Part shown: positions 1 to 64,000 of the stretch, piece by piece | Layout of the letters: the number at the start of each line of letters is the position of its first letter | Position numbering within the stretch: the first letter of the stretch is position 1 | Origin: Cystobasidiomycetes sp. EMM_F5 | Taxonomy: Eukaryota | Direction of reading: 5' to 3' | Assembly: GCA_051047955.1 (NCBI GenBank) | Contig: JBPGPT010000016.1 | Coordinates: 1-64,000 of the forward strand | DNA: 64,000 bases | Translations under genes and position numbers: made by a program | Notes under the pieces: generated by a model | Database searches by the model: none | What the model was told of the DNA's origin: nothing | The model's input: only the letters and a program-made list of their open reading frames with translations

Positions 1-271
1 TCTGACCCGGGTTCGAGGTAGCATCCCGTGGTGTCAGTAGACTGGGCGCGCACAGTCACGGCCACTACAAAGCAGCCGACAGTCAGTCGTAGGTGGTTCG
101 GCATCATACGTGGCTGTATCGGAGTACGTCGAGCAGAGACAAAGCACTTAACAATCAGCGTGTGTATTCTGAACAGACATCACCATCAGCCGTTGATTTT
201 TTCGACCGTTGTGCGAGACGTCATTGTGACATTGACCGCGACCCAAGAGCCAACGAGTGGGGTCGAAGCAT

Positions 272-631
272 CTAGCCTCGCAGATGCGGCATTACCGGTA
301 CGATAGTGTGAGTTTGACTAGCCATCAAGGAGGAACGTCGTATAATATCGTTTCCAGACGGGTGTACTGTATGCCACACGCAGCCGGGAGCAGCCATTGC
401 ACAAAGGCCGTAAAAGCGAGCCTTTCTATTCCAAGGAGCCTCTGAGACTTGGTCTTGAGGAGCATAATCGTCTTCCAAGCTGCACAGGCCAGGAGGGGTT
501 TCAATCAACGCGTCACGTGTGTAAACAATTTCCACATTCCAGGCTTCAGGCAGTCCATTGGCTCCTGAGCTGAAGCACTCTGTCTCGACGCCATTTCCCA
601 CCATCAAGACTACCACTTCAGACTTCGCCAT
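272..631 (-). CDS. hypothetical protein (weak)
   Basis: 119-aa ATG-started ORF divergent from the secreted-protein gene; protein-like composition but no recognised motif. Confidence 0.25.
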   Translation of the reverse strand: MAKSEVVVLMVGNGVETECFSSGANGLPEAWNVEIVYTRDALIETPPGLCSLEDDYAPQDQVSEAPWNRKARFYGLCAMAAPGCVWHTVHPSGNDIIRRSSLMASQTHTIVPVMPHLRG

Positions 632-845
632 CTCCCTCGCCGCCTTAAGTTACTCACTCAGCACACACCTCCCCTCGCTCTGGACACCGACCCCGTTCAA
701 CCTACTTTATGCGAGCATAACTCGCCCAAACTATCGCATCCGTCGACAACCTAAACACGCTCATTTACACCCACACTCACTCATACCCCACACTCGTTTC
801 CAACCTAAAATCGCACAGTCCACAAACCATACTCAAAATCGCAAC

Positions 846-1500
846 ATGTCCAAGATCTCGGCACTCTCCCTCCTCCTGCTGTCATACGGCTTGGCACTCC
901 CCATCACAACTGCACGTCCACTATCGCACGACCGCGATTTCGTCTCGAATGTCGTGCAATTACATCAACATGCTTTCCCCGTAGCAACGACGTTCGATCA
1001 GAACAATGTTGAAACAGCGTTGCCGGGCATCACAGAAGTACTTGCTGGAAAGACCATTATCGACTTCGACATTCCTATAGCAGCAAGTCCAGCTACTAAA
1101 AAACAAAACAACGTTCCGCTCTTCATCGCTACAGACTGGGTCGAAGCACTTGACAGCAGACGCTCCTCACAAACTCACTCAACGCACTCCGAGACCAGGG
1201 TCAACGGATGGTATACTACATGCCCAGACGGTCTCGATGCATGCGCAACCGCTGATGGCCAGAGCTGGGAATGCATAGATACACAAAATGATCCAACGCA
1301 ATGTAAGCAGGTGAGGATGCCAATACGTGTTTACGCGAAACTGATACGGCTCTGTTGCGATGATACCAGGCGGAGGATGCACTAGGCCGTTGGAGACGTA
1401 TGCTCCTGTCGGTCTGGATTGCCTGGCCCTGTCCGGTCGCTCGCTAGATAGCCCCGTTCCCGTTACATGCCAGCTAGGCGTGTGCCACTATCCTTCATAA
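846..1500 (+). CDS. secreted protein with C-terminal Cys-rich CPL1/PriA-like domain
   Basis: Signal peptide MSKISALSLLLLSYGLALP. Intron 1303-1369 (gtaagc..ccag) joins CPDGLDAC..WECIDTQNDPTQ-C-GGC..GLDCLAL..VTCQLGVC, TAA at 1498-1500. The WECID..CGGC pattern is typical of basidiomycete PriA/CPL1-like proteins. Confidence 0.75.
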
Positions 1501-1889
1501 CGCCTGTTACAGCCGGTCATCACGACCTTCCTGTTTATCTACGTCACTATGCTACCTTCGCTCGAAAAGAAGCAGTAAAAATCGCTGTGCATGGCAGATG
1601 AGCGGTTCCGCGAAAAGCTTTGTCCAGAGCCAGGATCTGTAACGTAATGAACGAATGAATGGACCTACTTGCGCCAAGTTTCGGCATTGTTGACCGTGAA
1701 GTGCGCTTGAAAAGCAGAATTTTCGTCGCGTTTTCTGCGGGGGTGGCGGTTGGGCGAGTTTTTCGGTCTCGTGCGCCAGGAGAGAGAAAGCTAGCAGAAC
1801 TTTTTTGGCCGAAGAAGTGCTCTTTGCTCTGTACTTGTTGCATTGAAGCATCTTTCTGAACATCCTTTCTATATCTGAAACCCTCAGCC

Positions 1890-4066
1890 ATGGCCGACGA
1901 ACGGACTCCGCTAGTGTCTGGCCGCCGAGCCTCCACTTCGCAGCAGGCGACGGCAGATGCCAATGCTTCTGCGTTCTTTAGCGGTGTCGGTGAGTGTCAA
2001 GAGTTCTGACAGTCACACGTCGTACGCTTGCTGAGGAGTGTATCGTCTTCTGCAGCTCTCGACCCAAATGCGTCTGGCTTCGCTCCAGTGGGCGCGCTGG
2101 AGACTGTCTCCTCACACGAAGAAGATGAGGAAACGACGCCAGTACCAAGCGGCGTGGTCGTAAAGGAAGAGCCTGCAGCAGCTGATTTGTGTGAGCATGT
2201 ACCCAGCACTGCCTTGCGTACGAATAGCGCTGACCTCTTATCTCCACCATGTCAAAAAATTAGACGTCATTCTCGGAGGTATGTGGGTCGGGACGTTCCT
2301 CGCTGCTCTCGATGGCACGATCGTTGCGACTGTACGTAGCGTCTCTTCGACCGTGCAGCGAGCTCCGCTGACTCTGATCTCTGATGCCTGCAGGTTCTGT
2401 CTACTATCGGTTCTGAGTTCGGTCGAAGTAACGAAATTGCGTGGCTTGGTAGCTCTTATCTACTTACGTGCACGGCTTTCCAGCCTCTCTAGTACGTCAG
2501 ATTCATTGCTTTCGCCAAACATCTTCCCTAACGAAAATATTTGGCTGTCCTTCGCAGCGGCCGGTTCAGCGATATCTTTGGCCGCAAGGCAGCTACCCTC
2601 TTTGCCTCCGTCGTTTTCTTGGTCGGCTCGCTAGCATGCGGAATGTCAAGAACCTTCCCGCAGCTCATTGCAGCTCGCGCAGTCGCCGGCATCGGTGGAG
2701 GTGGCCTGACCACTATGAGCAGTATTGTTACCAGCGATCTTGTCCCTTTGCGTGCTCGCGGTACTTATCAAGGTCTCGGCAACATCGTCTACGCCGGTGG
2801 TGCTGCTATTGGTGGACCTCTTGGAGGTTGGCTCGGAGATGGCATTGGCTGGAGATGGGCTTTCCTCATTCAGGTTCCTATCTGCGCGGTCCACTTCCTT
2901 ATCGTGCTCTGGAAGGTCAATATCCCATCAGGTCCAGGTTCTATGGTCGAAAAGATCAAGCGCATCGATTTCCTCGGTGCCTTGAGCATGGTCTCGGCTG
3001 TCACTCTGCTACTGCTCGGTCTTAGCTTAGGCGGCAACCAGTATGAATGGTCACATCCGATCGTCTATGGCTCAATCATTGGCGGCAGCGTATTACTCGT
3101 AATCTTTGTACTTATCGAGAAGTACGTTGCAAGAGAACCACTACTGCCCCTCCGTGTTCTCTTCAACCGCACTCCCCTCTTTGTTTCGCTCACCAACTGG
3201 TTCATGTGAGTTCAGAGACCGTTGACCAAAAGAAGCTGAACTAACAGTCTGCCTTTCGTGCTGCAGTACCATGTCTCAGTTCGGTATCATCTACCAGATC
3301 CCACTGTGAGTTTATCGAATTGATTCTAGCTTCCCCTTATTTTACTGATGAACATTCTGTAGCTACTTCTCGGCTGTCGAACAGACCACAACCTCGTATG
3401 CAGGTCTTCACCTCATCCCGAACGCAATTTTCGCCTCGACCGCATCCCTTTTGTCCGGTATCTACATGGCCCGTTCTGGTGTGTACAAGAACCTGTTGAT
3501 CTTCTCCGGTCTATGCGGTCTGCTTGGCCCCGTCCTCATGATCTTCTGGAACTACAAGACCACTAGCCAAGCCATGTACTGGCTTACCATGATCCCAGGT
3601 GGTATCGGTTACGGTGCAATCTTGACAATCACTTTGATTGCCTTGATCAGTGCGGTAGACCCGAAGGACATGTGAGCAGCACAAACACTCCGTTTAATCC
3701 GCTCCAGTAGGCTGACCACCTCGTTTATGCAGGGCGGCCGCAACCGGCGTTTCTTACCTTTTCCGAGCTACTGGATCAGTGCTCGGCATCGGCATTTCGA
3801 CCTCCATCCTGCAGCAGTCACTCAAGGAGAACCTTGCCAAGTTCTTCACTGGCAAACACGCGCACAAGACTATTGATGCGATTCGCCGCAATGTCGACTA
3901 TATCCGCGAGCTGCAAGGCAACGAGCGCGCTGCGGCGATTCAGTCGTACGCCAACGCTATGCACGTCGTGTTTATTGCGATTGCTGTCGCGGCCGCTGCA
4001 GCGTTTATCTGCTTGCTCTTCATTCAGCAGCACCATCTGCCAGGCTCTCTCGACCGAAAGAAGTAA
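1890..4066 (+). CDS. MFS drug:H+ antiporter-2 family transporter, vacuolar basic amino acid transporter (Vba)-like; multi-exon
   Basis: Motifs GTFLAALDGTIVAT, YGRFSDIFGRK, ARAVAGIGGGG, SDLVPLRARG, IGWRWAFLIQVP. N-terminal DERTPLV resembles an acidic-dileucine vacuolar sorting signal. GT-AG introns link the ORF pieces. Confidence 0.9.
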
Positions 4067-4387
4067 GTGTGGCTGCATAAATAACGCCCTATGCCGTTGT
4101 TATAGGATAGATTCCTTTTAGAGCTTGAAGAATCTCATAGTAATCCAAAAGAAAGCGTGTCGATGCGTTTTGATCACACAAACGACATGCGTTCACTCCC
4201 AGGCACTACTCGCGGTGTTTCTTGCCAAACAAGCCGAGTAATCCTTTGACTCTCAAGCTGCGCATACATTCATGACGTTGGACCGTGTCTGCACAAGAAT
4301 GTGTCGAACCCTGTGCTTGTTCTCCAGCCCTTGATGATTACCCTCGTCCTCGTGGTGTGAATACGGAGAGCGTAAATAACGACCGCA

Positions 4388-6167
4388 ATGGATGACCTCC
4401 ATGAATTTGGAAAAGCCGTCACGGTGCCAGCCGACGCCGTGAGACACGTCAACGATGTGTGGACGGTTTTATACTAACGAAAACCCGTAGCTTATCAACG
4501 TTCTCATAATTGGCGCGGGTTCAAGAGGCAATGCGTATACCCAGGCCATCAAGTTTCTTGCTCGACCAGGCTGGGTCGTGAGGGCGGTAGCGGAGCCAGA
4601 CTCGCTTAAGCGAGAGGCATTCGGACGGCACTATATTTGGGGAGAAGACGCAACCGCAGGATATGGACAATCGTTTACAGGCTGGCAAGACTTCGTCGAG
4701 TGGGAGACAGCCCGAAGACGGACGCCGTCATCAGCACAGGATGCCGCCTATCAGCCGATAGATGCTTGCTTCATCTGCTGCTTAGATTCTATGCACCATC
4801 CCGCAATTACTGCGCTAGCTCCGCTGAACCTGCATATCCTCTGCGAAAAGCCGCTATGCACGTCGTTGGCACATTCCATTGACGTAGCATCCACATTGGC
4901 GAGTCACCACTCTGACAATCCACGAGCCGTCAGCATCGGCCATGTCCTTCGGTACTCCAACTTCAACATGACACTGCGTCGCCTCTTGTGCGAAGAGCTC
5001 GCTATTGGAGAAGTCATATCGATGGAGCATACCGAACCTATCGGATGGCACCATTTCCCGCACAGCTACGTACGCGGTAATTGGAGGAGAGAGTTCGAAG
5101 ATCCTGATGGACAAGGCGGCAGAGTCGGGACCCTTTTAACTAAAAGCTGTCATGATGTCGATCTCATCATGTGGCTGTTGGCAAGTCCAAGCCTCCTTAC
5201 CGGCAGCATACCTCATCTGCCTGCTACAATCACCAGCTCTGGAAGTCTACATCACTTCAGAAAGGCGCGAAAGCCGAAAGCGGCAGGTACTGCCACGAAT
5301 TGCTTATCGTGTCCTCTGAAAGACGAAGGCTGCATTCACTCTGCCAAACGATCGTATGTCGACAGACTGGCAGCGGGAATGACTCACTGGCCGTTGAACG
5401 TGGTTGTTCCTGATATTGAGGATATACTGAGAACAGCTGGGCGAGAAGCAGCCGACAAGGCTTTGCATTCGGCATTAGCGGACGATTACGATGCTACCAT
5501 AACATCCGATGATATCATAAACAGCCGCAATTGGTATGGGAGGTGTGCTTACGAGTCCAACAACAACGTCGTAGACAATCAGACGGTAGTCATTACCTGG
5601 GATGAGGAGGCATTGCCCACATCTGATCAAAGCCAGGCAGCTCGTAATGCGCGTGGTTTAGATCCTTTGTTTGGCCGTGGTCCAAAGACCGCCGTCTTTC
5701 ACATGACGTACCCGACAGAAGCCGTATGCGAGCGCCGTGGCAGGATTTATGGCACTCTTGGCGAGATATCATACGATTCGCATACCTTGACCGTCACAAG
5801 GCACGGAGAAGAAATGGTCAGGTATACTCCTAAAGGCCAGGATGTTATCGTAGGAGAAGGCCACGGAGGCGGTAAGTCTGATCCTTTCTGATGCGCCAAT
5901 GTCGACTAATCCCACACGACAGGTGATCTCGGCTTGACAAAGAATTTTCTGTCGGCGGTCAATGCTATCAAGAGCGGAGCAATGGATGCGAAAAGAGCAC
6001 AAGAACACTTTATCGGCTGTGATGTGGACGAAATCATACGTAGTCACGCCGTAGTCTTTGCGGCAGAACACGCACGTCAAACCAGGACGGTCGTTGATTG
6101 GGGTCAGTGGTGGGAGGAGAAACAGACAACCTTGATGGCAACGCATGAGCATGAAGTCCCGAATTAA
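4388..6167 (+). CDS. Gfo/Idh/MocA family NAD(P)-dependent oxidoreductase (StrI/YteT-like)
   Basis: Intron 4439-4490 gives the Rossmann motif LIIGAGSRGNAY; also HILCEKPL, HSYVRGNWRR, LLTKSCHDVD and GHGGG/D (intron 5872-5922). Confidence 0.88.
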
Positions 6168-6300
6168 GCCGGCACAGTATTGGGAAAGAAATGGTTGTGA
6201 GAAGAACATGCTTTGACATCAATATCGTTTTGGCATCTAGTATGGCGCCAGTGGCAAAATAATGGTTTGTTGCTTAAACTTTTGTATCGGGTGCGTGTTG

Positions 6301-7029
6301 CTACAAGACCATCCGGGAACGACTGTTTGCCATGCTATCAGAGCACAGATGTCAATGTGCGCACTCGATTGTGAGCCCGGATGGCTCAGACTTACGAATG
6401 AAAGTCGTGGACAGGCTGGTTAGAGGGCAGATCCTGCGCAGGTTCAAGGATATCCATATCCTGAAGATCGCCCTCTTCGTCTCTCTCAGAGACAGCTTGC
6501 TGGTGTGTCGTCGCGGCATTCTGGGCGCGCATGTCTGCTGATTGCAAGCCGGCCGCTGAGAGATCACCACTGTTGTTGAGAGCATTGAGCAGATTATTTT
6601 TTACTGCCGCATCAATGTCGATCGAAACCGGCCGCTGAAGTATCGTATGTCCGGCGCCAGCAGCTGGCGCCAGTGCTGCAGGCACAGCAGAGAGGTTGCT
6701 GGACTCAGCGTCGGAATAGCCACGGGGTCTTGCTGCACTAGACATATCGTGACTTTTGTTTACTGCAGCCCACATGCGATCTGTGATTTCAATCATCAGC
6801 TGAGACCGGACGTACAGGTCAGGAATGTATGGAACTAGGTCGTTCCCGACTTACTGTTTATATCACCAGCGCCGACGGGAAAACCCGACGACAGTGTTGC
6901 TACTCGCCTGGGGAATGACGACACAGCAGGGAGAGCTGTAGACGCTGGGAACGGGGAGAGGATGGATCTGAGTGCGGATGTGCTGTCAAAGACATTTTGT
7001 CTCCACTTGCTGATCTCCTCGGTACGCAT
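6301..7029 (-). CDS. hypothetical protein (3 exons)
   Basis: ORFs 6835-7029 and 6392-6780 join in frame through intron 6781-6854 (gtaagt..cacag). A further gtaagt intron leads to MANSRSRMVL*. Confidence 0.5.
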
Positions 7030-7559
7030 GTCAGTGCAGTATAGATACTGTAAGTCGAGTATACAGGCTTTGCCAACACCAGAGGTGCGATAGTATCGGG
7101 ATGGAGTCAGCGGCGAGTGAGCGTGGAGGAGAGGTGTGGAAAAGTGGCCTCCCCGCACCACTACAATCAGTTGGGGATTTGCGCAGTTCGGACGAATAGG
7201 CCACATCGCCCGACACGCATCGCCGCGACATCGCCATTGTTGCGCTACTCGAACTTGCAGACGTTCAAAGGGAGTCGTCAGCTGTAGCCATATTTGCTGC
7301 CGGATGCGATCCCCGACTCGCGCATCTCCACACGGTCAGTGCGGCATCAATCAGGTCTAGACGGGCGTCTTAACAGACATTCGCAAGGTTAGCAATGAAA
7401 GTGATGTGCAATGTTCGCAACAAGCTGACCAGGTCATACTGTACTTGACCGTTTATGCTGGCCGCGATCACTACCCCAGCCAAGACGTGGCTGCTGCTGA
7501 TTCAGACTGCAACAACTCTGCCAATAAGTAATCTGAAGTGACTGCCACCAGCAGACAGT

Positions 7560-9517
7560 ATGGCCTTCCTGCTCGGCCGAGGGAGCACCTCGTTCAGCTC
7601 GCGCCGTGCGGCAACATCGTCCGACCGGGCTGGTCAGTCGTCAACATTGCTTTTTGACGCCAGGCAGAGCAACGGGCTCGACGACGAAGACGAGGACGAC
7701 GAAGATGCAGAACTCAATGCTGCGTTTGGCGGCGCAGACGATGATTTTGACGGAAACCGTAGCCAGGGGCACAGTCTCGCGGCGCAGCACCGGGTAGCTT
7801 CAGCAGAAGAGGATCCAGACACATCGATGCGAGACGAGGAAGCCCAACTGCTGGATCCACGCGCCCAAGATATATCACATCGACCGCTGCTGCCCAATGA
7901 TGGTCACCGCAGCGATATTCAATTGAACTTGCCCAGTTCGGCCTCGTCACCGCCGTCGGGAGGCTACGACTTTGAAAGAGATCCCTACGAACGTGGCGCT
8001 ACTATTGTACGTTTGTCTCCGTCTGGTCGGACAAGCCCTTTCTCCGCCCTCAGTCGCAATGTCTCTACTTCAAGTCTATCGCTGCCGCTCGCTGCCCAAG
8101 CGCACCAACCTTCTAGTGGCAACCGTCGGAGTGGTAGACAGCGTGCCCGACAGCCTGCATCTGCAGGACTTTTGGGTGCAATCAGGAATCTATTGCCAGC
8201 CAGATTGCGTCCATACGGTCTCATCGGTGGCTCCGCATCATCCAGCAGAGGCAGGCGCAGAGACGGGAACGCTGATGCAGACGATGGCGATGAACTCGAT
8301 GACTGGGATGCTCCTCCGCCTACACTTCCTGGTACATATGGCGGAGGATCGCTCAACGATGGCGTGTTCAGCAATCTGATGGCGAAGCCGATCAGCTCAA
8401 GGCTGGGACCGAACGGGGAGCCTATCGATATAGTCGGCGGAGATGACGAATTGCGAGAGAAGGAGATTCCACCAGTACGTCTCATCACTTCTCTGGTATT
8501 CTAGTACTTGCTAATCTGCGTGCGCCAGGCGTATGAAATGGCGGTGTTGGACGCTGCTCCGCCGTACTTCGATACAACAGTTCACGCACCAGGACTTGGC
8601 GGTTTCGCAGGGGCGGGCGGGACTGGCCTCGATGACGTCCTTATCGAAGGTTTACCGCTCGGCAATATATTCTCCTTCTTCTGGTCTTTGTTGGTTTCGA
8701 TGAGTTTCCAGTTTGTCGGTTTCCTTCTTACGACGCTACTCTCGACATCGCACGCTGCCAAGAACGGTTCTCGAGCTGGATTGGGTATCACACTTATACA
8801 ATATGGCCTGTTTCTACAAAGCCACGAAGATGATTCCTTGCCGACAGATTTCGTTATAGGCGGTGGTGCAGTTAATGCCAGTGACGGATCCGCAGCAGGA
8901 GCAAAAGCTGGTTGGGAGTCATTCTGGGGCGGCGACCAAGGTGCTCCGCCGGCTGCAAGTGCTGCAGCAGTACCCAGTCGAGCAGCGCCAACGATGATTG
9001 ATCTATTTGGCAACTCGGGCTCTACGCCTGCATCAAATTCGACTGGGCCCATTCTCCTTGATGGGCCTGCCAGTATGTCTGGTGTCGCTAATTCCTGGCT
9101 GGCGATGGTTCTCATGATCGTAGGATGGGTACGTTAACGTTTTCATGCCTGTGTTGATACATGACTGAACACATTGCATCGTTGCAGTTTCTCCTCGTGT
9201 CGTCGACCGTTCAATATATACAGGCAATGCGATATGCGAGAGCACTTCGCGATGGCGGTTCATCACCGGCAGACGGGTCAACAGGCGGACTCTTCGCAAT
9301 CATATCCCGCTTTACTGGAGCAGAAGTTCGTCCAGAGGAGCGGACTTGGGGTTTGCCCAGTCGACCTGCACCTGTGCAGACTGAAGCACCACCGCTGCCA
9401 TTGCACAACGAGAGACCGTCAACTGGCAGCAGTTTGTTTCGGCCACTGTCAGCCTGGCCCAGCACCGCGGGTATACCTACAACAGGCAGTTTCAGCATTG
9501 GAGGTCGCTCGGTATAA
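7560..9517 (+). CDS. BSD2: Bsd2/NDFIP-like Rsp5 (Nedd4) adaptor, metal homeostasis membrane protein
   Basis: NDGVFSNLMAKP; PPAY (PPxY formed across intron 8476-8528) and APPY; GNIFSFFWSLLVSMSFQFVGFLLTTLLSTSHAAKNGSRAGLGITLIQYG; three TM segments. Confidence 0.9.
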
Positions 9518-9657
9518 ACATGTCGTGTAATTCTTTCGCATCGAAGTACGCTACATACGCAATTTTCGTGTCCAACGACTCACTGTAGCTTTCTATTCGT
9601 TGTATGCAGAGGACTCATTTCTAGGCCGTAGGTTCACTGCAGCCGTACGACGATCGT

Positions 9658-11079
9658 CTACCACTGCCATATGTTACCTCCACTCCTACCTGCGAGACTC
9701 GTACCGCCACGCAGGAGGTCGCTGATGACCTTGCCTTGCACTATTGTGGTTTGGACTATGACTGGCGCATCACGAGGACGCACACGAGCGTACCACACAC
9801 AGACTCCGTTCGGCAGCCATAAGAGCATCTGTGCACTGAATTTATGGCCTCCGATATGGGACACTTTGAATATGCCAATGTGCTTGTCGACGCTACTGTC
9901 GGTCTTTTCAGTCAGGCGTCGCAGTTGCTGATCGTGATTGAATGCAGATTGGGCAGCAACTTCTTCGAAGAAATGCGCATCGTTGCCTGACGTATCCACA
10001 TGCCAGTCGTGACCTAACGCTTCGATAGCCTCAGTCAGAGAGGCAATCAGATGCGGTGCCGTGACGTGACATCGGTTATCCCGCCTTTTGTGAGAGCATA
10101 TGAGAATTACAGCGCGATAGGGGAGCGTGTGCGCCTGGAGAAGAGACTGCGTTGGCTGCTCCTCGGATAAAGATAAATGCTCCCGGACCAGGGCTGCGGT
10201 TCTCTGCTTCGTGACGTTGCTCACAACCTGAAATTCTTGTATGGGTCAGTCACGCGTTCGTAGCAATGGAAAACCTTTCACGCATACCTTGTAGTCCGGA
10301 AATATCATGACACTTTCACCTCCGCCAGAAGTCACATCGCTCGTGTGCGATTCAAATGGCTGCATACTTCCGCACAATATACTTAGCCCATCCTGCCTTG
10401 CTTCCCCCTTATCGTCCCAGCCGTCCCCAAACCCGCCAAGGTTGGGAACATTTCGACGTTGCGTCGGATTTGATGTCGCATTCACTGTGGATTTTTGGAT
10501 TGGACGGTCTTCGTACGATTTGTTGATGCTATACGCGAGGAGATCTGCTTCGTCAGTCACGCTGTGCGGCCAGTCTGCGTATAGGAAAGGAAGTCGGGTG
10601 GCGGATCAGCATATTAGACGTGTGCGAGATGGTGGACGAGATTTGCGATACCGCAACAAGGTCACATCAGTTGACTTTTACCTATCGGCCTCAACCAATC
10701 TCAACGCACCGCTCTTGCCTGTAGCAACAATGACAGTGCGGCCAGCATTGCCCTTTAGCGACCCGAGCAGCGGCGTCGAATAATCGAGCTGATCCAGCAA
10801 TCATCAGCAGCCGCATGAGAGACATACGCAGCCCATCGCCGAAGATATAATTTTGACAGCCGCCTTACTCACATCTAATGGCTTCCAGAACCTCTCGCGG
10901 TCCCCGTCGGCTTCTTCTTCAGAGCAAGGCAGCTGGCAGCTTCGACACGCGTCGCTTAGCGATACATGCGGCACGCCCGCAGCGTCGAGACTACCTAGAA
11001 CGGATGCCTTTGGAGCCGGGCGTGCGCTTGCAGGCTGTGCTGACATGAAGTGTAGCGTTCTTTTACCAAGCGCCAACAT
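9658..11079 (-). CDS. sucrase/ferredoxin-like (Apd1/Aim32-type thioredoxin-like 2Fe-2S) protein; start uncertain (11046/11079/11142)
   Basis: LICSHKRRDNRC (C-X8-C) and SHIGGHKF (HxGGH) ligand motifs; VWYARV..IVQTTIVQGKVI..LLRGG. Confidence 0.85.
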
Positions 11080-11496
11080 CGTCCGGCTGCTAGGTATGAC
11101 GTCCACCAAAAGTGTTTGTGGGATGCCGCGCCAAGATGGCATCCTGACAGATCATTCTCCATTTTATACTCATAGGCGACTCGTATATCGGTCGCGCGTT
11201 GCCGAATGACCGATAATTCCGCTGTCCGCCGCCGCTTCATCCTTACGTTCTACCCTTTGAGTAAACCACGCATTGCAGCCGTGCAGCTGAATAATTGCTT
11301 TCTCAAGCAACGCGCGTAACTATGCAGAAACAACCGGACCCTGTCCGAAGGATGTGCCAATGCGGCGAGAATCGAAGCGTATGGCGCCCGGTGCTCAGCG
11401 TGTATCTTAGAGAGACTGGTACCGGCTGCAATAGTGCCTGGAGGGTTAATCTCACTTTACCTCCGTTCGGCTGACCAGCTAAAACAGAGAAACACC

Positions 11497-13032
11497 ATGT
11501 CGGCAACCCTACCTCAGATCGATGCCGCTACCTTTGCGTTGCTCAACGCCGATGCACAGCAGGCTTTACTTGCTGGCATCCGGTTGCTAGATAACACTCT
11601 CAATGCAGAGCTCATTGCGGCAGCTGCGACAATGTACAGCTAATTGTACAAAGTGCTACAGACAACGTCGAGCTGACGCCGCGTCCAGGACTGTCGGCAC
11701 ATATGATGCCATCACGATGTTTCCACGCGAATTGAAGCACATCTACTCTAATTATACTTCCTGGGTCTCCGTACGTCCGATTTCGTTTTCGTACCGTACA
11801 GGCTGATACAAAGAAACATCAGCTTGTTTATCTCTTCACGAGATTCTCATTTCAGATTCAACTTATATGGGGGGTAAGATTGCAGCGTTCCCGTATTGCG
11901 GCAATCCAATACAGACTGACTGCTCTCCCACCCCATCAGATGTTTGTGAGCAGTGCGTGGCGGATGACTTTCAGACAACACTGACTATTCAGAGGCAGGT
12001 ATGGTTTCATGGATGGCGAAGTAGGTCACACACCCCCTTTATACGGGAATGCCGCTGATACACTCGCCTCGTAGTGGACCAATGCGACGTGATTAAGGGA
12101 GTTCTGATTTTCCTCCCTGCTATATCAGTGAGATTTGCTCCACCACTAGGATTTGTTGGGACTAAAAAGAGCAATTCGAAATGTTTACAGCTGGTTCCAG
12201 CTCACCTTTTGTTCTCCGTTCGCGTCTGGTCAATCGTAAGCCTGTCGCGCATACGGTCGATCTTGAGCTCACGAGCGAATGTTGTCAAGTGGGCGCATAA
12301 GAAATGGGTGCTGCTCATCTGCCTTCCGCCCATTGCGGGCGAATTCATAGCAATTTGCTGGCTGGCCTACGGAACGAGATTTGAGACAGCCCCGTTCCTG
12401 GGCTCGACTGGCGCTTGTATTCCTGTCGCAACCGATGATTTCATGTTGGTGTACTGGGTAACCCCCTTTTTTTGCTTGTACAGCTATCTCTCGGCTGATG
12501 AGTCAAAATGTAGATTCCCGTAATGTCGGTGGACACTGTTCTGGTCCTTCTGGCCACAGCGAAATTGTGGACGATGAAGAAATCGTTTGGACGGTTGTCA
12601 TCAAAATCAATTATCCGTGTCTTGCTTGAACAAAGCTTGCAATACTATATCTGGAATTTTCTGGCGGTGCGGTATTCGGGTATTTGCTGAGCGAATTGTA
12701 CTGACCTGCTCATATTCATTCATATCTTCGGATAGAACATTATCAATCTGTAGGTCATTGCGGAGATCGCTTTTCTACTGATTGTGAACTGATGTGGACA
12801 CACTCTCAGAATCTGGAGCGTTTCCAACTACGGGAAACCAGACAGCTCCTTATTGTCAGGGCCTACAGCAACGATCAACATACTTCTCAGCTTGCGCTGC
12901 GCCCTGGAACTCCGGGAATTTACTAGCGAAGGAGCAACTTTCCATGATCCCCATTCGAAATCTACAGTGCCGTCAGGTGGTTCTGCAGTGCAACGCATTG
13001 GCGACATTGAGCTAAGAAGTATGGCGAAGTGA
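11497..13032 (+). CDS. 7-TM integral membrane protein, DUF6533-like / GPCR-like, paralog A (11 exons)
   Basis: Hand-spliced across 10 GT-AG introns to an open frame: YDAITMFPRELKHIY..LVYLFTR..MDQC..FSVRVWSIW..GAC..DTVLVLLA..QSLQYY..SLRCALELRE. Confidence 0.8.
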
Positions 13033-13549
13033 TTCACGGAGGCAGAACATATCGGAATATCCGGTGGCATCGCAAACCGACTTTCGTGACGATCTTGTCA
13101 GTGGCCTCGCTAGAGCGCCTAGCGGAGACTATCGAGGCATAGGCAGTCAATTACATAGCATCTGAGCATTCTGCGTGGATGTATGACTACTAGAGATTAA
13201 CACATTACCATAGCTCCGGGGCAAGTTGCGGTTGACAATACCCCTATCATACGTATGGCAGAAATTCAATGCTACCCACGACAACCAACTCTACGACTTT
13301 GGACACACGCTAGAGTTCCGTCTGCACTGCCTCGTCATTCCACGTTCTTCAGCTCCTGTACATCAGACTTCATCGCGCACTGTACCGGTACAAAGCCGGA
13401 CCTCTCGCCAACACAGCAGACTAGATGTAGCCGGGAACCAGGCGGGAAATCTCATCAACATGCTTTGCGAACGGCTTTGTCCGCGCACGGATCCGTGTGG
13501 TTGCCTTCTTAACCTTTCGCCGCAAGCTCTCTAGGCAGACGACCACGAC

Positions 13550-15092
13550 ATGCCCACCCTGACGCTGCCAGCTATCGATGAGGCGACTTTCAGCTTACTT
13601 AACAAGGATGCACAGGACGCGCTACTGAGCGGGATTCGATTGTTGGAATCCACCATCGATGCGCAGCGGGTGGGGGCTATGGCAGTAGCGTACGACATTC
13701 CCAGGCGTGACAACAATGAGCGCTCTGACGGCCGAGGGCTCATTAGGTCCATCTGTCTGTACGATGCAATCGTAATGTTTCCCCGGGAAGTCAAAACAAT
13801 CTATCCACAGTCGAGAAAAATGGTTTCCGTCAGTTCGCTGTCTCGCACGCAATATGGCGTGCCCGACTGATCCTTTTCCCGCGATTCCCCAGTTACTCTA
13901 CTTGTTCACAAGATGGTCTTTCGTAATACAAATAGTCTGGAATGTACGTGACAGCAAAAGTAGCTGGGCGAATTCATTTAGCACCATTAATACCAAATCT
14001 CCACAGATAATAGTGGGCGAGGCCACTCTTCCCAACAACTGTTCTAATTCCCATCCGCACATACGTTTGGTAGAAATGGTCGCAGCGCTGGTCTAGTAAG
14101 CCTCGCTAAGACTGCACGAGAGTCTTCTCACGCAGATTGCTCCCCGGCTGTAGCGGAGCAGTGTCGGCTCATGAATATCTTTCTCACAATATTGCCGGTC
14201 ATTTCGGTACGCAAAGGCTTTGCGGTGCAGGGGTATGATTTCGAGCTGATCGCATCGTCAAACAGTTGGTTCCCGCTCATTGCCTGTTCTTACTACGGAT
14301 ATGGTCGATTGTGGGTAGTAGTATCTCGTGATGGCAAAAGCGCCGACACTTTCTGGAGCAGTGGAATCGTCGCAAGCTGGTTCTGCTAGTCTGCGCGCCC
14401 TTTATCATTGGTGAAGCAGTCGCTGTGTTTTGGCTTGCATTTGGAGCAAGAGCAACGCCGGCGCCCTTTCTCGGAAAGACAGGGGCTTGCATACCGGTGG
14501 CCGATAACTCCTTCGTTCTGGTGTATTGGGTGCGCTGATGTCTGCTTGGGCTCAAGCACGAGCTCCATTGAAGCTTACATCTTTCAAAGCTTCCCATTAT
14601 GGCTGTCGATACTGTACTCATGGCTTTCGCTGGGTACAAGCTCAGACAAATGCTGAAGGATAGCGTTGGTATCGCTACGTCTGACTTGGTACGCCTTCTA
14701 CTGGAGCAGAGTTTGCAGTTTTTCATCTTGAATTTTCTCGCAGTAAGTCGAGTCGGCGCTTTTGGCAGCAGGTCATGATAACTAACCTGTCAAACAGAAT
14801 GTAATAAACGTGTCGGTCGTCGAAGAGCCAGCAGTAATCGGTTCATGGCTGATAATTGTGATCGAACAGGATATGGAGCGTATCGCATTATGGCAAGCCA
14901 AACAGCGCCATGCTTGCTGGTCCGGCGGCTTTGATGAGTGTTTTGCTGAGCTTGCGGTGCGTAGTAGAGCTCCGAGAATCCAGCGAAAGCGAGAGTACAT
15001 CGAACAATACGCGAAGTGCAGTGTCCGTTCGTGTCAACAATGCGCCCCTCCACAGCAACATAGAATTGCGAAGGATTGCACAATTTCGTTAG
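13550..15092 (+). CDS. 7-TM integral membrane protein, DUF6533-like / GPCR-like, paralog B (11 exons)
   Basis: Same 10 intron positions as paralog A: YDAIVMFPREVKTIY..LLYLFTR..TEQC..FLLRIWSIW..GAC..DTVLMAFA..QSLQFF..SLRCVVELRE. Confidence 0.8.
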
Positions 15093-15456
15093 TTGGTTAT
15101 GTCATACCTGGTAGAGCGGTAGTGTTGGACAGCAGGATGTTGGGGCTTCTAGTATACAGTAATGTAAACGTGGTCTTGCTATATCAGCGTGAATGCTGCC
15201 AGGGGTTGCTTACCGAAACTTACCGCCTTGGGCTTGACTCCTGCGCGCCGGATAGTCATGGGATGTGCATTTGGGCAAAACTCGCAGCCCAAGCGGTGGA
15301 GTTCCAGTGCATCTTTCCTGAATTGTGCATTGCGCAGAAGCGCCTATCCCGACCACGTCAACCCAGCTAATCCATCGCAATCAACAACACAATCTAAACC
15401 TCGTAGCCTCCTTCTGCTGCGCAGTGAATGTCAGGCGCATTACCAAGCCCGTAGCA

Positions 15457-17402
15457 ATGCAGCAACAACAGCAGCCAACAAGTAGCCTCAGTCCTGCCTC
15501 CGTTCTGCAGGCACTCGACCTCGCCGGTGGCGCAGATGGCATCAATGAAGGCGTGTTGTTTGGCGAACAATCAGGTGTGAATGATCGCAAGATATTGTCG
15601 TCCATATGTCCGTCGACGGGGGAGACACTTGGGCGCGTCAGCGTGGTCTGTTGTTCAGCCTGCAATAGCAGTCGCGACTCACGCTGACTTGGTACCTGAC
15701 CTCCAGGCTCATGAAACGGAGATCGACTCCCTCATCGCTTCTGCACATTCCGCTTACATCGTGCTGCGGATGATGCCTGCACCCGAGCGGGGCACAGTCC
15801 TGCTTACAATTCGCTCTCTTTTGGCTGAGAACAAAGTGTCCTTGGGCGCCCTCATTTCGCTTGAAATGGGGAAAGCCATTTCCGAGGGTATGGGTGAAAT
15901 ACAGGAAGCCATCGATATATGCGACTATGCCATCGGTCTCTCACCAATGCTGCCTGGCAAAGTCGTCCCAAGTGAAAGACGCGATCATTTCTTAATGGAG
16001 AGCCCAAGCCCGTTAGGCGTTGTCCTTGTCGTATCCGCCTTCAATTTCCCGCACGCAGTCATGTTCTGGAACTTCGCTCTCAGTTTTGTCTGCGGCAACG
16101 CAACTGTCTGGAAGCCCTCTGAAACGGCGGGCTTGATTGCAGTCGCAACGACAAAACTTGTTCACAAAGCTTTCCGACAGCATAAGCTTCCTGTTGCACT
16201 TCTTTCGCTGTGTTGCGGCGAGGTTTCCGTCTCTAAGGCACTAGTAGCCCACCCGCGCATCCCTCTGGTGTCCTTTACTGGATCGGAGAAGACAGGAAGG
16301 TTAGTATCAGCGGCTGTCGGCGCCAAGCTTGGTCGCAGCATACTTGAGCTGGGCGGAAACAATGCCATCGTAGTTCTTCCGGACGCCAATCAAGAAATGG
16401 CGCTCCGTACGGTCCTGTTTGGAGCGCTGGGGACTGCTGGTCAGCGATGCACGTCAACTAGGCGTCTGCTTCTACATCAGTCTATAGCAGAAGACTTCGT
16501 CGAGCGTCTCAGCAAGGCTTACGCCAATGTGATCAATACTCATCGCATCGGGGATCCACTCGACCAGGCGTATTTGATGGGTCCAGTACATACCGCTGTA
16601 GCGGTCGACGCATACAATGCGGCGTTAGTCGAAGCTCAAAAGCAGGGAGGTCGGCTACTGTGCGGAGGGAGCGCTGTCAAGCACCTCAAACAAGGCTACG
16701 AGAAGGGATTCTGGGTGCAACCCGCCATGGTCTTCCATGCTGATCGCCATCCGGAGATTATGGAAGAGGAGACTTTTGCCCCGATCCTGCGTAAGCGCCG
16801 GTGTCCCGCTATCCGATTCTTTCTTCTAATCTTCAGTTGCTCCGACGCTAGACATCTCTACGTTCAAGACCCTGGAGCAAGCGATCGACTTGAACAACCG
16901 CGTCCGCCAGGGTCTGTCATCCTCATTATTCACCACGTAAGCTCAAAACCTCTACGAACTGCATTAGCTGAACAAATACATTTGCTTCGCAGGTCAATGC
17001 AATCAGTATTCGAATGGTTAGGTCCTGCTGGATCGGATACCGGAATCTGCAACGTCAATCAGAGCACAAGTGGGGCGGAGGTGAGTGCAGTGCTGTGGAC
17101 CATCGTGTGCTAGGCCTGATGCGGCACTTTATGTGGTCAGATAGGATGCGGATTCGGCGGTAATAAGGGTAAGCCGCTGCTACAGCCATCCCTTGGTCTT
17201 CCTCAGCTGAAGCTATCATGCAACTAGCGACTGGCTGGGGACGCGAGTCTGGAGGCGACGCCTGGAAGCAGTATTGTAGCTGGAAGTCTGCGACAGTCAA
17301 TTTTGGCAATCAGCTAGGCTTGGTGGGCAATCGAAAAACAGTTGTTTGCCGTGACTGACTAATTCTTTTCGGGTTTAGGCACAAGGCTTGGTCTTTGAAT
17401 GA
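15457..17402 (+). CDS. ALDH7A1: aldehyde dehydrogenase family 7 (antiquitin / alpha-aminoadipic semialdehyde dehydrogenase-like)
   Basis: SAFNFP, WKPSE, SFTGS, LELGGNNA, catalytic AGQRCTS, EETFAPI; spliced C-terminus [37 protein letters not shown] is characteristic of ALDH7. Confidence 0.88.
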
Positions 17403-17541
17403 AGCCCGACAGGCAGAGCATAATTCATGCTTTTGCCAGCCTTTTACAAAGTCGTTAGTTATCTGTCAGAGTGACGTGAAGCATGAAGTGCAGGGTTGTG
17501 ACTGCCTTGAAGCTATCCACCTCCATTATGAGCGAATGCTG

Positions 17542-18929
<1,388 letters not shown>

Positions 18930-19099
18930 AGTGCCGACCTCAGTATCTGTTGTCGTATTGCCAATCCGTTTTTCGTCGTCCAATTCCAGCACCAGCCAAA
19001 TTAGGTGGCAAACATCATTGGTTGCATTAGGCTCACACGCTGGCATGCTATGGTAACAACAACACGCAGAGAGTGGTATCATGACTGTTCTTCCCGACT

Positions 19100-20151
19100 T
19101 CATTTCTGTATCCGCTCAAACCGCCAGAAGTCAACGAGAATATCGAGGCTCGCTTTCTTATGAAACGCCATAGACCTGTGTTTCAGACACAGTCAGCCTA
19201 AGGACAGCCGATCTCCAATAAGGTCTCCTCACTTTGGTAGATCATACCGCATCTCCGCGAGTACTTGTCCTTTGAAGCCAAACTGAGCGGCTCGCTTCAT
19301 GATGTAGTCCCGCGTACTTGTCTTGTGCAGCGAGTATATCGAGGTCCGTGCAATCTGTGTGATACGCAATAGCCATCATCGCAAATTGATTGATACACTA
19401 TCGTGCGAATTGCTTACCTTAGTCGCAACTTCAAGAAAGACCATATCTATTCCCTTAACTTTGGTACCAAATGGCGCGTTCTGGATCTAAGCCTGGACTT
19501 CAGCTTTCATTGCGTGTCGAAATATACATTAGCGTACGACTGAGGAAATGAAATCAGCCAAGCTAATCAGGCATGCGGATGAGGCTGCTCACCAGTATCG
19601 AATCCACCAACTATTATAAAACGGTTCAACACAACGTAAGCTGTTGTGTTTTCAGTCGATAGAAAAGTATGCACCTTTCAACCTGTCCAGTAATGGGCAC
19701 CCGTCCTCGTTCAGCTGCGCGACATCGGCTTGAATAAAGTCAATTTCGCTGTCGACCTCTGCCTCCGCCACATTCTCGAGAGCAGTCGCAAGAGCGGCCT
19801 CGTCGACATCTACTCCCAGAACATAGCTTTCCGTTGTAAACATCAGTCTTGGGGGGCCGTCTTGCTCATGTAGCGGTCATTCACCTGGCACCACATATGT
19901 TTGCAGCGATTGAGAGGATGCCGCAACCGCAGCCCAAGTCGAGGATCTTCTTGTCGGCAATCTCATCGTACGAACTATGCGCCGTAAAGAGCATGCGAGA
20001 AGCTAGGTGCGAGGATGTAGGGTACTGAATCCCTAGACTTCAGCCTGAATACCATGGTCGACGATGGACCACCGACCTGTTCCAGTATTGGATTGGCTTC
20101 AGCAAAGCGGCGGAGAGGCTGCAAAGCACTTTCAAGATCTTTGAGACGCAT
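19100..20151 (-). CDS. METTL5: METTL5-like rRNA N6-adenosine methyltransferase
   Basis: MRLKDLESALQ..LEQYPTSSHLASRMLF, SAM motif ILDLGCGCGILSI, GVDVD, FDTVIQNAPFGTK..GIDMVFL, YSLHKTSTR, AEMRYDLPK..FHKK..VDFWRF*. Confidence 0.92.
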
Positions 20152-21259
20152 GACTTCGCTTTGTAGCACCCGAAGGCCAGATGGGCAATATGCAAGCAGG
20201 AAATGGTTCGGCGAAGCAGTTCGGACGTCACCACGTGATATCGTTGTCTCACACCCATCGATGGTGACTTGTGCCCGTCGCACCGGACCAGCAAACTACT
20301 GTTGCATACACAAAGAATATTCGACAAATATAACCTCCCCGGCCTGCGTATCTCGATAGCCAACGACACTTGACAAGGTGGGTTCAATGTCATGGCATCG
20401 GTACGTAGATGCCTCCCAGTCTCTCACGCTCTCCAGTCTTCTCTTGGGCCAAATGACAAGTAATACTAGTCTGACAAATACGACCTATCTGTCTCGACAT
20501 GCGACCGCAGAGCAGTGAAGACATTTTAAGACGACCCGGAGACTTCGCTACGCCTTGGATATATGCACGTGAATCATAATGCCCAACATCAAAGCTGAGT
20601 GACGCGTATGCTGCAAACAGTCAGCGACAGTGAGCGGATGGCTGCGTCCATCAGAAGCATCCTTATCCCTGGAGAGAAGTAGTTACGCTAATTTAGTTGA
20701 TGCTGCAAGTCGATTTGCGGAACGGTAAGGGCAACGCCATCCGATACATCGTTGTCCTGTCTTAGCAATATCAGCATCGTTCTGCTTTATCGTCGTGACG
20801 TGTTGTCGCCGGCATCTCCGCGCCAGCTGCGCTGTTAAGCGCCTGGGAAACTGATCTAAATCTATGAAAGACGCGGGATTCTCGGATGTCAGCATTTGTC
20901 AGCTTCCGTGCGCAAAAGTCAATGTCGTTGGATAGAGCTAGGGTCGAGATTAGCAGATCGACTCAAAGTCTGCTCATGTTATTTTGGCAGGAAACGAACG
21001 AAATGCGCAGTAGTCCAGATGTCCGATGCTAGCTACAGTCTGGCAGGCGCCAACTTGGTGACGTCAGCACACTTCTGCAGCTTTCTCTCGCTGTTGCAGA
21101 GAAATCTTGTTCAACGGGCAACGAGGAGCCTTTGCAGCAGTTCACGCGTCCGTATCGAGTGGCTGGCCCTTTTCGTATAGCGCGTTCTGTATATTGAGTC
21201 CTTCAGTTGGGGTCTACGTACTGCACGCCCCAGCTTGTCAGCTTTGACCTTCTCTGTGA

Positions 21260-21296
21260 GTCGCGTCGCGTCGCGATGGTCTGTTTACGTCACGTG
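21260..21296. promoter_or_regulatory. candidate promoter elements: (GTCGC)3 repeat, plus CRE TTACGTCA overlapping E-box CACGTG
   Basis: gtcgcgtcgcgtcgcg at 21260-21275; TTACGTCA 21285-21292 and CACGTG 21291-21296, about 105-140 nt upstream of ATG 21402. Confidence 0.3.
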
Positions 21297-21401
21297 TGCG
21301 AACCCTTGGTCCGCGAAGGCCAACATCGAGAGTGATGCCAGCTGTGCGGTTGATCCCGCACTGACAGCTCTATCCTTCCTACCATTCAAGAAATAGACAT
21401 C

Positions 21402-22150
21402 ATGCCCACCAAGCGCACTGCCAATGACAGCGAAGATGACGAGTTCCAGCCGTCAGTTGCTGCTGCTGCTGGGCCCTCTGGAACCAAAAAGGCAAAGACC
21501 GCGTCTACGTCCCAAGCAGGTGCTTCAAACGATGCATCTAGACCCTACACTCGTGCAGTCCTTCTTGCAAAAACGCATGAGCAGCTGGTCGAGATCTGCC
21601 TCAGCCTCCAGTCTGAGCCCAAAGGTCGGGCAGTGGTTGAGCTAACCCCTGCACAGATCAAGGAGAAGGCAGATGTAAATAATCTACTCCTTCACCTCTC
21701 GCCGCTTCCGCTGCCTTGGTATTGACGACACATATCGGTATTACGCAACACAGGCTGCCAGGAAACTCATGGTCAACCAGATCGGTAAATCGATGAAATG
21801 GACAGCTTCCTGCAAGACCGGCACCGCCAAGTGGAGCGTGCGTCTAGACTGTATCCCCCTATCTGTTTGTCATTGCTCACATTGAGGGCTGTTTCATAGT
21901 ATGAGGCCTTCGTCTCAAACGAGGCCGTATTTCTAGAAATGTTTGAGCTCAAGGCTTTCAAAGGCAAGCAGATGAAGATGAAACGCGAAGTATTCCAGGA
22001 CGAAGTCGGCACGCCGGTTGGCCAAGTCAGATACGACTCGCTGTCCATCACCAGTGCGGAAGTATGTCACATCGTGGCATACTATAGGTCACAATCAGAT
22101 GGAATGCTGAAGATCTTCACTTCAAGGTATCCGGATCGTACGGCAAGTAA
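21402..22150 (+). CDS. conserved fungal hypothetical protein (about 4 exons)
   Basis: ATG with NLS-like N-terminus (MPTKR..KKAK). Introns near 21674-21753 and 21838-21899 give an open frame QIGKSMKWTASCKTGTAKWS-YEAFV..VRYDSLSIT; C-terminus VSGSYGK*. Confidence 0.7.
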
Positions 22151-22404
22151 CTGGAGAGACCGTGTCCCTATTGATGGGCGGGGAAGGTCTGACACAAGGC
22201 AAGGAGCACATTGACAAGGAGAAAGCGTGGTGCAAGCAGTCACATTGTAGAGCCTTTTCAATGAGAATACCCATGTATCTGCAGACCATAGATCATTCGC
22301 GAATTAATGTAATTCGTTGAACATACGTGACCCGTTTAGACGCAACAACACTTATGTATCGCTCTGCAGCGTTGATTTTCCCACAACAAGCATTCTCGGC
22401 CAGT

Positions 22405-25400
22405 CTAGTAAGCAGAAATGTTTGACAAAGTCTTGCCAAAGAGTGCCAGCCACTCCGCATTGAAGAAGAGCGCCTCTGTCAAACTTCGATTCGTCCAAGC
22501 CCGCTGGTCGCGCAATGCGACTGCCTGCTGTGCGCCAAAGTTACGCGTCACATTCTCAAACTCTTCGCGGTCTGCGCACCCAGCTTTCAGTTGCTCGACG
22601 TCCTCAAGACATGCACCAAGTACCGAAACAGCATAAATGGTCTCTACGCTGGACTGAGCTGCGTCCTGACCTGCTGGAATCAGATTCGCAATGATGGCCT
22701 CGAAGATGCGCACAGTCTCAACTAGCAAACGCTGCGCCTGTGCTTCTTGATGCCGACTCATGAGGAGTAGAGTTCTGGTAATCATGTCGCTCGTAAGTAG
22801 CTCCATTCGCCTCCGTACGATTGAGGCATCGGACACTGCTGAATTTGATGCCGGAGAAGGTGGACTCTGCGGAGTCTTGGTCGGCGGAAGGACCGTCGTG
22901 GTCAACAGCGCAGGATAAGGAGTCCGGAGTACTCGTGAAATGTCATCCGTTGGATCGTGGAAGGTCGCATTGACTTCGAAGATGGGCACGTCATCAGCCA
23001 TCGTGTCGCCAATTTCATCGTAAAATTCGTCTTGTACATCCGAGAATGCGTTTGGATCGACACCAAGTCTTTGTATGAAGAAATCGTCCGTGGCGGTGAG
23101 GGAAGGCTTGCGGCGCACTGCTACACTCGCCCGCTTGTTTGGACTATTGCGAGGCGCACCAAACTCTATCTCAATCAGCATCTCCTTCTTCTCCCCGTGA
23201 CGCATCTCGCCGAGTGCGATATCCACGTCCTTTCCGTCAGAAGACACAATAGCACTACCGATACCAGCGACTTTTCGTATGCGGAACCAGCGTCTCTCTT
23301 GAACATTGAGATGCAACTTGAGAGAAGCGATAGCCACGCTCAGCATACCGCCAATACAGCCCGCCAGGGATTCCTTGAGTTGGTAGAAATCCCGGACAAA
23401 GGTATAGGAACCTTTGCTGTGATTTGACAGCAACCACAAGGATGATGGGTCGTGACCTCTGCCCCATCCAAATGCATGGATGGGTACTCGTCCAGCCTCT
23501 ATTCGCGCGTTGAGCATCTCTATGTGCGCCTTCTGCGCTCCATCTTTGCCATCGTTAAGAAGTATCATGCCGGAAGTGGCAGACTTGACCTGGCGTTGCA
23601 GTATGATATCTAATGCTAGATTAACGGCAGAGGCAACAGTAATCCGCTCCTCTTTGGCATCAACAGGAATTACTCCCTCCCCTCGCCTGGGACTCCCCGA
23701 CGCGGCACTGCCGTCACCTGTCAGGTCGACAATGGCCTGCTCGAGTCGTTTGAGCCCGTCCGCGCGGCCTGTTGCGAGCCATGGAGTTTTCTTAAGACAT
23801 CCGGTGGCAGCGTCGCCAGCAGTGTATGCGACCACACATATCCGTGCTCGCGGCCCGACTGAATGTACGATGAAGTCGAGCGCCGAGCGGAGCAGACGTA
23901 ATTTGAGACCGCTGTTACTAGGACCGGTGCTTGCTGCAGAGGGCACTGATAAAACTAGCATGAGGTCGAGCGGCGTATATTGTACGGGGTCAGGTGAGGT
24001 CCAGCCTTGGAGATGTATAGAACTCTGATGAATATTGTTTGATGGAAGCGGTGGTACAGCTTGTTCTGGCGCTGGAATTGGCGACATCTGAGCCTTTCCG
24101 GATCCGGAGGTGGATGGAGCAGTCGTGGCCTTAGTGCCTCGGGACAGGGAGGTCTGGCCAGACTGTGAAGTAGTCGCGGACACATTGGAATCACGCCTTC
24201 CATCTGCATCTTGCTCTGAAATCCCGCCCTGCCCGTCTTTTGAAGATAAAGGCGGTCGGTGGTGGTCCACGAGAGCTTGAATCTGTAATCGCCAATGTTC
24301 GAGACTTTCGCGAGTGGCAAACAAAATGACAAAACTGTCTAGAGTATCATCCTCCTGTAGGGACAAAAGTCTAATCAGTATGCAACAATGGCGCTATGCG
24401 AAGCATACGGATTTACCATGTGTATAGTTAGACTGAGGCCTTCCGCGACTGAACTCGTATCCTCTACGCTGCGCATGTGTTTCACGAATACACGGCCCTT
24501 AAGACGTAGCTTATCATCGTCACTTGCTTTGTTGTATCCCGCTTTCTTTCGATCATCTACCACGCAAAGTAAAACCTCCTCGAAAAGGTACACCACAAAG
24601 TCTCGGACATTACGATCCTTCCTGACTTGTAGATTGTCGAACATGCGTAATGAGCCGAAGCTAGTCGCAGGTTGATGCCCTTTCCAGTCTGCCATTCGGC
24701 GAACGAGATCCTCGAAGACCGCACCGAAGGGTCCATGAGCCTCGCGAGCCTTTTCATCTTGTGCAGCATTGACGTTCGCAGTCAAAGTTATTGTACTTGC
24801 GTTACTACGGCTGAACCCGTCGTCAGCAGCATGGCCCGTCGAGAAGGATGCAGCAGACACCGAGCCTGGCGTTGTGAAGGCACTGGAGATGTGTGTCTGC
24901 GGCGAGAGGCCAGCAGAAATAGCTGCCGACTGAGAAGATATGCTGGCGTCCATCGCATGCGACATCGCACCGCTAGCACCATGGTAGGGCTGCATGCCGT
25001 TTGAGAATGCAGATACGGAAGGCGATGCGGGAAAGTCTTCTGTCCCGCTCGTGGCATTGGATTCGCGTCTCGAACCGTTCACATTTGGAATAATGCGGCC
25101 GTTCGCGGTTTGGCTGCTGTACATCGGGCCTTGCAGCTGATGATGGCTGACACTATCTTCGGCAATGGTGTTTAGTGTACGTGATCGCGCACGCTGTCCA
25201 TCGATGGGGGCAGATGATCTGGCTGGCACTTCTATCGTGACCATGCAAGTCAAGTGGACGCGCTTCTCCGGATCTAAAGGCCTCGTGATGGTCTTGTTCT
25301 CGGCTCTGACTGTAATCTTTGGCATAACAACAGAACTCTTTGAAGCGATAGGCGATGAAGAAAATCCATTCTGCGCGCCGAGAGCGATATGTTGCATATA

Positions 25401-28250
25401 TGCGGGCAAATGTTGATTTGGTGACACGATGTCCTGATCTTCGTTCGGATCATGCAGACTTCCCGTCACAGCATTAGCTCCGTTGCTGACGATGGTTGCT
25501 CCTGCAGATGCACTGCGACCACGGACGCCGAAGCCAGGACGCATTGCGTAGTCGTCCGCAGTGCCGTTCGAATAGCTAGATTTAATCGTGTCGAATTGAC
25601 CGGAAGTGGGCGAAGAGTTGACCTGACCTGCCAACGCAGCAAATTCTGTTACGCGAGAGGTGTGCATTGCATCGTCGTGCGATCGTTGCCGTCGAGATAT
25701 GACGAAGGGGCCAAGCGAGAGGGGCATTGAGGAGTATGGGAATGCGAGGGTTTGCACGACGTTTACAAGACGGGGTCAGCCAGAGTCCATGTCCGAGTAA
25801 AAGGCGCGAAGGGAACAAGGGATGGAAGGACGACCAAATATTTGAGAATCGAAAGCGTCCAGAAATGGATGGGGAGAGAAGGTGATAGAGAGTAATTCAC
25901 GTCATCAGCAAGTATACTCCACCACTGTAATACTACTGAAGCCCATATCCTGTCGAGGTATGTGTCCACGCCTGACATGCAAACGGCTGCGTGCCGAGGA
26001 GCACCTTTGAAGCAGTGCCACGCGCATAACAACTCAGACTTACTATTCTTCCCCGATCCTTGTTCGTCTGATACACGCATCTCTCCTCTGCATATCCCGC
26101 AGACACCGAGCGATGAGGCTTTCTTGCTGCCTCCGATATATTTGCGTTTTTCCTGATCTCGAAGCGCTTGTTGGCCAGTGACACCATATGAAACTTCAAA
26201 GCAGTCAGCATGCAGCTTGTGACCGCATACTGGAACGACGTGCGGCTTCTCTCCTGCCATGCGAAGGGACAGACTTTCGTGACAGATTGGACAGTTGGCG
26301 TCTTCCTCTCGTGGAGATGTCGAACTGGCATTCCGTACGCTACCATTTCCGAGTGAGCGCTGTGACTTGGCTACCTGCGATGGCGAATGGTGCGTCGTCG
26401 AGTTTCGTTCAGCCTCTTCAGCCATCCGCATCAACGGACTCGATGGCTTGCGAACTCGCTGCGTCTGCTGAGGTGAAACCCGGTGGATGTTGCCAGTGTA
26501 TTGATCTATCAATGACGGCTCCCATCTCGCTGGCCAAACCGGAGGATAGAATGCATCGTATGCAGACGAGCCGGTAGATACAATAGACTGATACGTTGAT
26601 GTCGCGCTGACAGGGTTACCAGAATTTTGAGGTAAAGGGGCACTAATGTTGCGGTAGCCGCTTGCGCCGTTGCCTTGTACAAGTGGACCTAGTGAGCCAT
26701 GCGACTTTGAATTCTTGAGTGTGCCAGCTGCTTTGCCAGGGCTACCACTGGAGTAGGCCTTGCTACTAAAATCGCCATTCGACATGGGCAAAGGTGGTGC
26801 ATCGCCGTAAACTCCGCTAGCATATGATTTGTTGCTGGATTTATTTGACGACGATGAGAAGAGGGATCTGGCCTTCTTCAATGTCGAAGAGCTGCTTTTG
26901 CCGTCTTTATCCTTCTCCTTTTCGCTACCGCTCGAGAAAAACGACATGTTTGATGGCGACGTAGCCTTGGCACTCCTTGCTCCATCGTACATTCCTGATT
27001 GGTGTGATTGACGGTGCTGCTGTTGTTGTGCAAATCCAGCAAAGTCACGGTGGATCACGTCGTTGTTGGCCTGAGCGGCCGCCTCTTGAGGGGAAATGCC
27101 GAGCATGGCGGCAGCTTTGGACGAGCCCTTGGGTGGCGTGTAATGCACATCCACCATTCCTGCCATTGTCCCGCTCAGTAAGTGGGACATGCTGTCAGAG
27201 TTGGCGTAGTTTTGACCAGATTGTTCAGATGATGTGCGGATTCCGGCCAACCTTGCGGCTTCAGAGTACGAGTCTTCCAGAACGGTTGCGGAGTTCAACG
27301 GCAAATGAGCTTTACGTAATGACGCAGAATGAGCAGCGGCTTGTTTCACACGGGCAGCACTTGCGCCTCGTCGTAAAGTACGTTGCAGGCCGTTATCAGT
27401 GTCTTCAATTGCCGAATAGTGCGGCTGGTCGTCGGTGTAGGACAGGATACGGGCGACAGACGGCAGAGAAGCTGCCCTGGCTGGATGCGCGTAGGGAGAC
27501 GTGGAAATGTCGCGACTGGCTGAATTTCTCACCGCTATGGCAGACGAGACATCTGAAGTTTCTGAAGGTGCAGAGTCGTCGGAGGTGGAGACTCGACGCT
27601 CTCGCGAGTCGGACTCTGGAGTCTCACTGTCCTGCTGCCGCTGAGGTTCCTCTTTGACCGAGTTCAACGTCGAAGTCGGACTCGAGGACCTGGATCCCGT
27701 TGTCCCTGAACGACGGGCTGTCGGCTGGGGCGGCACGAGGACGCTTCTTCCCAGGGCGGACAGTCTACGAGCGAGCGAGCTGGCAGTGCTCGATGTGGAC
27801 GAGGTGAGCAGCGAGTCGCGTGGTCGTGCGCTCTTTGGATTGCTGGCGGGCTTGTTGAAAGACTCTTGCTCCTCTGGACTTAGCGGTGCTGTCGGGTTGC
27901 TGGAAAAGCCTTCGATGAAGAATGGCAAGGTAGCGACTTCGTTGAGGACGACTGAAGGCGGCAGCGGGTGTCGCAGTGTCGCTGAAGAATCTGCTGCCTT
28001 TACAGGCTTTGCCAATGGCGTCGCAGTGTCAGACGGCGCTGCCCCAGAGTCGCAATTGGTGGCGTCAACCGGGTGTAAATCCACGATGCCGTCCTTATTG
28101 TCCGTCTGAACAATTGGAGTCTTGATACAGCATACAGGTTGGTCAGTGGCAGGCAGTGGATGTGGTGGATGATACGGAATGCGACGTTGACAGGCAATTT
28201 AGCATGGGAAATGTCCCTCGCAATGGTCGACAAGCTGGCCATACCTTCAT
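22405..28250 (-). CDS. RING-H2 + PH + vWA domain protein (Far1/Ste5-type signalling scaffold); 5' end uncertain
   Basis: RING CPICHESL..CGHKLHADCF..CGICR; PH FGSLRMFD..VYLFEEVLLCV..LRLKGRVFVKH..LEHWR; vWA PLDLMLVLS..MILLNDG..IHAFGWGRGHDP. Possible first exon ATGAAG at 28245-28250; 398-nt intron 25646-26043. Confidence 0.8.
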
Positions 28251-29129
28251 TGCGCGGTTCACCAGCCAGCGACTGCAGAGACGCGTTTGCTGCAAATTAT
28301 ATCGTCGGTAGTCGTCACAGAGTACGTGAAACTTTGCCAAACCAGCTCTCGACGAGTATTGCTCCGGGTTTGCTCGTCCAGTCTACGCGTAAAGTGGCAG
28401 GAGGGTCGCGTCGCAGTCGACAGATAGAGCGTACACAGAGTCAACAGCAACGGTCGACATACGACGTTGCATGGCAAGGCGATGAACCTCTTACTATCCA
28501 CTCTCCTCCCTTGTCGCTATCAAATTCTATGCGACCCCTGCAAGGTCGAGCGGGGATTCGAGGAGGGTAGTGTGGATTCTACTGACAGCTTATTCTGACT
28601 ATTCGGAAGCTATCTACAATCCTTAAACCCTCATATAGACATTCCCATCTTCATTCTGCCATACTCCTCGTAATCTTGCAAGCTAATTCTCCGAGTCCAT
28701 TCTGACTTACACAGCAACCGTCTTTTAACGTACATCAGCAGCATCGATACATCAACTCGGCGATTCTTCCTCGCTTTCAGCCAAAAAGCTCGACAGCTCC
28801 GCGGATTGAACATCAGCTGGAGATGCTTGTTGCCGAAAGCACAATGTATACCATTTCCAGCCACCAACAACGTCTGAAAACGCGATGTTCACACCCTATA
28901 CCATTGCGTCGAGCCCGACGCACATAAATGCGGTCGGAACAAGTCCGACCGACCTCCTCGTCTAGGTAGCGAAAGGCGATGTGTACGGTATCGCACACAC
29001 ACAGCCCATTGCAAGCAGCGTAGAAATTGGTGGCCAGCGGGTCTGCTCTGTCATCTGACAATCACATCGCACAATCCACTCTACAGATCTTACTTTTAAC
29101 CTCATCTGACAGAAATCCGTACGCTCAAT

Positions 29130-30062
29130 ATGGTCTACGTCCACATCAAGATTGTTGACGGCCAGAGGCAACGAGAGTACTCGATAAATACGTCCGCTAC
29201 CCATAAGGTTGTTATTGAGCTCACAGAGCAGCAGACATCTGTTGGCATTCATGCGGACTACGAGCATGATTGCCTACAACATGCGCGTCCTGCTGCATCT
29301 GCTCACTCTGACGGCACCTCCGACTTCCAACCATCGTCACAGCCTTGCGATACCACTTCGTCCTGCCAGTACTGTAATCACCTGCCACCCGCATTCACTG
29401 TTGCCCGTAACTCTGCAGACGTTCCTAGCCCTGGCCTACAAGACTATGGCGATTCGCCCACTGCATACGCACATCAACTCCCCGCTACATCCGACAACGA
29501 GTCCTCAATGGCGCACCCGCCAATGATCGTACAAGATCAGCGTGATTGGGCATCAAGGCTAAGATCACGCATGTCCACCATTCCCAGTTCCTGCACGAAG
29601 CTACTCCGCCGGCTATCCACGACTGGTCATCGGACCCGCAGACAGGCAGATCCCTTGTACGATTGCCACTGCGGCGCCCTTCCACCTGGTGAAGCAGCAG
29701 AAGAGCCGCGGGGTGTAGCAGATTCGCCGTACTATTGCAATTGCGGAGACTGCGAAGAATGCGATGCGTACGCTGCTTACGATTCCTACGCCGCGCAAGA
29801 TCACGACCATTACTTAGATGATCCATTTCTCGACGATGCCGGATGGAATGAATACGCATTAAGGGATAATACGGCAAGGGATGAAGCATACTATGCCGAT
29901 GATGGTTGTGACTGCGATGATTGCGCGTATCAGGCGTATTGCAACGAACGCTGTGACGCCGCTGCACGTCGGGACAGGGTACGCTATGCGAGGCGAAGCA
30001 AAGCTGGACGTAGGAAATGGCGACGTGTCCGTATGCGGACAAGCGTGTTCCAGCGCATGTAA
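29130..30062 (+). CDS. intronless Cys/Asp/Tyr-rich hypothetical protein with basic C-terminal tail
   Basis: 310-aa ATG-to-TAA ORF filling the gap between two genes; clustered CxC/CxxC motifs; RRSKAGRRKWRRVR tail. Confidence 0.6.
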   Translation: MVYVHIKIVDGQRQREYSINTSATHKVVIELTEQQTSVGIHADYEHDCLQHARPAASAHSDGTSDFQPSSQPCDTTSSCQYCNHLPPAFTVARNSADVPSPGLQDYGDSPTAYAHQLPATSDNESSMAHPPMIVQDQRDWASRLRSRMSTIPSSCTKLLRRLSTTGHRTRRQADPLYDCHCGALPPGEAAEEPRGVADSPYYCNCGDCEECDAYAAYDSYAAQDHDHYLDDPFLDDAGWNEYALRDNTARDEAYYADDGCDCDDCAYQAYCNERCDAAARRDRVRYARRSKAGRRKWRRVRMRTSVFQRM

Positions 30063-30191
30063 GTATACCCCAAATCTCTATTTGCATTACTGCAGCAACA
30101 ATACTCTCTAGTGTGAAGTATTACAACGACAAACATGCGATATTGCGTTGCGAGATGCTATACGCTATAAAACGTCTAACGTGCGATCTAA

Positions 30192-31750
30192 TCAGAATTC
30201 AAATCTCGTTGCCCAGTAGCCGAGCACCTCCAAACCCTTTTTATGGTCGTCAAAAGACAGATCTCTAGCGATGATGGCGCCGTGTGCGTGCCGGACTTCT
30301 GGCATGTGCACGAATATCTTTTGCAGGTCTGGTATTCCGTTGAGGTTATCGACCATTCTCTTTTGTGACGGAAGGAGTATTGCATTGTCTTCGTCGACGG
30401 CATTTCGACCCTCAGCATCGCTACCGCCAGTGAAACCACTCAGCTGTGCTTCGAGACTGGTATTGCCTGAATCGACATCAGGAGCGAATGGTACGTGATC
30501 TTCTGCGATATCCTGAAGAGTATCCTCAAGCGCGATCCCGACCCGCCGCAGTTGTCCCTCGAGTGTGGCATCTTCCCCTTTACCCAAGTTGCGGATTCGC
30601 CGTCTCGATCGGCGACTTTGCAGCTTGAAGCTAGTCGTTATGTAAACGAGGAAGGCGGGAATCAGAACCGGCATGAAGAGCGGCATAACGTAGCCTAGTT
30701 TGTAAGGCATCCCTTTGAAAGTCGAAGGCTTCAGGAAGAACGGAAGCGATGGCATCCGGAAACCACGCTGTTTGCATGTTGGAACCGGTTGGGGAACGGT
30801 TTCTTCGACCGATTTAACAATGTAGGGACACTCTGGATCCATAGTAATCTTCAGCCCGCCCAGGTCAAAGTCTAGCGGATCAGTCTCTCGGACTTGGTGT
30901 TTCCGAGCAAGTCGTGCTGCTCTCGCAAAGTTATCCTTTCCTGCCATTGGAAAAGCGCCCGTCGCAAAGGGTACAGTACGATCGTTCATTGAATTGGCGT
31001 AGATCGATTTGTGCTTGAAACGCATCACTGCATCGTAAAAAGAGGTGCCAGGTTGAGACATGACTTCCAGCAGCGGCTTACCGGAATGGTAATCGTCTCC
31101 AGCATAGAGCTGCTCTCCCGTCCGAGACAACAATTTCGCACCCAATGTATTTAGAACAGCAGACATTCTGCCCGGGAAGCGAGGGATGCCGATAGCTGGC
31201 GAAGCGATTGTTGTAAAATTGCAGGGCTCGACGGAATCAAAGAAGGATGGAGTGCGAGCGTGCAAAACTCCGAGGGCGAAGCGAGCGACGCAACCGCCTA
31301 AGGAGTATCCAACGATACTGAAGCGAGTAACACGCTTCTTCTCTTGGAGTATAGATGCATTGCTCGTCGATGCGGTGTCGCCACCTTCGAGTTTGGCGAT
31401 AAACTCATCAATGTCATGGACTACACGATGACCGCAATTATCGATACCATCGTAGGTGAGTTCATTCTCGTTTGACACCGGTATGAAGCATACAAGCTCG
31501 TGCTTGGATATGGAGGACTGGCTTTCGTAAGCTTTGACGATCTGGTCGTTAATGCTCTTCACATGTCGAGCACTTCCCCACAGACCTGTAATGCAACGGA
31601 TATCAGTATGAAATTGGCATGAAGTACGACGAATAGCGCATGCACCATGCAGCTAGTGGATTGTAAACTTTCAGCTTGAGCGCCACGACTGCCGATGTTT
31701 GCGACACTCACGACAACGAGTAGATGTACTTCGTTCTTTTCGCCAGACAT
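30192..31750 (-). CDS. DUF676 putative serine esterase/lipase (Rog1-like)
   Basis: HLLVV-LHG-LWG (via 7-nt exon 31646-31652), TYDGID.CG.R, nucleophile GYSLGG, SRTGEQL, YANSMNDRTVPF, C-terminal HAHGAII. Confidence 0.9.
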
Positions 31751-32825
31751 TATGGCAAGTGGCAGTAAGTTGAGGTGAAGGAGAGAGCTACAAGAAGACG
31801 CCTGTGCTGGCTACTCGAGTGCTGATCCTTCGTGCCGAGAACGAACGAGGCAGTGACGGCAACAAGCTCGGGGCGAAGCTCTAAGACCGATAGCTCCGAC
31901 TGACAGTGACGGCGATGATAACTGATGCTTCGACAGGTTGTGCAGCTGGGTGAGTGATGTACGGTCTGATCCGGCTGCCGGTTGGAGCGAGAATCGGTGA
32001 AATGCAAAATCCTTCAGGTCCTGATCTTATCAGATTGTCTATTTCCCACCAACTTACGCCAACATGAGCATGATTCGGGACAGTATGTAAAGGCTTGCAC
32101 CAAGGCTCCCGCTCTGTGCATACGCCTGAACTTGACGCGCTGTCTTCAGTCGTAGATTCTGTATTCTCGCCCACGACAAAGCCTCAGGCAGGCGTTATAA
32201 AGGCCATGAATCTGTCGTTTTATGGTGACTCACCATCATCATTTACACTGAGAACCCTAACATGCTTAATGCCTTGCGAAATATTTCAGGCTTATTTGCA
32301 ACTCTACTAATGCTGGCTTGGGCGACTTCTTGGAACGTACATGTAATTGCGCTTACTGTCGTTTCAATAGCTTTGTTTGCAAGTATAAGCTGGTAGGTAT
32401 TTCCAGTACTTGATGGTCCGCGGAGATATCTTAATATCCTCAATCTACACAGGTTTATCATCGAGCTTGGGAAGGTCGAGAAGGAGCAGCCGGCCTCCAT
32501 CTCAGAGCCCTCACGGACGTCAGATTCTGTGCCTTCGTCAACCTCTAGCGCTACGTCTACGTCTCTACCAGTAGTTGATGCATCCCTGTCCCAACGGCCG
32601 AAGAGTGCTGCTGGGCCGCAAATGTACTGAAACCCTCACAATCGCCCCACATGCATCCCATCTTCGCAGCTACCTTCTGAACACTAAGCATCAGGAAGAA
32701 ACGCGAACTTGTATTCATTCATCAAAGAGTGGACGGAGCTGCTTCGTCGTTTCTGATACTAGAACATGAAGTCTCGTCCAGACTGCTGCATTAGTTAGAG
32801 TGTATAATCTGCTGTACTGAAGTTG

Positions 32826-35800
32826 CTAATCTACACGCATGGGGCTGGCAGCTCCTGTAGGCGGCAGACTGCCTAGACTTAAGCCTGGACCGCCTTTGGC
32901 TCGACGACCAAGCAGCGTCGCATTGTCCAGCTTGAGATCGAAACCGTTGCCGCGGCCATTTTGCCGGCGTCCACGATCTCTGTTGCCGGCACGACCATCG
33001 TATAGAACAGCTTCTGCTTGCTTGCGGTCTGCACCACCCCAGCCATGATATTGGCCGCTCGGTTGTTGCGTCTTGCCAGCCTGTGCAGCAGCGACAGCAG
33101 CAGCGCGTTGGTCTTCGATAATCTTGGACACTCCAGCACCGTACTTGCGTCTCGTCTCTTCCAAAATGGCTTCATCATCTTCCTCCTCATCGGCCTCGTT
33201 GAGATCGTTGAGGAAGCCCCTTCCGCCAGCCCCGCGTCGTTGACCTTCCTCGCCCATACGATGCACAGCATATGTAATATCAAACGCTTCGCGCATGAAT
33301 GCAGCCGGCGTTTGTGCACCATCCCTTCTGATGCGCGTTTCCGCCAGTAAAGGCGAATCCACGGGCACATTTGATTGTTGGACTGCCAAATTGCCCTGTC
33401 GTGCAACTGGAGCGGCCTTGGGCATGGTGACTTGATGGCCAGCAAGTATCTGCTCGACAATCTTCGGTTCGAGGTTAGGTGGAGCTGGTCGCTGGTTGCA
33501 CCACGGGTGAGCCAGGAACTCGTCGATAGTATATCGCTTGTCGGGATCAACAGTTAAGAGGTTCGTAATCAAATCTTTGGAAGATCCGGAAATATCGTCC
33601 CACCAGGGCGACAGAAAGGTGTAATAGCCGCGCGCGACCTTCTCCGTCAAGACGTTGATACTCTCATCGTAGAAAGGCGGGAAGCCTGGAGGTTGCTCCA
33701 AATTAGCCTCCTTCTATCATCAGAACTCGGTTATACGCACCACATAGTAAGGTGTAAAGAACGCATCCTAATGCCCACATATCGACAGACTTTGAGTAGC
33801 GCTCGTCTTTGACAATCTCTGGCGCGGTGTAGCCCACAGTGCCGCAGGGTGTCATTGTTTCTTCGTTCCAGACAATCTTGCTTAGCCCAAAGTCGGCAAT
33901 CTTCACCAAACCGATGCCACCTCCTCCCAGACCGGGAATGAATTCGCCTTCGTCTTCCTTCTCTTCGTCATACGGCCTTGCTTTGGAATATGTCGAGGGA
34001 ATAATGGGAATACCGCTAAATAGAAGATTTTCTGGCTTGATGTCGCGATGCACCACACCGCTAACTTCGTGTAAATACCGAATGCCATGCGCTACTTGCA
34101 GGATGACATGTCTGGCAAGATCTTCGGAAAAGTAGGTCAACTTGACAATCTGGTGGAACAGTTCGCCACCCTCCCTGTAGACAATAAAGTCAGCGGTACG
34201 AACCAACAGCAAACACCAGGGCAACTTACATAAGCTCGAGAACTAAGAAGTAATGCAAGTTCGATTCGGTAAAGCTGACAAGCTTGACGATGCCAGGATG
34301 GTCTAAACTGCGCATGATTTGCACTTCCTTCAAAATGTTGGCTCTCTGTTGACGTCAAAAAGAGTGGAGTCGGAGAAGTCGTGCGACGTGGGGGAAGATG
34401 GAGAAGTGGGACAGGTGAAAGTAGGGCATCGCGTCGGCACAGTATGTAGAAATAGATTAATACGAAGGAGACATGAAAAATGGTGCATTGTAAAGGTTTG
34501 GGAGCATGTGACATCGCGTTATTAGGAGAAGGGATGGGATCACAGTCAGATTCGACTTCTACGAACGGCGTCAAAGACGCAAGACATGCTCGGAATGGTA
34601 GATTGTAATGAGGCAGGACGAACCTCAGTGGCCCTCGGCTGCTTTTTGACCTCCTTGCCTAAGTGCTTGTCGCCCCTCTAAAAAGGTAGACGACAGGAGG
34701 TCAATGCGCAGCATGATCGGATGCCCAAACAAAGGCCGAACAGGCGAGGTGATCCCGGAAAGGCGAGGAACGATGGAAAGATACGAGACAAATGTAGGTG
34801 TAGATGGGAAGGGGGAGGGAGGGATAATCGGCAGTCAGTATCATGATCCTCTCATTTCTTGTCGGAGCGTGATTGGGAAAAGGGAATTTTGCGGGGTAAT
34901 AACGATAGAAGCTATTGTGCCAAGAAGTCACACAGTGTGCTCCTCCCAACGAAGTAGTGTAGAAATCATGAAGAGCGCTAGAGATCAAAGTTGGCTTGGA
35001 CAGAGGTAAAATGGAGCGAATTGATAGAGAGCTAGGAGTGCAAGACCGAAGGGTATGTCCAGAAGTGGAGATGTATTGCCTCACCTGACTGTGATTCAGC
35101 TCAAATTTGCGGACGCATTTGATTGCGACTTTGCTATGCGTTCTTTTGTCCAGGGCTTGATATACATTTGAAAAGGCACCGCTGATGAGTAGACAGGGAT
35201 GGATAACCAAGGAAGACAGTAGAGCGGGATGTGACAGTCAGTACCGAAGTCTGCGAAGGTCACATCACGGTCTCTACCGCCACCGCGTCATACCGACGAC
35301 ATCGACCGAAAAAGGCTGGATATCCGACTCACTCGCCCATTTTCACTTCAAGCTGGAACTGCGGCGGCAGTCCTTCGTATATTGGTAGACGACCTCTTGC
35401 CTCCCTTTCCGCGTTGACCATCTTTTCGGCCTTGGCTCGCGAGTCTTCCATATTAGCACCGCCAGCGGTTGCAGCAGAAAGACCGGGTGAAATTTGTGGA
35501 CCCCCAGTAGGTGCGTAAGTGTTTAGATTTGCTTGCTGTTGTTGTTGTACGTTTGCCGGATTCTGGCCTACAAAACCTCGTGCTTCCGTTGCCGTATGAG
35601 CTGGAGCAGGGTTGAATGCCGCCAACGGTGCATTTTGGGCCTTGACGGGAGCAGCGTGTTGATGCGCGTCGCGGTCACGATGCCTACTGGATGTGCCTGC
35701 AGTGTTTGATGTGCCAGCCCCACCTGAGCGATCGCGGGTGTGTCTGGACGATGATGAGCTTGATCCAGGCGCTGAACCAGACGAGGGACCAGAACCGTCC

Positions 35801-35932
35801 GCCTGCTTCGGAGAGCCGTGATGGAAGATTGCCTTTCTGTGAAGGGTTCATCAAGTATCACAGACACAAATCACGTCAGCGTGCGGGCTCTTATAGCATC
35901 TTACAAATCGATGACGCGCACAACTTGTCCAT
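32826..35932 (-). CDS. SRK1: CaMK-family MAPK-activated Ser/Thr kinase Srk1/Rck2
   Basis: MDKL-KAIFHHG start; [41 protein letters not shown], acidic insert [37 protein letters not shown]-terminal [13 protein letters not shown]. Confidence 0.92.
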
Positions 35933-36286
35933 TGAGGGATGGTGCTGGGGAGCAGCAGGACGGAACAGAACCCTGATTCACGGGGCCGAGTGGAGGACTG
36001 CTCGTAGCAGCAGTGATGGATTGTACAGAGTGGTTGTAAGTTCTTGCCCGTCTTAGATGCCCAACATCGGTCTATACTCAAGCCCTGCGGCTGAGTCCTC
36101 AAGGGGCCGAACGAGGTGATCGAGAAATTGGGCAACGCATGATGTCACCTAAAGCGTAACCACTCCATCTATGACGACGCAGCGTTTGAGGAAGCTATCT
36201 CTACAGCAAACACGGCACTGCATTGCACTACGTATTCATACACGGACACAGCAGCCTGCCAGGCTCGTCCATTCATACACGACCTG

Positions 36287-38238
36287 TCAGTAGCTGTACC
36301 TGAACGACCGGTCTTGTCGGTCAGAAAGCAGCAGGTTCTCCGTGGAGTGTACCGTAGATTGCGGTTGCGAAGGCTCAATCTCCTTATCCTTCTCGCTGTC
36401 TGGGTCTCGCAAGGACTGGCCAGATGAGGCCTCCCTGTCTCGACGCTTATTTTCCCATACAAAGTATGCGCGGAGGCACAGACTGAGTGCCATGGTCGCG
36501 CACATTGCACATATCAGAGTAATCCACGTCGTGCGATACTTGACGGGCAGTTCAGGCGTGAGAACAGTATACGGAGCAGCAATGTTGCCTGCGGTGTATC
36601 CGCTGCCATAATCCATCAGCATGCTTGACTCGAGACCCTCAGTATCGTTACTGAAGGCTCACATGAATATAAAGCCATTCGTGACGGCTTTCTTTGCTCC
36701 TCCTGACGTGTTTCGCGTTGCTAGGGTCAGCAGCATAACCTACGAAAGGCAACAATGTGAATCAGCGGTGTGTTCCAACAATCAAGCTGTCCGCCGTCTA
36801 TCGCACTCACATAAGGCGCGCCGAAGATAGGAATCAAGGTATACCCAAAGACCGCTACACCTGGAACAGACCAGGGAGCTTGCCATATGATGATTCCGCC
36901 AATAATGACAGGAACGCAAGATGCCGCCAATAAGTAGCACGTAGCATTCTTGACTTTTTTGTCAATATAGACGCAAACAGCAATGCCTGCGCAAGTCGCG
37001 GCACCGCCTGGAATTTGCAGCAGAACTGCAATGACCACGCGTCAGGAAAGCAATCTCCCACGCCTATACAACGGCAACAGATCCGTACTTGCTTGCAGGG
37101 AGGTGTAGCCAAAAGTCTTGATGATTCTCGCGCCGAATGCTGTGACTGCCCCATTGCACAGGTAAATTAGAGCTCCCATGATCTAGATGGACAGCGATAA
37201 GCGATGTCATGATTCAGTCTGACGACCGAGTATCGCAGCTCACCATATAGATATACATGAGCGGATCTTTGACTGCTTCGAGCAATAATTCTTTTCGGAG
37301 GTATTTATCCATTGTACCACGCTGGTCGTAAGTGACACGAGCCTTGAGCCATTTTCGCTCGTCCGCGCTGAACAGTCGTCTGGCTTTGTCGATATCGTCT
37401 GGCACGGCCAGCAATATGATTACCGACCAGGCCACGGTCCATGACCCAGCAAAAATGTAGAGAACCTTCCACGTCGGTATGGAAGTTCTGACGTTGCCAA
37501 ACGCGTAATTGAGAACGCCTGAAAACATCGAAAAGATGCCTGTTGCCGAGTACCAAAATCCGATCCTAGCGCCATACTCGCGCTTTGTGTAGAATGTTGT
37601 ACTTATAGCCAAGAAGGCAGGTGACACGACAGCCTCTACGACGCCGAGGAAGAAACGCTGTGCGACGAGACCTTCGTAAGAAGTGCACGCGCACGTCAAA
37701 AAGACGATTGATCCCCAAATAAATACAGCTGCTGATGTTGCTTTGCCCAAGGGTAAGACCTGGAGCAGGAGCGATATGGGTAAGACAGAAGCTGCATATC
37801 CCCAATAAAATGCTGCGGTCGCTGTAGAGTATCGGACTGTCGACACGGCTCCTGCGGTGGTCGTTGACAGTCCTAAGTCTTCAATGATGCCAAGGACCGA
37901 TGCGCCGCCGCTGTCATTGAAGGAACAGACGTGAGTTTGCCAACTCAAGGTGTGTCTGTGAATATCAAACTCACAGGACTGCTTTATCGTCTATTTGGGG
38001 AAATTGATGGGGAATGCAAAGCATCAGCATGGTCGGTCACGCAGGGCGGCATTTGGGGAGTTTATGTACAGAATTGTAGCCCATATGTGCTATCGAGTAC
38101 AGACGCGTTTTAGGTCAACGATGCTGTGTGTACGAGACGACTAGAATAGGCTCACACAGTCAGTATTGGTATGAGAAGAACATCCAGCTTCCATAGACAT
38201 CGGCGTCGTTGTTGCGGCGTCAGACTTTCGCCGGACAT
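36287..38238 (-). CDS. MFS anion:cation symporter family, allantoate permease (Dal5)-like
   Basis: WKLDVLLIP, YGLQF-YDK, AFYWGY, QRFFLGVVEA, FYTKRE..RIGFWYS, NTSGGAKK, ENKRRD, LSDRQDRSFRYSY*. Confidence 0.88.
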
Positions 38239-38826
38239 TCCCGCCTACTTGTGTCGTTGTATCGAAGAAGAAAGCTCTCACTGAATTTCGATCCGGACAA
38301 GAGAACAGGAAATTCTCCGAGTTGCCTCTTCCTGCTGGCTAAGTCTCCCGAGGCAGCTTTACGCTTTCGCGGGACGACTAGATGCAGCTCGACAGCCAGA
38401 AAGACATTCGCGTCGTCTTTGCACACGGGCTGAACGCAGCGAGCCCGTCGCTTCATCCACGTGACTCAAGCAGCGACGTGAACGAGACACTGCCGCTTTA
38501 ATCCAGAAGCCCGGCAAACGGGGACGCCCAATGCCTTGGATGTGATAGATATCAGGCTCAGGCTCAGACTCGCTTCAGTCCGAACAGCTGGCATTTGTGT
38601 CGGATCATTTTATCGATGTCTCAGCTGCTCCGACTGCATCAGCCCGACGAGACCTCTCCAAGATGATGAGCTGGATCTGACTCGAAGGATGGCACCAAGC
38701 TGTACATCTCGCACGTTAGCTGACGCATAGCTTCAGCGGGCTGTCCTGACGCAAGACCAGGAACATATCAGCTCAGTTCGGCTTCGTCACGTTCAAGGGG
38801 TCAATGCAAAATAGCACCGTTCTGTC

Positions 38827-41800
38827 ATGGACAGTATGTTGAATCAGCACTCAGCAACTCAGGCGCCAGGTGCAAGCGGGACAGACCCTTCAGCTATAAT
38901 CTCCAGTGAGTTTTCCTGGAAGCCGAATAAGTCAGGCTGTTCTGAGAACGATAAACGAGCAGACAGAATATCAGACAGATCAACTTCGCCGTCCGACATC
39001 GCTCCCTCTATCCCTATCAGCTGCGAGATTCCTTGCTCGCGCACAAATGCTGATACATCAGTATCATTACCTTCTGATAAAACCCGTGTACACGGTCAAA
39101 CGCCACACAGCGAATCACCTTCTCACGCGCACGAGCAGCCGTATTCGACAGAGCCGTCGAAGCTTTCCCAACTTCCTCAAGAGGCTTTGCTTCTGATATT
39201 TACACACCTGTATTGGGATTGCCCTCCGCAAACGCCGCACAACCTCTCCGGACTCCTGAACCTGAGCTTGACCTGCAAAGCTTGGAGATCACTGATATGT
39301 ACACAGCCACGCTTCTGGCGATACTGCAAGCTCAATTTAGTATCTCCATATGTGGTGCAGAAGGTGTCATTGTTTGCGAATCGCTGTGTCTCAAAAGCCG
39401 CTTCGCCATCTTACTGCGAAGATGGCGGTGTACGTTTACAGACCGCCGCGACTGGCCTCCACACTCTTGTGCTGCTATTCAACGTGAACTGGACGGCTGA
39501 ACATCCGTTGCAAACACTCGCTGATACCGTCTTGGCTCAATGGAGAAAGATCGTCAATATAATGTCAGCTCCAGGTGTGATGGACGAGCTTAAAGTGCTG
39601 CAGGTTTTGATATCTGGCCAAACATCCACACTACATATGCTCATGTTGCAGTATATACTTCGACAAGTGTTGCCGGCGGTAGCAGGATCTGCACCTTCGA
39701 GAGGCGGAGTATTTCACAAAGTCAAGGATGTTCGCATCCATTTGCCTAATGTTCGCGGCTTTCCGTTGTCTGGGCGTTTCCTGCAGTGGTTCAGTTCTCC
39801 CTCAATTGAAGCGTTGTCGCTCCGTGCGGCTCAACCCTTCTTTCATCGTTATGCGACGCGACCGGAACCCTTCCATGGAAGACGTCCACCAGATGGTCTA
39901 CCTCCAACAGCATCCCGCGAAACGCGACTACGCTTTCAGGAAGCCTGGCGGAAGTTCCGAATGCAATACAATGCACATCAGCACGATACCAAGGAATTCT
40001 GCAGTCAGCTGGTGCAAGACTCGGTGTGCGACTGGAGCACATTCGATACGCCGCTTCCGGATGTAGACGAAAATTCGTATGGAACCCATTGTGGGGTGCC
40101 GGTGTCTGCAGCTTCCACGCGTACTTTACACTTTCGCAAGCTTCACCTTGCTGGATGCTTCATACATCCTTTACTCAGCCTCCCTCAAGCTGGACTACCG
40201 GACCTACAAGAATTGGTAGTGGACAGGTGCAAGTGGGGACGAGGGCTTCTTTCCTTTCTCGGATCCACACCAGCCTTAGAAACGCTGATCATACACGATA
40301 TGATAAGGGATGAGGATGAGATCCTGGATTTACAAAACATTGTTCCATCTTGTGCTGCTCCGACTCTCATGGTCTCTTCGACAAAGTTTGCCAAGGTTCC
40401 GCTCGAGGCGACTGATATACATAGGCCAAACGGGGCCATTGAGAATTCGTCATGTAGCGAGCCAGCTGGCGTGCTTGATGAGAATCACTATCACTCCGAA
40501 AGTACACATCGCGGACTGGAGACAGCGGTCACAACCATAGACAACGTCTCACCAGTGGCAGAGGCGATAGGGACTCGCCAATCTCGTCAGACCGAACGTA
40601 GCATTGGCAGTCCTAGCTCTGTTGCAATACAGTCGAATGTCAGCCCGACACTGGATACAGATGCCCTTGTGTACGACTTGGGAGAAGACACCATCGACCT
40701 CGACGGACGCTCTGTATCAGCATATCCGGCGGTGACAATATATAGCGCCTCTGCCGTGACTGATGACTCCGCCAGTCATGGAACAGGTCATTCCAGCACG
40801 GACATTGACAGTGGCTCTGAAACACTTAGTGATTTCATAGGCAACGAAGAGCAAGAGCTTGGGGAAACATCAGCAGAATTGAACGAAGATCAAACAAGTG
40901 ACGACATGCTCTTTGAATATCCTGCATATCTAACTATTCCGCCTGACATTGCGGATGCACGGATTGTCACACAACGGTCAACCCGCATCGGTGACCCATC
41001 GCAAACCACTTGCAAATGGAGAATCGATGTTACGAAGCAACCATACGGTGTTCTGACCACGAAGCCAATGATCTCGACTTTCTTTAGCTCGTACGAATGG
41101 AACGAGCTCAATCTGCGAAGGGATGCCTTTTTGGCTATGGTTGAAACCCAAAAAACACACACCACGCGACTGGCGCAACTTCAAAAAGCAGAGTGGTGCC
41201 GTATACCCGACGTGGTGTCTCTGCTTCAATTGCATACTCTAGTCATCTCGGGCCAAACGCCACCATTATGGACAAGCGTAGACGATTCTGGCATGCGTAC
41301 GTACGAGATGAATTCGTCAAGGAAGAAGCCCTGTCCTCTTTTGATCGCACCGTATCTCCAGACGGCTTGCGTGTCGGATTCAGCTTATCTGGACGATCAG
41401 ATAACGCCACCGTGCACTTCGGCTGTTCTGGAAGTGTCAGCTGAATACTACCGCGAGCTTGCCGCGTGCTGCAGCAACGGCGCTGTTACTGAACGTCTCA
41501 AGATAGTGCTGAAGGATGACGAATGGGATGAAGAATTCATACAGGATGTGATGTCGCGGGCGGGGCCCAACCCTTTCGAGCCAAACGACGAGGATTTGCT
41601 TGTGGAGATGCGGGAAGTATATAATCAGCATTACAAGGGGAACATGAAGGAGCTCCAACAGTATCGGAGATGGCGGCGCGCAGAATTTGGATGGGTACGC
41701 CCGAAATCGCAACTCCTCACACCGAAATTTTGGAACTACGTCAATGCTAACTTCATTAGCACGCCACCACTGCCCTGTGCATTTGCTGCTCTAGGGTGCG

Positions 41801-42261
41801 AATCGCGGCAAATCACCTACTTGAATCTCAGCAAAAGCTCTGTTGGAAACGAAACCTTCCGGGATGGCATACGGTACTTTGTACACCTCAAGATCCTCGT
41901 TCTATTTTCAACTCCCGACTTGACCGACGAATGTCTGTGTGACCTGCCAACAACATGCCCCAGGTTACAAGAGCTTGACATCTCGGGCAAAACGGGCCTG
42001 ACGGCGCATGGGGTAGCGCCACTGATACATCGATACCGTAACTCGAGTGCAGACAATCGAGGACTCACACGGATCCGCGTCAATGACCCTGCACTCTTCG
42101 TCAGATGTGATGCACGATGGCGCTACGAATTTTGTGCGTATCAGTATTTGGAGTGGCTGTCCCTGTTAGTTGATGCGGACAGAGAAGCATGGGATAAGGC
42201 TCGGTCAACTGGCGGTGCCTTTTCGACTAAGCACATGAAACGGAGAATGTTTGACAATTGA
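38827..42261 (+). CDS. F-box protein with LRR-like C-terminal repeats (intronless, 1144 aa)
   Basis: F-box LSQLPQEALLLIFTHL..LNLSLTCKAWRSLI..FW; LRR-like ITYLNLSKS, LKILVLFST, CPRLQELDISG. Confidence 0.8.
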   Translation: MDSMLNQHSATQAPGASGTDPSAIISSEFSWKPNKSGCSENDKRADRISDRSTSPSDIAPSIPISCEIPCSRTNADTSVSLPSDKTRVHGQTPHSESPSHAHEQPYSTEPSKLSQLPQEALLLIFTHLYWDCPPQTPHNLSGLLNLSLTCKAWRSLICTQPRFWRYCKLNLVSPYVVQKVSLFANRCVSKAASPSYCEDGGVRLQTAATGLHTLVLLFNVNWTAEHPLQTLADTVLAQWRKIVNIMSAPGVMDELKVLQVLISGQTSTLHMLMLQYILRQVLPAVAGSAPSRGGVFHKVKDVRIHLPNVRGFPLSGRFLQWFSSPSIEALSLRAAQPFFHRYATRPEPFHGRRPPDGLPPTASRETRLRFQEAWRKFRMQYNAHQHDTKEFCSQLVQDSVCDWSTFDTPLPDVDENSYGTHCGVPVSAASTRTLHFRKLHLAGCFIHPLLSLPQAGLPDLQELVVDRCKWGRGLLSFLGSTPALETLIIHDMIRDEDEILDLQNIVPSCAAPTLMVSSTKFAKVPLEATDIHRPNGAIENSSCSEPAGVLDENHYHSESTHRGLETAVTTIDNVSPVAEAIGTRQSRQTERSIGSPSSVAIQSNVSPTLDTDALVYDLGEDTIDLDGRSVSAYPAVTIYSASAVTDDSASHGTGHSSTDIDSGSETLSDFIGNEEQELGETSAELNEDQTSDDMLFEYPAYLTIPPDIADARIVTQRSTRIGDPSQTTCKWRIDVTKQPYGVLTTKPMISTFFSSYEWNELNLRRDAFLAMVETQKTHTTRLAQLQKAEWCRIPDVVSLLQLHTLVISGQTPPLWTSVDDSGMRTYEMNSSRKKPCPLLIAPYLQTACVSDSAYLDDQITPPCTSAVLEVSAEYYRELAACCSNGAVTERLKIVLKDDEWDEEFIQDVMSRAGPNPFEPNDEDLLVEMREVYNQHYKGNMKELQQYRRWRRAEFGWVRPKSQLLTPKFWNYVNANFISTPPLPCAFAALGCESRQITYLNLSKSSVGNETFRDGIRYFVHLKILVLFSTPDLTDECLCDLPTTCPRLQELDISGKTGLTAHGVAPLIHRYRNSSADNRGLTRIRVNDPALFVRCDARWRYEFCAYQYLEWLSLLVDADREAWDKARSTGGAFSTKHMKRRMFDN

Positions 42262-42460
42262 TGACATTCGAACGTGTTATCCTGAATCAGCCATGTTTTG
42301 TGCAGCATAGTGGACTGGTGTCAGTAATGGTGTCAGTAACGCAAGTAGCAAGCGCTATCCAGTCCAGCTTTTTGCTGGCACATAGTTTACCACTCAACAC
42401 ACAACATATTCATGAAATTGCCGGCTATACTTGATTGAGCTATGCTACAGAAAGAAATGC

Positions 42461-45400
42461 TTAAATGTTAGGCTGTACAGGGTGTGGTCCCGCGGTCCGA
42501 CGAGGTGAACTCTTTGACGTAGTTGTCATAATTGCTGAAGGCGATCCGGTGGCTCCTGTTTGTTTGGTCTTGGCAACGAACCCCAGCTTGTTCAGAACAG
42601 ATAGTACGTCGGCTTTGTTGACAGGCTTGGACAGCACTGCGCTGAAAACTGTGCCTTCGCCCGTCATCTGAGGTTTGTCGCGCGCCGTGTACGAAGTTAC
42701 TGCCACGATTGGCGTGTTTTGGTTGACGTTATTAGTAGACTTTATCATTCTAGCTGCATTCTCTCCGTCGACTAAAAAAAGAAGCCGCCTCAGTCGCTTT
42801 GCTAGCAGCGCGGATGTAAATAGACCCACGAATAGGCATTAGCATGTCCATGAATATAACGTCGAACGCGACGTCTCCCATCGAGCAGCGGATTGCCTCT
42901 TCTCCATTGGCAACGACCACACACAGACAGCCGAGTCTGTGCAGAATCGTTTCTAGTATCTTGGAGGAGATAGGGTCTGCCGCAGGCATAAGCCTCAGAG
43001 TATGACCAAGACATTATCGTACTCACTATCTTCAGCAATGAGACAATCAACTGTCTTCTCCCAGGGCGCTTGTCCAAACTGCGGGGAAGTTTTCGTACTA
43101 GGACTCGCGGTCGGATTTGCTGCGGGAGGAAGTGAGGCTGGAAATGAAACCGGCGACGATAAAGAAGATGCCGGAGTATGGTCTATAATGCCGATAGCTC
43201 GTTGCCGGCCTTCACGAGTCATCTTGTCGTCATCAACGAAGTCGCTCGCACTACGATGGCGGGGGGTCTGGGAGGATAGGGAAGTGCGCCGCGAGACAAG
43301 GTCTTCAGACATGGCAAGAGGTAAGATGGGCTTGAATTTGCTAGCCGTCATATTTTGCTCAGACGGCCTTCGCGAATGTGAGACTTGCTGCCCGGATGAT
43401 TGATGATTTGTACCAAAGACGACAGAAGACGTGGCGGAAGTCGACGGGGACGGTGGTGCTCCCTTTGCGAACAAGGTTCAGCTGTGTTGAGAAGCGAAGG
43501 ATGCCGAAGCTTACCTTGTCTGCATCAGTACTCAGAGCACTTCCCATCGACACGCTGCCGCGGGAACCGGTAGAAGAGGCGACGGTAGATGCAATAGGTT
43601 CTGAAGGAATGATGTGCTCGTTTCGCAGCTTCTTCACAATATCGTCGTTCGCTTGCTTCAAAACGTCTAGATTCTTGAAATTGAATGTGCCAAAATCGTC
43701 TCCGGCGGACCTCTCACTGTGCCGTCCTGGACGTGAATGATCTTCTGATGCAGCGAGTACTAAATTGTCATTTCTTGCTACAGATCCGGCAACGGGGTCG
43801 ACCGCATCAGAATCATCTTGAAACACGTGGTCGATGGCTCCTCGCGAGTCGAAATAATCGGTGGATTCCGGGTCGGTGGTCATTGGCACAAAGTTTGCTT
43901 CTGCATCCCGTAGCCGAACCCAGTCAATGTCCTTGAGCCAAGGATGGCGCTTCACCTCGTCGGCACCATTAGCACCCAATCTCCTACTGGCATCGAAACA
44001 GAGCAGGGACTCTATAAAATCACGAGCTTCATCAGACATCTCTATCTCGTCTTCGTGCCAGTCGATGCGTCTGGACAGAATATTGTCGAAGATCTCATCG
44101 GGAGTCGCGGCATGAAACGGTGGAAAAGCGGTCAAGAACCTGCATTTCGGCCGAGTCAGTTTTACCAGATGATCGCAACGACAGCTCTTACTCGTGGCAG
44201 ATAACTCCTACTGCCCACCAGTCGACAGCTTCTCCTACCCCTATACCAAGAATACTTTCGGGCGCAACATACTGCTCGAGATGTATTATCTCAGTCTACG
44301 ATGCTCAGGAAAATTTGTAGGAGCGCAAGTCACGTACATCTACTGTGCCAACAACCCGATGTGAGTCAGAGTTGTGCTTCAATGGCGAGTCCGCAGCCTT
44401 CGAGAGATGTTGTCCCGAGGAGGTTAGAGACATTGAGGGTGAGTCGCCGCGTGAGCGAACTCGGCGGACATCCTTAGAAATGCTCTCAGAACCACTCGAT
44501 TCACTGTGAGCATCACCCTCCTCAAACACGCTACCAAAGTACGAAGGTCGGGTCTGCGAATCTGGTGTAGATAGTCCAGATGGCGGTGCGGAACCACCTT
44601 GAGAGACGTTGCGTGAGATTGTGGGCTTCACTCGTTTTGATGGATTCCGACTAGCGGGCTGATTAATCGCTCTGGCTTGCCGGCCTAAAAGACCAAATCT
44701 AGAAAGCCCAAAATCCGTCACTGTAATATGGAATCAGCATGGTATATCGATTCCGTAAGCATGTATTGACCTACAACGGAGATGACCTCGGCTGTCAATA
44801 AGCAGATTATCAGGCTTGAGGTCTCGATGAATGATGCCTCGGGAATGCAGGTACTCCAGACCCAGAATGATCTCGGCGATGTACGACTTCGCCCACTGCT
44901 CGTCTAGACAACCCATCACCTTGATCAAAGCTGCACAGTCGCCACCGTTGAGGTACTCCATAACAAGATACTGCAGAATAGTCAGAAGTTTCCGTAGGCT
45001 TGACCGCAACGTGCCGACTTACCAGATAATCTTTGCTTTGAAACGTCCAGTACAATTTGACGGCAAAATCGGAATCTGCTTGGGTCATCATTATCTTGCG
45101 TTCGGCCTTGACATTTGTGACCTGGTTCTTGGCGATCATGTCGGCTTTCTTCAAGACTTTAATGGCGTAATAGTCGCCAGTCGTACGCTTCTTAGCCAGA
45201 TAAACTGACCCAAAAGCGCCTTTACTGATCGGCTTGATAATATCGAAATCCTTGATACTTGATGCTTTCGTCGATCGAGCATGAGTCGGTGCGGCCGCCA
45301 CTTTGGGCGAGAGCGGCGTTATCAATGGCGAATTGCCATGATCAATGGCAGCTGAGGTAGAAGTAGACTTGTGAGTGGTTGGATACTGCGCCGAGGAAGA

Positions 45401-48400
45401 CAGATTCAGTATTTCCGATGCGACCGGCTCGCGTCTCAATTCCCTGCTGCTGTCGGTCTCAGAAGGGAGCACGCTAGTCACGCCAGACGGGGAGAACTTT
45501 TCAACAATGTGCGGAACAGGAGTCTCGGTGAAGGAGGCGTCGATCAACGGGAGCGCTTCCGTGCTCACAGTGTTAGGCCCAAGCGAAAGGGATGGTGTTC
45601 TCGTGGCAACGTTGTCGACTTTACCGGCTTGTGCGGAGTCCTGCATAGTTTTAGCTTGTCGTTCCCACTCCTGCCGAATGCGCTCAACGTAGAAGATTGT
45701 GTTTCTAAGCCGATTTACGATGGTGACTTTCTGTCGGCCCAAGTGAGTCATGTCCGCTGCCAGTTTACGCAGGGCAGGGTCTTCCGAAGTCGGTGCATGC
45801 CATTTGTGTAGCGCAATGATGCGATCTTCCGAATCTGGCGAGAGCAGCCGTTGCTCCTCTATAGCCGTGTCGTCATCAGTGACCGAAGGCGTCGATATAC
45901 CGAGAGCAATGCTGAAGACGCTCAGTAGATCTTGCAAGAAAGTGATCTGCCCTGGCCTGAAGCGAGAGGGGAGTAGCGGGACACCCTCATACTCCATACC
46001 CGAGGTGATGTTAATCGCAGAGTCGACTTGCGTCTGCAGAGCTTCAAGGATGGACATCGCAGATGAACGTAGTTCTGCAAGTCTATCGTTCAGATCGCCT
46101 ATATCGATTTCCAATCGATGAGTTTCATTGCATGTTTCGTTGTGCTTTTCGAAAAACCAGGCTGGCACTGTCTTGTCGCAAATGCGGCACAGAATAGGGA
46201 CTACTGCCCGCGGCTCGTCCATAGGTATAGGACCAACAGCATCGCTGAAAGCGCGAAGATGACTTGCAGTGCCCGGTCTACCAATGGTAGCTTGGCCGTC
46301 ATCGCTGGTGGCAGAATCCGCACCAGGAGTGACCACCCACATTGTGTGGGAAGGTTCTCCTGTAATACGATCCCTGATCAGCATACCCTTACCCTCCATG
46401 TTCTCGAATTGGGCATTGGCGATATCCTCTATGTCTTCATCTTTGGCAAAGACGCGGAGCTTAAACTTAGCCTCCACTGTATGAGAGTCGTCCTCCAACA
46501 TGTGAGCGTTTGCTAGTGAGAAGACATCGGCATCATCTGGATGAAGCAGGTGCGAGATTGGTTGTCCGATGCAGACACTAGCTTCCAGCCTGTGTCTGTA
46601 TAGTCAGCAAATATGGCGCGCGTGCAATGCCTTTGACGTACCCAACTACGTCTTTCCATACTCCACTGATATACTGGAATGACTCGCCATCTAAACTCAT
46701 CTCCAGCATGATAGTAACGCTCCGCACTTCCGCGACAGCTTCGTTGAGGACTTCAGTATCCGTCTGTTGTGGCTTCACTTTGATCACTTTGACGGGGTCT
46801 TTCGTGGCTCTCGGGACATCGCCATCACTCCCACTTTCAAATCCGCCGACGCCCTCGTTGGGCATACGGAGTCCTAAGTCTCCGGTATTGGCAGAACGCA
46901 ACGGATCGTTGACTGCAGCAGTGGAAGGAACAGCGATGCCGCCGACAGTGGATGCGGCTCGAGGCCGTCGGGGTGGATCGTCAGGCGTTCCTGCATGACC
47001 TGTCTTTGAGATGAACATAATCGGCTGGACATCTTGCGCTTGGTCATCTGGCCAAAATTCCCGCTCAGCAGACCAAAACTCCAACACGCGACTGACGCCA
47101 GCTACAGCCAGTAAGGTTTGGATGTACCAGCCACGAAGAGGCCAATTACTATGAGCGTCCCACCTCTTACCGGTCTCTTGAATCTTCTTGATTGTGTGTG
47201 TACATGTCGAAGGATCTGCCAGCATATCCATATCAGAAGTATCGACGATTACCAGTGCCAGAGCCACAAGAGTCTGCAGAGTATTGAGGAAATATTCTCG
47301 CTCATCATTCTGCGGTTCGCTACGTCTATGATACCACTCAGCCGATGCTGCGCGCGTTGCTGAACTACGACTTGCGCCTGGCATTGGCGAACGAGACCTC
47401 GACGTAGATCTAGACGTCGTTTGTGATGTTGTTAGACCTTCATCCCGTCCCAACGCAAGGCTTTGTTCCAGTCGCATGGCCAAATCAGCAGGCTTAACTG
47501 CCATACCGCCCACAGAGCGTCTTCCAGCAAAGATTCTCCTCGGCGAGCTGGTTCCGCTAGTGCGGCCACGGGCAGCAGCCGAAGGATAGCGAGGTTGCTG
47601 TGGATAGCTGCTGGGGCTTTGAACATTGGATCCAGATCCTGAAGCGGATCCTGGTCCAGATAGGCTACTATCCGTATCCTTTCGCAGTAAAGGTAGGCGA
47701 ACTTTACCCTGCCATCTATGGTCTGACTCGTCTCCGCCCTCGTTGCCTGCGTCGCTATCGTAATTGTCTATAGGAGCGTTATGCAACTTCTCATCGTGCG
47801 TAGTCTCACAATCGGTTTCCTCCTCTTGGCGACTGTCCGTGCTTGCGAGGCCCCTTTCGACACCCAACTCGTTCTCAACGTAACTGCTAATGCCATCAAT
47901 TATCCTGCGCAGCTCTTTGTCGCATGTGCGCTTGGCTGAGGTCATTTGCCGACGAACATTTTCGCGAACTCTTAGCTTCGCTGTCGTCGCCGGCTCCTTC
48001 GGTGCTGGTGTAGTCAAGATTGGTGCCGCAGCAAGTTTGGAGCCTGATCGTGACATCTTGAAAGCTTGATTTGGAGTCAGAGGAACCAGTCCAGGTGTTT
48101 TATCCCATATTGGAACCTGACCGGGAATAAAATGTGGCGTCCTTTCGTGGACTGCAGCTGGAAGCGCCGGAACTGGCGGTCGGGGCTCCTTAAAGATGGC
48201 TGGGCTATCCTGCGACAGTGGACCAGAAGCCGAAGATTGGGTTCGAGAGGACGATCCATTTGATAACATCATGCTTGGCCTGTCCGTCAGCCTGTGTACT
48301 GATCCTGCCGGCTGGAAGCGTGGGTCAAGCCGCAAAGACAGTTGGGGATTGCGTCGGCGGAAATCGCCGCTGCTACGAGCATTGCTGCCTGCACCACTGC

Positions 48401-51400
48401 TTTCTTCGGACCCAGCAGACGAAAGGCGAACGTGCGGACCTGACACAGGCACACTTCCTGATGAACGCCACTTCCCGGCAGGTGCAAGAGCCCCGCTAGG
48501 GGGAGATGCTGCTTTAGCCTCTCCCGAATTGAGTTCTGTAGCGGAACGCGCGTGACGAAGTACAGGCGGAGGTGCTAATAGCAAGGCAGGCGATCCCTGA
48601 GATATCGATTGTTTCGATCTTGAGTCCCCTACCAATTGCAGATTATCAGCTCTGCTGGGCATATGCAACGGATTGATGCTCGGAGGCTGATCGGAGTGAC
48701 TCCTGCGAACTTCCGGTTTATCGGGTAATTTGGCTGTTCTCGACTGAGTCGCAGCGGAGAAGCTAGTGGTAACGGTCGACCACCATGCGTCGATTTTCGA
48801 ACCCAGTGTGAGGTTGCGCTTCTTCTTATTCTCCGTTGTTGCGACAGGTGGCATTCCGAATGCAGGCTGCTTACGGCTAGCGTCGTCGATCTGCTAGCGC
48901 TGAACACGTTAGCGTAGCAATGCTGAATCCTGGGGTTGGAACAGTCTCACCTTGCTTGCAGTACCAGCTGCGACTGGTGGTGAACTTGCACTCATAGCGA
49001 TATCAGAAACACGTAAATTCGGGTCCATTTGTATCGTGCTAAAGCACGGTTCTGAATGGGATGCGCTTTCCAATTTATCTACCGTAGAAACGTCTTCGAT
49101 GCAATCGTCCAGTAGATCATGCTCTGCCTTAAGCTTGGCTTCTTTGAGCCGTTTATACTCATCCAGCCAGTCTACCCATTCTATGTCTCTGCCTCCTGTC
49201 CCAGGTCGAATGCCGATGTCGCCTCCCGAAGTCTCCAAGTATTGCGTTGGAGGCTGGAATGTGGTTTCGTCTAACACCGATGCGGCCCCTCTGGTACCTC
49301 TACTTGGGGACCCAATATCTATGATCGAGCCTGAGATTGTGGTCGTTCCAGCAGCAGATTCAATCGATGCGTTAGCCCACCGCTGCAACTTGGAAGCGCG
49401 GGATTCCTGCAAATGGCGAGCGTAGTCGTCCGTGGATGCACTAGCAGCGGAAACAGATTCTGCTGGAAGCATAGATGTACGAAACATTTTTTTCCTTTCA
49501 CGTGTCGGCGAGCTTTCCACGATCCCGAGAGCGGCATCTTTACTCTTCTCTGACGGACTGTTGCGGTCAGCTCGGATAGCCTCCGGGCCCAAGGTCAAGC
49601 GTCGCCTGCCAAGATCCTCCCGGGTTGGCAACGATTCGATCGGCGGTTCGTGACTGAACATTGGCTCCACCGATGTTTCCGGAACATCCGAGAGTTGATC
49701 CCATGTTTCATTGCGGCTGCGGGGCGAGGCCCTCTGAGCAGGTGGTGATCCTCGCGATCGTGATCGGGCTCGTCTGATATTCGTAGATTGAGTGCGCTGC
49801 GAGGAGGCAGGTAGCGAGAATGGGAAAAGGACGGGCCCATCGGTATTGACTTCTGCACCCAAAGAGTGCAATGCCAAGCCTCGAGGCTGGTCCATTGGGC
49901 TCGTATTTGCAGAAAGAAACGGACTCGATAACATATTCCGTGTACCCCCAGTTTGTTGATTCAGTAAGTCGCTCGAAACATCCAAGGGGACGTTCGGTAC
50001 CTCTACCTCATGTTGCGCTCGACGAATCGAGCCAACCTCGTCATCCGAACGAACTGTTTCGCCGCGCAATGTTTCAGCTACAGGAGAATCCGCTGAGTTA
50101 CTGGAAGAGCTGCTACCAATTTCGAAACCGCTAGCAAGCCGGCGGGAAGGCGAGGTGGTTGAAATTGTTGCACTTGCTTTGGGAGACAGAGCTGCCGCAT
50201 CAATGCTGATACGGCGTCGCTGATCCGTGGGTGCCGGTACAGGATGCAGGTCCTGCGCAAGTCGGACCGAAGTAGGTACTCGCTGCAACTTGATACCACC
50301 GGCATCGGACGCTTTCACCGACATCGACAGTGGAGGAGAGCCAACGCTGCTGTGCATTGCTACCGGAGAAAGTACAGCAGCTGGCCCAATCGCTATGTTG
50401 GTAGCAAGGGGAGCGTTCGACGTCGACGGAGATGAAAACGTGGACGCAGACGGCAGCAGCGGTGGAGCAGAAGGAAAGCCCTTGCTGCTGGCGGGCGATG
50501 AGGAATATGTGGAGCTAGACAGACTATCCGAGCGTCCGTGAGAACCACGTAAAAAGTTGCTCGACGCACTGATAGATACGGATAGCCGGTGACCTTTATT
50601 GCTTGGAGCTTCCAGCCCGGGTGAGCTGGAGGATATTGAAACAGGACTCGCTTGCGGCGGAGAAGACAAGTTGGCCATACCAACCGTAGGGTCGGGTAAG
50701 TCTGAACGGGTAGCTTCGGGGCTGACATGGGCGCTACCAGCTCTGCCAGTCAGAGAAGGGAAATGATAAGCGATCTGCGAACTAGCCGGAGATGGACGCG
50801 ACGATGAGCCAAACTTTCCGCTCGATGCACGTGATACGGATGTAGCAGGCGAATCACGAGGGTAAGAGTAGGTTGAGCCGTCGCGTGTCGAATCTTCTGA
50901 AGATTCCCGGCTGAAGCCTGGGGCGCGCTCATCTCCGATATGCTGATTGTAACTCGAGGTACGGATAATGCGAGAAGGCTTCACTGTTCCCAATGAGACA
51001 TCATTCTTGTCAAAAGAAGCAGTGGTCGGAGTGCTTCCCCTGGACGTGGCAAGTAGACTTCCCTCGCGCGACTGGAAGTCCTGACCTGTCGTGCCTCCTC
51101 GGCCCGATCCCAGCGCACCAGCGCTACTATTGCTACTATTACTGTTCTGCCTTGACGGTCCTGCCATAGGAAGTGAAACAGCCGTGTTTGTTGAAGCTAT
51201 CTGCCCCGGAGCCTGCGGCGTTGTCACGCTAATGCGCCTTCTAGACGAAGATGGCTTGTATTGCGACATACTCGAGCTACGCCTGATACCAGCAGAAGCT
51301 GACAAGGTTGAAGTATCTGCTAATAGGTGATCATTAAGCCGACGTTAGTTGCCGTGTCAGATGGGACTCACCGATAGTCCTTAGACGTTTGGTTGAATCA

Positions 51401-52677
51401 CGCGATGTATCTACTTCATCGAGGGTGGATACATCCAGGCCAAAGCCATCCATTGTTTCGTTTTCGTCTTCGCCCGGTGCCATACTTGCTTGCGCGAGAG
51501 GACTCGGGAGGAAGGGAGTAGTGCTCAATCTCTGTGCCGGAGTCCCAACGAGAGGCATAGGAACAGGCGGGACAGGTACGTCTCTGTTTGCGATCGTGCT
51601 TGACATGCCCGGAGGCGTCTGCATCGACAATACCGTAGGTAAAATTCCAGAGCTGGGCGCAGAGTATGCTCGATCATGGTTGACCTTTGCAAGCGGTGAC
51701 TGCCCGGTCGGTACACCAACACTTGAAGGAGGACTAGAAGCTGCTACACTGCCACCACGAACAGTCTGCGTAGCGTTCCCGCTGACATGAGGAGGGGAGA
51801 ATAAGCTAGCTGCGGATGCAGCCGATGGGGAGCTAGCAGGAGATGACGAGGTAGAGTGCGTTGAGGTGACGGAAGATGGGCCCATCCGCTTTGAGAATAA
51901 GCTCGCATCGAGCGGCTGCAACGGAGGCGAATAGGCCGAGATACCAGATTTGGTTGATGGGGTAGTGCCAACTGGCTGCGCGACTATCGGTGAGACGGGT
52001 ACGCCAATCGTTCTTCCGGGTACAGTAGATAGGGCTAGTGGAGAGGACAGGCGGGAAGGATCACTCAGGGTACGCTGTCGAGCATGATCCTGGCGCGACG
52101 ACGTTCCGATACTGTACGTCGGTACTACATACATTGGCGGGCTGCGACCAGTCTGACTACGACTGGCGACAGTCATTGCACCCGACGACTTGTTGCTGTT
52201 TGAACTAGCATCGGACTCGCGTCGTCTATCTGGCTGCTGCCGCGAGAGACTTGTTCCAAATTCGGCTTCAAGCTCTTCCTCTAGCGGTTCGGGCAGATCT
52301 AGATCCCGATTATCGTGCATCTCATCGCCTGCCTCGGTGTCCGTCTCGTCTTGTTCTGGTAGTCCAGTCGAGTCTTCAAAGTCCAAGTCATCCTTCTCAA
52401 AGTTGGTCACATTGCTCAACGAGCTGTAACGACGGTGAGCCCGCGGAACGCCAATTGCCCCAGGTATGGAGATATTGTAAGCTCTTGAGGTGGATGAAGC
52501 CGCATTGGGTGTAGAAATAGCTGTGGGGTTCTCGGGTGAACGGGCAGGATTAGCATGAGCGCTGCCAGATCCAGACGGAGAAGCGCCAAACGAGCTTAGA
52601 ATACCGGAGTCTGCCCTTGGCCCTGGTGCATTAGCACTATCTTCTGCATCTCTCCTTGACTTCTGCTTTCCCTGCAT
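42461..52677 (-). CDS. RIM15: Rim15/Cek1 AGC-family kinase with PAS, C2HC zinc finger, split kinase and receiver domain; long low-complexity N-terminus
   Basis: IMLEMSLDG (PAS); [80 protein letters not shown]-terminal receiver LIAEDNP..FMDMLMP..AVTS..SKP. Confidence 0.93.
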
Positions 52678-53720
52678 GTTTGCTTCTGCTTGCTATCGTC
52701 GCCGACTATAAGCTAGCGGCACTGCGGGATTTGGGCGCGGCAAATGCGCAGAGTAGAGACTGGCAACAGCCTGGTCGAGTGACGACCGTCGTCTAGCACT
52801 TCACAGGCCAGTCGCATCTCCAAGCATGGCTGTATGCTTGCCGTAGGGTGATTGTGTTGTAGTCCCCGCTCGACGGTCAAGCTATCTTTGGCGGTACCAG
52901 CTGGCGCAAGCAGGAAGCTACAGCGAGCTTGTATGCTGTGGCCGATATGCGAGTGTCGTGTACTGTCCTGGCCTACTGTCCTGGTTGACTTTGCTGGATG
53001 TCCCTGTGACCACGGCGCTCTGATGGAGAGTAGCCCAGCGCTGGGCGATGCGGCTGCAGGGTGCACACTGGCTAGACTGGCCGATATCAGAGTACGGCAG
53101 TCTAGAGGACACTGCTACTCCAAGTTGCTGTCGTCCTCTGATCTTTCACAGTTGCCGTCTCGGAGGTGTGACTCTCTCGCCTTTGCATTCGATTTCAATT
53201 CAAACGTAGACCAGCCCCGACTGGCAGGACCTGGTCAACTTTACAAACAGAGACAAGCAATTTGGGAGCAACCACTGGGCACAACGCAGCGTCCCGTGCT
53301 ACAAATAGCGCCGAGCTGCCCGTTATCACTGCGTGAGCAGATGTCTAGCATTTCGGCAGAGTTCCTGCAATCTTCGCGCGCGTAAAGTGTCTCGAGAGGT
53401 CGCGGTGATGACCTGCCGCTGAGCAGGAGAGGCGGGCAGATGAGTGGTCGATATGCTTTGCGTTCTGTTATAATACGTCTGGTCTTTGCAAGTCACGGCT
53501 GCACTTATGTTGATTCTCCCAACTGTTCGGACCTTAACGTGATGGAGGCTAGACCGTGACGCGAAGGGCAGAGGAGGTTCAGCGCTGTTTAGCGTATCAA
53601 ATCATTACTCGCGACGCTTGACATTGCACAGTGTCTGCTGGAGCGCTAAAACAACTTCGCAGAAGGTTTATTTTGCTTTGCATTGTCCAGCGAAGTGCTC
53701 TTGACTCCGCTGGCATCCAC

Positions 53721-54919
53721 ATGGCGTTAGACACGCTGACTATTCCGGCGCCCGCTGACTTTCGTGCGTCGTAGTTCTGTTCAGCAGGTCCTCATTATCT
53801 GACGGCGAGTTGGAAAGAGCAGATGTGCACTTTCGTGATGGGGCTCTCCGAAAGCTGGTCACACCGAGCGTCAAGGCCGGCGGAATGAGCTTAGCGCTCG
53901 CTATGCCAAATCTCGTACCTCCTGTTACTACGACCGAGATGGCCGTCGCATATCGCGAGAGACTCAAGAGCGATTGTCCAGAACTAAATCTCGTAATGAC
54001 CCTCTTCCTGTCGCCAGACCTCACAGTCGAAGAAGTCGGTAGAGCACACAGAGCTGGAATTAAAGGCGTCAAGAGCTATCCTCGCGGAGTAACGACAAAC
54101 AGCGGAGCAGGCGTCGAAAGCTACGAGCGATACTATGATGTCTTTGCCGAAATGGAACGGCTCGGTCTCGTCCTCAATCTGCACGGCGAAGTACCCAGCT
54201 CACCGGCAGACGATATCAGCGTACTCAACGCAGAAGAACAGTTTCTGCCAAACCTTATCCTCCTGCACAAGCGATTTCCAAAGTTGCGCATCGTTCTGGA
54301 ACACGCAACTTCCGCTGCGGCAGTCGAAGCAGTCAAATCGTGTGGTCCGACAGTAGCATGCACGATAACTGTGCATCACCTAGCACTCACGATAGACGGC
54401 TGGGCAGGACAGCCCATGAATTTCTGCAAACCAGTAGCGAAGAGAGCGTCAGACCGCGAAGCTCTCCGACGGGTCATAGCTGAGGGACACAAGCAATTCT
54501 TCCTTGGCAGTGACTCTGCACCACATCCTCTGCGCAAGAAGTCACCTAGCTTGCACGACCACGTACATGCCCAACTTCAGCCGTCAGCCTCATCAGAAGC
54601 TTCGAACGAATGCCCAAGCTGCGCAGCCGGTGTCTACACCAGTGCTGAGCTTCTCCCTCTCCTTGCCGAAATATTTGAGGATGATCGCCTCGGCACGAAA
54701 ATCCCATTGGAGAGACTGGCTGGATACGCCTCAACATTCGGTCGTGACTTCTACCAAGAGCCGATACAACCCTCCGAAAAGCCTGTGATACTGAAGCGAT
54801 GCACACCAAAGAGGCGTATACCTGAAGGCTATGCTTATACGGCTGAAGATGGGCAGACTGAGTATATTCGCTCTTTCTATGCTGGCCAAGCTATTGGCTG
54901 GCAAATCTCCGAAGCGTAA
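53721..54919 (+). CDS. URA4: dihydroorotase (homodimeric type)
   Basis: Intron 53764-53822 gives PADF-HVHFRDG; MPNLVPP, KSYPRGVTTNS, LNLHGE, LEHAT, FCKPVAK, FFLGSDSAPHP. Confidence 0.95.
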
Positions 54920-54931
54920 CTAGATCTACGG

Positions 54932-55943
54932 TTAGAATTGCGCAGAGTACTGCTTTGCACACTCCAAACCCGTTGCAATGTGCATCAACCTGCAGCACCG
55001 TCAGTAATGATTTGAACCGATATCGCTCCACAGCAGCTTACCTAGCATCGACAGCATAACCCAGCTTGTCGTAATCCATAAGGGTTTGGTAGAGATCCTT
55101 GATGGCAACAATACGCTTTTCGATGAATTCGCCTTCATCGAGGTGCTGCTCAGGCTCGACTAGCTCGTCGCCCTCCTGTAGCTCTACTCGGATTGTTGAC
55201 AAGCACATGTTGGCGGACGTCATGCCTGGATCTGACCATATCACTGGAGACACCTTGTCTGTCTTGCCCTTGTAGCCTGTCTCCTCGTACAACTCTCTCT
55301 CTGCAGCTTCAGACGGTTGCTACGTGGGGCATTGTCAGATTAAAATGGTTCTTCGATGTAGACGGTTCTTGCATACCTCATCCGCATCGACGAGACCAGC
55401 TGGCAATTCCACGCAGATAGCGTTGACTGGCGGTCTAAACTGCAGAACAATGACTGTAGACAGCGGTTCTGTTGCATTGGCATCGTCAGCATCATCGCCA
55501 CACTTGCACTTAGCAGGACACACTTGACGGGTGCGATATGAGCGCCAACATGGCTACGGCATCCACTCCAGCTTTTCCACGAGTCTTTCTACTCGCGCAT
55601 TCCCAGACTGTTACGATGTTTCAGCAGTGTCTTCTCACATCCGCTTGTGGATCGCAATTACGTACCTTTCTGTGACACAGAGGTGCGATCCGTCAGCGGA
55701 CGCACGTTCGCCATAAACCGAGCGCACCTCTTGACCGCCAGCGTTTCTCCACTTTATCCCTTCAAGCGATACCCATTTCGGCTCCTTTAGCTCCTCCTTG
55801 CTGAGCACCTTCGAATCTTTGAGCGTGTCTGCCGGTTTCGCTAATGACGTTGCTTTCGAAGAGCTCATGGTTCTGAGGATTTGCTGTCGACCGAGAATTT
55901 TAATGAGGCTTCCAAGTCTTGCAGCAGTGCTGTTCACGGTCAT
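54932..55943 (-). CDS. YSA1: ADP-ribose pyrophosphatase (Nudix, NUDT5/Ysa1)
   Basis: QFRPP..ELPAG; complete Nudix box GLVDADE-QPSEAAERELYEETG; SDPGM; LDEGEFIE; VDARL. Confidence 0.9.
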
Positions 55944-56052
55944 TCAACGTTGATGCAGCGAAAGCCAGGCGTGGTCAAGTAATTCGTCGACCGCAAAGGC
56001 TGCACGTGATTTTGACAGACCGTCATGACCGCTCCCAGCGGAGGTTGAATGC

Positions 56053-57559
56053 ATGCTAACACGCTCTGGTGGACAGCTGCACAAGCTTCTTACAAGATCG
56101 TTTGCCCGAATGTCTAATCCGAGCTCGTTTGGCCGCACCGTCAATGCTTCCGAAGTTGCTGCTCCCTTCAGCAGAGAAATCAGCGAAACAATATCATCCT
56201 GGGTCGATTCTGGCAAATCAAGACCGAAGCTAGTTGGGTTTCTCGTTGGGACCAAAGACAGCCCATCGGCTGTGTACGCTGACTGGACGAGAAAAGCCTG
56301 CGAATCAGTTGGTATCGAGTATGAGCTGAGAAAAATCGGAGGACACGACAGTAGCGAAAGACAGGGGGAGGCCGCTGAGCAAACGAGCGTTGGAGGAAGT
56401 GCCCTTAGCGCTGCAGATCTCGAAGCTGCAATTTTAGATGCTAACGATGACCCGTAAGCCGCACTAGAGCAACTCGTATCAAGAGCTAACGGTAGTATCC
56501 TCAGGAGCGTGAACGGCATCATGGTATGGCTGGCATGAGACGACAACGCGGTAGATAAAAGCTTATAATATTTGAAAGGTGTATTATCCTACTGGCGCAG
56601 GACAAAGGCAAGACTCGGTAGGCGGAAGCTAACGTATCCATAGCAAGCACAATCTAAATCCCCATGCAGTACATCCAGCAGGTTGTTACGAGAGAGAAGG
56701 ACGTGGAGGGTTTGAATTTCAGCTACCTGGTATTCTTCTTTTTCATGGCATATTCTGGCTCCTGCCATGCTAACATGTACATTCAGTTCAATCTATACCA
56801 CAATATCCGCCTTCTGGATCCACGCACACTGTCACTATCACTCGCACACAGCGCCAAAGATTCGGCTAGGATACAAGCTAACGGCGTCGACCCGTCCAGA
56901 CCGTTAGTAAAATGTACGTAAACTGCAGATATAGTTGGCTTACGGCAGATAGCTGATTGCGGATCATATTCACCACAGCTATCCTGCCGTGCACCCCCTT
57001 GGCGATCGTCAAAACGCTTGAGCATATCGGTGTGTACAATAGCGTCCTGCCATTCGGGCAGCGTGCATATGGTCGGGTCATCACCATCATCAATCGCAGC
57101 GAGGTGGTCGGACGACCTTTGGCAGCCTTATTAGCAAATGACGGGGCAAGGGTCTTCTCTGTCGACATTGACAATATCCAAGAATTCAATCGCAGAGCCA
57201 AGACTAGTGCAAAGACCAGTACCGCTCTGCCGCATCATACGGTCCGCGATTCCTCTCTCACCCTATCTCAATGTCTGTCTCAGTCAGACGTCGTGATTGC
57301 GGGAGTACCGAGCAAATCATACAAGGTCCCCACAAGCGAACTCAAGGACGGTGTTGTGGCAGTCAACTTTTCGTCAGACAAGAATTTCGAATCGGACATC
57401 AAGGATAAAGCTAGCATCTACGTTCCTGCAATCGGCAAAGCGACTATTGCTATGCTCCAGCGCAATCTGCTTCGCCTGCAAGAATTTCAGATGATCCTAG
57501 CGAGTCCCGAGCCGAAGGAAGCCGCAGCAGAAGCCCAGGCTGGCGTCAATCCATCTTGA
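56053..57559 (+). CDS. MTD1: NAD-dependent methylenetetrahydrofolate dehydrogenase (alternative start 56110)
   Basis: PKLVGFL..YADWT, NGIMVYYP, KDVEGL, ILPCTPLAIVK, INRSEVVGRPLAALLANDGARVFSVD, YVPAIGK..LQRNLLRL. Confidence 0.93.
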
Positions 57560-57718
57560 TGGTAGCCTTGCTTGATCTCGTCCACATATGCCAATCTCAA
57601 ATTATGCCATGAGAAAGCTGACATTTCGATTCAAATCGAATTTGATCGGGCAACCAGAACCACTCGCGGTTTCAGCCCAGCCCGGCCCAATCAGAATGGT
57701 ACTGCGTCGCGACATTCG

Positions 57719-58690
57719 TTATGCTGCAGCAGTAGTCCCGACAGCGGCTGCGGTCCCAAACATGTCTGGCGCGCCGACTTCCAATTTCGATCTTTCTCCT
57801 TGCAAGACCTTTTGAACCCATTCCAACCTGTTTTTGTTCTCACTGCGACATGAGGATGGGGCGTAGGGTGGGTCGACCATAACTTCGTCCAACACAACTC
57901 TGCAGAATTGCACAGCAGCAAGCGCATCAGATTTAGGGGCATAGACGAAATTATCAAAGACGCCAATCAGTACATATTGTCTCTAGCACTGTAGGGAGAT
58001 TGGCAAGAAAGGCATTCCAACTTACATGCTTTTGCCTGTCCACCGTACGGGCATTGTCTTGCCAAGCGCATCGAAAATGTCGGCAGCAAAGGGCAACACA
58101 CCAGGCGGCGGTTCTCGTGCTATGCGACGACTCTCATCGCGAAGTGCTACTTGCTCTCGTTCCTTCAAGCGTGCTGTATCCACCGTTTTGATGTCGGTAT
58201 TTGATAGAGGTTCTGGCGCTGCAGCAGGATAGACGATGGTGAAGCTGGAAATAGATGCCAGGCGGACTATACGGAAAGAGCTGGGAGGTGTTTGCAGGAC
58301 TAATGCGCCACTTGTCGTATCGTAGCACCATAGTCTGCCTTGTATTGTCGATGGGCTAGTAGAAGACGTTGACGGCTCTCCATTCGCGCTCTGCCCGCCA
58401 GACTCGACAGTGAGAAGCAGCTCTCTTCCTATCAAGTTTGCGAGCTGTATGCGCTGTCCGTTGTCCTGCTGTCCGGAGTTTGCTGTAATCGCATGATTTT
58501 GGGGATTTGAGGATGATGCTGCGGAGTATCCACCGCTGCCCGATCCGCCAGTCACATTTCTGTTGTTGCCAAAGTTGCTATGTGGACCGCCTCTTGCGTT
58601 CTGTTGATGCCCTTGCTGATGACCATGCGGCCCATTGCTGCGATTGTACCCTCCGCGCTGCTGGCCTGTCGCCGCCGACGCCGACCGCAT
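57719..58690 (-). CDS. LSM12: Lsm12 (LSM + anticodon-binding AD domain) protein
   Basis: IQGRLWCYD..LVLQ..FRIVRLASI (LSM); [40 protein letters not shown] (AD), joined by an intron at about 57900-58025. Confidence 0.8.
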
Positions 58691-59038
58691 GACACGCTAC
58701 GTCCCCGTCTTGCGTGTGAGTGCCAACGCCTCTTTGACGGAATTTACTTACAGCAGCGAGACTCGGCCCAATGGGCTTTCGTGCGGCAAGAGGCAACCAC
58801 ATGCAAGCCACTGAAGGATATTGAACGACAATTAATGCTGGCGGGATTTAGCGGGCTTCAATACATCCTTGAGACTGCTCTATGCTGTCTGAGAATTGAT
58901 GGAAATGTTCGAACGTCGGGACCTACTCTGATTTGCTACATACGATAAAAGAATGATTAGACAAGCGTGTTAAAATCTACCTATTTACGCAATTTACGCC
59001 CTCTGTTCGTCAACTCCGAATAGCTACATGTCCGTATC

Positions 59039-60714
59039 TCAACAGTTATATCCCCCGCCGAGCGTGAGTGGTCGCCCTACATTGGTCTGCGGAGATTGCC
59101 TCGACTCCTGCGGGTTGGCACCGACTGGAGCATCCTGTGACGGCCGCGAGTGCGTTGAAGCCGGTGCGTCTGATGAAGCAGCAGCAGGTTCCTCAGCTGC
59201 TTCCTCGACAGCTTGTCGAGCTTTCGCTAGGTCGTGTCGGCATATGGGACACAAAGAGGAGACTTTCAGAAGCCATGGTACCACACACTGCACAGCGACT
59301 GAATTAGCATTCACAGTTTCGACAGTTGAAGCATCACGCTTACAGCATCATGGAAGCGATGTCTGGCATCGCACGGCAAGACCCGCACATCATCCCCGTC
59401 CTCGAATTCGAGTAGGCAGATCGGACAAGCTATATCGTCATCGATATCGGGCGCGATACTTGGCCCCGGTTTGCATTGCTGTGGCGTGACGGCCATCTCG
59501 GACGCGTCTTTACCCGACTCTGAATCCTTCTGATCTGCTTGATCAGCAGGCACGCTACCTGAGTGAGGCAAGTCGAGCATTTCCACTTCATTCTTGTCGA
59601 GGCTATTCACAGACCTCGCGGGCTCATCGTTGGCAGATGTTTCGCCAGCCTTTTCTTTGCTTGAAAAGTGCTTGACAATTGGAATCGTATCTAGTATAGC
59701 CTGCGATAGGCCTGCAATGCGAGTTTGTCCGGCATCACCGAGAGCTGCGTTGGGCGCTCTTGGACCATACCGGCGTGGATTACGTACGGTACGTCTCCAA
59801 GCCAGCCCAATCAAGACGAGGAGCAAAAGACTTGCAAGAACGGCAGCAAGGGACAGACTCAGTAAAACAGGATTGATTGTCGTGAACCCGGATGTAGACT
59901 GGGAGGACTTGACCGTAATGCCTGCATTGATGGTGGCCTGGCCGTTTGAAACTGTCGCCAAAAGGTAGGGAGATCTTGACCCGTCGGCACCCGAAGGAGG
60001 CACTGCTGTGACGGACCCGGCGCCAGGAACTAGTTGCAGGTTGGAGCCCACATTTTGGAGACTTGTAATCTGCGCTTGTATCGCCGAGTCGACAGATGTG
60101 AGGAGGGTTGCATTGTAGTATCGTGCACTTGAATCGACGCTATTGTACGCCAGGCTCAAGGTAGTCACGACATCCATTCCGACGACTGTAAAGACATCGA
60201 GGGAGCCATTGTTGGCCTTTGCGTATTCGTTCGTGACGGCACAGGTAGTATTTGTTGTCGAGTACAGAATGCTAACTCGCGCACCGGCGTTATTCGCAGT
60301 GACGAGCGCATCAGATGTATCGCTGGCTGAAGCGATGCCAGTGCTGCCATCGCAATTGATGAAGGAGACCCACGGCGTGCTGGTAGGTGGTAGGGATGCC
60401 AACGAAGCATTCAATTGGACGAATGCTCCCTAAAAGGACAATCAATCTTTCTCTCCCCTACATCGCTCGTTACATGGACCCACTCTGAACAAGGCCCGTT
60501 GACTATTGGAACTATTGACCAATTGGCGAGCCAGCCCAACGACGACCACGTAGCCGGTCTGCCAGTTGAGTTGTACCCAGTCGGTAGCTTGGACTCCATT
60601 TGACAGTGTCTGATTTGTCGGGGTTGCAGGAACATACCCAACGGCGAAAGAGGGGAAGACGATTGCTGCTGTCAGGAGATGCAAGAGCAAAGTCCAGAAT
60701 GCCCCGATAAGCAT
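59039..60714 (-). CDS. signal peptide / luminal PA-like / TM / RING-H2 E3 ubiquitin ligase
   Basis: Signal-like MLIGAFWTLLLHLL; WVSFINCD and [95 protein letters not shown]. Confidence 0.88.
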
Positions 60715-61214
60715 GACGGGCAGAACAGTTGGCAAGGTCAGCAGGAGCAGCAGTGAGCAGACATGACGCGGAAAGCAACGATGGTGTCTAAGTCTAATTA
60801 TACCCCGATCGATATCGTCCGCGGAGCCCCCGCGTAAAGCGGTTATAGACCTTGGAATTGCTCAAAGTTCTGAAGATGACGGCTGACCGGAATTGTAGCT
60901 ACTTGAATCAACTAATCGTCGCCGCCGCAGACACAGTCTTGCGATGCGCGTCACAACAAAGTTGACGACTTGAACACCGTGGCCGACCCTCCACGACGCA
61001 GCGACCAGCATAACGACCCTGCCTGGGCGCAGGTCACCAGTCAAAGCTCCCTATGACTGACAGTATTACATCGGCACCGCTAGCAGAGCCTCGACTGCGG
61101 AAAAGGCGGGACAGGCCGCCGCCGGTTTACACCAGGGCTTGTACTGCTCACCTCTAGCCCATCTTCAAGCTTGATTCATTTAACCGAAGGCACTACCAAT
61201 ACTTCGTCTAAGCC

Positions 61215-62009
61215 ATGTCTCCGCAGCACAGGCGTAAACAAAACAATGTTCTTTCTACTCTAGCGACAAGCGGATCGCGGTTCAGGGCAGACGAATACGT
61301 TCGAACACAGAGTCCAGGAGGCACGCTTAGGTAGGCCTATTCTGGACCGGATTGAGGCGCGTTCTTTTGCTCACACACGCGTGCATGCAGGGAGCAATTT
61401 CGTGGATTTCACTACGCCAACCCAAGACCAAATCCTGTTGCTGCCGCGTTGAACGCGCTAGCAGCGCCATTTATGCGACGTAATAGCGACAGTTCCATGT
61501 CTTCAATGTCTTCAATGTCTTCCAACGAGGATCTGTGCTGTGGCTATGATCCTTATGCAAATCGTCCGCACGCATCCCGATATCCAGAGCAAGGCAGCCA
61601 GCAAGGAAAACAGTCCCCGCCTTTGGTATTCAACACGCCTATCTTCTCCGGGGGCCCCGGATACAATTCGGGCATTGACACTACGTCCGTGGCAGAATAC
61701 TCCGTACCAGGCTCGCAACGGTCATCCACTGTATCACCCCGTAGCAGCATGTTGGGATTTCAAGAATACGGCGTAGCAACATCTAACAGCCACAAACCTC
61801 CAAGATATAGCCAGGTTGTCCCAGCGGATATCGCAGAGGCCATAAGCCGACAAGGCAGTGCGATGGGAGGGCGTCGGAATAGTGGTGCAACTGGCAGCTC
61901 AAACTTTTCTCACGCCAGCCAAAACCCCGAACATGTTCCGGCGCCGAACTTGCGTGGTGGATCAACATCAAGCAACTCTCGCCGCCCATCTAAAACCAGT
62001 CAACACTGA
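61215..62009 (+). CDS. Ser-rich hypothetical protein (2 exons)
   Basis: ATG 61215; an intron near 61331-61390 (gtaggc..gcag) joins to ORF 61449-62009; disordered, contains PPRY. Confidence 0.55.
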
Positions 62010-62935
62010 TAAGACCGCATGATTAACCTCCTTTACATGCAGAGCTGCGGTATGCGTCACTCAATGATATATCTGATATATCTGAAGCTGAGCAAAGACT
62101 CCCGTTTGCCGTTGCGTTACTTCCCTAGAATTTTCGCTGGAGGTGCCAATAAAAATTGTTTCCGCACTGATCCACTGTCAATTCATCCGGGTTGTTACTC
62201 AGAATGTATTACGCTTCGCACTCTCTCCCCTGTATGTAGTCTAACACATATGCCAGGCGCTTACAAGCCTTCAGCGTCTGATTTCTGCTTCATGAGAGAC
62301 GCTGTGGCCGACCTCGTTGAATGGACATAGACGGGACGGTCGAGATTCTGCGCCATGCGTCCGAAGTATTTTGCTAACCAGAATCACAGATGCTTAGGAT
62401 ATGGAAACCGGATACGTGGGAACTTCGGGAAGTAAGACGGTTGCTGTCTCAAGAAAAACATCGCCACAAGCATACCAGGGATAGCCTCCGCACAGACAGA
62501 AAAGCCTCGCGTGGCGGTGGTGCGGATGTTGGCCACACTACAAGATAGACAGCCTCTTTTCACAGCAGCACCAATTCTGCTCCCGTGCATCTTGCTACAT
62601 CGTTTTAACTTCGCGTACTTCTCATCTCTCTCTGTCACATTGTCTGATATTCCCCTAACACCGTCGTCATTCATCTTCGTCATACAGTGTCGCGCTTCTT
62701 GACATACCTCGCCATCATTTACTCCTTCCATGAGCCATATTGGACGAGGTCCCGGAGCAAGAACTCCCACGAATGTAGGCGAGTACACGATTGAGAGACC
62801 TAGAACGTCAGTTGCGTTTCGCTTGCACTGGGCATGCTGAGCTGACCGTCTCAAAAATGGTACTGCAGGCGACGCGAGAATCCTCGGCAGAATCCCCTTG
62901 CTTTCGATGACAGCAACGGTACGCTCATCTCCGAT

Positions 62936-63766
62936 ATGGCTGGTCATCTCGGTCGCTTGCTCTCCCCTCGCAACTTGACGCCGTTCAGGCCACCAATACC
63001 GCAACTTCCGGCCTCGAGCAGTCATTCCCGGACCCCTGCCAGCGGAGCATCATCAAGTGCCGGAAGAGACTCCGCGCCCGTGACTACCTCACGCGGACGT
63101 CATAAGCCTTCTGATTCAGACCCTATTATTGCTGGACAGTCCGCAAGTATTACACCAGGCAGTCTCGGTAGACGTCCTCCATCATCCGATGGGAGCAGTC
63201 CTTTCGATCCGACGAGAGTCTTTCCTCCTGGACCGCCTCAAGGCTCAATTTCTTGGTTTACTGGCTTTACCCGGCCCCCGCCTCCACCTCAATCCGCTTC
63301 CGTGTCACCGGTCATTCGTCCAAAGACCGCGACAGGAGTCTATGGTACTTCCATCCCACCGATAAGATCTACTGACGGCTTTATACCCCCAGTGCGTTTT
63401 TCTACTCCAGCGAGGCCAGCCACTACGGCCCCAACTTCTCATCCGAGCATATCGGCCGTAACGGACAGACGGTGTTCTTCGCTCGGTCTTCGACAGGCGC
63501 CTCCCTTGATTGGGTCAGATCCCGCTGTTCGTCCACCATCGCGAGGTGATGGGGCTGGAAAAGGAACACCTAGGGTGAATTCGCCAGCATCGTCGTCCAG
63601 CGACGAAAGAATTGTTTTTGTTCCGCGCAAGTATCGCTCTGCGACCGCTTCATCATCCTCTGGCACGACTCAGAGCGTCAAGAAATCTCTTCATTCGTAC
63701 CAAGGAAACGTCAACATGGCGGAGCTTGGTATGCGGACGAAATCAAGGTTTTTCCCACCTCAGTAA
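62936..63766 (+). CDS. Pro/Ser-rich hypothetical protein
   Basis: 276-aa ATG-started ORF, low complexity, no recognised domain; may be spliced further. Confidence 0.5.
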   Translation: MAGHLGRLLSPRNLTPFRPPIPQLPASSSHSRTPASGASSSAGRDSAPVTTSRGRHKPSDSDPIIAGQSASITPGSLGRRPPSSDGSSPFDPTRVFPPGPPQGSISWFTGFTRPPPPPQSASVSPVIRPKTATGVYGTSIPPIRSTDGFIPPVRFSTPARPATTAPTSHPSISAVTDRRCSSLGLRQAPPLIGSDPAVRPPSRGDGAGKGTPRVNSPASSSSDERIVFVPRKYRSATASSSSGTTQSVKKSLHSYQGNVNMAELGMRTKSRFFPPQ

Positions 63767-64000
63767 CAAGACCCCACTATAAAGCCGCAGCAGTAGTTCA
63801 CGGGTGTACAAAGGCAGACTGAAATCTACTTTTGTTTGCAAGTAGGCGTGATATTGGCACAGTGCACGAGACAGCCTATGCGAATTGTCGGAGACCCTCC
63901 TACTTTGCGTACAAGCGGCACCCTGTCCTCTACTGCTTCCTCGCCAGCTCCATCATGATTTGCAAAGCGACTGATCAATCTTGCTCCATATCCCCTGAGT

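Follow-up and report, generated by a model that had tools for sequence, protein, structure and literature searches.

A pair of tandemly arranged genes in the genome of Cystobasidiomycetes sp. EMM_F5 (GenBank assembly GCA_051047955.1, contig JBPGPT010000016.1) was found to encode two related proteins. The window, that is the whole stretch of DNA analyzed, comprises 64,000 nucleotides (positions 1 to 64,000 of the forward strand). There is little doubt that both are real protein-coding genes, and it is very likely that their products are seven-helix membrane proteins with the N-terminus outside. The best explanation for the pair, which draws on analogy and to which we give an even chance, is that they are divergent members of the DUF6533 seven-helix superfamily, which includes SNB1 and, by fold, Gpe1/Pit1, and that they work as Gpe1-like receptors.

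Gene structure

Both exon chains were reassembled from the window sequence by their coordinates, and the rebuilt open frames confirmed the original prediction of two genes with 11 exons each and 10 introns at matching positions. Gene 1 (11497..13032, + strand) runs from an ATG to a TGA, which is its single terminal stop, and has a coding sequence of 960 nt for 319 aa. Gene 2 (13550..15092, + strand) runs from an ATG to a TAG and has a coding sequence of 957 nt for 318 aa. The exons of gene 1 lie on the + strand at 11497-11633, 11689-11770, 11823-11873, 11940-11945, 11993-12020, 12075-12127, 12191-12235, 12290-12457, 12514-12666, 12736-12749 and 12810-13032, those of gene 2 on the same strand at 13550-13689, 13747-13828, 13893-13943, 14007-14012, 14074-14095, 14154-14206, 14266-14310, 14362-14529, 14590-14742, 14798-14811 and 14870-15092. 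All 20 introns have GT-AG borders and measure 47-69 nt (gene 1: 47-69 nt, n = 10; gene 2: 51-64 nt, n = 10), and 11 of the 20 carry a CTRAY branch motif in their final 25 nt. Intron positions and phases (2,0,0,0,1,0,0,0,0,2) are the same in both genes, as are the lengths of nine of the 11 exons, the exceptions being exon 1 (137 vs 140 nt) and exon 5 (28 vs 22 nt). Introns of the same type occur in a neighboring aldehyde dehydrogenase (ALDH) gene, whose four homology-supported introns are 61, 56, 60, and 59 nt long and have GTAAGC or GTGAGT donors and YAG acceptors.

Each gene contains two microexons. Exon 4 has a length of 6 nt and encodes Met-Phe (MF) in gene 1 (11940..11945, + strand), where it stands between AG and GTGAGC, and Ile-Ile (II) in gene 2 (14007..14012, + strand), where it occupies the same place between CACAG and GTGGGC. 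Its flanking introns measure 66 and 47 nt in gene 1, each with its own CTGAC branch motif, and 63 and 61 nt in gene 2. Without exon 4, gene 1 would have a merged intron of 119 nt, which is longer than any of the other introns (47-69 nt). As skipping 6 nt leaves the frame intact, exon 4 is nevertheless the least certain part of the gene models. The 14-nt exon 10 of gene 1 (12736..12749, + strand; N-I-I-N plus two bases) lies within TM6 and is required for the frame; its counterpart in gene 2 is exon 10 at 14798..14811 (+ strand; N-V-I-N plus two bases). A spacer of 517 nt (13033..13549) presumably holds the 3′ end of gene 1 and the promoter of gene 2. As gene 1 has its own TGA and gene 2 its own ATG and a homologous N-terminus, the two are separate genes and not a fusion.

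Topology and motifs

Seven hydropathy peaks were found in each protein with a hydropathy window (as opposed to a trained topology predictor), which supports the seven hydrophobic segments claimed before. Hydrophobicity is weak in TM helices 1, 2, 6, and 7, which include polar residues. The three predicted inner loops contain 8 and 9 K/R per 40 residues in the two proteins (density of about 0.20-0.22), the predicted outer face 5 and 7 per about 80 residues (0.06-0.09). This positive-inside bias places the N-terminus outside and both the Cys at the top of TM3 and the Cys in ECL2 on the outer side, that is on the same membrane face and not on opposite ones. The predicted outer N-terminus comprises about 36 residues, ECL2 about 22 residues and the inside C-tail about 40 aa.

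The motifs previously listed for the pair are all present. Exon 2 of gene 1 (11689..11770, + strand), which covers the end of TM1 and the first inner loop, encodes YDAITMFPRELKHIY with D52 and E60, and exon 2 of gene 2 (13747..13828, + strand) encodes YDAIVMFPREVKTIY; both gave a partial DUF6533 match. In gene 1, Cys105 (DQC; codon at 12083..12085, + strand) lies at the outer end of TM3, Arg130 (RVWSIW; 12221..12223, + strand) 25 residues further on at its inner end and Cys177 (GACIPVA; 12416..12418, + strand) in the loop between TM4 and TM5. Gene 2 has Cys104 (EQC; 14162..14164, + strand), Arg129 (RIWSIW; 14296..14298, + strand) and Cys176 (GACIPVA; 14488..14490, + strand). The Cys pair (C105/C177 and C104/C176 in genes 1 and 2, respectively) is invariant in both proteins and is predicted to form a bond. 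Both proteins also have SLRC..ELRE in common, and an invariant TM6 block, LLEQSLQ, holds E229-Q230 in gene 1 and E228-Q229 in gene 2.

Divergence of the two copies

The two proteins are identical in 166 of 322 aligned columns (52%). Identity between the genes amounts to 0.60, 0.75, and 0.27 at the first, second, and third codon position, respectively, with a saturated pS of 0.91 vs a pN of 0.32. All ten intron pairs align at identities of 0.46-0.58, shuffled introns at 0.46-0.50. As third positions and introns are at chance level and the protein is kept, the exon chains of both genes are under purifying selection. The codon-position, pN/pS, and intron tests support the earlier view of a duplicated and diverged pair, in the form of two paralogues under purifying selection. 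An old tandem duplication in a yeast of the Cystobasidiomycetes (Pucciniomycotina) probably gave rise to the pair.

On the predicted outer face, the N-terminus (24 of 37 residues identical), ECL2 (15/22), and ECL3 (6/9) belong to the best-kept parts of the proteins, and TM6 is identical in 20 of 26 residues (NFLANIINLIWSV in gene 1 vs NFLANVINVIWSV in gene 2). The strongest divergence is found on the predicted inner side, with 3 of 17 identical residues in ICL3 and 11 of 42 in the C-tail. It had been proposed that the two proteins may differ in ligand specificity, as ECL1 has diverged (RQVWFHGWRM vs KWSQRWST; 3 of 12 identical). However, ECL1 is the only predicted outer part to have done so, the rest of the outer face being well kept and the inner side diverging most, and the proposal is hardly supported as it stands.

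Probable relation to DUF6533 and comparison with receptor classes

Pfam scans were carried out on 13 contiguous pieces and not on whole spliced proteins. PF20151 (DUF6533) was the only family matched by all three pieces containing exon 2, and it was matched by none of the other ten. Exon 2 of gene 1 matched profile positions 11-30 of 46 with E 0.033 and 14.7 bits. For exon 2 of gene 2, the match spanned positions 9-30 of 46 with E 0.0032 and 18.0 bits, and within a longer read-through piece this exon matched with E 0.035; all exon-2 scores (14.7-18.0 bits) fall short of the gathering cut-off of 24.1 bits. As gene 1 and gene 2 are paralogues, their two matches are not independent. The rest of the DUF6533 domain would fall on exon 3, and exon 3 pieces alone had no Pfam match. 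In the pair, FPRE stands in place of the residues that usually precede the conserved Glu in DUF6533. The resemblance to DUF6533 that had been noted is therefore weakly borne out by E-values of 0.0032-0.035, below the Pfam cut-off and over positions 9-30 of 46.

The PF20151 match is located at about residues 50-72, from TM1 to ICL1, of seven-peak N-out proteins, a placing as described for SNB1 (PMC10949477). In Coprinopsis cinerea, patterning of the fruiting body requires SNB1, a seven-helix protein with DUF6533, and snb1 has four paralogues in this species (PMC10949477). In Phlebia radiata, DUF6533 genes account for 187 of 12,133 genes (PMC13563720). DUF6533 is called basidiomycete-specific by InterPro, as quoted in PMC10949477, and the host lineage of the pair (Basidiomycota, Pucciniomycotina) is within this range, the product of a neighboring gene showing 100% identity to an NCBI protein from a Cystobasidiomycetes isolate. 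From these sequence features we infer homology, and the pair probably belongs to the DUF6533 superfamily.

None of the 13 pieces, which are parts and not whole proteins, matched the Pfam models for Ste2, Ste3, Git3, Pth11-type, 7tm_1, or serpentine receptors at E up to 10, in agreement with the previous statement that the pair does not look like Ste3 or Pth11 receptors. Language-model neighbors of the piece covering TM3-TM5 were fragments from nematode serpentine and rhodopsin-like GPCR clusters with scores of 0.84-0.89, which, being below 0.9, serve as a lead only. The ten best family-bearing neighbors of this piece all belong to one clan, as is the case for a third of shuffled proteins. The neighbors of the N-terminal piece were unrelated bacterial clusters.

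Alternative explanations

That the two proteins are true G-protein-coupled receptors is possible but somewhat doubtful, the coupling being putative. It is rather unlikely, though worth weighing, that they are seven-helix proteins of the DUF6533 kind with another role, i.e., a transporter or carrier, a membrane-organizing or trafficking factor, or a sensor acting via arrestin-like or other partners. The weakly hydrophobic and polar TM helices 1, 2, 6, and 7 also fit a transport path, and among relatives by fold, coupling is known for Gpe1 only, from a yeast reporter (PMC13652807). SNB1 has a developmental phenotype with no known mechanism (PMC10949477). Many fungal seven-helix "GPCR classes" are moreover without proof of G-protein coupling, and some of their members take part in vacuolar amino-acid transport, according to a 2026 review (PMC13308352). 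Against such a role, the outer Cys pair, the TM3 Arg, the conserved TM6 and the short N-terminus follow the mutation-tested pattern of Gpe1 (PMC13652807), and the nearest language-model neighbors are the GPCR-type clusters mentioned above, as a lead only.

We consider it unlikely that the pair represents a lineage-specific seven-helix family, and maybe a new receptor class, which does not share descent with DUF6533 or Gpe1 and in which YD..FP.E..IY and the Cys/Arg spacing are due to convergence or chance. A PF20151 score under the gathering cut-off and a candidate EQ in TM6 instead of DG or NN fit this idea, as does the outcome of the searches for relatives, in which the queries were single exons or read-through pieces (51-127 aa). 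A HMMER search with the exon 6-8 read-through against 1,835,955,588 representative proteins gave no match (E threshold 0.001). Neither exon 8 nor an exon 9 profile led to a relative in word-index searches, in which 6 and 214 candidates were scored, none of 93 and 150 metagenome-contig pattern matches was confirmed as a relative, and PDB sequence searches returned chance-level rows only and no GPCR. However, queries of 51-127 aa cannot reach relatives of 25-30% identity at database-wide E-values. Even in a conserved enzyme such as the neighboring ALDH, the closest sequenced relative is only 65-67% identical, so that fast-evolving membrane proteins are expected to be out of search reach. In addition, the sole Pfam family that responded, DUF6533, is the one expected from architecture and taxon.

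The weakest alternative holds that the two are decaying pseudogenes, or that the exon chain is an artefact of frame-preserving splice-site choice. It could appeal to the apparent absence of both genes from the public proteome of this genome (exon-wise searches) and to the microexons, as it is unusual for a gene to have two of them (6 and 14 nt), the 6-nt one being optional for the frame. Even so, this alternative is extremely improbable. Two independent copies keep an 11-exon frame free of internal stops despite saturation of synonymous sites and introns, which neither chance nor decay would produce, and N-[IV]-I-N is encoded by the 14-nt exon of either gene. Public annotation is moreover unreliable at introns nearby, where the ALDH model agrees with a homology-guided model over 361 aa only and then reads through an intron. 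Pfam domains found in 10 selected neighboring ORFs (at least 90 aa, within 5000-22000) were GFO_IDH_MocA, Bsd2, Suc_Fer-like and Aldedh.

Proposed mechanism and implications

If the two proteins are Gpe1-like receptors of the DUF6533 superfamily, they would presumably reside in the plasma membrane, and, by analogy with Gpe1, an outer site for a putative ligand could be formed by ECL2 and ECL3 together with the conserved N-terminal helix. A disulfide between Cys105 and Cys177 would tie ECL2 to the top of TM3. Ligand binding might then shift the highly conserved TM6 (RxLLEQSLQ..NFLAN) against the TM3 Arg (R130 or R129), upon which the inner face would engage G-alpha or another transducer. Owing to the diverged ICL3 and C-tail, the paralogues could differ from each other in coupling or regulation. 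A more far-reaching idea, which we regard as improbable, is that the pair is either the founding Pucciniomycotina branch of Gpe1-type receptors, diverged beyond the reach of sequence searches, or an independent new fungal class with class-A-like hallmarks (TM3-ECL2 disulfide, TM3 Arg switch, invariant TM6), and that through it a leaf-surface yeast would perceive a peptide from outside or a cue derived from plants, with a common outer ligand site and different inner coupling in the two paralogues.

Taken alone, two extra members are unsurprising in a family of which some mushrooms have far more than a hundred copies. Yet, if the preferred explanation is true, the DUF6533/Gpe1 receptor kind, for which a first ligand and G-protein link were reported only in 2026 (PMC13652807), would reach Pucciniomycotina yeasts in a form missed by automatic annotation and Pfam, and fungal receptor surveys based on public proteomes would therefore undercount it. 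With the outer face and TM6 kept and ICL3 and tail diverged, the pair is a natural experiment which could help to map the parts for ligand binding and for inward coupling. The locus also makes clear that short introns and microexons defeat the public gene models for this genome.

Comparison with known systems

With class A GPCRs the pair shares the two Cys of TM3 and ECL2 and an Arg where TM3 reaches the inner side; a DRY or NPxxY motif was not visible in the two proteins. A scheme of fungal GPCRs distinguishes seventeen classes (Ste2, Ste3, Git3, Stm1-like, cAMP-receptor-like, RGS-type, PAQR, opsins, Pth11, and others; PMC13308352). Like members of these classes, the two are fungal membrane proteins with seven helices for which a sensor role is proposed, but the Pfam domains of the classes are unmatched in the 13 pieces scanned. 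As no DUF6533 class is among the classes named in the available part of PMC13308352, and as this review was not among the papers found to contain the term DUF6533, the Gpe1/DUF6533 kind would stand outside that scheme.

The likeness to DUF6533 proteins and SNB1 (PF20151 / IPR045340; PMC10949477) is closer, as it extends to a basidiomycete host, a length of about 300 aa or more, seven helices with N-out/C-in orientation, a TM1-ICL1 motif as the only source of a Pfam signal and a family prone to duplication. Unlike these proteins, the pair comes from a Pucciniomycotina yeast with no sequence relative retrieved, and its TM6 has a candidate EQ instead of the DG given for DUF6533 in the Gpe1 paper (PMC13652807).

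The original prediction called the pair uncharacterized receptors, which no longer wholly applies to their kind, as both SNB1 (PMC10949477) and Gpe1/Pit1 (PMC13652807) have been studied. A study of 2026 established that the Ustilago maydis protein Gpe1 (formerly Pit1, UMAG_01374), whose Foldseek relatives are DUF6533 proteins, is a GPCR and that a peptide derived from Pit2 activates it (PMC13652807). The Gpe1 gene adjoins the ligand gene pit2, and ligand and coupling have been shown for Gpe1, whereas both are putative in the pair. The comparison that follows was made by published residue numbers and not by alignment or fold (PMC13652807). Gpe1 is larger (435 aa, with a C-tail of 120 aa and an ECL2 of 38 residues) than the two proteins (319 and 318 aa, about 40 aa and about 22 residues, respectively), and a Gln in the predicted TM7 that would match Q289 of Gpe1 was not seen in the pair. 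The TM6 polar pair facing the TM3 Arg is NN in Gpe1 and DG in its DUF6533 relatives vs a candidate EQ in the pair, an acidic and a polar residue, the register of which is not fixed by alignment or model. The R133A and TM6 variants of Gpe1 lost activation (PMC13652807). By numbering, R133 lies, like R130 and R129 of the pair, 25 residues past the TM3 Cys, a match in spacing rather than in alignment. The outer N-terminus is similarly short (35 aa in Gpe1 vs about 36), and the TM3-ECL2 Cys pair, with a predicted bond, consists of C108-C178 in Gpe1 vs C105-C177 in gene 1, at distances of 70 and 72 residues, respectively. Finally, the acidic pair of Gpe1 in TM1, E51/E59, may correspond to D52/E60 of gene 1, which are likewise eight residues apart, and the basic-aromatic pair of TM2, K83-Y84 in Gpe1, to R80-F81 of gene 1 and R-W of gene 2, all at similar positions.

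Gene structure and age of the duplication

The ORF list splits the region 11497–15092 (+) into pieces, and rebuilding the exon chains by coordinates yielded two genes there, gene 1 (11497–13032, +) and gene 2 (13550–15092, +). Both comprise 11 exons and splice into open frames of 960 nt (319 aa) and 957 nt (318 aa), respectively. All of their introns (20/20) start with GT, end with AG and measure 47–69 nt, with a CTRAY branch motif inside the final 25 nt of 11 of the 20. The intron phases (2,0,0,0,1,0,0,0,0,2) are common to both genes, and nine of the 11 exons are equal in length between them. The hidden pair with 11 exons and matching introns, as proposed in the original prediction, is thereby confirmed. 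The start codon of both proteins is the first ATG downstream of an upstream stop, and the N-termini align from residue 1. A single fused gene was rejected, since gene 1 ends in a stop codon of its own and gene 2 opens with a separate ATG and an N-terminus homologous to that of gene 1. An antisense gene was also considered, since a stop-to-stop ORF of 170 aa (14277–14789, −) lies opposite the conserved exons 7–9 of gene 2; it was taken as a shadow ORF.

Each gene contains two microexons of 6 nt and 14 nt. The frame depends on the 14-nt exon, which encodes N-I-I-N in gene 1 and N-V-I-N in gene 2. The 6-nt exon (Met-Phe in gene 1, Ile-Ile in gene 2) is dispensable for the frame and is therefore the least certain element of the gene models. 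Skipping it would create a single merged intron of 119 or 130 nt, far beyond the size range of the other introns, and in gene 1 each half of this would-be intron has its own branch motif.

The two proteins are identical in 166 of 322 aligned columns, with a DNA identity by codon position of 0.60, 0.75 and 0.27. The proportion of differences is 0.91 (saturated) at synonymous sites vs 0.32 at non-synonymous sites, and the ten intron pairs align at an identity of 0.46–0.58, no better than shuffled introns (0.46–0.50). Saturated synonymous sites and randomised introns beside a kept protein argue for an old duplication under protein-level conservation. Cherry-picked splice sites or a pseudogene pair were rejected, as neither would yield a kept protein beside randomised neutral sites; genes 1 and 2 are real paralogous genes. 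A tblastn search with both spliced proteins found no third copy within the window (remaining matches E > 1).

Neighbouring genes and public annotation

The downstream neighbour, an ALDH7-like aldehyde dehydrogenase (ALDH) gene (15704–17322, +; Pfam Aldedh, homology-guided exon chain), served as a control for the intron type. Its four introns (16791–16851, 16937–16992, 17081–17140 and 17169–17227, +), mapped by homology to the ALDH protein P0003, are 61, 56, 60 and 59 nt long and have GTAAGC or GTGAGT donors and YAG acceptors. Their removal gave a stop-free frame with 68% identity to P0003 over 460 aligned residues and restored the conserved C-terminus. The public ALDH model (NCBI protein P0001) agrees with this homology-guided model for 361 aa only and then runs through the 61-nt intron 16791–16851, so that its C-terminus past this point is nonsense. 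Public gene models near genes 1 and 2 are thus unreliable at introns. Upstream of the P0001 start, the stretch 15481–15681 (+) gave a weak tblastn match to the N-terminal part of P0003 (E 0.002); one or more initial exons may be missing from the public model as well.

An ALDH exon is 100% identical to P0001, a protein of an unclassified Cystobasidiomycetes isolate, and its next matches reach 67% (one assembly) and 65% (Cystobasidium minutum), which indicates a Pucciniomycotina yeast without a close sequenced relative in the database searched. A search including the public proteome of this isolate (protein lengths 99–2000 aa) did not turn up exon 8 of gene 1 in any protein, and HMMER with an exon 6–8 read-through gave no match. 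As exon 8 is 61% identical between the two genes, a modelled gene 2 would also have surfaced in the HMMER search. The public annotation therefore either lacks genes 1 and 2 or contains them minus their largest exon.

According to Pfam, a GFO/IDH/MocA oxidoreductase gene (4491–5888, +), an exon of a Bsd2/NEDD4-adaptor-like gene (8505–9134, +) and an exon of a sucrase/ferredoxin-like gene (9661–10245, −) are located upstream of gene 1. The neighbours are housekeeping-type genes without apparent functional link to the pair. As the sucrase/ferredoxin-like gene is divergent from gene 1, the intergenic region 10606–11496 may serve both.

Predicted topology and divergence of the paralogues

The seven hydrophobic segments claimed beforehand reappeared as seven hydropathy peaks in each protein, and every motif listed with them was found. 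Hydrophobicity is strong in TM3, TM4 and TM5 and weaker in TM1, TM2, TM6 and TM7, where polar residues occur. With segment borders set by the authors, Lys/Arg number 8 and 9 among the 40 residues of the three inner loops, vs 5 and 7 among the ~80 residues of the N-terminus and three outer loops combined, which fits an N-out, C-in topology. Both invariant cysteines, at the top of TM3 (Cys105/104) and in the TM4–TM5 loop (Cys177/176), lie on the same, predicted outer face. Judged by these features, genes 1 and 2 encode predicted seven-helix, N-out membrane proteins.

Exon 1 (11497–11631 and 13550–13687, +) encodes an acidic amphipathic stretch ahead of TM1 (LP.ID.ATF.LLN.DAQ.ALL.GIRLL; 24/37 identical), which adds hydropathy peaks at the N-terminus of the gene 1 protein and may form an outer lid helix.

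Identity between the paralogues is high in TM6 (20/26), ECL2 (15/22), ECL3 (6/9), the N-terminus (24/37) and TM2 (13/21), and low in the C-tail (11/42), ICL3 (3/17) and ECL1 (3/12). The suggestion that the two differ in ligand specificity is weakened by this pattern, as the outer face is mostly kept, though ECL1 is not, and the inner face is the most diverged. The divergence rather points to a different coupling or regulation. Within the otherwise diverged C-tails an I-E-L-R block is kept just before the stop (12990–13029 and 15050–15089, +), with a possible role in sorting or in binding a partner.

Family assignment

Pfam scans were run on contiguous pieces, i.e., single exons or in-frame read-through stretches. 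PF20151 (DUF6533), a basidiomycete seven-helix family, was the only family to match all three pieces containing exon 2 (E 0.033, 0.0032 and 0.035), and matched none of the ten pieces without it. Other rows of the same scans were at chance level (DUF5871, E 0.11; Mit_proteolip, E 0.21). The match scored 14.7–18.0 bits, below the 24.1-bit cut-off, and spans positions 9–30 of the 46-position profile; the rest of the domain would fall on exon 3, which was scanned apart from exon 2. The resemblance to DUF6533 noted earlier is thus weakly supported, at a sub-threshold score, and membership is probable. The pair was also described as unlike Ste3, Gpr1 or Pth11 receptors; none of the pieces matched a Pfam model for a recognised GPCR family.

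Broader searches returned little. Exon 8 of gene 1 gave six homologue candidates, none at E ≤0.01, and an exon 9 profile of both genes gave 214, none at E ≤10. HMMER found no match among 1,835,955,588 representative proteins for an exon 6–8 read-through (127 aa, including 39 intron-encoded); exons 7–9 of gene 2 read straight through contain three stop codons. Scans of metagenome contigs gave 93 pattern matches with the exon 8 profile and 150 with that of exon 9, none of them confirmed. PDB sequence searches gave nothing or chance-level rows (steroid reductase, E 0.15; designed ankyrins, 0.27; AP-3 beta, ~3). In a language-model atlas, the closest neighbours of a TM3–TM5 piece were fragments from clusters of nematode serpentine and rhodopsin-type receptors (0.84–0.89), to be read as a lead only; those of the N-terminal piece of gene 2 were unrelated actinobacterial clusters (0.89–0.90), which is uninformative.

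Comparison with known DUF6533 proteins and Gpe1

DUF6533 is basidiomycete-specific according to InterPro, as quoted in a study of SNB1 from Coprinopsis cinerea, a seven-helix, N-out/C-in DUF6533 protein required for fruiting-body patterning (PMC10949477). Phlebia radiata has 187 DUF6533 proteins in 12,133 genes (PMC13563720), and a further paper merely lists the domain (PMC8955403). A review divides fungal GPCRs into seventeen classes; no DUF6533 class is among those named in its available text, and a full-text search for 'DUF6533' did not retrieve the review (PMC13308352). A peptide released from the neighbouring effector Pit2 activates the Ustilago maydis receptor Gpe1 (formerly Pit1), which signals via Gpa1 in a yeast reporter (PMC13652807). 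Foldseek relates Gpe1 to basidiomycete proteins, many of them containing DUF6533, with a TM-score of 0.8 at best (PMC13652807).

Genes 1 and 2 have the two outer cysteines and the TM3 arginine of the DUF6533/Gpe1 kind, of which they are most likely divergent members. Receptor function and G-protein coupling would follow by analogy with one characterised relative. The original prediction is partly supported: the paralogous, predicted seven-helix proteins stand, but 'uncharacterised' no longer fully applies, since the receptor nature of DUF6533/Gpe1 proteins is already published. With so large a family on record, genes 1 and 2 would be a new divergent variant of it and a find of moderate-to-low interest.

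The detailed comparison rests on published residue numbers (PMC13652807). Conserved residues of Gpe1 include E51, E59, K83-Y84, R133 and Q289, a C108–C178 disulfide is predicted, and R133A abolishes activation (PMC13652807). Candidate counterparts in gene 1 are D52, E60, R80-F81 (R-W in gene 2), C105, R130 and C177, behind an outer N-terminus of ~36 aa. An equivalent of Q289 is not evident in either gene, their ECL2 and tail are shorter, and the invariant TM6 block contains the candidate pair EQ (E229-Q230 in gene 1), vs NN in Gpe1 and DG in its relatives (PMC13652807). By residue numbers, the TM1 acidic pair is spaced eight residues in both gene 1 and Gpe1, the Cys-to-Arg spacing is 25 residues in both, and the two cysteines are 72 residues apart in gene 1 vs 70 in Gpe1.

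Follow-up and report, generated by a model that had tools for sequence, protein, structure and literature searches.

Internal exons of one to three nucleotides have been documented in both fungi and plants. In the basidiomycete Coprinopsis cinerea, the published account of the long-read annotation gives 13 internal exons of one nucleotide, 57 of two and 27 of three, the two-nucleotide exons being spread over 50 genes, and it describes the omission of exons of up to 3 nt as leading mostly to premature stops (PMC12230235). In Fusarium, the CYP621A genes are reported to contain a 1-nt exon that has read support and is conserved in about 20 orthologues (PMC12940212). APC11 of Arabidopsis is likewise described as having a constitutive 1-nt exon, which was tested with reporter constructs (PMC4674806). 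A related arrangement is that of the [D1,2] stwintrons of filamentous fungi, in which two U2-type introns are removed in sequence, the inner intron interrupting the donor of the outer one so that no exon bases lie between them.

Here we describe a locus of Cystobasidiomycetes sp. EMM_F5 in which the dinucleotide TC probably constitutes a 2-nt exon of an intact METTL5 gene, splitting a Val codon as G / TC. All positions refer to the window, that is, the 64,000 nt of contig JBPGPT010000016.1 (GCA_051047955.1) that were analysed. The locus resembles the Coprinopsis cases in belonging to a basidiomycete with short introns (PMC12230235) and differs from them in subphylum, as EMM_F5 is a member of the Pucciniomycotina. 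With the exon described in the Fusarium CYP621A genes it has in common out-of-phase boundaries within a conserved motif, two short flanking GT-AG introns, an intron-less relative that serves as a guide, and the quality of an annotation trap; the Fusarium exon, however, is 1 nt long and conserved, while that of EMM_F5 is 2 nt long and apparently lineage-specific (PMC12940212). The nature of the evidence also differs, since full-length transcripts are reported for Coprinopsis and sequencing reads for Fusarium, whereas the exon of EMM_F5 is predicted from sequence and homology. As described for Arabidopsis APC11, the ultra-short exon is required for the reading frame, although that case concerns a plant gene (PMC4674806). 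Unlike in a stwintron, two coding bases stand between the EMM_F5 introns, but a nested reading is formally possible and is considered below. A preliminary description of this DNA had placed exons of such size near the physical minimum; as a mark of novelty this does not stand, given the 1-nt exons reported in Arabidopsis (PMC4674806) and Fusarium (PMC12940212) and the 57 two-nucleotide exons counted in Coprinopsis (PMC12230235).

The METTL5-like coding region occupies the minus strand from 20151 to 19100 and consists of 8 exons, which when joined form an open reading frame of 217 codons (654 nt with the stop). Exon 1 (20077-20151, 75 nt) carries the ATG start, exon 2 (19885-20024, 140 nt) the SAM-binding motif I, and exon 3 (19675-19826) measures 152 nt. 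It is followed by intron 3 (19611-19674, 64 nt, GT-AG, phase 1), which has a counterpart at the same place in a relative (P0012), and by exon 4 (19593-19610), an 18-nt microexon. The proposed exon 5 is TC itself (19538-19539), and the remainder of the gene comprises exon 6 (19418-19486, 69 nt), exon 7 (19233-19354, 122 nt) and exon 8 (19100-19175, 76 nt, including the TGA stop). The seven introns are all of the GT-AG type and measure, in gene order, 52, 58, 64, 53, 51, 63 and 57 nt. The 188 nt of the gene around exon 4 are thus crowded with three introns, of 64, 53 and 51 nt.

The assignment of the gene to the METTL5 family, made in the preliminary description, is borne out by comparison with known structures. 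Exons 2 and 7 both match chains of human METTL5 (PDB 6h2u, 9ohl) first among PDB structures, with E values of 8e-13 and 4e-11, respectively; the fungal sequence differs from the human one at motif IV, which is NAPF here and NPPF there. A protein search with exon 2 yielded 13 relatives among 16 candidates, the best named of which belong to rust fungi (Puccinia, 65-72% identity), and two further sequences (P0002 and P0004) reach 78%. P0004, which is 75% identical to the gene model, in turn matches human METTL5 (6h2u_A) over its full length with an E value of 1.6e-54. The glycine-rich motif I for SAM binding is present, since the alignment of exon 2 with the PrmA and MTS profiles falls in their motif I region, and across this motif exon 2 is identical to its relatives. 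On these comparisons, the locus is a predicted intact orthologue, in a yeast of the Pucciniomycotina, of METTL5, the 18S rRNA N6-adenosine methyltransferase, whose target in the human rRNA is A1832. METTL5 is described as requiring TRMT112 as a partner (PMC10915109).

The layout of TC and its two introns given in the preliminary description agreed with the DNA to the base at every coordinate, and the spliced reading proposed for the junction was recovered when the exons were joined by their coordinates. The last base of exon 4 is the first base of the Val codon (phase 1). Intron 4 (19540-19592, 53 nt) begins with the donor GTGAGC, contains a branch-like CTGAT (19553-19557), and ends in a pyrimidine-rich stretch and a CAG acceptor. 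TC then supplies the second and third bases of the codon, GTC, and is followed by intron 5 (19487-19537, 51 nt), which has the donor GTACGC, a branch-like CTGAA (19499-19503) and a TAG acceptor. Exon 6 starts in phase 0 with Ile-Gln and the variant of motif IV. TC thus has on either side a canonical intron complete with its donor, branch and acceptor signals. Both introns had been judged normal beforehand, which agrees with their lengths, inside the 51-64 nt range of the gene, with the G at position +5 of each donor, and with the branch-like motifs, located 14 and 13 nt from the 3′ ends of introns 4 and 5, respectively. The 106 nt from 19592 to 19487 correspond to two introns of gene-typical length plus 2 nt.

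The best-supported reading in our analysis is that TC would be a constitutive 2-nt exon, because the introns that split the Val codon, 53 and 51 nt long, are both of the ordinary U2 type, and that it would be needed, because the flanking exons are both METTL5 and their frames are joined only by the insertion of 2 nt. TC is required for the frame and at the same time restores a conserved Val. From this we infer its inclusion in the mRNA. In intron 5, use of the TAG acceptor implies that an earlier CAG (19493-19495), 7 nt past the branch A, has to be skipped over; an AG is likewise bypassed 7 nt past the branch A in intron 1 of the same gene. As a separate observation, the 3′ ends of introns 1 (20025-20045) and 5 (19487-19504), both on the minus strand, have in common a 9-mer that includes the branch-like CTGAA, which could reflect either a shared origin or a shared constraint. 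A comparison of the seven introns with the rest of the 64 kb revealed no introner-like copies, the closest hits being of 12-16 nt with E values of 0.13 or worse.

The strength of this reading can be appreciated when it is set against the other ways of splicing the same region. For the region 19700-19440, every open solution was enumerated that contains no more than three introns, each 40-220 nt long and of the GT-AG or GC-AG type, and the full-length products were scored against a profile built from nine relatives, the 2-nt-exon model being left out of it. This gave 926 open solutions, 221 of them with GT-AG introns only. The 2-nt-exon model ranked at the top of the 926 with 358.4 bits, and the best solution without the TC exon obtained 349.1. 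When two rounds of splicing, including nested ones, were allowed, 30 distinct open products resulted, and the 2-nt-exon model was again first (358.4 versus 349.6 bits). The margin over the best rivals, of about 9 bits, is strong and derives entirely from homology. With intron 3 fixed and one further intron permitted, seven solutions exist: the four of the GT-AG type all delete the catalytic motif, while two of the three GC-AG solutions keep it and score 343.5 and 342.5 bits, with seven additional residues where Val would stand. The initial statement that no single-intron solution could be found is thus accurate for GT-AG introns with intron 3 fixed, but must be amended to acknowledge two GC-AG routes and one nested, stwintron-like route, all of them lower-scoring.

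Spacing within the family also tells the readings apart. In the 150 best representatives, all of which carry the motif, an Asp lies at position -5 from the motif Asn in 138, at -4 in none and at -6 in one, and a Val occupies position -3 in 123. Among the readings compared, the positions -5 for Asp and -3 for Val are obtained together only with the 2-nt-exon model; the Asp moves to -4 in the nested route and to -6 in the frame-shifted GC route.

These figures bear directly on the two kinds of alternative that preserve an open frame. In the first, a nested [D1,2]-stwintron-like arrangement, intron 4 would be removed first, joining the G of exon 4 to TC and thereby creating the donor GTCGTA of a 54-nt outer intron, with loss of the Val codon in frame, as either the main product or a minor isoform. 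This product is open and comes second of the 30, with 349.6 bits; GT-AG borders would be used in both steps, and stwintrons of such type have been described in fungi. On the other hand, it leaves the Asp at a position found in none of the 150 representatives, discards a Val kept in 123 of them, scores 8.8 bits below the 2-nt-exon model, and depends on a donor with neither G at +5 nor A or G at +3, when GTACGC, located 3 nt downstream, has both. We regard it as very unlikely.

The second kind dispenses with the microexon by means of GC donors, since GC-AG introns occur at a low rate in fungi. In one form, intron 3 would use a GC donor 2 nt downstream (19672), so that the 18-nt exon would be read in the other frame and 19592-19487 would be spliced out as a single 106-nt intron; in the other, exon 4 would extend to a GC donor at 19572, followed by an 86-nt intron, and seven residues would replace Val. 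The frame stays open and the catalytic motif is retained in either form, but the scores are 345.4 and 343.5 bits, respectively, as compared to 358.4 for the 2-nt-exon model, and neither GC donor has a G at +5. Moreover, the first places the Asp where one representative in 150 has it, and the second adds seven residues to a strand whose length is constant in all 150. Splicing through GC donors is accordingly assigned a minimal probability.

If TC is a 2-nt exon, introns 4 and 5 would be removed one after the other, since two spliceosomes presumably cannot occupy sites 2 nt apart, and either order would lead to the same mRNA. Once one of the two is out, TC would form the last bases of an exon of 20 nt or the first bases of one of 71 nt. 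The ordered splicing put forward in the preliminary description is therefore a reasonable inference from the distance between the sites, and the METTL5 TC exon adds nothing new on the workings of the spliceosome.

A different proposal is that omission of TC might be regulated. Joining the donor of intron 4 to the acceptor of intron 5 shifts the frame, as had been foreseen, and a stop follows 11 codons on; an mRNA of this sort would be frame-shifted and prone to decay, and its production could tune METTL5 output. This early stop is the point in favour of the potential on/off switch that had been suggested for the locus. Against it, the search for an RNA fold that might order splicing revealed no conserved or unusually stable structure in the region (z = 0.09, with a fold as good or better in 104 of 200 shuffles). 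Moreover, the arrangement does not qualify as a conserved regulatory device, since the nearest relative lacks it. The idea of a switch finds no support here, and regulated skipping of TC seems to us highly improbable.

A more elaborate possibility is that two introns arose 2 nt apart in one Cystobasidiomycete lineage, immediately ahead of the catalytic motif, that once intron 4 has been removed the donors GTCGTA and GTACGC, 3 nt apart, would compete while the outer sites could also pair with each other, giving products with Val, without Val or frame-shifted, and that the two unusual residues that follow the junction, discussed below, would represent a co-adaptation of the exon to splicing. We consider this scenario quite unlikely; if it were true, the gene would exemplify in nature an rRNA methylase whose dosage is controlled through the order of splicing.

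Whether the AG-TC-GT arrangement might be a coincidence was addressed by means of 20,000 dinucleotide-preserving shuffles of the interior of the 106 nt, in which the outer donor and the last 22 nt were kept. Any AG-NN-GT that splits the sequence into two introns of at least 40 nt appeared in 705 of the 20,000; the number fell to 105 when completion of the Val codon was also demanded, to 31 with the addition of a branch motif, and to 9 with that of G at +5 of the inner donor. The TC arrangement is thus unlikely by chance.

This result weighs on the main competing explanation, according to which the gene is decaying or broken, or the assembly is in error, so that the 106 nt would behave as a single intron, leaving a frame-shifted mRNA, and AG-TC-GT would be coincidental. 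Several observations fit such a view. No product of the METTL5 gene from EMM_F5 occurs among the matches of the exon-2 protein search, and a relative has no introns at the TC site. The beginning of exon 6 bears two rare substitutions. Motif IV (19475-19486, minus strand) reads NAPF, and in the 150 representatives NPPF is found in 147, NPPY in two and NAPF in a single one; just ahead of it the model has a Gln, a position at which Met is present in 111 representatives and Gln in none. The NPPF catalytic motif typical of METTL5 is therefore replaced in the model, and both rare changes lie directly after the acceptor of intron 5. The catalytic motif that had been announced just after the TC junction is indeed there, although in the atypical form NAPF and not as NPPF.

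The pair of substitutions could indicate relaxed constraint. However, NAPF is also present in P0167, an otherwise intact member of the family, and other N6-adenine methylases tolerate a residue other than Pro at the second position. The change from NPPF to NAPF is judged mild for the predicted enzyme.

Other observations speak against decay or error. Apart from TC, every exon is open and conserved, and this extends to the 88 downstream codons read in the frame that TC restores. In the comparison with the closest relative (L001), 71 of the 88 codons downstream of TC are identical (81%), with a pN of 0.11, and upstream of it the figures are 94 of 126 codons (75%) and a pN of 0.19; synonymous sites between the model and this relative are close to saturation. 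The conservation of the 88 downstream codons implies that the downstream frame was maintained through the greater part of the divergence, a break of recent date being still compatible with it. Furthermore, the coincidence would be a rare one (9 to 105 of the 20,000 shuffles, depending on the features required), the 106 nt would by accident have the length of two gene-typical introns and 2 nt, and an assembly error of 2 nt in non-repetitive sequence is presumably infrequent. Taken as a whole, decay or error appears unlikely, and the reading of TC as an exon of an intact gene the probable one.

The history of the intron pair was approached through a metagenome scan, in which 80 loci of 454 relatives were compared. 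The closest of these 80 is L001, a transcript contig that has no introns. Its alignment with the model is continuous, with 166 of 215 residues identical (77.2%) and no gap at the TC junction, and the Val codon of L001 is GTC, the same codon that is split as G / TC in EMM_F5. A close kin of L001 is represented by P0012, a gene call on a genomic contig that lay outside the 80 loci. The P0012 product has an in-frame insertion of 18 residues at the place of intron 2 and a read-through at the place of intron 3, after which it ends in a tail of 17 residues. When this tail was compared by eye with the shifted-frame translation of the L001 cDNA over the junction codons, 14 of the 17 residues agreed. 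This agreement indicates that the stretch around the TC site is uninterrupted DNA in that relative. Introns 2 and 3 are consequently common to EMM_F5 and P0012, but introns 4 and 5 are not.

None of the seven multi-segment loci among the 80 of 454, all distant (35-50% identity), has a break at the TC site. Exon 3 was also compared with proteins in order to detect gene calls of close kin that run through introns, and none of the 121 candidates scored. The TC exon is not conserved in the one relative whose layout is readable (P0012), which has no introns there. The preliminary description had proposed looking at orthologous loci in related fungi; the intron pair was found neither in P0012 nor in the seven multi-segment loci. 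From these comparisons, the pair is apparently lineage-specific. Two routes to it can be envisaged. Both introns may have been gained 2 nt apart, or else a cryptic AG-TC-GT within a single intron may have been recruited after frame loss. A recruitment of the second kind, of a cryptic micro-exon after loss of the frame, is what the corresponding report proposes for the 1-nt exon of Fusarium (PMC12940212).

The 2-nt exon in a fungal METTL5 gene is a probable addition to an already documented sort of exon. Phrase searches and a search of the literature on METTL5 in fungi retrieved, among the matches listed, no published report of a 2-nt exon in any METTL5 gene. With this locus, a case from the Pucciniomycotina would join the ultra-short exons of Coprinopsis, Fusarium and Arabidopsis, and, as a relative lacks both introns, it would furnish a dated example of how such exons arise. 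Its main value is probably practical, as an annotation trap: predictors that are unable to place a 2-nt exon will break the gene or drop it. No RNA went into the annotation of the nearest named genome, and the same paper mentions 27 Cystobasidiomycetes genomes (PMC12697161). Independently of any 2-nt exon, which that relative does not have, METTL5 has also been mis-called in P0012, whose public gene call reads through two introns and ends frame-shifted.

Other features of the 64-kb window were recorded in passing. A loose motif scan for tandem intron pairs returned 277 intron-like hits as compared to a shuffle mean of 226, which marks the pattern as unspecific, and 11 pair entries at 4 places as compared to a shuffle mean of 1.85. 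Among these, tandem pairs of intron-like sequences with 2 or 4 nt between them are located at 11874-12033 (both strands) and 55608-55727 (minus strand); the former was dropped as a further example, having no clear coding context. In run X1 (possibly DNA, share 0.08), four contig pieces fall at 18091-18649 and 20196-20437, outside the METTL5 gene body. One of them, a contig of 241 nt, matches 20196-20437, upstream of the gene, without substitutions and lacks one base, at 20244, and the other three pieces are less than 90% alike. The downstream neighbour of METTL5 (17727-18930, minus strand) looks like a multi-exon gene for a JAB/MPN-domain protein, a 38-residue exon piece matching PF01398 with an E value of 0.0019, below the family cut-off. 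Finally, an aldehyde dehydrogenase reading frame lies on the plus strand at 15581-17110 (PF00171, E value 1e-93), and it is 98% identical to an EMM_F5 protein, the next named relative being that of Cystobasidium minutum, with 57% identity.
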